Source: Oculina patagonica
Taxonomy: Eukaryota
Assembly (NCBI RefSeq): GCF_052425735.1
Contig: NC_135759.1
Location: 34,224,001 to 34,288,000, forward strand
Length of the DNA stretch: 64,000 nucleotides
Direction: 5' to 3'
A program made the position numbers and the translations under genes. Positions 1-64,000 of the stretch are shown here, piece after piece. A model generated the notes under the pieces. That model worked only from the letters and a program-made list of their open reading frames with translations, was not told the origin of the DNA and did no database searches. The first letter of the stretch is position 1; every line of letters starts with the position of its first letter.

Positions 1-421
1 GTCACTATGAATGTCAGATTTAAACATGCAGTCTTATCGCATGCAATTATGAGACTAAACTTAATAAATGACTGATTATAATATAAACAAGCAGTTGAGG
101 CACTTGTCATTTGGAACATTCTTTCCAACACAAGTCAAAGATCTTTCATGCAGAATCCAAGCCAGTGACCTTTTATGCACCTATCAGACAGATCTTCAAA
201 GGCTGATTGAAACATTGCGTACATTTACTTATGTATCTACATACATGTAGTGATGTTTGTTGGATGGTGAATGAAAACAGTAGTTATGCCAAAAACATAC
301 TAAAATCTCAGGGTCTTACAACTCAAAAGAAAAAACACCAACAACGCAAGGAAACAGGCGTCAACAAAGAAAAATGTTCCACCCTTGGTGGAATTTTTTA
401 TGATATCTATAACAGTCTCAC

Positions 422-2312
422 CAGAGAATGCATTCCACAATTCCACAGTAGAATATGATGTACTGATTCAGGAGGGAATGCCGATGAGAATGGAGTTTGT
501 AAAGCTGTAAGAGGGACCGAAAAAATAAACAGACAAAATTAATGTCAGGTATAGTTAACTTTATTTATTACAAATTTTTGTTTAAAACTCTAACTAGCAA
601 ACAATTGCATAATGTGTTGTTCCAGAAAATATCTATACCCCTCCAACAGAAGACTTATTGGGTTAAATCCCCCACCCTTTTTGGAAATAATTTCTGTACT
701 TTCCTTTAAAAAATTTGGCTTTTAAGTCCCCACCCCTTGGAATTTCCAATGAACTCCCATGGGGTGTGAGGATGTTTTCTAGAACTGCACAATTGAAGAA
801 GGCTAACAATCAAATGCTAAATGTAGTTTCAAAATTTATATCCATAGTAATAGCACAATCATAATCTGAAATGGGACAACAGATAATAAAGCTACATTTA
901 AAGGCATCTTGATGGTTAGGGGGGTGGACTCTGGATAAGACGGTCTGGGTTCAAACCCTGAGGGGGGGGGGGGTCACTGTGTTGTGTTCCTTGGCAAGAC
1001 ACTTAACTCTCATAGTGGCTCTCTCCATGGCCACCCAGGTGTATAAACGGGTACCAGCAAAATAATGCTGGCAAGGGGGTACCCTGTGATGGACTACCAT
1101 TTCCATCCAGAGGGGAGTAGAAATATTCTTAGCCACTTTGATAATGCTATCAAAACTGGGATAAGCTCTGGCAATATGGGTCACTTGGCTCAAGGTTTCC
1201 CAAACAACATCTTACTATTAAAATAATAGTAATAATAACTAACCAAGTATGTTCAAGAGATAACACATGTGTAGCAAGTCATTCAACCCCTTATTACCCA
1301 CCCAAACGGTGTGCTGGTTAGTTGCAAAATGTGACGGCTGATTGTCAAGGAGGGCTTAGACACCATTAGTTGTCTGAAAATAGGCAATCTTGTAACTTGC
1401 CACTAAATTTGGATTATTAATCCAGCTGCAAACTTTGGATTAATGTTTATTTAATATAACAAAAACAACATCCTTTATTTAAACACAACATTACCTTTAC
1501 TACACAGATTATGCAGGTGATGACTGCCAGTATTGCTAAACAGCTATCCCTGAAGTTGTAAATGAAACATGTATTCATCATTAGTAACTTTAAGTACATT
1601 GTTGTGGTTTAATTTTATCTATGGTTTAAATTTTTTCAAACCAGTTTGATTTTCATTTCCCTTTGTTTCAGATTATGATAATGAACATAAGACAATGAAA
1701 AATAAAAATCAAACTGGTTTGAAAAATTTTAAACCAAATATAAAATTGAACCACAACATACATTTGAATAATTTGTACAAAACCAGCAATCTGTAGGGTA
1801 CAGGGAATAGCAGATTCCTGGTTTTACGTAAGGTACAGATGAAACAATAGTAACTTAACTAGGACAAAGGAGCATGAAGGAGAGTCATCAAAGCCTTACA
1901 AAAGTGTGCAACTTGATAGAACAAGCACAAGCAAGTATAAGTAAGAATAGTACAAGTAGTGGTAAATTGAGTGTTGGTAGACTATCAGCGAGAATGTCAA
2001 CCGACTGTCTGCTGAGTGTCGATCGACTATCCGTCGACTATTTGCTGACTCTTGATCATCTGCTGATAGTCAGTCGACACTGAGTTGATAGTCAGTTGAT
2101 ATATTGGTTGATAATTGGCGGAGTGTCGCCTGACAATCAGCTGATATATTGGCCGACACATATCAGACAAGACTACTTATAGTAAACATGATCCAAGCAG
2201 TCTGAGATTTTTATTGACAGTCAGCTTACCTCACACATGAAGCAGTGTTGAATGTCTTGAAACATCCAGTATAAGCCAAGGAGATTTTTAAAGAGTTGTT
2301 TCCATTTGACAT
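422..2312 (-). CDS. Uncharacterised membrane protein, probably multi-pass (first three coding exons; gene probably continues left of the window)
   Basis: Phase-compatible GT-AG exons 2312-2230, 1549-1495 and 504-422 splice to MSNGNNSLKISLAYTGCFKTFNTASCVRDSCLAILAVITCIICVVKLYKLHSHRHSLLNQYIIFYCGIVECIL, with two hydrophobic segments. Probable 5'UTR exon ends at the donor AG|GTAAGT at 4115/4114. Confidence 0.75.
613..791. mobile_element. MITE
   Basis: Imperfect TIRs TGTGTTGTTCCAGAAAATATC / GATGTTTTCTAGAACTGCACA; non-coding. Confidence 0.6.
902..1192 (+). mobile_element. tRNA-derived SINE, Deu/Nin-domain-like
   Basis: B-box-like GGTTCAAACC, then GTGTTGTGTTCCTTGGCAAGACACTTAACTCTCA...CACCCAGGTGTATAAACGGGTACC. 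Related copies at ~47643, ~55454 and a fragment at ~37065. Family name recalled, not searched. Confidence 0.7.
1600..1758. mobile_element. Palindromic MITE
   Basis: Arms TGTTGTGGTTTAATTTTAT...AAACCAGTTTGATTTT / AAAATCAAACTGGTTT...ATAAAATTGAACCACAACA. Confidence 0.7.
1965..2195. repeat. Degenerate array of GTCGAC/TCGAC-type units, probably from a non-autonomous transposon
   Basis: Recurrent gtcgac/gtcaac/gttgat units in an otherwise CpG-poor intron. Confidence 0.45.
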
Positions 2313-2373
2313 GATCAATAGTTTTTTCACCTAGAGCGTACCTATGGATCAAGCAACAGATTATAATAATCAG

Positions 2374-2576
2374 TAGGGGTGTCGAATGGTAAATGCAAGA
2401 CTTTGCGAGACGGCGAGACTGATATCTTTTCTGCGAGCCCGAGACCTTTTTAGCCTTGCAAAAGAAATTGTGTCTGCGAGAAGGCGTCAAAGAAAAATTC
2501 GAGACGACGAGACCTCTGAAATTTGCCTAAAATTTTGCGAGACATGCAGTTTTTGAAGGACCATTCACCACCCCTA
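2374..2576. mobile_element. hAT-like MITE with internal GAGAC repeats
   Basis: TIRs TAGGGGTGTCGAATGGT / ACCATTCACCACCCCTA. A related copy lies at ~32684-32944. Confidence 0.65.
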
Positions 2577-2681
2577 GTCAGTTGCTTCAAAGCAAACTTT
2601 ACCACAGGTTGACGGTTGATCATGACATGTACATGTATTTAGACCATCATATCTCAACCAAGGGCGTATTCACTTGCAACA

Positions 2682-2922
2682 TACCGTATTTTAATTGGCC
2701 TGATAGAGCTGGCGTATATTTGATTCCAGCTGGAGTTTGTTCAAGCCCTATGTTTCTCAGAAATGATTTTTATTCATTATTTTTGACAGCAATATTTATA
2801 TTTAGACATTATTTTCTAAGCATGTTAAACCTTTAATAATTGTTAAAGGGGTTTATTTTCAAATACAGCTTGGAGACCCGGCGTTTATTCAGGGCCCAGC
2901 GTTAAATCGAGAAAATATGGTA
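2682..2922. mobile_element. Tc1/mariner-like MITE
   Basis: Ends TACCGTATTTT / AAAATATGGTA with GGCGTTTATT subterminal motifs. Related ends at 41252 and 41969. Confidence 0.55.
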
Positions 2923-4114
2923 CACATACATAGTTGTCACATTTGCCTGTTGAAATTTTTTATTGTTTTCAAGCTTAAAAAAACAATAAAAAAATCCACC
3001 GGGCAAATGCGACAGCTATATGCGTATGTTGCAAATAAATCCACCCCAAGTTTCAGTGAACTAATTAGTCAAGATGTTGGTCGAGTGTTAACCAAAATAC
3101 TACTACATGCAGATCAAGAATTTCAATGCCACATTAGTTTCATTTCACAGTTTGAAAAATACTGATCATGTTATATATAGTTTTTGTTGCCAAAAATAGT
3201 ATCTATGTTATTACATGTAGTAGCCTTGAAGCTACAGAATGCAAGCAATGAATGCGTGAAGTAATTGCCAAGTTTTAACCTCTCTCAACAGATGTCTGCC
3301 CTGGATTGTATCAGTAAAAATTCTGCGCATTCTGTCCAACACAAGATCTCACAAACCTGGTGTATTTATCAGTCAGTCGGTATTTATGCCCAGCACATAA
3401 TATATTTAAACACTATGTACAGTCAGGTATAATTTGTCAGTGGATTTAATAGCTGGACTTGGGTATAATAAAAATACAAATTACTAATAACATCCTTCAA
3501 AAGCAGTTCACATGAAACAGTGATATAGATCCAAAATGGTTTCACCCTATATGCTAATTTTCTATTAGCATACACAATTCAGTTAATTCTAGCTATTATG
3601 CTTTTTAGTGATCATTTATATACAAAACATATACAAGCCTCTACATGTACATGTAAAGATTTGGAAGGCCAACTACGTAATATGTACACACATAAATGTA
3701 ATTCAGTGATGGCCAGATAACTTATCGAGGATAATAAAATAAATTGCCTAGTCACCTAATTTCGAAAAACGTGTTTTGCGTACGTTTTCACTTTTCATTT
3801 GCTATAAGTTAAGCTTACACAAGGGGCGACCAAGACCCGCCGTTTACATAATTTGCTTGCCATAGACACTTGACTTCTGATCATCTGTCTTTTGTACACA
3901 TAAAACATAACATACAACGGTCATTTCTTTCAAGAGCATCGTACATTTAACGTCAAACAGCAGAAATGTGACGTTGTCCAGGAGCCAGAACGGGTCAAGT
4001 AATATTCATGTTCTCACACGTTCCCACGCGCGCAGATCCGTGCATCATCTAAAAGGGTTAAGTTTTCGATAAAAACTACTTTATAAAGGTCTTTAGTAGA
4101 ATATAAGTACTTAC

Positions 4115-4570
4115 CTAGGGAATGTCGTCTTTATAAGGCATAATATCAATCACAGAAGACGAAATCTTTCGCCAAACCCCACAAAACAGCTCACCATATG
4201 AATCTTGCCGCGCACTGGCACACTTCAGCGGGACAACTGAACCCGTCTATAGTAGGGAAAGGATAAAAAATATTTACAGCCTACGTAAAAAAAAATTTTG
4301 ATAACTAACTCAACGCATTCGGCTCACGATAGCCACAACTATTGAAATTTAGTTCAGCACTGTTTTCATTTTACGCTTAAATCATTTTCAATTGTTATTT
4401 TTGCTTGAAATTTGAATATCCCCAGAGGACCATAGTGGTTACTCCGTCAAAACAAAAAAGTGCCAGGCTACTAAGCATCTTTCCTCCGCAAAAAGTCAAC
4501 ACAGAAGCAGGTGATATGCTTCTGGTCAACAACAACATACTTTTGTAGAGGGAATTTTTATTTTAACAAT
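4115..4570. promoter_or_regulatory. Probable bidirectional promoter (membrane-protein gene / WDR45)
   Basis: Minus-strand first-exon donor at 4114 and WDR45 first exon at ~4571 are under 500 bp apart and divergent; CpG is locally retained. Confidence 0.5.
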
Positions 4571-6765
4571 GTGACTCGACGAAATGAGGTATTTCATCTA
4601 GATTTCAACCAAGACCAAGGTAACGTTAAACAGTTTATATATTCGTAAGTTCCCTTATTTGAGATCCTGTTTGGTTAACTGTGAATTGTCTTGATAAGCT
4701 CAAATATAAACGTAGTAGGCTAATAACAAGACTTGTTTTCTTGAAAATGTTCTAAGCTTAAGCTTATGTCTAAAATATTTATCTCGAATAATCGAATAAA
4801 TCGAATAAACTGAAGCCTACTATCTCATTACTTGTTTAAAAGGAAGACACTGGCATAAAATGAGCTAAACACGTTCAAACGAATTCAATTATTGCTGTTG
4901 TTTTTGTCTTGACTAATAGGTTGTTTTGGCTGCACCATGGAGGGAGGGTTTAGAATTTATAATGTGGAACCTTTATCAGAAAAGGCTCGTGTAGGTAAGT
5001 TTCCATTTACCTTAAAGTTTATGTTAATTAAGAGACATTAATTGTGCAGTGTTTGATTTTTGTAATTTGTTGTACTTATATTATGTTTATAGGCTTCATG
5101 TTCATGCAGAGAATTATTTATCAGTATCAGGCTTAACCAGCATCAATAACAGACTTGGTAGTATTAACAACAGTCGGACGTCAGACATAAATTATGTCCA
5201 ACCAAATTTTACAAATGTCAGACCAAAGTTTAATTATAAAAATAAAAAATAAATATAATTTATGGCATCTGTTGACTGCTGAAAACCTTTACGTGAAATT
5301 ATAAGCCTATCACCACTGCCTGCTGGCCTACAGCTGGCAAATACTGATATCCAGAAGCCCTTGCAATTTTAAATCTCAACAATACATATCGTAACACAAA
5401 GCCTGCCATGCCACATAATAATCATTAATGCATCCATCCCAGCTAATTATGGGCTAACTGTAATGGCCTAGAAAGAATTTCTGCTCATTTTTGTTTTCCC
5501 ATGCACTGATGATCTACATGAAAAGTTTACGTAGCGATGTTTATTGTGAGCAAAATATCTCACCGCATGTGCATGCTATGTAAACACATCATCAGCAAGA
5601 GAAATCAACTGGACAAATTACAACAGGCACCAGTTTTAGTTATTCAAAACAAGCTATAGTGGAACACATTCTACAGCAGTTAGTAAAACGATCACAGTAC
5701 TTGATTCCATGACTGAGTAAGCATCAATGTAAAGTAGTATGTTATTTCAATTCTACTACCGTTAGATGCTCTAGTAGAAATCTGAATCTGAACAACTGAA
5801 ATCTATTCTTTAATGAATTAAGATACTGAATTAATTCAACCCTGTAACTAGTGATAAATACAGGAAACTTAAATAAACACATGTCCTGCTGATTGGGAAA
5901 AGCTATTTCCAGCCTTATTAGTATTATTGTTCTTACAGATTCTATCTATCCACAGAGTAATATTATTTTTGATTAATGAAGTATGACGATAATTGCAGAT
6001 TTGAGTGAGCCATGTCAGATATCTCAGACTCACATGTTGCACAGATGTAACTTGATAGCCATTGTAGGAACAGGGCCAGGTGCAAAGTTTTTCAATGACA
6101 AAGGTAAAATATTTACAGTGCTGTACAAGAGGTCATTATTGACTGCTCTTTTCAGTATACAAGTCAGGGTTTTCATTAAGAATTGTAATAGCAGGAGAAT
6201 AGTGTAAAGTAACCGGAGAATGATTTTTAAAGGTTTCGCATCTTTATAAAAAAAATCGGCAGGCCTTTGAAATTTAGCCAGAGAATTCTACGTAGTAGAA
6301 GGAGAATTCTCCGATCTCCAATGCCTAATGAACACCCTGCAAATGATCAAACTCTTGATTTCAAAACTTCTGATTGGGTTTTTTTTTATTGTTGTAAGTC
6401 ATAATTGAAGGGCTTGCTGCAAAAAGGGCGGTAGTGATTTTGGCCGAAAACGAACATGGACAAAACGACTCCAAATTTCGCATGTGAGTTTGTTTACGTG
6501 TGCTAAACATTGTCCTGCATTTCATTTCGCTGGTCTTTCCTTCGTTTTCGAAAAATAACACATGCAAAAAGACAAGGTGTTTGCTTGCGCGGCGTCTTTT
6601 GACTTTTCTTTTACAAACCTTTTGTTTCTCAAGACGATGAAGTCAGCTAAATTTTTGGGGTTACAGTCCTAACCCTAACGCAAAAGGTAACCCCAAGGCC
6701 GTAGGGTCGGGATTAGAGTTTCAGATTAGGGTTACAGACTTAGCCCTAACGCAAAAGCCTAGCCC

Positions 6766-6802
<37 letters not shown>

Positions 6803-9800
6803 AAACAAGTTTAACACTAACCCCAAGAGATTAGGGAGTTAAGCCGTTTCAAGTTAAGTTTAGGATCAGAGTCAGCCTCAACCTTTTATAGATCGCGCTT
6901 TTAATGCAGTAAGCTTTCACGCCAGTTTGCTTGCAGCTAGCTTTTTCTGCAGTCCGTTTGCACTTATCTAGTTTTTGTTGTTTCGGGCAAGACTATTTTA
7001 CTCTGTTACCGTTAGCTGTAATTTGCCGAGGTGAAAGTGAAATAAAGACTGTTACCGTTAGCTGTAATTTGCCGAGGTGAAAGTGAAATAAAGACTGATT
7101 GTTGATTGAATACACTTGCTCGTGTTGTCACATTATACTAGTTTTGCTTTCAGTTGAGTGCCGCCGGCTTGCTCTCACTTCTATCTCCACTCCTTACATC
7201 ATCGCACATCTACAAAATCCCGCGAAAACAAGATAAACTAAGGCACGAATCGATTGATTGATTTATTGATTGATGAATATTTAATGAGACACAGAAAATA
7301 ATTTTGCGAGGGAACGTCCCCTGGGGAACATATAAAGAATTTTTTAAAGTCTAAAACCAGGTCACTTCTCGGCAACTTTGTCGCGGCAGCACCCAAGGGG
7401 ACACTGCAAAACTCACGCTGACATAGTTCCCGACAAGAGATCTGTGTTTTAGACTTTATTACCGCTTGGCTCCGCCGGCCTTTGTCAAACAACTTTCTCT
7501 CTCGAGCGCTAAAGAGCGCTATTGTACAAAACAAAGGCCGAACATCTCTCATTTCTTCGAGAAATGCTGTGGGACTTACGGGTTTTCAGACTTAATGATG
7601 TCATTCAACCGCCAAGCGGACGCACTCGCTCGAACGAACCAGTAGTTTATTTCCCCAAGAAAGGTGCCATTTTTGTTCTCTGTTCTTGAGCCACTAACAT
7701 GTGACTTAAGACGTCACAATAGAATAGCGAGTCCCAGTCCCTCGCTGCCACCGCCTGGGAGCAAATTAAATATGAGAAAACATGGCGGTCAGCAAAGTTG
7801 GTTTCTGAAAAGCTGTTTTTACATCCCGGACGACTGTAATAAAGTGCCTCGGGGCAAGATTTTCACACGCGAGGCGTGGAAAAATGTCTAGTGCTGGATT
7901 ACTGTGGACAATGTAAGTTACAAAATCTTTTTCTTTTTGCATACGTTATTTTTCAAAAACGAAGGAAAGAACAACGAAATGAAACACAGGACAGTGTTAA
8001 GCACACGTAAACAAATCTGCATGCGAAATTTGGAGCTGTTTCGATAATGTTCATTTCAAGAGAAAATCACTACCGCCCTTTTTGCACCGAGCCCTTCAAT
8101 TACAACAAGAATCAACAAAACTTGAAAAATTATAAGAAATTAACAAAAATTATGGATTGAAATCTACCAATCACAAGGTTCCGGCACAGACATGACCTTT
8201 TGGACCTGTTGAAGTGTACGTCTGCTTCCTGAGAAGTCTGCTAAGATGATGCAGTATAGGCCGCAAATCTTTGCTGATGTTATTGTCTACATTTTGCCTT
8301 TATTTATTTGCATGCAACTTACGGAAGAGAAAGCGTCAACTCCAAAAAGTCTAAAGAGTTAGTTAAACTTAGTTATCAGCAAAATTTTGGCCATTTTGTG
8401 TCGATTGAAATAGATATCACCTTTCTTAGATTGCAAAATTGCTGGCAGGGTAATGGCAAAAGTGCTAATGAGCCTATATACATTCTTTCTGTAATTTTGC
8501 GTTTTTTAACCTACACCACACAAAAATGTATTTAATACGTCAGGGTCGAATTTTTAGACTGTACAGTTAATAGTGGAAAATGTCATTTCAATATTAAGAG
8601 TTGATTTTTCCATAGCTTGATCAGAGACTGGAGCACTGTCTATATGCTACATTTGTAAATGAGGCAATCATTGAAAACAACGATTTGCCTAATTTGAAAG
8701 GCCTATTAGGGGCTTATGAACAGTGCTCCTCACTCAACCACCTTGGAACATTTGGGTTGAGAGTTTAAAATTACAGGTGTACCCCATGATGATGTATTAA
8801 ATATCTTTAGGTCTGATTATTAGGGCCACAGGGTTACCTACCTATACTATATATTCCCATTGCTAACCTCATTAACCAGAAAAAATTGCTAAATTGCTGT
8901 TATTTTCCTCTTTACAGTTTATATCTGGGATGATGTACTAAAAAAGCTTGTGATTGAACTCTCATTTGGTTGTCCTGTTATGAGTGTCAGGCTAAGAAGA
9001 GACAAGTAAGTTTATATTGTTATGTGAACAGTACACATATTCAGGCAGTATTTTCTGAAATTCATCAACTTGAGGGAGACAAAGGAAATTAAGATCAAGA
9101 ACACCCTGATTGCTGCATTTAATCTCAGAAATGCAAGATAATGATCATGATCTGGGTCACAGAATTAACAACCATGTCATGCATAGCCTCCAAAAATCTG
9201 GATTGAAATTATAAAAGAAAAAGAGAAAGAATATATTAATTACTTGTAAAATCCACTATATGTTAGAAGCAACCCATATACCCCATATCAATAGGAGAAT
9301 CATGTAATTAAATATTTAGTAAAAATTACTTCATGTTTAGGTGACAAGCACCATAACGTGGTGTTAAAAAGGGTTTTTAAAACAATCTGTGCATTGCATG
9401 CTGTTGTTTTTATCTTATAGACTTTTTGTGGTGCTGAAAACAAGAATCCAAGTTTTTTCATTTCCAAAGGATCCAAAATTGTTGTTTTACTTTGACACAA
9501 AAGAAAATCCCAAAGGTGTGTTGATATGGGACAATATATTCAATATACTAGATGCATTATAAGCATATATTGTAACAGTTTAAGTTTAATTTCAAACAAT
9601 GTTATCCAGTAACTGAATCACTGCTTTTGAAAATGTTATCCCCCCTCTCTTTTAAGCCCATGTCTGGAAGGTTTTATTAATAAGCCCCACCCCCTCTCTC
9701 TCAACATGGTTAATCATGACAAGAATTAATGAACAGTGAAACAAGTTATACTTTAAAGGTATTCATCCACCACATTTATTTTTTATTTTTGCTATTTTAG

Positions 9801-12800
9801 GAAAATGTGTTTACAAACAGCACTAAACATTGCAATGTCCACTTTGTTTTTTTAATATATGATTTGAAATAAGCCCCCTGTCTTTAAATAAGCCCCCCTG
9901 TCTATTAAACCCCCAAACACACCCTCTTCATAAAGTCTTTAAAAAAGTAAGCAGCCTGGCGACTTAATAGAGATTTTCAGTATGCATATTATAATATTTC
10001 AAATAGGAAAACTCGTAGTTGAGTGTGTTGCTTACAGACTTGTTTAATGTGCAGGTCTCTGTGAAGTATGTCCAAGTAGTGACAGGCCATTAATGGTTTT
10101 TCCTTCACACAAATGTGGCAGTATACAGCTTGTGGTACGTACGTCATTCTGTCTGATTTACATTTCATGCATGGAACTCAAAAATATTTCTTTGTTAAAA
10201 GTGGGGCAACTTAGAGGAATAAATTTGGCTGTAATAAACCACCCCCCATCACTTAACTTATAAGAGTAACTTAGAGGAATTTGGCTGCAATAAATTCCCC
10301 CCCCCACCCCCCTTAAAAAATCACTTTAAGTTATACTACTTCAGACGAAGATATAAACCTGTAAATTCTGTCCACTCTACAACTGCAGACACTTAGTCCA
10401 TGTAACATTTCGGTATATACTCCATGATATCAGCATTTCTGTGTGCATGAATCAATAAAACCCAAAAGTCCACTCCACTATGTATATTGTCTTTCAGTAG
10501 TTGACTCCTTTTTCCCTCTACTTACTCTGCAGGACCTGACAAACAGACAGCCTGACACCTCAACTGCACCATTTACAATCAATGCTCATCAAGGTGAACT
10601 GGCATGTCTGGCCATCAACCAACAGGGTACCCAGGTGGCCACAGCTTCTGTTAAGGTGCGGTGTTTCTGGCAGTTTTATGACTTGGAATCCTAAATTGTG
10701 TTACATCAAGTCTGAACAGTTAATTCTAGTTTTGTTTGTTTTATTATTTTTTGTCTTCTGTTTACAAAACAAGTCAGTGAGTATGTTTTTTTTTTTTTTT
10801 TCTGGTATTACAAGGTAACACATGACCAACAGGCCTTCCTTACTGTGTATTACAGCATGTACTGTACACAAGTAACACTTTGTAGTGACACCCCTTACCA
10901 ACCAACCAAGCTCCTGCGCAGATTCTCTTTGGGCTTGTCACACGTTCCTTCTAAACAACAAACACAAAGAGTGTCTGTGCAGGAGGCTACTGGTGGACAC
11001 ATTGGCTGCAATGTGGCGATGATGTTTCATGGCCATGACACAAACGTCATAGTTTGTTAACTCGCAGTAGTAGAGCAATTTTTATTGCTGATGATTAAAA
11101 ACAGTCCTTAATGGCACTGACTCGTGTTTTACTGTACTTCAAACAGGGTACACTTATTCGTGTATTTGACACCCAAACCAAGAACTTGCTTGTGGAATTG
11201 AGACGAGGAGCGGACCCTGCTACGTTATATTGGTAAGTGACTCATTGCTATGAGGTCATTCATGGGTGTTTTTCAGCCACAAACTCCAGCAGAACACTAA
11301 GCCCACAAAACATAGACAGTGGAGAGGGAAAATAGTCTTATCCTGTGGGAACTGAAAGCCTCCTTACTTTAAACAGTCTTGAAGCTTAACAAAGGCCGTT
11401 TTATCCTAATCTTTGTGGTAACACTCAAGAGTTTGTTGTTGTTGTCTGAAGCAAAGGTAATTGTGTGTCAAAGCTCATTTTATCACTTGAGACCAAGTTT
11501 AGAATGTTTCTCCCAGCATGATCTCTGCTTACATTAACTCATGAGTTCGTTTTGCAAGGAGCCCGAAGTTTCGGGCCTAGTTCTGTCTGTTTGGAGCCCA
11601 AATACATTTGCAGTACTGGGTCTGTGAGCCTTTACCCTTAACTAACTTGCCTTAAAGCCTTTACCCCGAGGGGGGGGGGGGGGGAATGGGCCGGAAATTA
11701 AAGTATAGGGCGTCTTTATAAATGACGGGATTTAGTGGCCAAGGGAAGGTCGCCCTGATAGAAAATCCTGGTCCTCCAGGTTGGGGGTTGGGTATGGGGC
11801 CAATCCCCCATAAAGCCTTTACCTGTTCATCTGTAAACTTTGGGGACAATCAGAAATAAAAACAGGATGGTGCAGTATAGATAACAAATGTATCCATCTG
11901 TTCTCTTTGCAGCATTAACTTCAGTCACGATTCTGCATTTCTGTGCGTATCCAGTGACAAGGGAACAGTTCATATATTTGCTTTGAAGAACACTTCCTTA
12001 AACAAGAGATCAAGGTAATGAATTTGATCCAAACTGAAGTATTTTTTATTCTGCGTTAGGCAATCAGAGTCTGAATTTGATTTCCTGTCATTACTAGCAT
12101 TGTGTATAGTGTAATTACAAATTGTAACCTCGAAATATATTAATAGTCAGACTACAAATAATAATTATTAATAGTAATTAATGCTTTATTATTACAGCGC
12201 TATTTCTATTCAGTGCTATCTAATAGCTCTTTGCAAAAAAGCAATGAATCAGAAAACGTAACAAAAGCGAACTGCCTCTTTTTAATGTTGTCTCACTTTC
12301 GCCAAACAAACTCACGCTTAAATACCTTGACATGAAAAGAATTAAAAACAGCGATAACATTGTACTTTGACCATTGCAGTTAATTTCACATTACTTTAAC
12401 TTGCAACCAACTTACAAACTTGGGAAGTTCAGTCGCGCCAAAGTTGGGAAGTTTGTTCCGAAGTTCGCAATTTGATTGTCTAACTCGCAACGTAATTGGC
12501 TACTTCGTAATGTAGTTCCCAATTTCCCAACGAACTTCTTCACGCGGCACGGTAAAGTAATGTGAAATTAACTGTAAAGCCGGGTAACTAGTTTCCCGAT
12601 CTTTTCTTTCGTATACGGAGAACATCCGTGTTCAATGCTTAGGGGCATAATAGAATCGTGTTCTGTTTAATAACACCGTCGTCTCAATTATTTTAATTGT
12701 TGTTGTTCGTCAGCCTTGCAAAGATGGGTTTCCTAGGACAGTACGTTGAATCTCAGTGGGGTCTAGCTAACTTCACTGTACCAGCTGAGCAGCCCTGTAT

Positions 12801-13430
12801 ATGCGCCTTTGGATCTGGTAGTCAGTCTGTTGTTGGTAAGTACAGGCAAGCTTAACAATCCAAAACGTGTCTTGTCCAAAATAGAAGTAACGGACAAACT
12901 ATTAAAAAAGGCCATCGGATTGGTCGAGGAAACTTCGTCTCATTTCTGATTGGTTAACTTTCTTAACCAATCAAAAGGGGCTACGTCACTGGAATTTCGC
13001 AGATTTTTGGTCCAACCTGTTCTGAAATTAGGGGTAGACAACTTAACCCATGAAAAACATCTTTGAACAACTAAAGGAATATATAACCTTAATTTGCGGG
13101 TAGAAATCAAGCTACGGCTATATATATCGAGTTTTTGAAGACGCGCGGAAAACAACTTGAAAAGTTATTAAGCCTTAATTTTTCTACGACACAAATATAA
13201 AATTTGGCTGTTCAAAAATCTGGTATAATCCGGGATAAAGACCCTTTAAGCACTGAATGAAGCAGATATGAGCTTGGAAATGTTTCTGTTTTGTGATAAT
13301 TGCTTGTGTGCTCTTTATAGCTGTGTGTGTGGACGGCACATTCCATAAGTACGTGTTCACTCCTGACGGAAACTGTAACCGAGAGGCGTACGACGTGTTT
13401 CTAGAGTTAGGAGATGACAGCGAATTCTGA
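4571..13430 (+). CDS. WDR45: WD repeat domain phosphoinositide-interacting protein 4 (PROPPIN/Atg18 family), 11 exons, ~344 aa
   Basis: GT-AG exons 4571-4619, 4920-4994, 5999-6103, 8918-9005, 9421-9515, 10055-10134, 10533-10655, 11147-11232, 11913-12014, 12714-12835 and 13321-13430 join in frame (1035 nt). Motifs [37 protein letters not shown] (LRRG lipid-binding motif), [10 protein letters not shown] and [18 protein letters not shown] match WIPI4. Start codon is unresolved. Confidence 0.95.
6407..8097. mobile_element. Non-autonomous DNA transposon with long TIRs and a 4-bp AATT TSD (Sola-like), in WDR45 intron 3
   Basis: ~170-bp imperfect TIRs starting GAAGGGCTTGCTGCAAAAAGGGCGGTAGTGATTTT and ending AAAATCACTACCGCCCTTTTTGCACCGAGCCCTTC; AATT on both flanks; no transposase ORF. 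Superfamily inferred from the TSD only. Confidence 0.75.
7003..7097. repeat. Perfect 46-bp tandem duplication
   Basis: CTGTTACCGTTAGCTGTAATTTGCCGAGGTGAAAGTGAAATAAAGA occurs twice. Confidence 0.9.
11666..11810 (+). mobile_element. Short retroposed insertion, possibly RTE-derived, in WDR45 intron 8
   Basis: Perfect 13-bp TSD TAAAGCCTTTACC at 11653-11665 and 11811-11823. Internal CCTGGTCCTCCAGGTTGGGGGTTGGG resembles RTE-clade 5' regions (from memory). Confidence 0.6.
12377..12574. mobile_element. Tc1/mariner-like MITE in WDR45 intron 9
   Basis: Perfect 22-bp TIR CAGTTAATTTCACATTACTTTA / TAAAGTAATGTGAAATTAACTG; TA on the right flank. Confidence 0.75.
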
Positions 13431-14254
13431 AAATAAACTACTTCACGGATAACGAAACACTGCGGAGTCGCCAAACGACAGTGCTTTGATAACATGCTGT
13501 GTGGAAAATACGACCAGTACAAAATTGCTGTGGTCTGGAACCATCAAATACCTTATTATAGGAAATTAACGCTAATGTAAATTAAGGTCTTTAAAATAAC
13601 GTGACTTAAATTATCGCGAATTGGAGGGAAATATTTTGGTTCGAATTAAGGCAAGAAAGGGGACAAATTTTCAAACTTTGAATTGTAAAAGATTGAAAAA
13701 TAGTGTGCAGAAAAGAAAAGGTTGTTGTTTTGTAGTTGCTATATGCGTTCGGACAGTATCTTGATTTTGGGGAGAAATTAAGGTCTCGAAAACTAACGCT
13801 CCACTTAAATATTTTCGCTGAAACTAACGATCACAAAGATTAAGGCGACTTTAATAAACGCGAATTTGGAGAAATCGTGTTAATTTCGTGGAGCGTTTAT
13901 TTCCTAATATAAGGCAATCATTTTGGCACGCGGTGCCACATTATAAGTACTGCGTAACCACTGGTTACGACAAAATAATAGGACTCAGTTTGAATTTTAA
14001 TAATGTATATAAGAGATGGTATTCACCGTGTATAAAGACTGAACTTGTAAAAAAGACATTTTGTAGATACATCATTTTAACATGCAAAGTTAAGAGCTTT
14101 TTATTTATAAATATTTCCTGGAAAGTAATAAATCTATGATCTTTGTGTGAGTTATACAGGTAATATATATAGTAGGTAGGTAGGTAATATATATATAGCA
14201 GGTAGTATATATGCCGTGAGTTATACAGGTAATTGTATCAAAACGAGGGGGGGG

Positions 14255-14628
14255 GAGGGTCTGAATGGGTTTCAGTGTTTATAGTGTTATTTGCCCATAT
14301 TTTTTAGCGTTTGTTGTTACTGTTTCCAGAGAAGTTAGTATTTGGTGAGTTTTTCGTGGAAAACCCAGTATTTTAGCATTGTAAATTCTTACCCGCTCTT
14401 GAAAATCAGTTACAAAATCACTCATGAACTTAGAAACAATCTTCGGATTTCTCTTCGGAAATATTCGGTAGTCTTCAGACATCTTCGGTAGTCTCCGTAC
14501 ATCTTCGGTAGTTCTCGAAAATCTTCCCAATAATTGGAAATTAAAATGCCTACAATTTAACTGTTTCATGTAACAGAGCCAAAAAAATTAAGTGTTTAGT
14601 GTTACCGAGTACCCCAATTCAGACCCTC
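14255..14628. mobile_element. hAT-like MITE
   Basis: TIRs GAGGGTCTGAAT / ATTCAGACCCTC; internal ATCTTCGG repeats; AACGAGG on both flanks. Confidence 0.65.
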
Positions 14629-14697
14629 TAACGAGGATTTACAAACGAAACTCGTTCAGCCCATTGATTCATGGTTGTCAATACTGTACCCGGTTTT

Positions 14698-14798
14698 CAA
14701 CCTCGACCCCAGGGCATCTTCGCTTTTAAAAAGATGGCGGTTGGGGGCGCGAAGGACAACCGCCATCTTGAAAGCGGAGATTCCCTGGGACGAGGTTG
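14698..14798. mobile_element. 101-bp hairpin MITE with 9-bp TSD
   Basis: CAACCTCGACCCCAGGG...AAGATGGCGGTTG / CAACCGCCATCTT...CCCTGGGACGAGGTTG; flanks CCCGGTTTT / CCTGGTTTT. Confidence 0.75.
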
Positions 14799-15329
14799 CC
14801 TGGTTTTATGTTTCCCGCCGTTAACATGTCGGGCAGACAACACCTGTCATTCCGTTAACTCGACAAAACACCTGTTCAGGTCTCAGTTCGTTTTGAATTT
14901 CAAAAAGCTACAAATGATAGCTTAAACTTCACACTCGACAGCAAAGCTGCGCTGATTTTAAAGCTTTTCAGACGGTTCTTAAACAGGATCAAGGTATTCT
15001 CAATTGTACTGACCCGCCTCGTGTTTTGGCAAAGTTTTCTCAAGTATCTTGTCCACAAGGTAAAAACGAAGGGATTGTTAGAGTTTTAAGCAAACAAGCC
15101 TGTCAAGTACCGTGTAATCAGTATCGGAGGAAATCGTCTCAAGTTTCAATCAGTGGAAATTTATTCGACTTCAAAAAACAAAGACTTGTAAAACAAACGA
15201 GAAAAAGAGTGCCTCAAGTGATACTGTGATACACTATGTTATGTTATTTTTATTTCAAAGGAAGATATATTACAGCGCCAATAACAATATTTATTTTTAA
15301 AGTAAACAAAACGAAATAAGCAGGGCAAC

Positions 15330-16286
15330 ATGTTAAACACACAAATGACTTCTGATTCAAGAGGTGGAAGACAAGAAACCAGCTCCAAGGAAACTGAAAT
15401 GAAAGAAGAAAAGCGATTGCCGGGAAAAACAGGACTTGCGAAGCTTTCTTATAAGCATCGATGTACGAAATCGCAGGTTTGGAGTGAAGCTAAGAACGAT
15501 GCTACATCTTGTAATTCTACAGATAGTTATTGCTCAGGGACACGGAGTTCTTTGGACGAAGGAAAACAAGAAAATAGCGAGGAGCTACTTAATCCTCATA
15601 TTGAAGAAGTGCGGGGACACTTTAATTCGAAATTTAACAATCGCACACCGTTATCGCTGCACCCTCCCGTTTCTATGGTAACCGATAACTCGAGTTTATT
15701 TCCTAGCCTTGAAGAAATCAACCCTCAGGAAACAAATCGAGTCGTGAGACATTTAGAGAAAATTCGCGTCGAAAGACAAAGGACGGGAATAGAAAAACGT
15801 TTTTTACAACGAGAAGGTACGGAAACCAAAGGCGAGAAAACCATTAAATTAGCACGCGAGAAAAACACGCTCCCAGAAGTTATTTCAAAACGTCGCTTAC
15901 AAGAAACGGAAAAGCAGCACTTTTTGCCAAGATTAAATGACAAAGTTTGGTCCGCGCCGCCATCTTCACGTTTATCGATTGATTTTGATAAAACCTTTTT
16001 ATTAGGCCACGAAGATGCGAAGGGCCCACGCACGAGCAAAAGAATTCTTGCGTGGAACGCATGCGTATTTCCAGCTACGCTTGTTGATTCACCAATGCGC
16101 AAGAGATCAACGTTCATGGCGTCCTTAAAGAGGCCACACAAACGAGTCAAAAACAATATGGCGGACTTGGCAAGGAGCGTGTCCAGACCGGCTGCCTACA
16201 CAGAACAGAGTGCTCCACTGTTACCTCGAGCATCCGCAGGGAAGCCTTTATCTAGACTTCTGTATCCATCACATCATGGCTACTGA
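15330..16286 (+). CDS. Uncharacterised 318-aa basic, probably disordered protein
   Basis: 957-nt ATG ORF (context GCAACATG) in AT-rich DNA; S/E/K/R-rich; AATAAA at 16471; no recognisable domain. Confidence 0.7.
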   Translation: MLNTQMTSDSRGGRQETSSKETEMKEEKRLPGKTGLAKLSYKHRCTKSQVWSEAKNDATSCNSTDSYCSGTRSSLDEGKQENSEELLNPHIEEVRGHFNSKFNNRTPLSLHPPVSMVTDNSSLFPSLEEINPQETNRVVRHLEKIRVERQRTGIEKRFLQREGTETKGEKTIKLAREKNTLPEVISKRRLQETEKQHFLPRLNDKVWSAPPSSRLSIDFDKTFLLGHEDAKGPRTSKRILAWNACVFPATLVDSPMRKRSTFMASLKRPHKRVKNNMADLARSVSRPAAYTEQSAPLLPRASAGKPLSRLLYPSHHGY

Positions 16287-19200
16287 CGTGAATTTTTGTT
16301 TGTTTGTGTCTGCGTGAATGGAATATATTGCAAGTTTTTTTTCCGCTTGGCCCAGCCACTTGGCTCGATTAGCCTTAGCTATTTCTAAGTGGCTGTGCTC
16401 TGTTTTTTCACTGTATTTTTTTTTTCACGTTGCATGTATTAGTATCAAAATTTTAAATTTCTGGGCAAGAAATAAAGATTGTTGTTGCTGTTGTTGTTGT
16501 TGTTTTGCAAAAAACAGGGCTTCAAGTTTTAATAGTTTAATCTTCACTGAAACAGCAAATACGGGGGGGGGGGGGAGTCTTCGATATGAAGGTGACGGTG
16601 GGATAGGGTTTGAACCGACTGAAATATGACAGGAACTAACTACCTCGCTCTAGAATGAATACCCCAAACGAAAATTCTGTTAACTTTTAGTGGTTTCAAA
16701 CTTCTCGACGAACACCCTATGGGGGAATCCCAGTCAACAAATTCGATTCGATTTTTTTGTTTTTGTTGTCCCACAACGACCAGTGAGCAAAACGTGTCCG
16801 AATGTGAGATATTTTGATCGTGGAAAGCTTATAAGGTACACGTATTCACGAGCGATATATTGAAGCTGGTATTCTCGGTTTCCTGTTCTTTTTGGTCGTG
16901 TTGTAAACCTTAAAATTTCACCAATTATGGTAAAACGGCTTAAATTAAAAGGATTAGCCCTAAAACACTCGTGTTTGAGTTTTAAAAAAGTACGAATTAT
17001 TAACTCCGTCTTCATTTAGTCGTAGCATAAATACTAGCAGGCTCTCTATTTCCCTGAAAAGAAAAAAAAATCGTTGAGAAAGCACAGTGAGTAGGGTAGT
17101 CTCTAAGCATATCATTTTTTGCAAAGAATATGAACGGGACACCGACCGCAAGGTATGATCAGTGGCGGGTATATAGAGGACATAGAGAGGAGGGGCTCAG
17201 GCAAACACGCGCGTTTCGATCCGCCAGTTTGGTGATAGAGAACAGAACATTTTCTCAATTTACCGATTTCTGCTTCCCAATTAACTCTTAGTATCTTGTT
17301 ACACCCACTAGTACTGCTCTAAATATCTGGGAGCGCTGTAATGATGTTACTGTATCTATTTCATGGTGAATAGACGCCTAACGAATAATTTGCAACTTAA
17401 CACAGGAAGTAATTGAAAGCTAAGCCGGAAGTTGTTTTAACAACAAGGTGCTAAAACACCTGGGCTCGAGCGTAATGTTAAAACAAGCATGTGTTTTTAG
17501 TATTTTGATTTGATGGGTGCATAGGTGTTTTCAGTATTTCTCCTTTTCGGACTCTCAGCTAAGCTTATCCCGCTTCTCTAAAACATGTTAATTTATGTCT
17601 ATTTAATGGAACAAAAAGGCGGGAAACCTTCGGACGGGGACAATGTTGGATTGTCAATGTGTTCCCGTAGAAACATTCCTGCAAAGAAAACACTTCATGG
17701 ATACCATTTGCAATTATAACCAAAGAACCAGGATCTATAAAGCTGACAAGCCACGTATCCCGTAAGCTCAAAATTGCCCGAGGCGTGGAAATGGTAAAAA
17801 AGATATACATAACGGAACAGGATGTTTATTATTTATTTTTTTTTTACCGAACAATAAAAATTCCAGTAGAAATGTTCCGGCAAATAATATAACACAACTC
17901 GTTATTTACATAACCAAACCGTGACATAGTGAGAGGGTGAGATATTTCCCAAAGTTCGTGTTTTAGCTTTGTTTGCGAAAGTCGTCGATAAGCATTCGAT
18001 TTGAACTCTTAGGAGTGAGGAATCCATCCTATTTGACCGACTTTTATAAGATCGTTGACCAATTGGCTACTCACCAATGAAAACAATAATAGAACTACCC
18101 CCTGTGTAAGCAAAAAAGTCACAACAAAAAAAGGTGTTTACAAGCTTTTCCCACCTAATCATAATGTCTTGCTTTTTAAGCTGGCGTCTAGATTTGTTTT
18201 AAGATTTTCAGTATCTTTAATACACTCTATAAAAACATATGCCCGGATTCGATTAAAATACAGGTAACGTTTCCACTTTACTGACCGGCCGGTTATTTGA
18301 AAAAGGTATAAAATATATATATGGCGTTTAAAGTTTTCAAGTTCTGTATTTAAATTAACAAAGGAAGTCGCTAAGTCTAACTGCGGAAGCAATTGCAGTC
18401 GTAAATCATAATTAGTATGAAAAGGAAAGGTGTTGGAGCTTGCTGCAATATAAATACAGCTTGGAGGCAATAAGGTGAATCTATTATTGTGATGCATACT
18501 TTTTTTTTGCCCGGATCTTACCAACCCTGAACAATCAGTGACCACAATGCAGTACGTTTTGTAGACAGACGGCTAATTCTGAGAGAGGTGGCACACTGAT
18601 GGTGTGCATTTTGAGTGGCCAAGAAATTTTTAAAAAACGCGAAACGAAAGGTTAGTCAAAAATTAGCAAAAAGAAAACCCCCCATTCTCCACACGACATA
18701 AGTTGGCTATATTTATTCATAGGAATACATTCTATGGAAAACATAAGCACACCCTAATGTTTTTAACTTACAACAAATGCAATATCTTAAATAATTTTCA
18801 AAACCATTTGCACACATTTCCCCAAAAGTTGTTTACAAATTATCATGCAAGATTTGTCTTTTAAAGAAATATGTTTTCTTGAAAGGATTATTTGAAGTGT
18901 GAACTAGTATTCTGGGGTAATGAATTTCCGGTTCGGCTAAACATTGCCCTGTTTGGTAAATATTTTGAACTGTGATTTAAGTGCCAAAGGATTATAATTT
19001 AGTATAAATGACAGGTTGAATCACCGCCCAATCCAATTGGCTGAGAATAGGCATTTAAATATTCTTTATTTCTTTATGCTATAAGTTCCTGTAAAACCTT
19101 GAAAAATGATAACAAAATCTATGTATCTTTTTCATTAACTTTACTGCGAACGCAGGCTTTTAAATTGCGTATTGCCGCTACATGTACAGAAGGTGCAATC

Positions 19201-22200
19201 AAATAAATCCTTAGTTGTCGATCGAACTTTAAATGCTTAATTTTCTTCGCCCACCAATCAGAGCCCGTTCTGTCTTTAACTTGCAAATGAGGTATTCGAG
19301 ACCTCCAGAGACCTCCTTTGCAACGATGGCTTGAAATGTTGCGATCAGGCCGGTTTAAGTGTCGCACCTTTACTCGCAGGTTTGAGCCGTTTCGATTGGA
19401 AGTTTAACCTTAACACGAAGTTAACAGCGCAGCATTTTGCGATTTCGAGTGGAAATCGAGATAATTGCGCGCTGTCGAAACGGCGAACGAAATCTACACT
19501 ACAAGAAAAGCTTTTGAAATGGACAAGTCTCCTGGATCTGATCGCACAGTAAGTAGATGATCGTTTCACCTGTGTTTACTAGCTGAAACTAACCAGAAAG
19601 TTCTTTACGAGTTGCAAAATCTATTGTGAGCTATGTGCTTAGCTGAAAGGTGCGGTAGTTTGCATGAGACGATTTTGTTCTAAATTGGAAGGTTGGTCTG
19701 TTGCTTTTGAAATTAAAATAGCTTATCCGCCTTTAATTTACGACGATCTGTTAGGGATGGCACCCTAATAATATTGTTTAAAGGCTCGGGGTTTTAAAAG
19801 CAGTTTCAAGATGTTTACTCAAACGATACAGCCCAAGATGAGAAACACTCCCTCTAAATCTTCGACCTCCTGCAGTCCCGAAAAATTCACCCGATCCAGC
19901 TTCAAATTTAAAGCCGCAGTTTTATCAGACTTAACCATAAATGCCTTGTCTTGAGATAGCTTTCTTGTAGACACTGCAGCGGCAGTGAAAACATAGTTTT
20001 AATTCATTTTACTAGAGCAGGATTTATGTGCAAGTCGGTAAACAAAACCTATAGCTCAAACAAATAACCAACGGTGCTATCGAGAGCTCAGTATTGGAAA
20101 ATGAAAATTATAACCTTGAAGGCCAACTTCCTCAAATGCGTTTGTTAATTTATTAGTTTCTTAAAGGAAGTCGATGCCAATTTTTCGAACGTTTTGAGCG
20201 ATCAGCACAATGCTACGCACTTAAACTTTGAAATCTTCCGGGGCATACGTTTGTTGACAAAAGCACGAGGTTGGTCATATACTGCTGCGAAAGGAGCAAT
20301 GGTTTTCGATTTTTTCTTTTAAAAATCTTTGAGCACGGTACAAAAATTGCTGAAAATTTCGTTAGTTTGTTTTATTATTTTTGTGCTATTTATGCCATGG
20401 GATAAATTTAGTTGTAAGCCGAAGTGGTCGGCTCTCTAGAAAAATCGTGCCGTTTCCCGGAGAATTGAGTAACTACAGAAATATATGCCATTTGCCGTAT
20501 TTACTTCATGAGGAGAGCTTATGCCTTCAAATCTGAATTGCAAATTTAGGTCAATATTTTGAGTTTATTTGAAATTTTGATAAATTGGTTGTCCTTGGAA
20601 ACTGAAATTATCGCCCACAATAAATTTAAAGAAAAATACAAAAGAAAAATATCCAAATGGCCAAAGGCCAAAGATAGAATGCAGTACCGAAAAAAAATAT
20701 TGAAATTTGTGCTTTGATATTCTCTCTTGATCGCCTTAGGAAAAAAAGTTTTAATTAGAAGAGAGCTTCTGTCTCAACTGATATGTTTTTTTTTTTTCGA
20801 GATTAAAACCTATTCTCGAATAATTATAACAACTAGCCCTGTGTATCTTTTTTTTTCTTTTCGACATCCCTTTTGTTGTTTACATGGTCTGCCAGCTCGT
20901 TTTTTGAATCGAACTTTCTTTTCTTTCATGCATAGCAAATTGTTATTGTTCGCACAAACACTTGACTTTGTTCTGGGAATAAATAAGTGAAAACAGGTGA
21001 AGATCAAGAGCAAATGCACATTAACACGTCTCTGGATGAAAATAAAGATAAAAATAGGGTATCAACTGCCTTGGGTAAAAACAAAATATTTTTAAAGGTT
21101 AGCATTTGGAAACCATCTGCGTATTGATGTTTCTTTTCTTTCAGTGTTTTATTTGGAATGAAGATTTTTCAAATTGAACTTTTAAGGAGATATTATGGTC
21201 TTCTAATTAACGAGAAAAACCTGTTTATCCATTGAAGCAATTCATTTTTGGTATTGATAAATAGAGCTGAAATGAATGAAAGACTGAAAGGTTAACAGAT
21301 ACAAGCGCAAGGCAGCTGAATGCGCGCGCTCTGGTGAAAAACACTACATGTAAGATACTTAATTACATGTAAAGATAGTTTTCTTGCCGAAACAAGCGCG
21401 TTGCCAAAAAAGCAGAGACTCTTATAGTACAAAATCTTCACCCTGTTCGACCCTGTGTGTCATAAGGTGAAGGAAAAATCAAAGTCGCAATTCTGATGAA
21501 TCTGGTGACAACATAACGAGAACAATTGTCAAAATCGAGAAAATTCAGAAATTAATTTACTTAGATGTTCAAGTCATTGAAAAGAAAACATGACAGTTTC
21601 TACCTCAGTGAGGTTTATAAGGATGTTGTTTCTAAGAAGAGAAAAAGGCGTAGAGAAAATGGTTTTGGCGGCTTGTAGGCCACTTTCTCATTGGGTTTTT
21701 ACTGTAATACTCAGTGCTATTTGTATTAATATTAAGCAAAGGTCGTGCGAGGCATATTTCTAGAAAGCATTTTGCGTCAATGTTTACGAAGGTCCCCCAA
21801 AATAATACAAAGGGCGGTTTTGTCGACAGTTTGCATTGCCGTGTCTACATAATGTATAAACACACTTCGACCTTTTGTACCCAAAAGAAAGCCGAAGGCA
21901 AGATTGAGGTTATTAATGTACATAGGGCATGTCAGACTAAAGTTCTTGTCGTCATTTACGAGCGTTTCGGGTCGTTTTGATGCTGGCAGACCGAAGAAAG
22001 TTAAGAGGAAAGAATTATGACCACTGAGAAAGAAAATGCGCCTTGCATTTCGTTTTGGGGACGCGTGAGAAAGGATGAGGGTCATGCCTCCTGGCTGGAG
22101 CGTTCCAAACGGGAAGGAACAAATCAGCGACTTTTGTAGCAAATTTTTATTTTTTTAACACCCGTTAACACTGAAAAGCATCATGTTGAAGATATATGTT

Positions 22201-22914
22201 GGATATATATTTTATACATCGATGGTATTCATTTATCATTTTCGTTTAATATTTTTAAACACTTATCTGAGCACTTGGAAGTAGTTGCTAAGAAACAAAA
22301 AGGCTCAAAAAGGATTTCCTTTTAATATATGTCAAGACTAACAAATCGTCGTTCATTAAAAATCCTTGCAAGGGAAATTCGATTCCCTTAGTTTCTCGTT
22401 TCCCACTTTTTTTTTCAACTTATTTTAGTGTAAAAACTATGTGGACTCTTTCTACACGAGTTCAAATATAATAAAACACTAATTGAAACCGATACTAAAC
22501 TGAACTTACTTAAGACTACGTTCATTTAGTTTTCAATGATGATTGCAATTGTTTGCCTGTCATACATTTTGAATGCGACTTAATTGCACCTTTTTCCTCA
22601 TTCAAGTATTCAAATTCTATTTTTGTCTTAAAGCAGCTCAAGGTGATAAAAAAAAACATAATCGTTGTAGCGATCGCAGCGGGATTAGGAGCGCAGACTA
22701 CGTCTGCATGCCAGAAATACCCTTGGAAGGACGAAATATTTTTTATTCATTCTCTGAAATTTGTTATTTATCACTTCGTTTGGCGCAATCATCTTGTCAT
22801 TATCCGATATCCCCTAAGACCGATCGTCAAACGCCATGATTCCAAAAGAAATGTCATTATTCCGTGATTCGACGTAGAACAATTTTAATAATGCAGTTGC
22901 CATTGTTTTTGCAG

Positions 22915-24628
22915 TGGCGGTAAAACTTACTCTGGTCTTAGCGGTAGTGGTCGGGGTAGCCTCGGCCCTAGCCGCCGCGTTATTGGCCGTGTTGTGCAAG
23001 TGCTGCTGGGTATGGTGGCGTTACCGCAGAACACGCCGCAAGCGCAGCCCATCTCAAGAGACTTACGTCATAAACCAAAAGAGCCAATGGCCAGGAGGAG
23101 GGTTCACTTATCAAACTTATGAGAACGGTTCTGTAGCTGATTATGATAGCATCTCCAGCGGAGAGGAACCCTACATTGTTGAAACGCCCGGCGACTTTGG
23201 TAAACTTCAGTTCTGGCTTGACTTCAATAGGGAAGAAGATGTCTTGATCATAGGATTGGTGCAGGCCAAGGGAATCATTTGCAGGACGAACGTTCAAACG
23301 GCGTTCGTTTATCCTGTCATACAGCTCTATAAGGGCGAAAAAAGATTGGACGAGAGGGAAATTGAAAAACAGAAAATGACGTTTGAGCCACAATGGAATG
23401 AAGAAGTGCTGTTTTCGTTGGATGGGAACCCAGTTGAAACACTATCGTTTTGCATTCGGTTAATTGAACAGGACTCGTTTTCAAACTCGCATTTGATTGG
23501 TCAAGTGGAGCTATCATTGGACGAGGCAGACTTTAGCAAACCGCATCCCAATTGGTACGATGTTGTGGGCGAACCAAAGGTAACAAAAGCCACTTTGAAA
23601 ACATTTTGATCTGCAACATTTCAGTTTCAAGCATAATTTTAGTTGAGGAAAACTGATTCCATATGTTAATCAGTTCTAGATAGAATAATTAAGGAAAAGA
23701 GGAAAATTCTGATTATTCGTATTCCATTTGTCTGTCTGCCATTAACACACTGTACTCGTCAACCTGAAAATCGTCGAAATCGTTCAGCAGTGCACTTATA
23801 TGAACGCCCCATAACTACGTATTCGATATCATCATTTCATCATTTGAAATCTACAGCTAACAAAATGCCATGCCTTTGTTTCAGTAAATAATTGCAATCC
23901 AAGCAATGAGCTTCTTTTACGTTGCAATCATTTTTAGCTGCCTTTCACTTTTTCTCCACAGAAGCCGCCACACGAGTACGTTGGTGAGCTGCTTGTCTCG
24001 TTGAACTACTTCCCCACCACTCAGCGTCTAACGATTGTGATCCTCAAGGCGCGAAACCTAAAAATAGAATCTACATCCGGGCTATGGGGTGAGTATCGCG
24101 CATTATATGACGTCACGAAACGTCATTATTGTTATTTTTATTACCAGTATGTTTCTTTGGTATTGTTTTCTTTTTTGTGGGAGGGGGAAGGGGTTCGGGG
24201 GAGGCGCTTTAAGCAAGAAATGAAGTTTATAGAGAAGTTATATTGCCATGTTGCTCAAACCGTTTACAATATTGATATTTTAACCCGGAACATTGTATGA
24301 TTGTATTTTGTCCACAGGTCCCGCAGTCAAAGTGTTCCTCATGTTGAGCAGAACGAGGTTGGGCAAAAAGCGGACTGCCATGCAGAAAAAGACTTTAAAT
24401 CCAGTTTACAACGAAGCTTTCACATTTAAAGTCACCTCGGACACACTACAGAAAGTTACTTTCAAGATTCTTGTCGTCAATAAACACTCACATGGGGCCG
24501 ATCAAACTATCGGTCAAGTGCTACTTGGTCAACAGGTGACCGGAAGTGGTTTTTCACATTGGAATCACATGTTAGCCTCGTTAAGGAAGCCTATTGCCAT
24601 GTGGCATCCCATAGTTCCTGGCGCGTAA
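22915..24628 (+). CDS. Synaptotagmin-like protein (N-terminal TM, C2A, C2B), predicted Ca2+-independent
   Basis: Exons 22915-23579, 23962-24088 and 24318-24628 splice in frame. TM followed by Cys and Arg clusters. C2A GKLQFWLDF...PQWNEE; C2B GELLVSLNYFPTTQRLTIVILKARNL...KKRT..KKTLNPVYNEAF; C-terminal HWNHML...RKPIAMWH. Candidate upstream exon ends at 19548. Confidence 0.92.
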
Positions 24629-24872
24629 AGCTGTGCTGGGCACGTGACTCCCGAGCATTCTCATAAGGAACGCTCGTTATTTATTTAAATTGTTTCAGTG
24701 AGTTAAGTAAGATAGAATATAAATTGAATGAAAAATAATTTTAATTGTAAATATTAGAGTTAAATCATTAGAGTAAGATTTCTTTTTAAAATGTGGGTTT
24801 CTGACAGTGCAGGCATTGTTATGTTGCAGCAAAAATACGGCGTATTTTTGAGGTGTTTTTTGGTTAGTTAAA

Positions 24873-25132
24873 CTAACCTATCCTCAACGGTAGTCTAAGA
24901 CTACTGGTGCGCTCGTCTCCAGAGATCCACCTTGTGTACCACAAGTGTTGGATCACTGAGGTGGGAGAAATAAGAACTTTTCTCCCATTACCACCATGCC
25001 TTACGCAGTGTTGACGAGTTCCAAAGAGGACGAAACAGCTGTCCACTGCTGCTAGGCTGGTGTGTTACCTCAGTCTGGAGATGAGGAAAGTGCACATACC
25101 TGAGCGTAGTGAGTCCAGTTCACTAATAAACA
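24873..25132 (+). mobile_element. Retrozyme-like structured element carrying the hammerhead
   Basis: Nested helices 24912-24923/25074-25085 and 24955-24962/25067-25074; hairpins 24924-24954 and 24963-24986; possible TSD TAGTTAAA at 24865 and 25133. Confidence 0.6.
25005..25049 (+). ncRNA. Type I hammerhead ribozyme (C3U core variant)
   Basis: Stem I GCAGTG/CACTGC; core TTGACGA; stem II GTTCC-AAAGA-GGAC; GAAA; stem III C-AGCT-G; cleavage triplet GTC with predicted cut after 25043. Confidence 0.8.
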
Positions 25133-25481
25133 TAGTTAAAAATATTTAAACTTACACTTCGAGTTCATTTCAGTTTGTTAAGAGAGTGTTTTTATGCAGA
25201 AGCTTCTGAACGTACCATATTTAAAACAAAAACCTATTTTTTTTACTTTAAAATGTAACTAAAACTCGTTCAAGAGCCACGAAGTTCCGTTCAATTTTAC
25301 GTACCTACTTTCTACGAAATTATCAATGGTTTATTTTTTAAAGGGCAGAAACCTTTTCTCGATTTACCTAAATGTCTCCTCAGCTCGTCTGTGAGACACA
25401 GAGGGCTGCAACTGTATTGACATACAGTGTACTGTATAATGGGACAACCTTACAGAATGGGGTACTGAAATGGACTACTGA

Positions 25482-25767
25482 AGCTTGGGTCAAACGAGGA
25501 TGAGAGTTGATGAGAGTTGATGAGAGTTGACTCCCATGGGAGTTTTTTTTTCTTATGTTGATTTCTCATTGATCGACAGTCGATCGACTGTCATCAACTC
25601 GGGCCAAACGATAACGAGAGTCAGTCAAACCCTTACGACTCTCGTGAAAAATTTAAGCACGTTCAAAGTCGATGAGGATGCATGAGAGTCGATGAGAGTG
25701 CACGAGAGTTCATGTCAACGAAAGGAGGGTGAACTCTCATCACTTTCATCCTCGTTTGGGCCGAGCT
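25482..25767. mobile_element. PIF/Harbinger-like MITE with GATGAGAGTT subterminal repeats
   Basis: TIRs AGCTTGGGTCAAACGAGGATGAGAG / CTTTCATCCTCGTTTGGGCCGAGCT. Confidence 0.7.
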
Positions 25768-28310
25768 TATTAAACAGCAGTATTTGCAGCGGCTTTATGC
25801 TTCGGAAACCGCCGCAGAGAGCACAGTTGGAGAAGTGCCGCCAGTTGCAGGCCACAAGGGGGTGCCGAAGTGCCCAAGCGCTGCCCAGAAAAAAGGAGGG
25901 AACACAAAAGGAGACGAGAGCCACACGGGGCGAATGATGACGTCATGGCGAGGAGGAGGGGGAGGCGCCGCGCGGCCGCCCGAACCGGACGCGAGGCCTG
26001 AACACACCGGAACCGGAGACGGCGGGCCAAAGCAACAAGGCCGAGAGGAAAAAGGCCGAAGGGGAGGCCGAAACGAAAAGGCCAAAAAGGCCGAGCAACT
26101 TGTGGAAAGCCCTAGCCGCAGTTGAACAGTAAACTGGTGAGCGACCTCATTCAGAAAATTAACTTATTCTCGCATAAAAACGCATTGTACCAACCATTAA
26201 ATTAATATTATATGAGGCCCATAATCGCGGGATTTCGGGCAAAATTCAGAAAGGCCCTGGTGGCCTGCATGGAAAAGTCCAGGAAAAAAGAGGCGAAAAA
26301 AGTATGGCCAAATTTGTTTGTCACAAGGTCGATCCCAGCTGCAAAAATTTGCGGTAAAGCCACTGTTTGGGTCGTGTTTAAACAGACCGGTGGCGAGAAA
26401 ATGGTTGAGAAGGTATAATAAGGGAAGTATTGTGTCACAACTACCAAAGTTAGGATGTGGTCATATTTTTTTAATAATTCGGGACTGAGAAAAGCTGGTA
26501 AAATGGGGATAATGGTATTGGTGAAACAAAAATATAATGCTTTAAATTAAACCAGCTCGCAATTGTAACTGAAAGGAGTGAGTTTGGGTGTAGATATTTT
26601 ATGAACGAATTGAAGGGTCTTGTACTTATCAAGGCCATGGCTGCAAATAGGGATTTATACAAAAACAGCTCAGTGGCTAATCCAATATATACCTGACCTC
26701 ACACATTCCCACCCTAGAAGGGTCCACCTGTTAGGGGTGGAGTAGGGAAGGCATTGTTCAGATACTGGACTTGTCACTGCTATGATCAGATTATAAATTC
26801 TGTAAGACAGAGTAAGAATTATTGAAAGGCCTTGTATCAAGCCCATTGCAGAAACACAATGCAGAGTCTGTGAAAAGCAATAAAAGCTTCTTCATCTGCA
26901 ATGGCGCATTTCATTGTTTTTAGTTATTCCGGCGACGTTAAATAATATTCTTAATTTCCTTTAGCTTTTTTTGTCAGTCTGTGTTAGCTGGGTGCCGGGC
27001 ATTTGACCGATAAAACAAGCTTTGACTCCAAGGCAATCATTTTTTTAAGTCTAAGGTACTTATCTCCATACTGATCACTGTAACATGCGTTCACAGATGT
27101 GTGTGTTATCTCGATCAACATTCAGTGGACGCACCCGTTGTGTTGCAACTTGTTTGAATAAGAATATTTGCGGAACAATGGTGTATATGACCTACAACTA
27201 AGTTGGGCTCTTCGGATTGCCCTCCTCCCAATCTTCTGAGAAAATGACCGTAATCAGTTACGCTTTAGTTTATTATTATTAGTAGATCGTTTAGGGTAAC
27301 TTAACGAACTAAAAAAACAGATATGTGAAAAAATATTCACGTTTAATAGTTACACCATATGGTTACACTAGGTCTTGGTAGCTACTGAACTAAAAATAAC
27401 CTCTAAAATTTTTATTTTGACTTTGTCAGAGTAAATCCAGTTTACACTGAGAAATGAAAGACACTAACAAACTATAAAACGCCAGCGGTAAACATCCATA
27501 TCTATGCACAACAAACAAATCTCTTTTTTTACTCGGTAGCCAACTGGTAGCCTCAGTTTGCTTGCATTTCTTTTCTGTTTTTTTTTTTTTTATCGTTCAG
27601 TTAAGACCGCACTGCAGTCATTTTTTTACCTTATTTTCTTTGGAGCGAGAAAACGTAGAGACGAAAAACCGTGAAAGGCCTGAAAGCGCAAGCAGCGAGA
27701 ATTTCTCCCCTTTCATTTGCTTAATTGCTAAATTTCCGCCCGCAAGTAGGACCTAGGAAAAAGAAGGCGACTTCTCGGAATTCATTTAAGAGTGCTAGCC
27801 TGCGTGGCCGGCGTTCGAAGGGGAGGGAGAAGGGAGATTCGATAGTTTTAGCAGTTACCGTAAAACTCAGATATCAAATCCCCCGAAATAAACTCCCCTT
27901 TCTGAAAAAAAAAGTCCACAAAAACCCTCAAAAAGAAATATATGCACCCATGTGCATGTATTTGAATTAAGCTGTCTTTAAAAATGATGCAGACGGAAAC
28001 TTTTTGATTACCCACCCCTCCTCTTGAGCATATTTTGTATTATAATACAAAATGTTCAGATATTGTGATGTTCATTGTACGGTTTTAGAGCTTGTTATAT
28101 ACTTCCTATCACCATATTTATAGTTTAACCATGCACTATCCTAACATACAAGTTCAAAGTCCCTTCAAAAACATAGGCCCAATCATTTTGTAAATAGAAA
28201 ATTCCTTGTTATATGAAGCCTCCTTTCCAGTACTGACTGAACCCTCCATAAACGCATTTGAACAAAAGTAAATTAAAGATTAATTTAGTAGAAACCATAA
28301 GGGTTGGTTG

Positions 28311-28364
<54 letters not shown>

Positions 28365-28429
28365 CTTTAGTACAAAGTTCTTATTTTCGTAAGAGACTGT
28401 TGTGCTGCGCCGGCGGGCAAGCGTAACAA

Positions 28430-28650
28430 TTAGTTGATTATCGACTGGAAGTTGATAAAGGTAAGTAAACCACCGTAACGGATTTTTAAAAGCTGATGCC
28501 GGTTTCGAGCGTTGGCCTTTCGTCGGAGCAAAGTCAAAGTCTTTGCTCCAGGTGACTCCAGCAAAGGGCTTTCTCTCGAAACATCAGCTTTTCAAAGTTC
28601 GCTACGGCGGCTTAATTACCGTTATCAACTTCCAGTTGATTATCAACTAA
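28430..28650. mobile_element. Inverted pair of Penelope-like terminal repeats with degenerate hammerhead motifs
   Basis: Arms TTAGTTGATTATCGACTGGAAGTTGATAA / TTATCAACTTCCAGTTGATTATCAACTAA. Minus-strand CCGACGA-AAGGCCAACGCTC-GAAAC at 28502-28528 and a more decayed plus-strand copy at 28556-28588. Confidence 0.6.
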
Positions 28651-28740
28651 GTGTACCTTGGCTACAGTTAGTTTTTTCTCACATGCGGCGGAATACTTCG
28701 GGATCGGTCGGAGGCGATAACCGCCCAAGAAAAGCCTTAA

Positions 28741-29177
28741 AGCCTGGTTTCCACTGGCGACGCAAACACAAGCGCAAGCATAACAGCTCTTATTTCACCG
28801 TAGAAAGGGCCTCGACGCAAGCATGAGCACAAGCCCAAGCACAAGTATAAGGATCAATTTTTTTTCCTTTTCTTGTGTTTGCGTTCGCGTTATGCCGTGT
28901 AAAAACGAAAAAAAGCATAAGCACAAGGCGGCCCAGGCTCTCTCGGTAATTATTTGTTAATTATTTACGACGTATGTCCGTGTCTGCCCAATTAAAGCAC
29001 TCGAAAAATATGTTCCTAGATTCCCCGCGTCTGAGATCATTTGAGCCATGTAACTCGCAGTAAACTTAATATATTTATCGTGTTTATGTTGACGTTCGTT
29101 TTCAGCTAGGCACAAACTACTTATGTTTGCGCTTGTGCTTGCGCCCTGTGCTTGCATCGCTGGTAAAAAAACAGTTT
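28741..29177. mobile_element. Harbinger-like MITE with GCAAGCATAA/GCACAA repeats
   Basis: Left end TAA|AGCCTGGTTTCCACTGGCGACGCAA; decayed right end TTGCATCGCTGGTAAAA. Confidence 0.55.
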
Positions 29178-29329
29178 TTACCGACAAAGACCGTTGCAAA
29201 GGCTTATTATCACAATTTTACCGAGAGAGCCTGGGCCGCCTTTAAAATGTCAAATAGCCTGCCAGCAGGCTCACGTTTGGGATCACACGCGCGTGCGGCG
29301 AAGAAGCAAGAACGAGCCAGGGAGTGTCT

Positions 29330-31807
29330 TTAAAAACTCTCCACATTAGCAGAATAGTCTTTGAGTGCCTTGATCATATCTCTCCTGCTCAGAGGCATGA
29401 TGGCCCCATACGATATGTCGGTGGGCCAGGCAAACAGCGAACGTAAGGTCCTAAAATCACCAGATTTGGGATCCACAAAGTAAAAGTCTGCTTTTCGCTG
29501 TCCATCTGCACACGTGCTAAAGTCAAGAACAGCAATTGCTCCATTTATACACGTCACGTAAGGCCGCGTGATCTTCGCTTCTTCGTACATGCCAGGATCG
29601 TGTTGCCCCGCGCGCCTACTCACATCTGAAGTCTCCACGCCACGAGGCTTTCCTTCCTCCCTGCTTCCGCCGGATGTGAGATATATAAAAGATCCTTGGT
29701 CTGGGTGTCCTTTGAGGGTGTACAGCTTACTAACCTGGATTTCAATCACCTGCCAATCATCTGTCAACGGATCGTAGACTTCACAGTCAGTTGGAGTGAC
29801 GTCTTCACCTCTCTCTCCACCAATCACAAAGATCTTCTCATCGTGGACAAACGCAAACGAACTGGAACGAGGCTGGTGCATGGACTTCACATATGACCAG
29901 CGGTCTGTTTGTGGATCGTACCTTTCCACACTCTTCAAGCATTCCCTGTGAGCCGAGCCATCGGTGCCTCCAAACACAAAGATACACTTATCCTTGTAGT
30001 TTACCGCTGTGAGCTCGTACCGAGGCTCGCACATATCAGCGACTGACGCCCATGACTGCTTCTCGACATCATAACGTTGAACTGTTTTCACCTCAGCTAC
30101 CTCTTGCATAGACATTCCACCAATCAAATAGATATACCGGCCCATGGTCACAGCGGCGCAATCAAAGGTCATGGGTACAGAAGGCTCTATGTCACTGGTA
30201 GGTGCCACACCCGGGTTTGGGAAGAAATGCCGCGCAGTCAGAGGGTTTCTGTGGAAAGCAAGCTTGGGATTGTTCCAGGGCACTTGAACATACAGTCCAG
30301 AGTTGGTGTAAATCAGTGGAGTCCCATAAGCCAACATCGATTTATTATGAGGAATGCGAGCAATGAGAGACCAGGGCCCAGCAAAGGGAAGCCAGAAGCA
30401 AAGATTGTAGGAATGCGTGTAATGCAGTCTGTGAGTTAATCCAAATAGAACAATGTTGTGGAAATACGCTGACTTGTAAACATCTTCCTCTGAAACGTCT
30501 TCTTTCAGCTTGTAGCCAGAGAAAGAGAGCAACTCGTTGACATTCTCATCTGCTGTAAGTTTCTTTAGGTACAGATCTGGAATGCTTCCCATGTGGATAA
30601 GGTTAAGAAGCCTCTTAAAGGACTCTTTTCTATCCTGCGGAGAATGTTTGTACCAGCGAATTAAGGATTCGAGCATTTGTGCTTCGCTGGCCACAATATC
30701 ATCATTTGATAAAAACCATCTCACATCTTGATCTGTGATCTCAAGGAACTCGTTTGTGAGTGCTATACTCCAGAAATGGTTACACACCAAGTTCACCATC
30801 TCTTGGTAAATCTCGTGTAGACAATCAAAATTTCTCACAAGAGAATATATGTGCCAAAAGTTGGACAAGACTGACGAATCTCTAATAAACTCAATTATCC
30901 TTCTTTTCAAGTGTTCTATCAACAGATAATCACTAGCTTGTAGTAAGCTCCTTACATTGTCAAAAGTGATGGAAATCTCTCCACTGTAAATAAAATTTAG
31001 CAACTCTTCAATAATTGCCTCGTCTATAACAGCAAAGTCAACGTTACTTTCATAAACCTCTTTCATTTCAGACCGAACAAGTCCTTTAAAATAACAGCTT
31101 ACAGCCGCCAGAATATTCTTGTGCACCGGAATCACCATGCCACTCCCTGTTGTTAGAGTGAGGTCACAGAACAGGCCCTCACCCTGGAATGTCAACAGTT
31201 TAGACAAAAGGGCTCCTTGACTGTGTGAATTAAATGTTTTTACTTTAGAAGGTACTTCGTCGCTGGCTGTATTGTTTGATGCCAAGGCCATATGTTTTCC
31301 TAATGGGTCCATTAAATCTTGTATACCCAAAATCTCTGCGGCATGAAGCACTGATGCTGCAGTTTGTTGATCCAGTTTATACTTTCCAGTGTACAGGAAG
31401 TTCAGTACACTCTCCATAGTACCTGGCTCAACTTTGGCCAGTTCATGGCAGATTGCTTGAGAGGAATCATTTGTAGATAAAAGGTCCTTAAAAAAACCAC
31501 AACTGGCAGCCAGCACATTTTTGTGAACTGGAAAATCCTTGCGATCCACTTTAATGGTAAAATCAGTAAAAAGACTTTCCTGTCTAAAACTGTTTAGTGT
31601 TTCAAGCAAGAAAAGTTGGTATGAAGCCTTTTCAGAATCTACAACACCCTCGTTGTTTTCCTCTGTCTTTCTTGATTCTGATTCTCTTATATCATACTCG
31701 TCTTCACTAACCACAGATATTTCCACATTGCACGGTTCTATTGCTTCTAAAGGAATAGCCTGTTCTTCAGCAGATGTACACCTGCATTTCGACAGTAAGC
31801 CACCCAT
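29330..31807 (-). CDS. Kelch-like protein, paralog D: acylation motif, BTB, BTB, BACK, Kelch (825 aa)
   Basis: Intronless ORF; first ATG at 31807 (MGGLLSKCRC). Two BTB signatures (FTDFTIKV..VHKNVLAASC; FCDLTL..VHKNILAAVSCYF), BACK (FLEI..LSNDDI..E..MLESLIRW) and GG Kelch repeats. 5'UTR acceptor at 32012-32013; candidate donor at 34421. Confidence 0.93.
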   Translation of the reverse strand: MGGLLSKCRCTSAEEQAIPLEAIEPCNVEISVVSEDEYDIRESESRKTEENNEGVVDSEKASYQLFLLETLNSFRQESLFTDFTIKVDRKDFPVHKNVLAASCGFFKDLLSTNDSSQAICHELAKVEPGTMESVLNFLYTGKYKLDQQTAASVLHAAEILGIQDLMDPLGKHMALASNNTASDEVPSKVKTFNSHSQGALLSKLLTFQGEGLFCDLTLTTGSGMVIPVHKNILAAVSCYFKGLVRSEMKEVYESNVDFAVIDEAIIEELLNFIYSGEISITFDNVRSLLQASDYLLIEHLKRRIIEFIRDSSVLSNFWHIYSLVRNFDCLHEIYQEMVNLVCNHFWSIALTNEFLEITDQDVRWFLSNDDIVASEAQMLESLIRWYKHSPQDRKESFKRLLNLIHMGSIPDLYLKKLTADENVNELLSFSGYKLKEDVSEEDVYKSAYFHNIVLFGLTHRLHYTHSYNLCFWLPFAGPWSLIARIPHNKSMLAYGTPLIYTNSGLYVQVPWNNPKLAFHRNPLTARHFFPNPGVAPTSDIEPSVPMTFDCAAVTMGRYIYLIGGMSMQEVAEVKTVQRYDVEKQSWASVADMCEPRYELTAVNYKDKCIFVFGGTDGSAHRECLKSVERYDPQTDRWSYVKSMHQPRSSSFAFVHDEKIFVIGGERGEDVTPTDCEVYDPLTDDWQVIEIQVSKLYTLKGHPDQGSFIYLTSGGSREEGKPRGVETSDVSRRAGQHDPGMYEEAKITRPYVTCINGAIAVLDFSTCADGQRKADFYFVDPKSGDFRTLRSLFAWPTDISYGAIMPLSRRDMIKALKDYSANVESF

Positions 31808-32644
31808 CTCAATCAACACCAATATACTAAGGACTTATACAACAACTGGCTTACTTGTCGCACAATACTTGTCATGTCATGTCATGTCACACCACATCGT
31901 CTCTGCTTCTCAGTACTGGGCTTTTTGCTGATAGCTAGTAGTGTGTCCACATTTATGATGCTTTTTACTTTATAGAATTTAAGCAAACAGATCCCATGTC
32001 AATGTCTCAATCTGAAAAGAATAAAGGGAACCATCTAAACCATAATTTAGAACAGTTCTTGCACAACTACTGTAAAAGCCAATCATAAACAAAACAAAAC
32101 AAACGTATTTTGTGATCCAAACAAAAGTTCAAGTATTTTCAAGTTTTGCCATAATATTTACAAGTTACCAGAGAGCCGTGTATGGGGGGATGTTTCCAAA
32201 ACCAAAATTATGCATGCACTTGCTTGCCAAATTTTGCAGAGCTCACATGCCTAAAAAAATTGTGCATGGCTTTTAAAGGTTAGAAAAAAGAGAGTACAGA
32301 AACATTTTACATCACTCTAGTTATTTATGATGCATGGTCTGCTCCTTACACCATGGTTGCAACACTACCGGCCTTTCACAATGCTGTGCGCAGCTAGATA
32401 GCCTCTTTCAATCAATTTAATATTTATTTATTTCATTTTTCTTTCTATATATATTTATGATTTATTTTCTCAGCATATAAGCATATGTTTTGCTAGGGGC
32501 TAGTCAGCCCCCGTCAGCTCTGAGGGTAAATAAATTTTTATTGAATTGAATTGAAAGCTTGAATAGGACATGGCAAACCAATCAGCAATGAACCATTTAC
32601 CAACATGATGGTTTTCATTGTTTAGTGCAGACCTTTAATGCATC

Positions 32645-33645
32645 GTAGTAAATGGTTTAAACCCTGGAGTATCAGTAGTTTGTAGGGGTGGTAAATTTGA
32701 GACTTTGTGCGATGACAAGACTAGTGTTTTTCCGAGACTTTTTATATTATTATATATTATTATATTAGATATTTCCAAGACTTTTTGAGATTTTAAATTG
32801 CGGGAGTGGATTGAAAACCCAAAACGGCTTTGCAAAAAAAAAAAAAACATCAAGACGGCAAGACAAAAACAAGACTGTGAGAACTGTGAAATTTGAGTTA
32901 AATTTTGCGAGACCCTTATTTTTTAGAGACCATACACCAGCCTTATAGTGTGATCGTCCATTCTAAAGAGAACTGTTGTTGGACACTGACACTTCAACAA
33001 CCTTAGCAGAAGTCATTTTCAGAGTCAAAAGTTGTTTGTCAGTCAGTGATGTTATAAATCTGGTCTGTCAAAACCAATTGGTTAGTTTTGCCATGGTGTC
33101 GGGGGGGGGGGTGGGGGGACTATTAGATTCTTTATAATGTCATAATTTCATAATGCAAGCGTCTTTGCATTGTGGTTCCCTCCTCTTTGTCCCATTTCTT
33201 TTGCAAAATGAAATGTTGCAAAAAAAATTTCAATTTCTCCCATTTCCTGCTACCTTGGGAATCCTTCTTCCTGTCCTCCCTTCTCCTGCCCCTTTTCTCC
33301 CAGGTCCCCGCCTTCCTGTCCCCCTCTACCATGGTGTTATTGACTGTTACACTTGAGTAAAGCTCGTCAATAATGATTTGTCAGTTATATTAGGTTTTGA
33401 TCTGTCTATTGGGAGTCAAATTAAGTCATTCTTTTTTAGATCTGTTCATCGGTTTTGTTTACGTCGTGAATAAGTCATTTGTAAGATGGCATAGTAGTTG
33501 TTGACATCTGTTGAGAGGCATTTGTTCTCAGTTTGTGTACCAGCTTTCTAGAGTCAGTCATTGAAAGGTATTTGTACTGTATACAGGTTAAGTATTCAGC
33601 AGAGGCCCAGTCAAATCTGTAGTCAGTAAATGGATGATGGTGAAT
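32645..33645 (-). mobile_element. Decayed Penelope-like retroelement 3' end (GIY-YIG C-terminal fossil plus terminal repeat with dead hammerhead), interrupted by MITEs
   Basis: Minus-strand translation HH..TDYRFDWASAEYLT/YSTNTFQ*LTLESWYTN*EQMPLNRCQQL resembles the tail of Penelope endonucleases. Terminal motif CTGAAAATGACTTCTGCTAAGGTTG...CTGATACTCCAGGGTTTAAACCATTTAC. Confidence 0.7.
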
Positions 33646-33985
33646 TTCAACCTGGGCTGAAATCACTTCACCATGTAATTAGCCCCTTGTTTTAGCCAAG
33701 AAAATTGAACCAAAAGGTAATGCAAATAAGGAAAAATTAGCTATCCAGTTCACATTTCTTCTGTTTTACCTTCATAAATATTAACTTAATAAGTTCTCTT
33801 TTTTAAAAAATGAAAGTTCTTTTACCCCTTGACAAATGTTATCATGCTTAAATTTTATTACACTATTGTACCTCTACACGTTCATTGTACATATCAGCAT
33901 GTAATCCTACGTTGATCACAAACGCGAGAATAATACAAGCGCCTTAGTACTACCAATTTATATAATTAACGGATGGGCTAAACTG

Positions 33986-34100
33986 TAGAATACCGGGCCA
34001 CTAATTTGCATCTCATTGAATTTGAATGGTTTCTTTTGTTTCTACTATGCTTCGTTCTTAAAGCGTTCAGAGATATGTAAATAAGTGGCCCGGTATTGTA
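33986..34100. mobile_element. Small MITE
   Basis: TIR TAGAATACCGGGCCAC / GTGGCCCGGTATTGTA. Confidence 0.6.
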
Positions 34101-34421
34101 AAATCGCTCCAACGGTTGTAGACTTTTTAACGAATGATCATGTACCCACTAGTCTGAGTAATTTCAGTTATAAGTTAAAGCTTATGTAAGCTTAACTTTA
34201 TTAAATACTCTGTACTATTTTTTACTCCCTTCCTTCCGTATTGATCCACTTAAAAATTCAAAGCGACATAAAGATTACTTAACTGTATCTTGTACAGTAG
34301 ACTAAATAATCGCTCTAACTCTTACATGTAATATAAGATCATGTAAGCTATACGAAATTTCAGTTAGTGTTGTGAATCGAATCATATATAAAATTGTTCG
34401 TAACTCTTTATGTTATCATAC

Positions 34422-34809
34422 CTTGTTTGTAGTTTTCTATCCATTAGATAACAGTGCTAGAAAGCATCACTTCACTTCATATAATAAAGTATCGACTATT
34501 TATAAAAATCAACGCTGGGCTATCTTATAACGGGAAAATTTCTGTCAAAACGAGTTTAATTTTAGAATTTCCGTTTTTACGGCATGCCATATTGAAATCA
34601 CTCGGTTAAAAGACTGGAACGAGAAAAAGGAGGAACCGAGCCCACGCTATCGCCCACGCTTGACTTCGGGCCGACTTCGGATCCTTCGGGTATGGACCGG
34701 AAGTTCTCGGCTTGTCAACTCTGCAGCCGCAGCAGCAAAAGATGGCGGATCGAAGTGGCTCATACTGCCAAAACGGAACTTTCCAAGCGGTCAGTCCAAG
34801 CCAGAAAAG
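34422..34809. promoter_or_regulatory. Divergent promoter and first exons of Kelch paralogs D (-) and A (+)
   Basis: CpG-rich patch with GCCCACGCT x2, CTTCGG x3, ETS site CCGGAAGT (34697) and YY1-like AAGATGGCGG. Plus-strand donor AAG|GTAAAA at 34809/34810; minus-strand donor AAG|GTATGA at 34422/34421. Confidence 0.65.
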
Positions 34810-36391
34810 GTAAAACTAGGTTAAGCAAGAGTAATTGATCATGAAAAGCTTATATTTGGTACGTTTTTAGCATGATACTCTTGCAATATTTTCTGAAAGT
34901 ACAGAGGACACCTTGTGGTTCAAAACAGACCAAAACGCACATACGACCACATACACCCTGCGAGCAGAGCCCTTTCATTTCCGCTGATATACTTGACATA
35001 ACCACAGGGAAGTTAAAAGAGGCTCTGCTCGCAGGGCGGACCACATACGCTTATTATATCAACGGAGTAGGGTGACAAGAAAGATTGTACAATCTGACGA
35101 TTTAACCCAGGGAAGTGGACGACTCAAGGTTCCCTGAGAACAGAAAATCCCCATTATTTCCCATCATATTCCTGAGATATTTTTCGTTTATCCTCATCCT
35201 CTTTCCATTAATTTTAAACCAAGTCTGGCCCGTTTATTTTTTACCTGTATAATTTCCAGGGGTTACCCATCGATTCACCAACATGTAGTTTTGCCAACGG
35301 CCACTCACTGACATCTCTTATTGATGAAGTTTAATATATTAACTGCAGTATATTGCAATAAAGTATACAAGATTCTACACTTGGAATTGAGAACAGTGAA
35401 TATTTCTTGTTCTTTAAGTGTGAGCAAAGTAAGCCAATAGCCCATAAGCAAAAATTATGACTTTAAACTATTTCCAGGAAAACAGTTTTGTATGCCTGCA
35501 CGCTTTTAGGCACGAGTCTTACGCCTGTGGGATCAAAACTTTGATCTCACGCCTATGGACCAATTTCTCACGCCTAGCTAAAAATTGAAGCTTACTCAGC
35601 CTGAACTGTCAGTCTACCAAAAAATATGAAACGTCCATGCAATCGACAATACTTTTCCAAAAATCTCTGAATTTAAAAGGAAAAAGTTCTGGTGACAAGG
35701 TTGTCTTTTGTTAAACACATTATAATAATAAATAATAATAATAAGAACTTTATTTAAGTGTCTGGTCTTCTAGCTAGCCTTAAGCTTACTAATCGGGGAC
35801 ACTGTTTAAATTAAAATATAATATAAGTACAAAAACGATTCTGGTCATTCCGTGGTTGGGGTTTGGAAATCTTTGGTACATCATCAAAAATCCCTGAGGG
35901 GACTCCCCTAGGAAATGACAGGGGTGCTTGTCGTACCTTTTAGGGGGTAAAATTTTTGGATTGGAACACCTTAGGGTGCTAAAACCATAAATGACAGCTG
36001 CTAGAGTTGTCGTGGTACCTTTTTAGGGGCCTTTAAGATTATCGATCTAAAAAATGATGGAAAAGGTAACACATTTGTTATGCACATAACTTTTATTTCT
36101 GAATTAATTACTGGAAAACATCCATCCAGTCATCAAAATGACAAAATACCAGTTCCAGTTATTTTTTTATTTTAGCATTGGTACCCCTTAGGGGTAAAAA
36201 TAAATTTGGCCATGCCTGCTAAATAATATTTTTGAGATTACTGTCAAACACCACTGTCATTTTTATAGGGGAGACCCCCCCCCCCCCCCCACCCCAGCCC
36301 AGGGCAGAAATCTTTGGACTTCTTTAGATATGGTCAAAAGGTCTGTGAATATCCTGGCACTCCCGGGACAAAAACCTCAGGCCTTTGAATC

Positions 36392-36412
36392 TAGACCATA
36401 TTCGTATTCTCG

Positions 36413-36445
<33 letters not shown>

Positions 36446-36508
36446 CATGTGGGGAATATGTTTAAAAACAGCTTCATGTCATTAGCATTTGAAAAGATTA
36501 CCCGCATT

Positions 36509-36541
<33 letters not shown>

Positions 36542-36562
36542 CGAGAATACGAATAAGGTCTA
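36392..36562. mobile_element. Near-perfect palindromic MITE
   Basis: ~60-bp arms TAGACCATATTCGTATTCTCGGTATTGGACTGGAACTAGCTTGCAATGGAGGCT and its reverse complement. Confidence 0.85.
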
Positions 36563-36864
36563 TTGGAAAAGTTGGCAGGTGTACCCTGGTAGTTTTATTG
36601 AATCCCACTGTGTTCCCTGTTTTCCTGAAAGTTTTAATCTCAGTGAGAGTGGCAGTGCATAACATCTGGAAAAGAATATATTATCCTACTACAAAGAGTA
36701 CAACTATCAGTTTTAAGCCTGAGGGAAGAAGGGGGATGTATATTTGAGGCATTATAAAAAAATCCTCACCCTAGACAAAAATGGGTCAAATAAGATCAAC
36801 TAAGTCATTAAATTATGACCAATTCTTGTGATTTCCTTGAATACCTTGTGTATATTTCTGAAGC

Positions 36865-37055
36865 AAATTCCTGGACTGGCATCATATGTGGGTTCAGGTT
36901 GAGTTTGTTGTTGGTTCTCGTCCTTGCTCCAAGGGTTTCCTCTGGGTCTGTGTTTTTTCTCCTTCCACAAAAACCAACACTTCTAACTTTCAATTTGTTT
37001 AGGGAATAGTGGATGAGGAGCCATTCTGTTGGGAAGCCACTGCAAAATTCCCATT
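36865..37055 (+). mobile_element. V-domain-like SINE fragment
   Basis: ATGTGGGTT..GAGTTTGTTGTTGGTTCTCGTCCTTGCTCC..GGGTTTCCTCTGGG..TTTTCTCCTTCCACAAAAACCAAC; family recalled from memory. Confidence 0.55.
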
Positions 37056-37464
37056 GTTAGTACTCTCAGAGTGCCTCTCTCCACCTTGGTGTATAAATGG
37101 GTACTGATGAATTTAATAAGCGCCCACCTGATGGGCCTCTAGGCCCAAACACATACTGGGTTTTTTTCAGTTTAGTCATTTGACTTAACTGACCGAGAAC
37201 ATTTGTAGCAAGTAGTCAGTATGAACTCCATTAAACTATACTTTGTTTTTATTCTTGAATTATTTTATTTATGAGCTTCACACTGAAGCCTTATGTGCCT
37301 CTTAGGCGCGAAGAGGATTATGTGTGTGTGTCACACTGAAATGACTTTTGGTTAAAATGTGTGTGGGCATGGTTCTCATGAGGTACATGAAGTGTCAATA
37401 TTTGATTTTGTTGCATGTACAATACATTGCGACATTGGAGCAGTCATCCATGCATCCATGCATC

Positions 37465-37708
37465 CAGCGTGGCCAAGTGGTTAGAGCGCTGGACTTGAAA
37501 TCCTGAGGTTGCGAGTTCAAGTCCTGTTCTGACCACTAGCTGAATTTGTCCTCGGTCACCCACCGGAGTTCAACTTCTCGGCTACGCTTGTAAATAGTCA
37601 ACTGGTCTGCCTCCTGCCAGTTGGGATTTTAACAATGTTATGTTTATTTATAATATTTGTTTCACATTGGCCCTGCAAAGCCCCATTCGGGGAGTGGTCA
37701 ATTAAGTA
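37465..37708 (+). mobile_element. tRNA-derived SINE
   Basis: A box TGGCCAAGTGG and B box GAGTTCAAGTCC, followed by a ~170-bp non-tRNA body. Confidence 0.75.
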
Positions 37709-37957
37709 TTTTTAACAACTTATCTGCCCCTTAATAATTTTTTTGTACTAAATGTACGGTAATTTAGTGTACTGAACCAGAAATGAATGTTTTTCCTTCA
37801 TATGCAGAAGTTTCCACAGTGTACCACTGACTTGAGGATGTCATGTGATGTGATTCTTTGCTTAAGAGATGCTAGCTCTGTGATGAAAAAGGATGGAATA
37901 TGTTGTAAATGCTGATGTATTGCTCATTTAAAAGCGTCAAAAGGACACCTTGATGGA

Positions 37958-40351
37958 ATGGGTGCCCTGTTATCTAAATGTAAATGCAGTCAGCTTCCAC
38001 ACACCACTGATTCAGACACACCAATAGGGAAAGATCCAGACTTACCCATATCACAAAAGTTCGAAACCAAGAAGGCAGAAATAGATAGATACAGCACCTC
38101 CCTTGCTAAAACTCTTAACAGCTTTAGGCATCAGGAACGTTTTGTTGATTTTAAGATTACAGCAAGTGGAAAGGATTTTCATGTACACAAGAATGTGTTG
38201 GCTGCCAGCTGTAAGTTCTTTAGAGACTTGTTCAAAGTATCAGAAGCTGCAGTTCGTTATGAACTAGCTAATGTGGAGCCAAGTGCTGTGGAGGATGTTC
38301 TCAATTTTTTTTACACTGGTAAATGCAGACTACAGGGTCATCAGAATGCTGAATCAGTACTCAGGGTTGCAGATATCTTGGGTATACGAGATTTACGAGA
38401 AGCTCTACAAAGATACCTTACCTCAACAAAAGATATGTCTGAAGATACTGGCATCCATGAAGAATTCATTGCATGTCGTGAGGGGTCAGTTCTGAAAGGG
38501 ATAATGGAATTTTGGGTTGAAGGATTGTTCTGTGACCTCACATTAACGACTAACTGTGGAAGAATTCTTCCAGTTCACAAGAATGTTTTAGCAGCTGTCA
38601 GTTGTTATTTTCAAGGTCTATTTAGGTCTGAGATGAGAGAAGTTCATGAAAACAATGTTGACTTTGGAATGGTTAATGAAACGGTTGTCAATGAGCTACT
38701 GAATTTTATCTACAGTGGAAAGATTACCATCACTTTTAACAGTGTACGGAGCTTGCTGCAAGCTAGTGATTATTTGCTGATAGAGCACTTGAGAACAACT
38801 ATTGTTGCATTCTTAAAAGGTTCCACATCACTGAAAAACTTTTGGCACATATTTAACTTAGTAAAATCGTTTAGTTGCCTGAATGAGATTACCTCAGACG
38901 TTTTACAGTTGACTTGTAGCCATTACTGGGAAGTCGCACAATTAGATGAGTTTTTGGAAATCACTGAAGAAGACCTGAAATGGTTTCTATCAAATGATGA
39001 TATTGTGTCCAGTGAGGCTCAGATGTTAGAATCTCTGATCCGTTGGTACAAGTATTCAAAGCCTCAAAGAGAAGAATCCTTTAAGAGACTTCTTTGTTCT
39101 ATTCACATGACTAGTATTCCAGATTTGTACCTGAAATTTCTTGCTGAAAAAGAAGGTATTGAAAATTTATATTCTTACACTGGCCACCAACTTAGAGCAA
39201 AGGTTTCATTAGATGACTCGAAACGAACCGCACACTTCTACAATCTCGTAGTGTTTGGATTTTCGCGGGATCCTGATTGCTCGGGAAACCAACTGTTTTA
39301 CTGGCTTCCCTTTGCTGGTCCATGGTCATACATAACTTATCCATACAATTTTGCATCAACTACCCCTGTGGTTTTCACTGGTGATGCTTTGTATCTACAG
39401 AGATCTGGGTTCGAACCTCAACTAACTTACTTTAGCAACCCTTTGAGTGCAAAACATTCCAAACATGACTCTTCTTTGTGTTTCGCTACTTCGACAGAAC
39501 ACATATCTGATGCGCCTCAGGAATGTACTGCGGTGGCATTGGGAAACTGCATCTATTTGATAGGAGGAAACGTTAGACATAAAACCAGCAGCACTGTTCA
39601 ACGATTCAACATTGAGAAACAATCTTGGGAGCCTGTCTCAAGTATGCAAGAACGGCGTTACTATCACTCTGCTATCAACTATAGGGATAGGTTCATTTAC
39701 GTCTTTGGTGGCATTGAGGGTCAGGCATGTGTTAACCGCATTTACAAGTCAACAGTTGAGAGGTATGATCCACAAGAAGACTCCTGGTCATTTGTAGCAT
39801 CTATGCAACAACCTCGACGTAATGGCTTAGCATGTGTGTTTGCTGACAAGATCTTTGTGATTGGAGGAGAAAGCGCAGAATGTGCGTGTGCACCCAAATG
39901 TGAAGTTTATGACCCAATTACGGATGTGTGGCAGATGGGTTGTTTTCAGATACTAGAAGCCTATACTGTAAAAGCATGCAGAGACACTGGAACCTTCCGT
40001 CTTCAAATGTTCTCTAATAAAGGCTCCAGTGGAAGTAGTATTACAACGGAACCAGACCCTCTTGAGCTCAAAGTTTGCATTCCACAGGACGAGGCACTTT
40101 ATGACCATAATCACCTTAATAGGCCCTCGGTAACATGCTGTAATGGTTCTATTATTGTCTTTGATTTTGGTTCATTTTTGCTTAAAAATTTAAGGTTACC
40201 ATTTTACTTCGTCGACCCAGAAACTGGCCATTTTAGGATCTTGTATTCATTACCATCATGGCCCAGTGAGATATCACGTGGGATCATTATGCCCCTTAGT
40301 CGAAGGGACATGATCAAGGCACTCGAAGGCTACCCTGGAAACATGTGTTAA
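37958..40351 (+). CDS. Kelch-like protein, paralog A: acylation motif, BTB, BTB, BACK, Kelch (797 aa)
   Basis: Intronless ORF starting MGALLSKCKC; same domains as D; 5'UTR acceptor at 37807. Confidence 0.95.
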   Translation: MGALLSKCKCSQLPHTTDSDTPIGKDPDLPISQKFETKKAEIDRYSTSLAKTLNSFRHQERFVDFKITASGKDFHVHKNVLAASCKFFRDLFKVSEAAVRYELANVEPSAVEDVLNFFYTGKCRLQGHQNAESVLRVADILGIRDLREALQRYLTSTKDMSEDTGIHEEFIACREGSVLKGIMEFWVEGLFCDLTLTTNCGRILPVHKNVLAAVSCYFQGLFRSEMREVHENNVDFGMVNETVVNELLNFIYSGKITITFNSVRSLLQASDYLLIEHLRTTIVAFLKGSTSLKNFWHIFNLVKSFSCLNEITSDVLQLTCSHYWEVAQLDEFLEITEEDLKWFLSNDDIVSSEAQMLESLIRWYKYSKPQREESFKRLLCSIHMTSIPDLYLKFLAEKEGIENLYSYTGHQLRAKVSLDDSKRTAHFYNLVVFGFSRDPDCSGNQLFYWLPFAGPWSYITYPYNFASTTPVVFTGDALYLQRSGFEPQLTYFSNPLSAKHSKHDSSLCFATSTEHISDAPQECTAVALGNCIYLIGGNVRHKTSSTVQRFNIEKQSWEPVSSMQERRYYHSAINYRDRFIYVFGGIEGQACVNRIYKSTVERYDPQEDSWSFVASMQQPRRNGLACVFADKIFVIGGESAECACAPKCEVYDPITDVWQMGCFQILEAYTVKACRDTGTFRLQMFSNKGSSGSSITTEPDPLELKVCIPQDEALYDHNHLNRPSVTCCNGSIIVFDFGSFLLKNLRLPFYFVDPETGHFRILYSLPSWPSEISRGIIMPLSRRDMIKALEGYPGNMC

Positions 40352-40430
40352 GCTAACCTTTGTAAGATTAAATTGAATCATTTTATTTACAGCAAGTGCG
40401 TGTGGCTTTTCCTGAGAGGAGATTGTGTGT

Positions 40431-40634
40431 TAGACTATAAGCAGTCCCTATTTTTGAAGTGAAGTGAAAAAATAAATTACCGCGTGGGAGGAGGTGGCTG
40501 GCGAGGAGAGAAGTTTCTCGCCTCGCTCGCCACCTCCCCCAAGCGGTAATTTATTTTTTTCGCTTCACGCTCAACGGAATCTTCGAAAAACAATTTGCTT
40601 CAAGCTCGACAAAATAGGGACTGCTTGTAGTCTT
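40431..40634. mobile_element. MITE with 9-bp TSD next to the duplication junction (second copy 50881-51094)
   Basis: TIR TAGACTATAAGCAGTCCCTATTTT / AAAATAGGGACTGCTTGTAGTCT; TSD ATTGTGTGT; inner palindrome. Confidence 0.85.
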
Positions 40635-42466
40635 ATTGTGTGTCCACATTTATGATGCTTTTTACTTTACAGAATTTAGCAATCAGATTCACATCCCGGC
40701 AATGTCTAAATCTGAAAAGAATAAAGGGAACTAGCTTAGCCATTACTTTTTTCAAAATTTAAAACAGTTTCTGCTTCACTACTGAAAAACCCAACTTTCC
40801 TCTCCCCAAAAATATTTGTGAGCAAAGGGAACTTCGAGGTTTTTTTTCAGGTTTGGCCGTTAAAAGTTACTAGAATGGACTGGTGGAGGTGAATGTTTCC
40901 GAAACCAAAGTTATCAGTACATGGACTTGCTTGCTTAATCTTGCCGAAGTTACATGCTCGCATGCCTGTCTAAAGTTAGGAGAAAGTGATTATGGAAAAA
41001 GTTCACATCTCTCTGGTTATTTATGAAACTTCTTCTGCTCCTTACACCATTAAAGTTTGACAATGACATGACAAAGCCAAACGGCAATGAACCATTGCAT
41101 TTACCATGGGTTTCATTGCTAAGTGGCCTTTAAAGTCAACCCACCCAATTGAGAAGTGAGGGCCTCCCAGGGGGGTCCATGTTCCCCTGTTTCCAACAAA
41201 ATTTTCTTGTGTTCCCTAAAAGTATTTCTTCGACATTTGTGTTCCCTAAAATACCGTATTTATTCGATTTAACGCCGCGGTTATTATTAAATTTTCCTGG
41301 TTCGAGCGCGGCGTTTATTTGAGGGCAGCATTTATTTAAAATTTAATATATTTCTTGCTAACAACAGTATAGTAACTGAATTTTAAAAAAATTAAAAAAC
41401 AAATGTTTTAGTGCTTATCTAAAAAGTAATTTTCAATATCTCAAACATTGTTACGATCAAGGAAAACATTTTTGAGGCTTGCTCAAACTTGATTATTACT
41501 GCATTTGCTTTTTGCCGGTCTGACTTACGGGATCAGAATGGAATCAGGGATCAAATGTTGCCACATTTTGGGGATCAGGAATCAAAATTTAGAGCTAAAA
41601 TTTGGGATCAACGATGAAAAAATATACCTGGTTACGACCCTGTTATTACTGCATTTGCTTTTTGCCGGTCTGACTTACGCACGGGTTGTTTAAACGTCAG
41701 TCGCCAACAACAGTTCCTTACAGAACTACTCTCACCTGAACGATCACGCGATATGAATTGCTGATACTACTGGGTTTAAATCGTTTACTTTGATCGGCAT
41801 AATTTTATTGCACGGCAGTTAGATTTAAGATATGTTTGACTGACGGAAGTCTATTACCAACTTCTGGGACTCCCCCAGGGGTTTCAGGGGACAAGGGAAC
41901 ATGGACAATAACTTTTTGAGAACATGGGAACAAAAGGAAAATAAACCAGGGAACACGAGAACAATAACATACCGTATTTATTCGATTAAACGCCGCCTTA
42001 GGGCAGAAATATATAAACGCCGCCCTCGGCGTTTATTCAAATAATATCTTCAGAGTCAAGTCTATCTTGTCAGTCTATGATGTTTTAAGCCTGGTCTCTT
42101 GAAACTGACTGGTCATTTTTGCCATGATTTTATTGGATGTAAAGGCCTATCAACCCAGGCGATTTTTTATGCGATTTTTGTCGCGCTTCCCGATGCAACT
42201 TTTTTGTCGCGCTCGAGCTCGCGATGAAAATCGCAGGTGTAAACTTGCGGCGATCCAAAATTTTGGATAAAGACTAAGTATAAATCGAACCAGCTCTGAT
42301 AGCCTGCATACAGTGCAGCAAAAATTGGTCCAGACGCGTCAAAACGGTCCGCGGGATCCGATAATTTTTGTAAAGAAACAGTCAAGTTTTTCGCGGGGCC
42401 ATTATTGGATGGGGACAGGAGTGGGGACTGGTCTAGACCGTGGAGACTGGAAACGGGTGTGAAAGA

Positions 42467-42587
42467 CCGGAAGTTTTGGGGTCGACTACAGCAACGAAAA
42501 ATCATGGCGGATCGAAATTGACATGTAAGCAGCTCGGATATAATGCCAACACGGAACTTTGCAGGTGGACAGTCCTGGTCGGAAAAG
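42467..42587 (+). promoter_or_regulatory. Duplicated promoter and first (5'UTR) exon of paralog B
   Basis: CCGGAAGT..ATGGCGGATCGAA..ACGGAACTTT..GAAAAG|GTAAAA, homologous to 34697-34809. Confidence 0.65.
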
Positions 42588-43057
42588 GTAAAATAGGTAT
42601 TTTATTCCAAAAATTAAAGTATTGGTCACGACAAGCTTATATTTAGTACGTTTTGAGCTTGAATTTACTTTGGCAGTATTTTTGTCTAACGTACATGAAA
42701 CGTAGTGCATTATAGACAGAATACAGAGCTTATTTTTGCGACTGCTTAAGTTACGTACATGACTGCGATGATCTTTCATTCTCGTTCAAAAATATGAAAT
42801 ACAATACTGAGCTTTACGTGTACGTAACGACCAAATCGAAACTTCAACATCCCCCACTCACCCAACCGCGGGCATTTTAACTGTTGTAGTTGTTTGTTAA
42901 AATTCCCATTCCTGGGCCAAAAATGATGTTTACACCCCCCACCTAATGGTCAAATTTGGTATTGAGATGCTCTTATACTACCCCAGGACATAAATGGGAA
43001 AATGAGCAAAAGAACAAAAGTGTATTTCTTTTCAGAGTATGATTTATGCCCGGGGGG

Positions 43058-43780
43058 GATTGCTAAAAGCAGGCCGGCGGCCAACCCCACGGCCCACGGC
43101 CCGCGGCCCACCTATAAGCTTAAATAAAAAAAAAAATCCAAAGTCGAATCTTCAAATCTTCATCGAAAATCAAACGTGAACTCACTTAACATTGAAAAGG
43201 AAAATACTTCAGTCTTACCCACAATTTCAGCTCATTCATATAATGAACACCAACTTTGACGTATGGCTGGTCTTTTTTTGGTATTTGTTGACAGATATTT
43301 CTTCATTAAACACGGTTTTACCATGCATTTTTGTGTGACAACAAGGACGTGCGTTTGCAGAACGTTCGTAGCTTAGTAACCAGGCATTCGATCTGACGTC
43401 AATATGACACTGAGGCGAGAACGAAGAAACAAAACAAGATGGAGGTGTTCGGGTTTCGTTGCTATCCTATCGATAAAAAGAGATTTGGGAGTCATCTGTT
43501 CAAGAGTTTCGTAATCAGTTTGGCGAATTTGCCATCAAAGTGCAAAAAGGGGAAGAAACAGTAAGTCATGATCCTCGTCTACTACGCGCCCACGCGAATA
43601 CTTGTGGTATTTTCTCGCTCGTGTAGAAAGTATGGGCCATTGTCGGCACTTCAAACAGCTTTTAGGGGTATATGCATATATTGGTGGGCTGCGGGCCGTG
43701 AGGTGGGCCGCCGGGCCGCCGGGCCGCGGGCCGTGAAGTGGACCACTGGCCGCGGGCCGCGGGCCTGCTTTTAGCAAAAC
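43058..43780. mobile_element. Mutator-like non-autonomous element nested in a CCCGGG-ended MITE (43049-44208)
   Basis: TIR TTGCTAAAAGCAGGCC / GGCCTGCTTTTAGCAA; GGCCCRC heptamer arrays; 9-bp TSD CCCGGGGGG / CCCAGGGGG; empty site at 52937 in the sister duplicate. Confidence 0.85.
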
Positions 43781-46261
43781 CCCAGGGGGGTACTCCCTAA
43801 AACTTACCACGGGGGTGTGCCGCTGAGTCTCTAAGACTCTGGACCTGTTCCAGAGAAAAAAAGCTGAATTTGCGACCCTGTACCAGGCAAACATTGCAAA
43901 ATAGGTACCCTTCCACAATTGAAATATATGTAGATAGATATAAAAACACTAGCATATACATCACAAAGCACTCACTCTGGCTCACTTGACTTCTTCTGTG
44001 GCTTGGAGATAAAGCGATTAGGGGAGTGGAGTTTAATAGCTAACTTTGATCGTGTTTAGTCCGGATTCTGGGGGAAAAAACGACCCTGTTCCAGAGTCAA
44101 AAGGGTGATTTTTATACCCTGTTCCAGAGTCAGAGAGGCAAAAAGCATACCCTGTTGAGCGGCACATACCCGTATAGCCCTTTATATATGGGAGTACCCC
44201 CCCCCGGGATTTATACACCTAACAATGTTAAGCGGCTGGGGGGGGGGGGGAAGGCCGGGCATAGTCAGGGGATTTGACAGCAATTGTTTGCCGGTAGTGG
44301 GGACTTTTGAACATTTAAATGGATTTTCTTACAACATTTTATTGAAGTTTAGTGACTCTTTTGAATATCCACAAATGCTCTGGGGTTGGGCATTTGATCA
44401 GAAAGTCTCAGCTACGTTCAAATGCCCAGCCTATGCCCGGTCTCCCTCCCCCTCCCCCTCCCAGCAGCCTAACATTGATATGTGCATTATATGTAGAATA
44501 TTTCACTGGGATCACCCACTAGTTCCATAGTGTCCCAAGTCTTTGTTTTTTATTTGATAAAAGGGGGTTAAATAGATTATGAGCTCAAAATTTCTAAGGT
44601 GATAGGAGGGGTGTGAATAGGGGTACGTAAATCCATCAATCTGTGCTATTTTTTGTCTAAATCTGTCAATCCGTCACTATTTTGGTTTGAATTCCGCATT
44701 TCTTGAAAACTTTGTGTCATGTAGTTTCACTGCAATGAACAGTAGATATTTTTTTAAAGCCATTTTTTTAAGAATTTTCTTTCATTGCTTATTTTTGCAA
44801 CAATTCATTAACATACTGACGAAGATGGACCAAAGAGATCCAATCTTCATTTTAGTATCCATGATCCGATTTTCCTAACATGAAGAGTCTGGATTCCAGG
44901 CCAAAATTCTCAGCTTATCCGCAATACGCTGTATATTTAAAATCTGCCACGAATCCGTTCAATTATCACAAGAATTCACAATTCGTTCCCTTTTTAAGAG
45001 GCCAAATCCATCAAGTCGTGAACCTATTCAGCCCCCTCTGATAGTTGGTGAGGCTGCAGGCAAATCAACCATCACCTTAATGTTATAGAAATTAAGAGCG
45101 AATAATCTAATTATTTTAGTAGAATTCTTAGTAAAGTACTGCTACTATTAATTTTAACGATTTTAAATTAGTTTTAAGCATTTTAAATTATAATTTAAAT
45201 TGTCAAACATTCCGAGCTCACGCATACTTGTATACTAACAGCTGATAGTATACTTGTAAGTAGCTTAGCCAATCAGATTGTGGCATTTGCATTAGTATAC
45301 TAGTAAAATTCCATGGAAATAGACAGCTCAAAGTACCCTGAGAACAGAAAATCCTCCCAATTTCCCAGACCTGGGATATTTTACGGTTATATCCTCAGCG
45401 GTCTTTGTAATTAGGGTGGTAAGGGAGGGAGGTCCACATCACGAATCACAAGCTTTTTTTATTAAATCACCAAACGCATATATTTTTCGGACCATTTCAC
45501 AAATCGCATCTTAAATGGATTAAAAAATAAAATATAATTAATATAAAAAGACCTCTCTAAATTTTGACAATTTTAATTAGTAAGATTAAGGTACATAATT
45601 TGTTTTGATTTTTCACGAACATTTTCAGAATGAGTCACAAATTGTGGTCCTAAAAATTAGCAGATCACGCATCAGACTGGTCTGGCAATTTGATCATGGC
45701 CGGATTTGAGCTGGTACACTATTTTTTGCTCAAATCACGCATCAATCACATCCCTTCATTACTCTGTATAATTTCCAGGAAAACATCCCCATGTGAATCC
45801 CCCTGCGTTTCCTGTTTTCCTGAGGGTTTAATCTTTGCTGGGAAGCAGTGAATATAATCTGGATAAAAATTTATCCTGCTACTACATGAAAATGCACTTA
45901 TCAGTGCTAGGCCTGGGCCCTGGGGGGAGGGGGTAATGTTGGGTATCTGACTTTCCAGAGGAAATTTTTATGAAAATCCTTACCCTGGGCCCCCAAAAAT
46001 TGTTCAAATTAGAGCAAATCCTGCATTTTGGTCATGTCTTATAAGTGATTTCCTTGAACGCTTTGTGTATCATCATCACCACCATCATGAACTTCATTTT
46101 AGTATCAAAATCTTCTAGCATGTATTCTGAACAATAAAATATTATCACATCCTATGTAATATACAAGATTCAAAGAAATTTAATCCACACAATATCCACA
46201 AATTGAAGTGTCTTGCATTTTACTACACAAAGTGTGTTCAAATGCAAGGCCATTTCACTAA

Positions 46262-47612
46262 GGGACTGGTCAATAAGTACAGGGGGGGTGGGCCGGAGCA
46301 GAAAGGGGGTGGGTCATCAGTTTTTGAGCCCTCGAAAAGGGGTGGGTTATGTAATTTTGATCTACACGTAGGGGGTGGGTCATCTTATTTATTCACTTAC
46401 TTTTAACTGTTATAGTTCCAAGAAAAGTTGTATTCATCAGTATATAAAATTGATAAATTTCTCCATGTAAGCAGTTTTAAATGAATTTCTAGCGATTTCA
46501 AAAGGCCCAAATATAAAATTTTCCCGGGGGAGCATACCCCCTGACCCCCCTAGATGGCTTGTAATCATATCATTAGTTTTACCTGACTCTCTTCAACCTG
46601 CATAGATTCACGCTGGGCTTTAGGCCTTTAAATACCAGTAAACTCTTTTATTACACAACTAAGGTGGTCCGAGGGCTAATAACTAAATCAGTCAATCAGA
46701 TGACTTAATTTCCAGTCCCGCGAGGGCCGATATTTTCCAAGTATCGGACCGGGTTTTGTCCCGGATGATCCTGCGCTAATTCCCTCGCGATTTAGCGCAA
46801 GATTTTTGCTAGATTTTTTTGCAAGATTTTTTCGGAGTTTTTATTGCTTTGAAAATGAAATGACCTTAAACACAGAAATAATAGCGAGCGTAAAAGTTCT
46901 GCCGCACATTGTTTTCCACGACATCTACCGGGTAGCAATTCCCACTACACAAAGTTTCTAGTCTTGTAATAAATCTCTTATTAACCAAGCTTGCTCGAGA
47001 CCGTACTGTCAAGACCTCGGGCTAATATTCACCCAGTACAGCCCTCGCGCGTGGTTAATAAGATATATTTCTCAAACAATTTGCAAATATGAATGATGGA
47101 CAGTGGTTGTATTTTATTTATGTTATTAATTTCTGTATAAAAATATGAACTCTTTAATATATAATTGATTATGAATTAATATCATATACTGATTCAGTTT
47201 TTTGCATATGTTTGTGTCTAAATTTCCCCATGGACTTTACACACAAATATGTGGAAAACTTACAAAAGGCTAGTATGAGAAGTGATAAATTCATCCTTCT
47301 TTGGTGTGTCAAGAAATGGAAAAAAGACGTACATGGAACAGCAGTGTTCATCAGGGAAAATGTCTATGTAGGGAATTTCACTTAAAAAGCTGAAGTCAAA
47401 TAAAAAATCTCCAACCCCTAACAGATGATAAAGAAATGATAGGTCCCTTGATTTTTTTTTAGCAAAGGGGGTGGGTCATGTAATTTTCAACCCCCTGTCA
47501 GGGGTGGGTTAGTCGGTTTTGAGCCAGACGGAAGGGGTGGGTCACAAATTTTTGAGCCACCACTTTTCCAATTGCTCCGGCCCACCCCCCCTGATACTTA
47601 TTGACCAGTCCC
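46262..47612. mobile_element. PIF/Harbinger-like non-autonomous element (1351 bp)
   Basis: TIR GGGACTGGTCAATAAGTA..GGGGGGTGGGCCGGAGCA / TGCTCCGGCCCACCCCCC..TACTTATTGACCAGTCCC; TAA TSD; empty site at 55424 in the sister duplicate. Confidence 0.88.
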
Positions 47613-47642
47613 TAAAAACAGAAAATAAAAATAAAGTCACGT

Positions 47643-47868
47643 TGGTGGCCATGGTGGACTCCAGGTTAAGCGGTCTGGGTTTAATCCCCAGCTGGGGTCA
47701 ATGCATTGTGTTCTTGGGAAAGATACATAACTCTCATGGTGTCTCTCTGCACCCTGGGGTATAGATGGGTACCAGCAAATTTAATGCTGAGAGTTACCCT
47801 GCAATGGGCTAGCATCCCATCCAGAAATGTTCCTAATTGCATAATGCTATGGAAACTGGAATAAGTCA
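47643..47868 (+). mobile_element. Deu/Nin-like SINE (duplicate copy at 55454-55705)
   Basis: Homologous to 902-1192. Confidence 0.65.
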
Positions 47869-48386
47869 GGGAAAATTGATATTTTGAAGATAAATCATGG
47901 AAAATTGAAATTATTACATCACTGATTTAATATTATTGATACTGGAAGAAACATGGCAGGTCAATGTGATCTTAGCCTGCGTGCAGCGGTCTCCTAGGGC
48001 AGAAGGCAATAGGAGATAGCTGCGCACATGCTAATGTGATCTCAGCAATGTTTTGTTTTGGAAGCAGAGGGTGGAGGCCAACTGTATCTGACATTTGGTA
48101 TTTATTTGGTAAGGGAAAGTGAATTTTTGTCGGGGGAAAATCAGGCAATTTTTAAAACTGATGTCTCTGCCTCTTAAGGTTTTTTGCACTAAATGCTTTT
48201 ATTGTATTAAACAGAAATGAATGTTTTTGTTTCATATACAGACGTTCCCACAGTGTACCATTGAAGCAGTTGAGGATGTTGTGTGATGTGACTTCTCTGC
48301 ATAGGAGATGCTAGCTTTAAGATAACGCAGGAATATGTTGGAATTGCACATTAGTTTTATAAGCTTCAAAAAGACACCTCGATAAA

Positions 48387-50801
48387 ATGGGTGCCCTGTT
48401 ATCGAGATGTAAATGCAGTCAGCTTCCACACACCACTGATGCAGACCCTGCTGAAACAGAACAAGGAGATACAACAAAAGTGACAGAACTTGAGTTGCTC
48501 ATGATATCACAAAAGTTGGAAAGTGAGAAGCTAGAAGAACCTAATATTTACAGCATATCGCTTGCTGAAACTCTAAACAGCTTTAGACATCAGGAACTTT
48601 TTGTTGATTTTAAGATTACAGCAAGTGGAAAGGATTTTCTTGTACACAAGAATGTGTTGGCTGCCAGCTGTAAGTTCTTTAGAGACTTGTTCAAAGTATC
48701 AGAAGCTGCAGTTCGTTATGAACTGGCTAATGTGAAGCCAAGTGCTGTGGAGGATGTTCTCAATTTTTTGTACACTGGTAAATGCAGACTACAGGGTCAA
48801 CAGAATGCTGAATCAGCACTCCGGGTTGCAGATATCTTGGGTATACGAGATTTACAAGAAGCTTTACAAAGATACCTTTCCTCAGCAAATGAAACGTCTG
48901 AAGATACTGGTATCCATGAAGAATTCATTGCATGTCGTGAGGGGTCAGTTCTGCAAGGGATAATGGAATTTTGGGCTGAAGGATTGTTCTGTGACCTCAC
49001 ATTGACGACTAATTGTGGAAGAATTGTTCCAGTTCACAAGAATGTTTTAGCAGCTGTCAGCTGTTATTTTCAAGGTCTATTTAGATCTGACATGAAAGAG
49101 GTTCATGAAAACAATGTTGACTTTGGAATGATCAGTGAAACGGTTGTCAATGAGCTACTGAATTTTATCTACAGTGGAAAGATTTCCATCACTTCTGACA
49201 ATGTACGGAGCTTGCTGCAAGCTAGTGACTATTTGCTGATAGACCACTTGAGAACAACTATTGTTGCATCCTTTAAAGGTTCCAATTTTTGGCACATATT
49301 TGATTTATTAAAATCGTTTAGTTGCCCGTATGAGATTAACGCAGATGTTTTACAGTGGACTCGTAGCCATTATTGGGAAATCACTCAATCAGATGAGTTT
49401 TTGGATATCACTGAAGAAGACCTGAAATGGTTTCTATCAAATGATGATATTGTGTGCAGTGAGACTCAGATGTTAGAATCTCTGATCCGTTGGTACAAGT
49501 ATTCAAAGCCTCAAAGAGAAGAATCCTTCCAGAGACTTCTTTGTCTTGTTCACATGACTAGTATTCCAGATTTGTACTTGAAATTTCTTGCTGAAAGAGA
49601 AGGTATTGAAGATTTATTATATTCTTACACTGGTCACCAACTTAGAGAAAAGGTTCCATTAGATGAATTGAAAAGAACTGCACACTTCTATAATCTCGTA
49701 GTGTTTGGATTTTCGCGGGATCCTGATTGCTTGGGAAACCGACTGTTTTACTGGCTTCCCTTTGCTGGTCCATGGTCATACATTACTCCTCCATACAGTT
49801 TTCAACGAAATTCCCCAGTGATTTACACTGGTGATGCTTTGTTTCTACAGTGGTATGGGTTCCACCCTCATTTAACTTACTTTAGTAACCCTTTGAGTGC
49901 AAAACATTTCAAACATGATTCTTCTTTGTGTTCCGCTACTTTGATAGAGCACTTATCTGATGCGCCTCAGGAATGTACTGCAGTTGCATTGGGAAGCTGC
50001 ATCTATTTGATAGGAGGAACTGTTAGACACAAAGTCAGCAGCACTGTTCAACGATTTAATATGGAAAAACAATCTTGGGAGCCTGTCTCAAGCATGCAAG
50101 AACCGCGTATTTATCACTCTGCTATCAACTATAGGGATAGATACATTTACGTCTTTGGGGGCCTTGAGGGTCGGGCATGTGTTAACTCCAATTACAAGTC
50201 AACAGTTGAGAGGTATGACCCAGAAGAAGATTCCTGGTCATTTGTAGCACCTATGCAGCAACCTCGACGTAATGGCTTGGCATGTGTGTTAGTTGACAAG
50301 ATCTTTGTGATTGGAGGAGAAAGCGCAGAATGTGCGTGTGCACCCAAATGTGAAGTTTATGACCCAATTACGGATGTGTGGCAGATGGGTTGTTTTCAGA
50401 TAATAGAAGCTTATACTGTAAAAGCATGCAGAGACACTGGAACCTTCCGTCTTCAAATGTTCTCTAATGAAGGCTCCAGTGGAAGTAGTATTACAACAGA
50501 ACCAGACCCTCTTGAGCTCAAAGTTTGCATTCCACAGGACGAGGCACTCTATGACCATAATTGCCTTCATAGGCCCTCGGTAACATGCTGTAATGGTTCT
50601 ATTATTATCTTTGATTTTGGTTCATTTTTGCTGAAAAATTTAAGGTTACCATTTTACTTCGTCGACCCAGAAACTGGCCATTTTAGGATCTTGTATTCAT
50701 TACCATCATGGCCCAGTGAGACATCACACGGGATTATAATGCCCCTTAGTCGAAGGGACATGATGAAGGCACTCGAAGACTACCCTGGAAACATATGTTA
50801 A
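48387..50801 (+). CDS. Kelch-like protein, paralog B (804 aa)
   Basis: Intronless ORF starting MGALLSRCKC; BTB-BTB-BACK-Kelch; 5'UTR acceptor at 48241. Confidence 0.95.
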   Translation: MGALLSRCKCSQLPHTTDADPAETEQGDTTKVTELELLMISQKLESEKLEEPNIYSISLAETLNSFRHQELFVDFKITASGKDFLVHKNVLAASCKFFRDLFKVSEAAVRYELANVKPSAVEDVLNFLYTGKCRLQGQQNAESALRVADILGIRDLQEALQRYLSSANETSEDTGIHEEFIACREGSVLQGIMEFWAEGLFCDLTLTTNCGRIVPVHKNVLAAVSCYFQGLFRSDMKEVHENNVDFGMISETVVNELLNFIYSGKISITSDNVRSLLQASDYLLIDHLRTTIVASFKGSNFWHIFDLLKSFSCPYEINADVLQWTRSHYWEITQSDEFLDITEEDLKWFLSNDDIVCSETQMLESLIRWYKYSKPQREESFQRLLCLVHMTSIPDLYLKFLAEREGIEDLLYSYTGHQLREKVPLDELKRTAHFYNLVVFGFSRDPDCLGNRLFYWLPFAGPWSYITPPYSFQRNSPVIYTGDALFLQWYGFHPHLTYFSNPLSAKHFKHDSSLCSATLIEHLSDAPQECTAVALGSCIYLIGGTVRHKVSSTVQRFNMEKQSWEPVSSMQEPRIYHSAINYRDRYIYVFGGLEGRACVNSNYKSTVERYDPEEDSWSFVAPMQQPRRNGLACVLVDKIFVIGGESAECACAPKCEVYDPITDVWQMGCFQIIEAYTVKACRDTGTFRLQMFSNEGSSGSSITTEPDPLELKVCIPQDEALYDHNCLHRPSVTCCNGSIIIFDFGSFLLKNLRLPFYFVDPETGHFRILYSLPSWPSETSHGIIMPLSRRDMMKALEDYPGNIC

Positions 50802-52347
50802 GCCAACCTTTGTAAGATTAAACTGAGTCATTTTATTTACAGCAAGTGCATGTGGTTTTTCCTGAGACGAGATTGTGTGTTAGACTATGAGCAGTCCCTA
50901 TTTTTGAAGTGAAGTGAAAAAATAAATTACCGCGTGGGAGGTGGTGGCTGGCGAGGCGAGAAGTTTCTCGCTTCGCTCGCCACCTCCCCCAAGCGGTAAT
51001 TTTTTTTTCGCTTCACGCTCAGCGGAATCTTCGAAAAACAATTTGCTTCAAGCTCGACAGACTCTGCAAAAAAATAGTGACTGCTTGTAGTCTAATTGTG
51101 TGTCCTCATTTATGATGCTTTTTACTTTACAGAATTTAGCAATCAGATTCACATCCCGGCAATGTCTAAATCTAAAAAGTATAAAGGGAACTATCTTAGC
51201 CATTACTTTTTCAAAATTTAAAACAGTTTCTGCTTCAGTACTGAAAAACCCAACTTTCCTCTCCCCAAAAATATTTGTGAGCAAAGGGAACTTCGAGTTT
51301 TTTTTTCAGGTTTGGCCAACAAAGTTTTCTTGTGTTCCCTTAAAGTATTTCTTCGACTTTTGTGTTCCCTAAAATACCGTATTTATTCGATTTAACGCCG
51401 CGGTTATTATTAAATTTTCCTGATTCGAGTGCGGCGTTTATTTGAGAGCAGCGTTTATTTAAAATTTAATATATTTCTTGCTAACAACAGTATAGTAACT
51501 GAATTTTAAAAAATTAAAAAACAAATGTTTTAGTGCTTATCTGAAAAGTAATTTTCAATATCTCAAACATTGTTACGATCAAGGAAAACATGTTTGAGGC
51601 TTGCTCAAACTTGATTATTACTGCATTTGCTTTTTGCCGGTCTGACTTACGCACGGGTTGTCCAAACGTCAGTCGCCAACAACAGTTCCTTACAGAACTA
51701 CTCTCGCCTGAACGATCACGCGATATGAATTGCTGATACTACTGGGTTTAAATCGTTTACTATGATCGGCATAATTTTATTGCACGGCAGTTAGATCATG
51801 TTTAAGATACGTTTGACTGACGGAAGTCTATTATCGGGGAACATGGCCAATACTTTTTGAGAACATGGGAACAAAAGGAAAATAAACCAGGGAACACGAC
51901 AACAATAACATACCGTATTTATTCGATTAACGCCGCCTTAGGGCAGAAATATATAAACGCCGCCCTCGGCTTTTATTCAAATAATTTCTTCAGAGTCAAG
52001 TGAAAAGTTATTTATTAGAATCTTGTCAGTCTATGATGTTTTAAGTCTGGTCTCTTAAAACTGACTGGTCATTTTTGCCATGATGTTATTGGATGTAAAG
52101 GCCTATCAACCCAGGCGATTTTTTATGCGATTTTTGTCGCGCTTCCCGATGCAACTTTTTTGTCGCGCTTTTTGTAAACTAGCGGCGATCCAAAATTTTA
52201 ATTTTGGATAAAGATTAAGTATAAATCGACCCAGCTCTGATAGCCTGTATACAGTGCAGCAAAAATTGGTCCAGACGCGTCAAAACGGTCCGCGGGATCC
52301 GATAATGTTTGTAAAGAAACAAGGGGGGGGGGGGGGGGGGGGAAAGA

Positions 52348-52467
52348 CCGGAAGTTTTGGGTTGTCGACTACAGCAACGAAATATGGCGGATCGAAGTTG
52401 ACATGTAAGCAGCTCGTATATAATGCCAACACGGAACTTTCCAGGTGCACAGTCCAGGTCGGAAAAG
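52348..52467 (+). promoter_or_regulatory. Duplicated promoter and first (5'UTR) exon of paralog C
   Basis: Near-identical to 42467-42587. Confidence 0.65.
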
Positions 52468-55400
52468 GTAAAATAGGTATTGTATTCCAAAAATTAAAGT
52501 ATTGGTCATGACAAGCTTATATTTAGTACGTTTTGAGCTTGATACTTTGGCAGTATTTTTGTCGAACGTACATGAAACGTAGTACATAATTTATAGACAG
52601 AATACAGAGCTTATTTTTGCGACTGCTTAAGTTACGTACATGACTGCGATGATCTTTCATTCGCGTTCAAACATATGAAATACAATACTGAGCTTTACGT
52701 GTACGTAACGACCAAATCGAAACTTCAACATCCCCCACCCCCACTCACCCAACCGCGGGCATTTTAACTGTTGTAGTTGTTTGTTAAAATTCCCATTCCT
52801 GGGCCAAAAATGATGTTAACACCCCCCACCTAATGGTCAAATTTGGTATTGAGATGCTCTTATACTACCCCAGGACATAAATGGGAAAAATGAGCAAAAG
52901 AACAAAAGTGTATTTCTTTTCAGAGTATGATTTATGCCCGGGGGGGTACTCCCTAAAATTTACCACAGGGGTGTGCCGCTGAGTCTCTGAGACTCTGGAC
53001 CTGTTCCAGAGAAAAAAAGCTGAATTTGCGACCCTGTTCCAGACAAACATTGCAAAATAGGTACCCTGTTCCAGACAATATCCACAATGGAAATATATGT
53101 AGATAGATATAAAAACATTAGCATATACATCACAAAGCACTCACTCTGGCTCACTTGACTTCTTCTGTGGCTCAGAGATAAAGCGATCAGAGGAGCGGAG
53201 TTTAATAGCCAAACTTGATCGTGTTTAGTCTGGATTCTGGGGAAAAAAACGACCCTGTTCCAGAGTCAAAAGGGTGATTTTTATACCCTGTTCCAGAGTC
53301 AGAGAGGCAAAAAGCATACCCTGTTGAGCGGCACATACCCGTATAGCCCTTTATATGTGGGAGTACCCCCCCCCCGGGATTTATACACCTAACAATGTTA
53401 AGCGGCTGGGGAGGGGGAGGCCGGGCATAGTCAGGGGATTTGACAGCAATTGTTTGCCGGTAGTGGGGACTTTTGAACATTTGAATGGACTTTCTTACAA
53501 CATTTTATTGAAGTTTAGTGACTCTTTTGAATATCCACAAATGCTCTGGGGTTGGGCATTTGATCAGAAAGTCTCAGCTACATTCAAATGCCCAGCCTAT
53601 GCCCGGCCTCCCTCCCCCCCTCCCAGCAGCCTAACATTGATATGTGCATTATATGTAGAATATTTCACTGGGATCACCCACTAGTTCCATAGTGTCCCAA
53701 GTCTTTGTTTTTTATTTGATAAAAGGGGGTTAAATAGATTATGAGCTCAAAATTTCTAAGGTGATAGGAGGGGTGTGAATAGGGGTACGTAAATCCATCA
53801 ATCTGTGCTATTTTTTGTCTAAATCTGTCAATCCGTCACTATTTTAGTTTGAATTCCGCATTTCTTGAAAACTTTGTGTCATGTAGTTTCACTGCAATGA
53901 ACAGTAGATATTTTTTTAAAGCCATTTTTTTAAGAATTTTCTTTCATTGCTTATTTTTGCAACAATCCATTAACATACTGACGAAGATGGACCAAAGAGA
54001 TCCAATCTTCATTTTAGTATCCATGATCCGATTTTCCTAACATGAAGAGTCTGAATTCCAGGCCAAAATTCTCAGCTTATCCGCAATACGCTGTATTTTT
54101 AAAATCTGCCACGAATCCGTTCAATTATCACAAGAATTCACAATTCATTCCCTTTTTTAGAGGCCAAATCCATCAAGTCGTGAACCTATTCAGCCCCCTC
54201 TGATAGTTGGTGAGGCTGAAGCCAAATCAACTATCACCTTAATGTTATAGAAATTGAGAGCGAATAATCTAATTATTTTAGTAGAATTCTTACTAAAGTA
54301 CTGCTACTATTAATTTTAACGATTTTCAATTAGTTTTAAGCATTTTAAATTATAATTTAAATTGTCAAACATTCCGAGCTCACGCATACTTGTATACTAA
54401 CAGCTGATAGTATACTTGTAAGTAGCTTAGCCAATCAGATTGTGGCATTTGCATTAGTATACTAGTAAAATTCCATGGAAATAGACAGCTCAAAGTACCT
54501 TGAGAACAGAAAATCCTCCCAATTTCCCAGACCTGGGATATTTTACGGTTATATCCTCAGCGGTCTTTGTAATTAGGGTGGTAAGGGAGGGAGGTCCACA
54601 TCACGAATCACAAGCTTTTTTTATTAAATCACCAAACGCATATATTTTTCGGACCATTTCACAAATCGCATCTTAAATGGATTAAAAAATAAAATATAAT
54701 TAATATAAAAAGACCTCTCTAAATTTTGACAATTTTAATTAGTAAGATTAAGGTACATAATTTGTTTTGATTTTTCACGAACATTTTCAGTATGAGTCAC
54801 AAATCGTACTGGTCCTAAAAATTAGCAGATCACGCATCAGACTGGTCTGGCAATTTGATCATGGCCGGATTTGAGCTGGTACACTATTTTTTGCTCAAAT
54901 CACGCATCAATCACATCCCTTCATTACTCTGTATAATTTCCAGGAAAACATCCCCATGTGAATCCCCCTGCGTTTCCTGTTTTCCTGAGGGTTTAATCTT
55001 TGCTGGGAAGCAGTGAATATAATCTGGATAAAAATTTATCCTGCTACTACATGAAAATGCACTTATCAGTGTTAGGCCTGGGCCCTGGGGGGAGGGGGTA
55101 ATGTTGGGTATCTGACTTTCCAGAGGAAATTTTTATGAAAATCCTTACCCTGGGCCCCCAAAAATTGTTCAAATTAGAGCAAATCCTGCATTTTGGTCAT
55201 GTCTTATAAGTGATTTCCTTGAACGCTTTGTGTATCATCATCACCACCATCATGAACTTCATTTTAGTATCAAAATCTTCTAGCATGTATTCTGAACAAT
55301 AAAATATTATCACATCCTATGTAATATACAAGATTCAAAGAAATTTAATCCACACAATATCCACAAATTGAAGTGTCTTGCATTTTACTACACAAAGTGT

Positions 55401-55898
55401 GTTCAAATGCAAGGCCATTTCACTAAAAACAGAAAATAAAAATAAAGTCACGTTGGTGGCCATGGTGGACTCCAGGTTAAGCAGTCTGGGTTCAAACCAC
55501 AGCTGGGGTCAATGCATTGTGTTCTTGGGAAAGATACATAACTCTCATGGTGTCTCTGTGCACCCTGGAGTATACATGGGTACCAGCAAATTTAATGCTG
55601 AGAGTTACCCTGCAATGGGCTAGCATCCCATCCAGGGAGGAGTAGAAATGTTCCTAATTGCATAATGCTATGAAAACTGGGATAAGTCTTGGCCTGATGG
55701 GCCACACAGTGTATGGGTGTGGTTCTCATAGCTGCTAAAATGGTTTATTACAGTAGTTCAAGGTTGCCACATTTCAGAAAAATTCTTGAAAGGCAGGGAA
55801 AGATCGGAAAATTTTAATTTGAGTCAAGGAAAGTTGATATTTTGAAGATAATTAAGTCATGAAAAATTGAAATTGTAACACCACTGATTTAATATTAT

Positions 55899-55937
<39 letters not shown>

Positions 55938-56396
55938 TGATACTGAAAGAAACCATGCAGGTCAATGTGATTTTAGCCTTCGTGCAGCAGTCTCCTAGGT
56001 GGTGCAAAAGGCAATAGGAGATAGCTGCACACAGGCTAATGTGAACTCAGCGATGTTTTTTTTGGAAGCAAAGGGTGGAGGCTGCTACTGTATCTGACAG
56101 TTTGTATTTATTTGGTAAGGGAAAGTGAATTTTTGTTGGGGGAAAATCAGGCAATTTTTTTTTTAAACTGATGTCTCTGCCCCTTAAGGTTTTTTGCACT
56201 AAATGCTTTTATTGTATTAAACAGAAATGAATGTTTTTGTTTCATGTACAGACGTTCCCACAGTGTACCATTGAAGCAGTTGAGGATGCCATGTGATGTG
56301 ACTTCTCTGCATAGGAGATGCTAGCTTTAAGATAACGCAGGAATATGTTGGAATTGCACATTAGTTTTATAAGCTTCAAAAAGACACCTCGATAAA

Positions 56397-58817
56397 ATGG
56401 GTGCCCTGTTATCGAGATGTAAATGCAGTCGGCTTTCACACACCACTGATGCGGACCCTGCTGAAACAGAACAAGGAGATACAACAAAAGTGACAGAACT
56501 TGAGTTGCTCATGGTATCACAAAAGTTGGAAAGTGAGAAGCTAGAAGAACCTAATATTTACAGCATATCGCTTGCTGAAACTCTAAACAGCTTTAGACAT
56601 CAGGAACTTTTTGTTGATTTTAAAATTACAGCAAGTGGAAAGGATTTTCGTGTACACAAGAATGTGTTGGCTGCCAGCTGTAAGTTCTTTAGAGACTTGT
56701 TCAAAGTATCAGAAGCTGCAGTTCGTTATGAACTAGCTAATGTGGAGCCAAGTGCTGTGGAGGATGTTCTCATTTTTTTTTACACTGGTAAATGCAGACT
56801 ACAGGGTCATCAGAATGCTGAATCAGCACTCAGGGTTGCAGATATCTTGGGTATACGAGATTTACAAGAAGCTTTACAAAGATACCTTGCCTCGGCAAAG
56901 GAAACGTCTGAAGATACTGGCATCCATAAAGAATTCATTGCATGTCGTGAGGGGTCAGTTCTGAAAGGGATAATGGAATTTTGGGCTGAAGGATTGTTTT
57001 GTGACCTCACATTGACGACTCACTGTGGAAGAATTGTTCCAGTTCACAAAAATATTTTAGCAGCTGTCAGCTGTTATTTTCAAGGTCTATTTAGATCTGG
57101 CATGAAAGAGGTTCATGAAAACAATGTTGACTTTGGAATGGTCAGTGAAACGGTTGTCAATGAGCTACTGAATTTTATCTACAGTGGAAAGATTACCATT
57201 ACTTTTGACAATGTACGGAGCTTGCTGCAAGCTAGTGATTATTTGCTGATAGAGCACTTGAGAACAACTATTGTTGCATTCTCAAAAGGTTCCACGTCAC
57301 TGAAAAGTTTTTGGCACATATTTGATTTAGTAAAATCGTTTAGTTGCCTGAATGAGATTAACTCAGACGTTTTACACTTAACTTGTAGCCATTATTGGGA
57401 AATCACACAATCAGATGAGTTTTTAGAAATCACTGAAGAAGACCTGAAATGGTTTCTGTCAAATGATGATATTGTGTCCAGTGAGACTCAGATGTTAGAA
57501 TCTCTGATCCGTTGGTACAAGTATTCAAAGCCTCAAAGAGAAGAATCCTTTAAGCGACTTCTTTGTTGTATTCACATGACTAGTATTCCAGATTTGTACC
57601 TGAAATTTCTTGCTGAAAGAGAAGGTATTGAAAATTTATATTCTTACACTGGCCACCAACTTAGAGCAAAGGTTTCACTAGATGACTTGAAAAGAACTTC
57701 ACACTTCTACAATCTCGTAGTGTTTGGATTTACAGATCCATGTTGCTCAGGAAACCAACTGTTTTATTGGCTTCCCTTTGCTGGTCCATGGTCATACATA
57801 ACTTCTCCATACAGTTTTCAACGAAATACCCCAGTGATTTACACTGGTGATGCTTTGTTTCTACAGTGGTATGGGTTCCACCCTCATTTAACTTACTTTA
57901 GTAACCCTTTGAGTGCAAAACATTTCAAACATGACTCTTCTTTGTGTTCCGCTACTTTGATAGAGCACTTATCTGATGCGCCTCAGGATTGTACTGCAGT
58001 TGCATTGGGAAGCTGCATCTATTTGATAGGAGGAACTGTTAGACACAAAGCCAGCAGCACTGTTCAACGATTTAATATGGAAAAACAATCTTGGGAGCCT
58101 GTCTCAAGCATGCAAGAACCGCGTATTTATCACTCTGCTATCAACTATAGGGATAGATACATTTACGTCTTTGGGGGCCTTGAGGGTCGGGCATGTGTTA
58201 ACTCCAATTACACGTCAACAGTTGAGAGGTATGACCCAGAAGAAGATTCCTGGTCATTTGTAGCACCTATGCAGCAACCTCGACGTAATGGCTTGGCATG
58301 TGTGTTTGCTGACAAGATCTTTGTGATTGGAGGAAAAAGTGCAGAATGTGCGTGTGCACCCAAATGTGAAGTTTATGACCCAATTACGGATGTGTGGCAG
58401 ATGGGTTGTTTTCAGATACTAGAAGTTTATACTGTTAAAACATGCAGAGACACTGGAACCTTCCGTCTTCAAATATTCTCTAATGAAGGCTCCAGTGGAA
58501 GTAGTATTACAACAGAACCAGACCCTCTTGAGCTCAAAGTTTGCATTCCACAGGATGAGGCACTCTATGACCATAATTACCTTAATAAGCCCTCGGTAAC
58601 ATGCTGTAATGGTTCTATTATTATCTTTGATTTTGGTTCATTTTTGCTGAAAAATTTAAGGTTACCATTTTACTTCGTCGACCCAGAAACTGGCCATTTT
58701 AGGATCTTGTATTCATTACCATCATGGCCCAGTGAGACATCACGCGGGATTATAATGCCCCTTAGTCGAAGGGACATGATCAAGGCACTCGAAGACTACC
58801 CTGGAAACATATGTTAA
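56397..58817 (+). CDS. Kelch-like protein, paralog C (806 aa)
   Basis: Intronless ORF starting MGALLSRCKC; BTB-BTB-BACK-Kelch; 5'UTR acceptor at 56251. Confidence 0.95.
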   Translation: MGALLSRCKCSRLSHTTDADPAETEQGDTTKVTELELLMVSQKLESEKLEEPNIYSISLAETLNSFRHQELFVDFKITASGKDFRVHKNVLAASCKFFRDLFKVSEAAVRYELANVEPSAVEDVLIFFYTGKCRLQGHQNAESALRVADILGIRDLQEALQRYLASAKETSEDTGIHKEFIACREGSVLKGIMEFWAEGLFCDLTLTTHCGRIVPVHKNILAAVSCYFQGLFRSGMKEVHENNVDFGMVSETVVNELLNFIYSGKITITFDNVRSLLQASDYLLIEHLRTTIVAFSKGSTSLKSFWHIFDLVKSFSCLNEINSDVLHLTCSHYWEITQSDEFLEITEEDLKWFLSNDDIVSSETQMLESLIRWYKYSKPQREESFKRLLCCIHMTSIPDLYLKFLAEREGIENLYSYTGHQLRAKVSLDDLKRTSHFYNLVVFGFTDPCCSGNQLFYWLPFAGPWSYITSPYSFQRNTPVIYTGDALFLQWYGFHPHLTYFSNPLSAKHFKHDSSLCSATLIEHLSDAPQDCTAVALGSCIYLIGGTVRHKASSTVQRFNMEKQSWEPVSSMQEPRIYHSAINYRDRYIYVFGGLEGRACVNSNYTSTVERYDPEEDSWSFVAPMQQPRRNGLACVFADKIFVIGGKSAECACAPKCEVYDPITDVWQMGCFQILEVYTVKTCRDTGTFRLQIFSNEGSSGSSITTEPDPLELKVCIPQDEALYDHNYLNKPSVTCCNGSIIIFDFGSFLLKNLRLPFYFVDPETGHFRILYSLPSWPSETSRGIIMPLSRRDMIKALEDYPGNIC

Positions 58818-61800
58818 TCTATCTTTTTGTAAAAACATGCTGAGCCACCCCATTGACAGCAAAGAACGATTATATAACGCATGAAAAGGGAAACCAAAGA
58901 CCCTGTTATTGACAATTTTAGATATGCGTTATTGAAAGTACTAATGTAAAAAGAGGATTTCTAAGAAAAGTTTGAGAAACCCTGCCAGTAATATCACTCA
59001 AACTGTTAAATAAATGTAGAATGAATTGGCCTGCAGGCTGAGCAATAAACTTGTTAAACGTACAGTTTCCTCGCGTTTCCAAAAATCTGACATCCTAGCT
59101 AAAATTTTTCATTCTCGTCCCCAATGGCCGCGATCCTTCTGGTCTGCGCCAGGGATCGAACCTCTTATTATCGGTCAATTCCTTTGCCTTTCACAGAGAC
59201 TGCTGAGACCGGAGCGTTTCTTTCTCTAGAGATGTTATGTGCGCATGCAAGCGAAGCTAGATCCAATACTGGCCAATGATATTATTCAGCAAGAGAAGAT
59301 GAGCTCTTGTATTTATCCTTATGATGGCTATTACTTTTTACTGTGTTAAAAAATTCTTTTCTAGTTTTTCTATAGTTTCGTTTTAGAAGCCAAAGATCTT
59401 CCTTAATTGCCGGCGTTATAGTTACATCTTAATCGCTACACCTTAATTCCCTGACCATTTTACATACAATATTTTGTTTATTATCAGTCATTAGGTCTAT
59501 CAAGCCATAACTATCCTGCAACTAGGTCACTTTTTTGCGTATTCCCTTTACAGCGGTGCGTGAAAAATGGGCCTAACACAATTCCTCCAGAAACATTTAT
59601 TTGCAATTTGTCAGCCAGAAGGTTCTATTGACGATAGCCTCCTTGAAAATTTGGTTCTAAGCAGACAAGTTAATAAAATCGGCTATTTCGGTACTTTTTA
59701 GAAAGAAGAACAAACGTAATTTAAAAGTCAAGATATCGAGTAACTAATTATACTAGCTATTCCAGCCTAACCAAATAATGAAAATATTCCATAATTCAGC
59801 TGTCAAATATGATTTTGGCACAGGTGCTTGGACAAGCCGATTCTCCAAGAACTGTCTTCATTCCAATGTTTGCCGCCGGCAGACCGCAGTGGCTAATTTG
59901 CCTTAAAATATCAAAACCATTATGGCGGCTATTGTGAAAATGGTCTAACTGAACAAAAGATCCACGCCAGCAGTTAAACAAAGCTGTGCGCTTTGTAAAA
60001 ACATGCGACACGTTAAGACAAAGAGTAAACAGGAACCTGAGGAACCGGCGCGAAAAGATCCAGCTGATCATAGGTGAGTTATTATTTGTGTTAATAGTTC
60101 CTCTTATTGTTTTATCAAGAAGGCTTTTTTGTCTGTAACATTGATTAATTGATCACCGTTCTTCTTGTTCACAACTTTTCTTCCGTTTACAATAGTTTGG
60201 TTTGTATTCAAACCCTAATTTACACTTCTCCGCACCGTTTTGTTTACTTCGAATCTCAAATCGTTGTTTCTCTCTCCCTCTCTGTAAATCCAGCTTTCGG
60301 ATTTTAGAAGATATCTAACCTATTAAATAAATTTTTATACTCGAATTTTTTTACGCACATTAAAAGAACGGTTACCAAAAGGTATCATTTGTCTCAGATC
60401 ATGAGCGAACCACACAATACCGCAATATTTCAAATATTGTGTTGAATGAAACTTTGATCTCTTCCCACCCAAATGGCTCTAAACCAAGTAGGAAAAGCCA
60501 GCTATTTGTTCCGACATTTTGTAATTCGAGGGAAATTCATGATACGAGAAGAAACCCGAAAAATCCGCGAAAAACAACATTTGATAGTGGAACTAAATTT
60601 TCTAAAGATTGTAACCCAATTTTAAGTTTCCACCACGTGCAAAACTGAAATCACGGCAAGTCATAGGGCAAATTAAATGGTGTGGAAAGAAGAAGGAGCC
60701 AATCCTCTTTCTTCTCGTTACAAGTTTTAATTGAACCTTCGTTTTAAGGTGGCTAGTAATGGTTTAAATGGATCGATATACTTAACCTATATCAGTTGAT
60801 CCTAAATTAATGCTATCATACATATGATCAATCATTTGTAAACAAGTTCTGATCTTCTCCTTTTCATGACAGGTCACCATAGTAACAGTATAACCTGTTA
60901 GAAACATTCATAAATTTACCTTAACACTGATCGCAACCCACATTTTGTTATTTTTATAGCCTTTATTATTTTAATGACCTATCATAGTTAAATAAAAACC
61001 TCTGATCACCATGTAAAGAAACAACTTTTTTAAAGTTTAAAACATTCTCCAGAAGGAAGTAAGAGCCACCTTAGATGATTTTTCCAAAAGTTCAAGTATA
61101 GTAGCCTTGAACCTCTTCGGAGAATATTTTTAAACTTTTGCAAAAAGTTGTATCTCAGCTTTACATGCTGATCCCTGTGAAAGAGATTCCCGTAATCCGC
61201 AACAAAAGAAAAACATTTGAAGGTCCATGTTTACACGATCGCTGATTTAGCCACTACAGTTAACGATATAACGGTCGATGCGTGATGCATTTGATCCTGA
61301 TTTGATCCTATGATCACATTGACTACTGCGTGATCTTGAGTCCGCGTTCTTAGAGAAACGTTCTCGTAGCTATGACGACAAGTGCGGGAAATTAAAATTG
61401 AACAATATGGCGGACTCGCTTTATGGTCTTTTATTTATGATGTATAATTGTATACGTATTACCCGTGAGCTTAACTAGGCAAACTTAACACCATGTCCGA
61501 TTTGTTACGTTTATCTGCATTTGACCCTCGAGAAATTTGTAACAAAGAAATGGTATAGAACGAGAAAATTGAACGAAATGTATTTTCAATTCTATCTTTT
61601 ATCGTAGATGGATTCCTCATTGTGGATCGCGGGAACTTTTCCCCATACTCGAGACTTTCAATTAAAAGCAAAAACTAAAGCTGCATTCAACCCTTAACTC
61701 CTTTCTTTTTTATTAAGAAATCAAGGTCTTCAACTCGAATCGGATCAGCTAGAAATTGCGTTGATACTTTGAAGACCCGAATAACTGGTACCTGACAAAA

Positions 61801-62933
61801 GCTGTAAACATATCGTCCAAAACTCACTAACCAAACAGTGTGGCACCTTGAAGAGAGCAGGTTTTCTTGTTTTAACTCTGCCTTTTCCTGTCCCACCAGA
61901 AAGAACAAAAGGTGTTTTTTTTTTAAAAAAACTTAACCGGTTTGAATTTTAAACCTGAGACCGAAAGTCAACTGTTTATGTTTTGGTTTGAATCACAAGC
62001 GAATTGCCAAGAAAGTTACAGCCAAGAAAATGTCCAAATTGGTCGCTGGCGTTACTGTTGAAGCACGTGAAATGCATAGATTATGATCTAAAATTAATAA
62101 CGTTCAGCCGTGGTTTGGGAGTGGCCAACTTCGTCTATTCTTTTGTTCTTCTACAAGGTCTTGCTACGTCGAATTTCGCAGCAGTGGTGAGCGGTTTTTA
62201 TGGGGGAGCACAGTTTATCAGTCCCTGAAGGAATTTGAAAAGGACTTTCACTAAAGGTAATTAACTGATGCATCGCAATGTGGTCTTGTTTAAAGTTTCA
62301 GTTGGATTTGTTTAGTTTATACCGGCTGCTTGTGTGTGTTGTGTTATTTGTGGTCAAAATGTTGCTTAAGATGCGAATGGTTTAGTTATCATTCTTTCGT
62401 TAACGAGCTTTTTTTTGGTCGATGGAATGTTTTCAAAAATCTAAAGGAGCGGGTTCTTGACCACTTCGAGCTCTTAACCCGCTTTGATAAAATAGTAAAG
62501 TAAAGATGAACAATACATTTACTTTCCTTTAAAACTGAGTTTATCACTTAAAAGACGAAATATATTCCTTCCAATTTCGTGTAAAGAAAAGTTACCGCTA
62601 AAGGAAGGTTCACGTATTGTGTCAAGAATTCTGAATCTCGACATCCTAAGAAGATAAGCGCCGATAATTCAATGGTTGGTTTTTGGCTTGGTCCCAGCAT
62701 TGTCAAAGGTAATATATGAATTTGGCTTTGCAGCAGTCGACACGGAGCAAATTCATAGCTCATGTTGAATGCCACTGCTGCATCAGTACAAAATATGAAA
62801 TTTCTGTGTTCACAAAACACTGTACTCTTGCTATTACGGCTCCCAAGACTGAGTCCCGCTTTAATAGGGGTCTCCAACAGTCTGCAAACAGAACTGAATG
62901 GCTGCGTTTTCCGGTGTAAGAGCAGTAGCTCTT

Positions 62934-63066
62934 NNNNNNNNNNNNNNNNNNNNNNNNNNNNNNNNNNNNNNNNNNNNNNNNNNNNNNNNNNNNNNNNNNN
63001 NNNNNNNNNNNNNNNNNNNNNNNNNNNNNNNNNNNNNNNNNNNNNNNNNNNNNNNNNNNNNNNNNN
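62934..63066. other. Assembly gap (133 N)
   Basis: Run of N. Confidence 1.
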
Positions 63067-63200
63067 CGAAATACAACACAGCTCGTAAAATTAAAATATA
63101 CAGCGACACTGAACTAAAATTTCTAAATTGTATGTACTATGTGTACATTCTTATGCGAAGGTAAACGACTGATTCTGAGACGGTTTGCTGATGATGGTTC

Positions 63201-63407
63201 CAGTGGTGGACCCTGAGGTGCTCAAAAGGAGGGTCAAATAAAATGAACTGATAGTGGCCCCGACTGGTCCTGCCCTAAATAAAAGTGGGCCCTTTCTTTC
63301 TCCAATAGGAGGGGGGGGGGGGGGGAGGGGACATTTTTTACCTTTCGAGCCCTTTTGTTCCCTGCAAAAAGGGGGCAGGGACCCTCCCCTAGACGGATCT
63401 ACCATTG
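63201..63407. mobile_element. hAT-like MITE
   Basis: Ends CAGTGGTGGA / TCTACCATTG with a G-run-rich interior. Confidence 0.5.
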
Positions 63408-63477
63408 TCTTTTTCCCCTATCTTGCAGTTATTTCTATCAATCCTTCTGTTTCTCTACCACAGCCAGGAAGCTGGTA

Positions 63478-64000
63478 ATGCTGTTTTTATCAGAGGAGGC
63501 TAAGCTTGGTATAGTAAGCGGGGCAGTAGCGATTCTTATTCTTATGGTCATCTGTATGGTATGCAAGCTAAGCCGTCTACACAAACAGCCAGTGTATAAG
63601 GACTCCTCGTACCTCAAGAGCTCTGACAAAAGTACCGCTGGTAAGGTACCGGTGGCTCAATTCCCCAGCTTCGCAGCTGAGTGCAGTGAATGTGAGCAAG
63701 AGAAACGAAGCAAAATGAACGACGACATAGAGCTACAGACTGCTCAAAGGCTCAGTCCGCCACGAAATAAAGGAACAATTAAATTTACAATGGTTTACCA
63801 AAGTGATCTACAAACTTTATTACTGACCATTATTGAGGCAAGCCAGCTGGTGGGAAAAGACTTCTGGGATACTGTGGATTCCTACGTGAAAGTGAGACAC
63901 CAACCAGACGATGAAGGTATTTTAAGAAGGCAAACAGACGTGTTCAGAAAATCGACTAATCCAAAATTTGGACAAAGTTACGAATTTAACATGCAGTTAC
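63478..64000 (+). CDS. Second synaptotagmin-like protein (TM plus start of C2A), truncated by the window end
   Basis: Open frame from ATG 63478: MLFLSEEAKLGIVSGAVAILILMVICMVCKL...KGTIKFTMVYQSDLQTLLLTIIEASQLVGKDFWDTVDSYVKV...QTDVFRKSTNPKFGQSYEF. Splice acceptor just upstream; candidate 5' exon donor TAG|GTGAGT at 60073. Confidence 0.88.
   Translation, partial: MLFLSEEAKLGIVSGAVAILILMVICMVCKLSRLHKQPVYKDSSYLKSSDKSTAGKVPVAQFPSFAAECSECEQEKRSKMNDDIELQTAQRLSPPRNKGTIKFTMVYQSDLQTLLLTIIEASQLVGKDFWDTVDSYVKVRHQPDDEGILRRQTDVFRKSTNPKFGQSYEFNMQL

Follow-up and report, generated by a model that had tools for sequence, protein, structure and literature searches.

We have analysed a hammerhead-bearing element in a stretch of coral DNA of 64,000 nucleotides (the window), and we consider it highly likely that this element is a young, 5'-truncated monomer of a 379-nt non-LTR retrozyme with Penelope-like marks, which entered the 3'UTR of a synaptotagmin-like gene in sense orientation and has decayed since its arrival. 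The kind is a known one, the animal non-LTR retrozyme, and the window element adds one more family and one more copy to it. The preliminary description of this DNA had left two readings, a co-opted and attenuated self-cleavage switch on the mRNA or simply a decaying retrozyme copy. The second agrees with what was found, namely a truncated solo copy of a dispersed repeat, flanked by a target-site duplication, at a site that is empty in relatives, with a core change (C3U) seen in 0 of 27 other copies. The coordinates of the features are collected in Table 1.

Table 1. Features of the element and of its host gene, in window coordinates
Feature	Position	Strand	Evidence
Solo 5'-truncated copy of the 379-nt hammerhead repeat unit	24837..25138	+	Unit 15-313; blastn 97.7% over 302 nt against the L002 unit
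Type I hammerhead with U at C3 (25011), C>U in helix II (25020) and TGC duplication (25046-25048)	25005..25049	+	RF00163, 39.8 bits
Predicted self-cleavage site, after GUC	25043..25044	+	Rfam alignment and motif
Target-site duplication, 5' copy, AAAAT (boundary uncertain by ~1 nt)	24832..24836		Junctions; single target copy in L055-L059
Target-site duplication, 3' copy, AAAAT	25139..25143		Junctions; single target copy in L055-L059
Element-borne AATAAA (unit 302-307), first canonical signal 3' of the stop	25125..25130	+	Pattern scan; present in the family consensus
Last coding exon of the synaptotagmin-like (C2-domain) gene, stop 24626-24628	24317..24628	+	ORF list; GT..AG joint 24087>24317; homologues
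Inferred 3'UTR holding the element (end approximate)	24629..26900	+	RNA contigs, conserved block 26578-26968, AATAAA 26879; strand and continuity inferred

The motif belongs to the type I hammerheads of Rfam. In a scan of the whole window, the Hammerhead_1 model (RF00163) matched over its full length (model positions 1-45) with an E value of 1.3e-6, and its covariance-model score lies above the gathering score of 34 bits, at or above which a sequence counts as a member of the family. The description of the motif as a complete type I hammerhead was thereby borne out. It is the sole hammerhead in the 64 kb, and a permissive Rfam scan of window positions 20-30 kb found nothing else credible. Its three helices are arranged in the type I topology, with helix I open. 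Helix I has 6 bp and continues past an internal loop into further pairs, the same ones from which an extended stem I had been proposed; helix II has 4 bp and a 6-nt loop, one of the pairs being G-U in the window copy; and helix III consists of 2 bp with an AGCU loop, inside a perfect 8-nt palindrome (25035-25042). The cleavage triplet is GUC, and the cut is predicted after 25043. Compared with the hammerhead core (C3-U4-G5-A6-N7-G8-A9...G12-A13-A14, together with A15.1-U16.1 and an NUH triplet), the window copy shows a single deviation, the U in place of C3 that had been noticed before, and the consensus of the 379-nt family retains the conserved core with a canonical C3. The 260-nt stretch that had been delimited at 24873-25132 has a folding energy of -105.5 kcal/mol (z = -6.5 relative to 200 shuffled sequences); the motif-bearing unit that it marks is real, but slightly wider.

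What the preliminary description had stated as fact all stood. PMC4209133 distinguishes a 'canonical metazoan type I' hammerhead from a stripped-down 'minimal' Penelope variant, and by these definitions the window motif has the canonical metazoan architecture and not the minimal one. Beyond the single core deviation, nothing favours a chance resemblance in which 25005-25049 would hold no real hammerhead. The Rfam E value for the window and the dozens of sister copies that keep the motif with a canonical core rule it out, and we leave it virtually no probability. Elsewhere in the window, a partial tRNA-like match lies at 37470-37527 on the forward strand (Rfam tRNA, model positions 8-63, 29.4 bits against a cut-off of 29) and may belong to a tRNA-derived repeat.

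The element is one copy of a dispersed family. The reference unit was taken from a head-to-tail array at locus L002 (period 379, 2.4 copies, 98% identity), and in comparison with it the window copy lacks 14 nt at the start and a tail of ~60 nt at the end. In the 529-Mb assembly, the 281 nt around the motif match at least 58 pieces with 84-100% identity, a lower bound for which a first look gave 127 candidates, so that the genome-wide count places the element in a dispersed repeat that includes short tandem arrays. Hammerheads are spaced 377-379 nt apart at two loci, and the family hammerhead with a canonical C3 scores 47.3 bits at 25 places in the genome. At least 71 hammerheads exceed the Rfam cut-off genome-wide, a count that rests on a rough first look at ~70,000 candidates. 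Considering this number and the dispersal of the family, a single hammerhead in a 64-kb window of this coral genome is unremarkable. In corals, the type I hammerheads of retrozymes and Penelope-like elements number in the thousands, with more than 6000 in Acropora millepora (PMC7229834). A second, commoner hammerhead family, distinct from the 379-nt family, scores 50.8 bits (for example at C4:60429995-60431208 and C4:2871705-2872158), and its copies stand ~410-615 nt apart, in tandem and head-to-head.

The 379-nt unit is protein-free, with a GC content of 45%; no stop-free stretch longer than 71 aa was found in it, even in a unit dimer. When folded as a circular monomer cut at the ribozyme site, it reaches -140 kcal/mol with 70% of its bases paired. 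In RNA contigs, the depth of the family sequence is a few times that of the flanks. Retrozymes are recognised as short (about 150-450 bp) non-coding units with a type I hammerhead in head-to-tail tandems and with target-site duplications longer than 4 bp, and the family has all of these; its duplications measure 5-11 bp at many copies, and the window copy has AAAAT on both sides. Accordingly, the family resembles the animal non-LTR retrozymes of Acropora millepora, mussel and axolotl (Cervera & de la Pena 2020, PMC7229834) in being a protein-free repeat of a few hundred nucleotides with a low GC content, in carrying one canonical type I hammerhead per unit, in its tandem arrays and target duplications, in the highly self-paired monomer fold and in its stony coral host. 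On the other hand, the window element is a lone truncated monomer and not a tandem, and it is known here from sequence and contigs. The units also differ in size and array length, as those of A. millepora measure 220-240 bp in arrays of up to 62, whereas the loci read for the 379-nt family hold up to 2.4 units.

The insertion anatomy was read from the junctions of ~30 sister copies. These have target-site duplications directly at their ends, variable 5' ends that reflect truncation, and no poly(A) tails. Many inserts open with a partial upstream unit and total more than one unit (for example, unit 246-379 followed by 1-318), which points to a multimeric or circular RNA as the template, in line with what has been proposed for animal retrozymes. 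Many also carry an adjacent inverted, 5'-truncated copy. The outer end of the inverted copy always lies at unit 377-379, and the direct copy stops at unit 311-319, shortly past the AATAAA of the unit; composite inserts with these two ends occur at L003, L006, L009, L011, L013, L017, L025, L027 and L029. The difference between the two ends indicates two distinct DNA ends, with the ~60-nt tail on one side only. At three loci, L017, L018 and L019 (C1524:18194-18549, C13:27993395-27993750 and C13:27945661-27946016), the same inverted-plus-direct insert has near-identical flanks, which indicates a segmental duplication ~48 kb apart on C13 and, on the unplaced contig, probably a redundant assembly copy.

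Such marks are those of Penelope-like elements, whose described hallmarks are 5' truncation, pseudo-LTRs in the form of partial tandems, an inverted 5' copy and a tail on one side only (PMC8557442). All four are present across the sister copies, and the window copy shows the 5' truncation and the missing tail only. The family further shares with Penelope-like elements (PMC4209133; PMC8557442) the strength of the 5' truncation and a hammerhead with a short, palindromic helix III, which could work in dimeric form. It differs from them in the length of the tail (~60 nt against 30-40), in having the canonical rather than the minimal hammerhead, and in its coding content, for the unit has no RT or GIY-YIG frame within or adjoining it and the target duplications directly flank the short copies. 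It is thus not an autonomous Penelope-like element. The GIY-YIG endonuclease is a marker of Penelope-like elements in animals, and GIY-YIG frames are abundant in this genome, with at least 150 matches, many of them as inverted pairs, and open frames of up to 1371 aa. A shallow search of 16 GIY-YIG loci did not reveal an autonomous Penelope-like element whose ends match those of the unit; the sequence that the unit shares with these loci is limited to 37 nt of the hammerhead core, in 2 of the 16, and up to a distance of 1.5 kb from the 16 best GIY-YIG matches there is no Rfam-level hammerhead. One copy (L054) is followed, 2.3 kb downstream, by a GIY-YIG fragment, which was considered as a partner and rejected, being an unconnected remnant of 199 aa that is not contiguous with the copy.

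The state before the insertion is preserved in relatives, whose contigs were found through the protein of the last exon. Five of them (L055-L059, ~88% identical in non-coding DNA) align to window positions 22800-24837 and then continue straight at 25140-25477. In the relative, 5 nt are shared by both alignments, and there is a single target copy where the window has AAAAT, the element and AAAAT again. The unit is likewise missing from relatives at a greater distance (L060-L070) and from the syntenic locus L032, which is genomic, and so the insertion was absent from the orthologous site in every relative examined. Considering the precise empty site in these alignments, the insertion is lineage-specific. 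An empty-site haplotig was not found in the same assembly, in which the unique left flank occurs only once. Two public RNA runs, X2 and X6, come from more diverged samples (roughly 93-97% identical to the window). In X2, the match of record 16 ends at 24837 with 76 nt left over, and in X6, the match of record 23 begins at 25140 with 32 nt left over; these break points are those of the empty site, and X2 and X6 therefore probably represent alleles that lack the insertion.

Two further insertions lie in the same 3'UTR. The one at 25478-25772 is MITE-like, with terminal inverted repeats of 27 nt (25481-25507 and 25742-25768) and internal 10-nt GATGAGAGTT-type repeats; it is very high-copy in all four runs, absent at the site in L055-L059 and probably replaced by ~42 nt in run X6. 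At 25811-26114 there is a GC-rich piece of ~300-304 nt, which contigs of X1, X2 and X15 (DNA) leave out, with 7 nt of common sequence where the two sides meet. It is absent in L055-L059, and its 3' half is 76-82% identical to dispersed repeats; this third lineage-specific insertion is polymorphic or specific to the assembled individual.

The host gene is synaptotagmin-like, its best named homologue being a Stylophora synaptotagmin-1-like protein (79%), and downstream of it follows a BTB-Kelch gene, in conserved synteny. The hammerhead begins 377 nt 3' of the stop codon, close to the ~380 nt given earlier, and the pattern scan confirmed that the AATAAA within the element is the first canonical one after the stop. 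X1, X2 and X6 are RNA runs, with GT..AG joints at 23577>23960 and/or 24087>24317 (two joints in X1) and zero intron depth, whereas in the DNA run X15 the introns are covered. X1 differs from the window at 8 positions over 24317-24866 (~98.5% identical). One spliced X1 contig extends from the first coding exon across the 5' junction of the element and breaks off 30 nt inside it, at 24866, because the repeat interrupts the assembly; another spans 25105-25244, across the 3' junction of the element. RNA cover continues to about 26812-26853 and ceases from 26889 onward, where X15 DNA still covers. The block at 26578-26968 is 82% conserved in distant relatives and contains the AATAAA at 26879. These spliced contigs entering and leaving the element, together with the conserved distal block, support the earlier placement in a synaptotagmin 3'UTR; the element very probably sits inside a 3'UTR of roughly 2.3 kb, whose strand and continuity we infer from contigs of other individuals. 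This 3'UTR measures ~1.5 kb without the three insertions and ~2.3 kb in the window lineage. The RNA data are assembled contigs, in which strand, transcript ends and cleavage are invisible.

It has been observed in Xenopus that exon-overlapping retrozymes lie mostly in 3'UTRs (bioRxiv 10.64898/2026.07.22.740005). One possible effect of such a position is that the AATAAA of the element would act as a proximal poly(A) signal and shorten the 3'UTR from ~2.3 kb to ~0.5 kb in part of the transcripts, so that this, and not the ribozyme, would be the consequence of the insertion. The position of the signal ahead of all other canonical ones is consistent with this, and many sister copies end 5-12 nt past the AATAAA, which fits an RNA 3' end formed there. 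However, the X1 contig across the 3' junction and the cover to ~26.8 kb indicate that the transcript reads through the hammerhead and the AATAAA of the element at least some of the time, the insertions are without poly(A) tails, and transcript ends do not appear in contigs. Accordingly, we regard such a poly(A) effect as distinctly improbable. The ratio of coding to distal-UTR depth in X1 (filled) and in X2 and X6 (probably empty) was 0.5, 0.16 and ~1.3, respectively, without a pattern, contig depths being unfit for such a comparison.

Four substitutions and one 3-nt insertion set the window copy apart from the majority sequence of 27 other copies, and each of these changes occurs in 0 of the 27. 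As there are only these five differences from the family consensus, the copy is young. Three of them fall within the ribozyme, namely C>T at 25011 in the core (C3U), C>T at 25020, which turns a C-G pair of helix II into U-G, and the duplication of TGC at 25046-25048, which enlarges the bulge on the 3' side of helix I and so loop 1. The other two, C>G at 25086 and A>G at 25135, lie outside it. C3 pairs with G8, and C3U is expected to strongly lower hammerhead activity; a figure for the rate loss was not found in the papers searched. That three of the five changes lie in 45 of 302 nt has a binomial p of 0.026, in a post hoc test on five events, and this clustering hints at more than plain neutral decay, at a level too weak for a claim of selection to disable the ribozyme. 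Position 25011 is C in every contig that crosses it in four public runs, including X15 (DNA) and X1 (RNA), both of which have the insertion junctions; since contigs can drop rare variants, C3U is not seen in these runs rather than absent from them.

These changes could be read as the disarming of a harmful ribozyme. An active sense-strand hammerhead would cut the poly(A) tail off the mRNA, crippled alleles would be favoured, and the mutations would reflect selection and not drift. The clustering, with each of the three changes on the core, helix II or loop 1, agrees with this idea, as do the intact core of the family consensus and the depletion of Xenopus retrozymes from exons (bioRxiv 10.64898/2026.07.22.740005). 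Against it, the clustering was tested post hoc on a handful of events, and X1 and X15 carry the insertion and yet read C at 25011 in all contigs, within the limits of what contigs retain, which suggests that an apparently intact copy is probably tolerated at the site. Moreover, a short helix III makes a lone hammerhead copy a poor cutter (PMC4209133), and the 2-bp helix III of the window copy may already have had this effect. We therefore consider selective disarming unlikely.

The opposite reading is the co-opted switch, in which the synaptotagmin 3'UTR would have kept the hammerhead as a means of tuning mRNA stability, as for the mammalian Clec2 hammerhead, and C3U would have set its cleavage to a slow rate. 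The Clec2 hammerhead is said, after the work of Martick and colleagues in 2008, to be discontinuous, conserved at orthologous sites and able to lower expression. The window motif is like it in lying on the sense strand in the 3'UTR of a protein-coding mRNA, and unlike it in being contiguous, transposon-borne, mutated in the core and absent from the orthologous position in L055-L059, L060-L070 and L032. The sense orientation in a transcribed 3'UTR would suit a switch, the motif is still above the Rfam cut-off, and a U3-G8 wobble could, on general grounds, keep residual activity, U3-A8 hammerhead variants being noted in PMC4209133. On the other hand, the empty site in relatives means that there is no conservation, the copy is young, C3U was unseen in all four runs, two of them with the insertion, and two more transposons inserted into this 3'UTR in the lineage, indicating that it tolerates junk. 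The preliminary description had itself counted absence of the insertion from relatives against a switch, and we accordingly give this part of it very little probability.

Returning to the decaying retrozyme copy, its origin may be pictured from the anatomy of the family and from the literature. Tandem or multimeric transcripts would be cut at each hammerhead into 379-nt monomers, and these would fold into a highly paired, branched RNA that a host tRNA ligase could circularise. The circle may then be copied to DNA by the reverse transcriptase/GIY-YIG endonuclease of a Penelope-like element through target-primed reverse transcription. The window copy has one hammerhead only and thus cannot release a monomer. 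Considering C3U, the U-G pair in helix II, the enlarged loop 1 and the 2-bp helix III, poor or no cutting is predicted for it, and the mRNA would read through a poorly cutting or dead hammerhead. The window copy retains an intact cleavage triplet, helix I 3' strand and 8-nt helix III palindrome, so that cutting in trans is conceivable, in which an intact sister transcript would pair with the synaptotagmin mRNA as a 'double hammerhead' and cut it at 25043. We attach scarcely any likelihood to this; if it were true, the level of a neuronal-type mRNA would track the abundance of retrozyme RNA, only in carriers of the polymorphic insertion.

In summary, little rides on the single copy, which documents a lineage-specific insertion of a ribozyme element into the 3'UTR of a conserved synaptotagmin-like gene in a coral. 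The sister copies provide clean Penelope-type scars for a short non-coding element, with a tail at one end, an inverted 5' copy and inserts of more than one unit, and such scars bear on the copying mechanism of these elements. The samples with and without the insertion in public data form a natural experiment, in which it may be asked whether a 3'UTR hammerhead has a cost to the mRNA and whether the ribozyme is preferentially disabled later.
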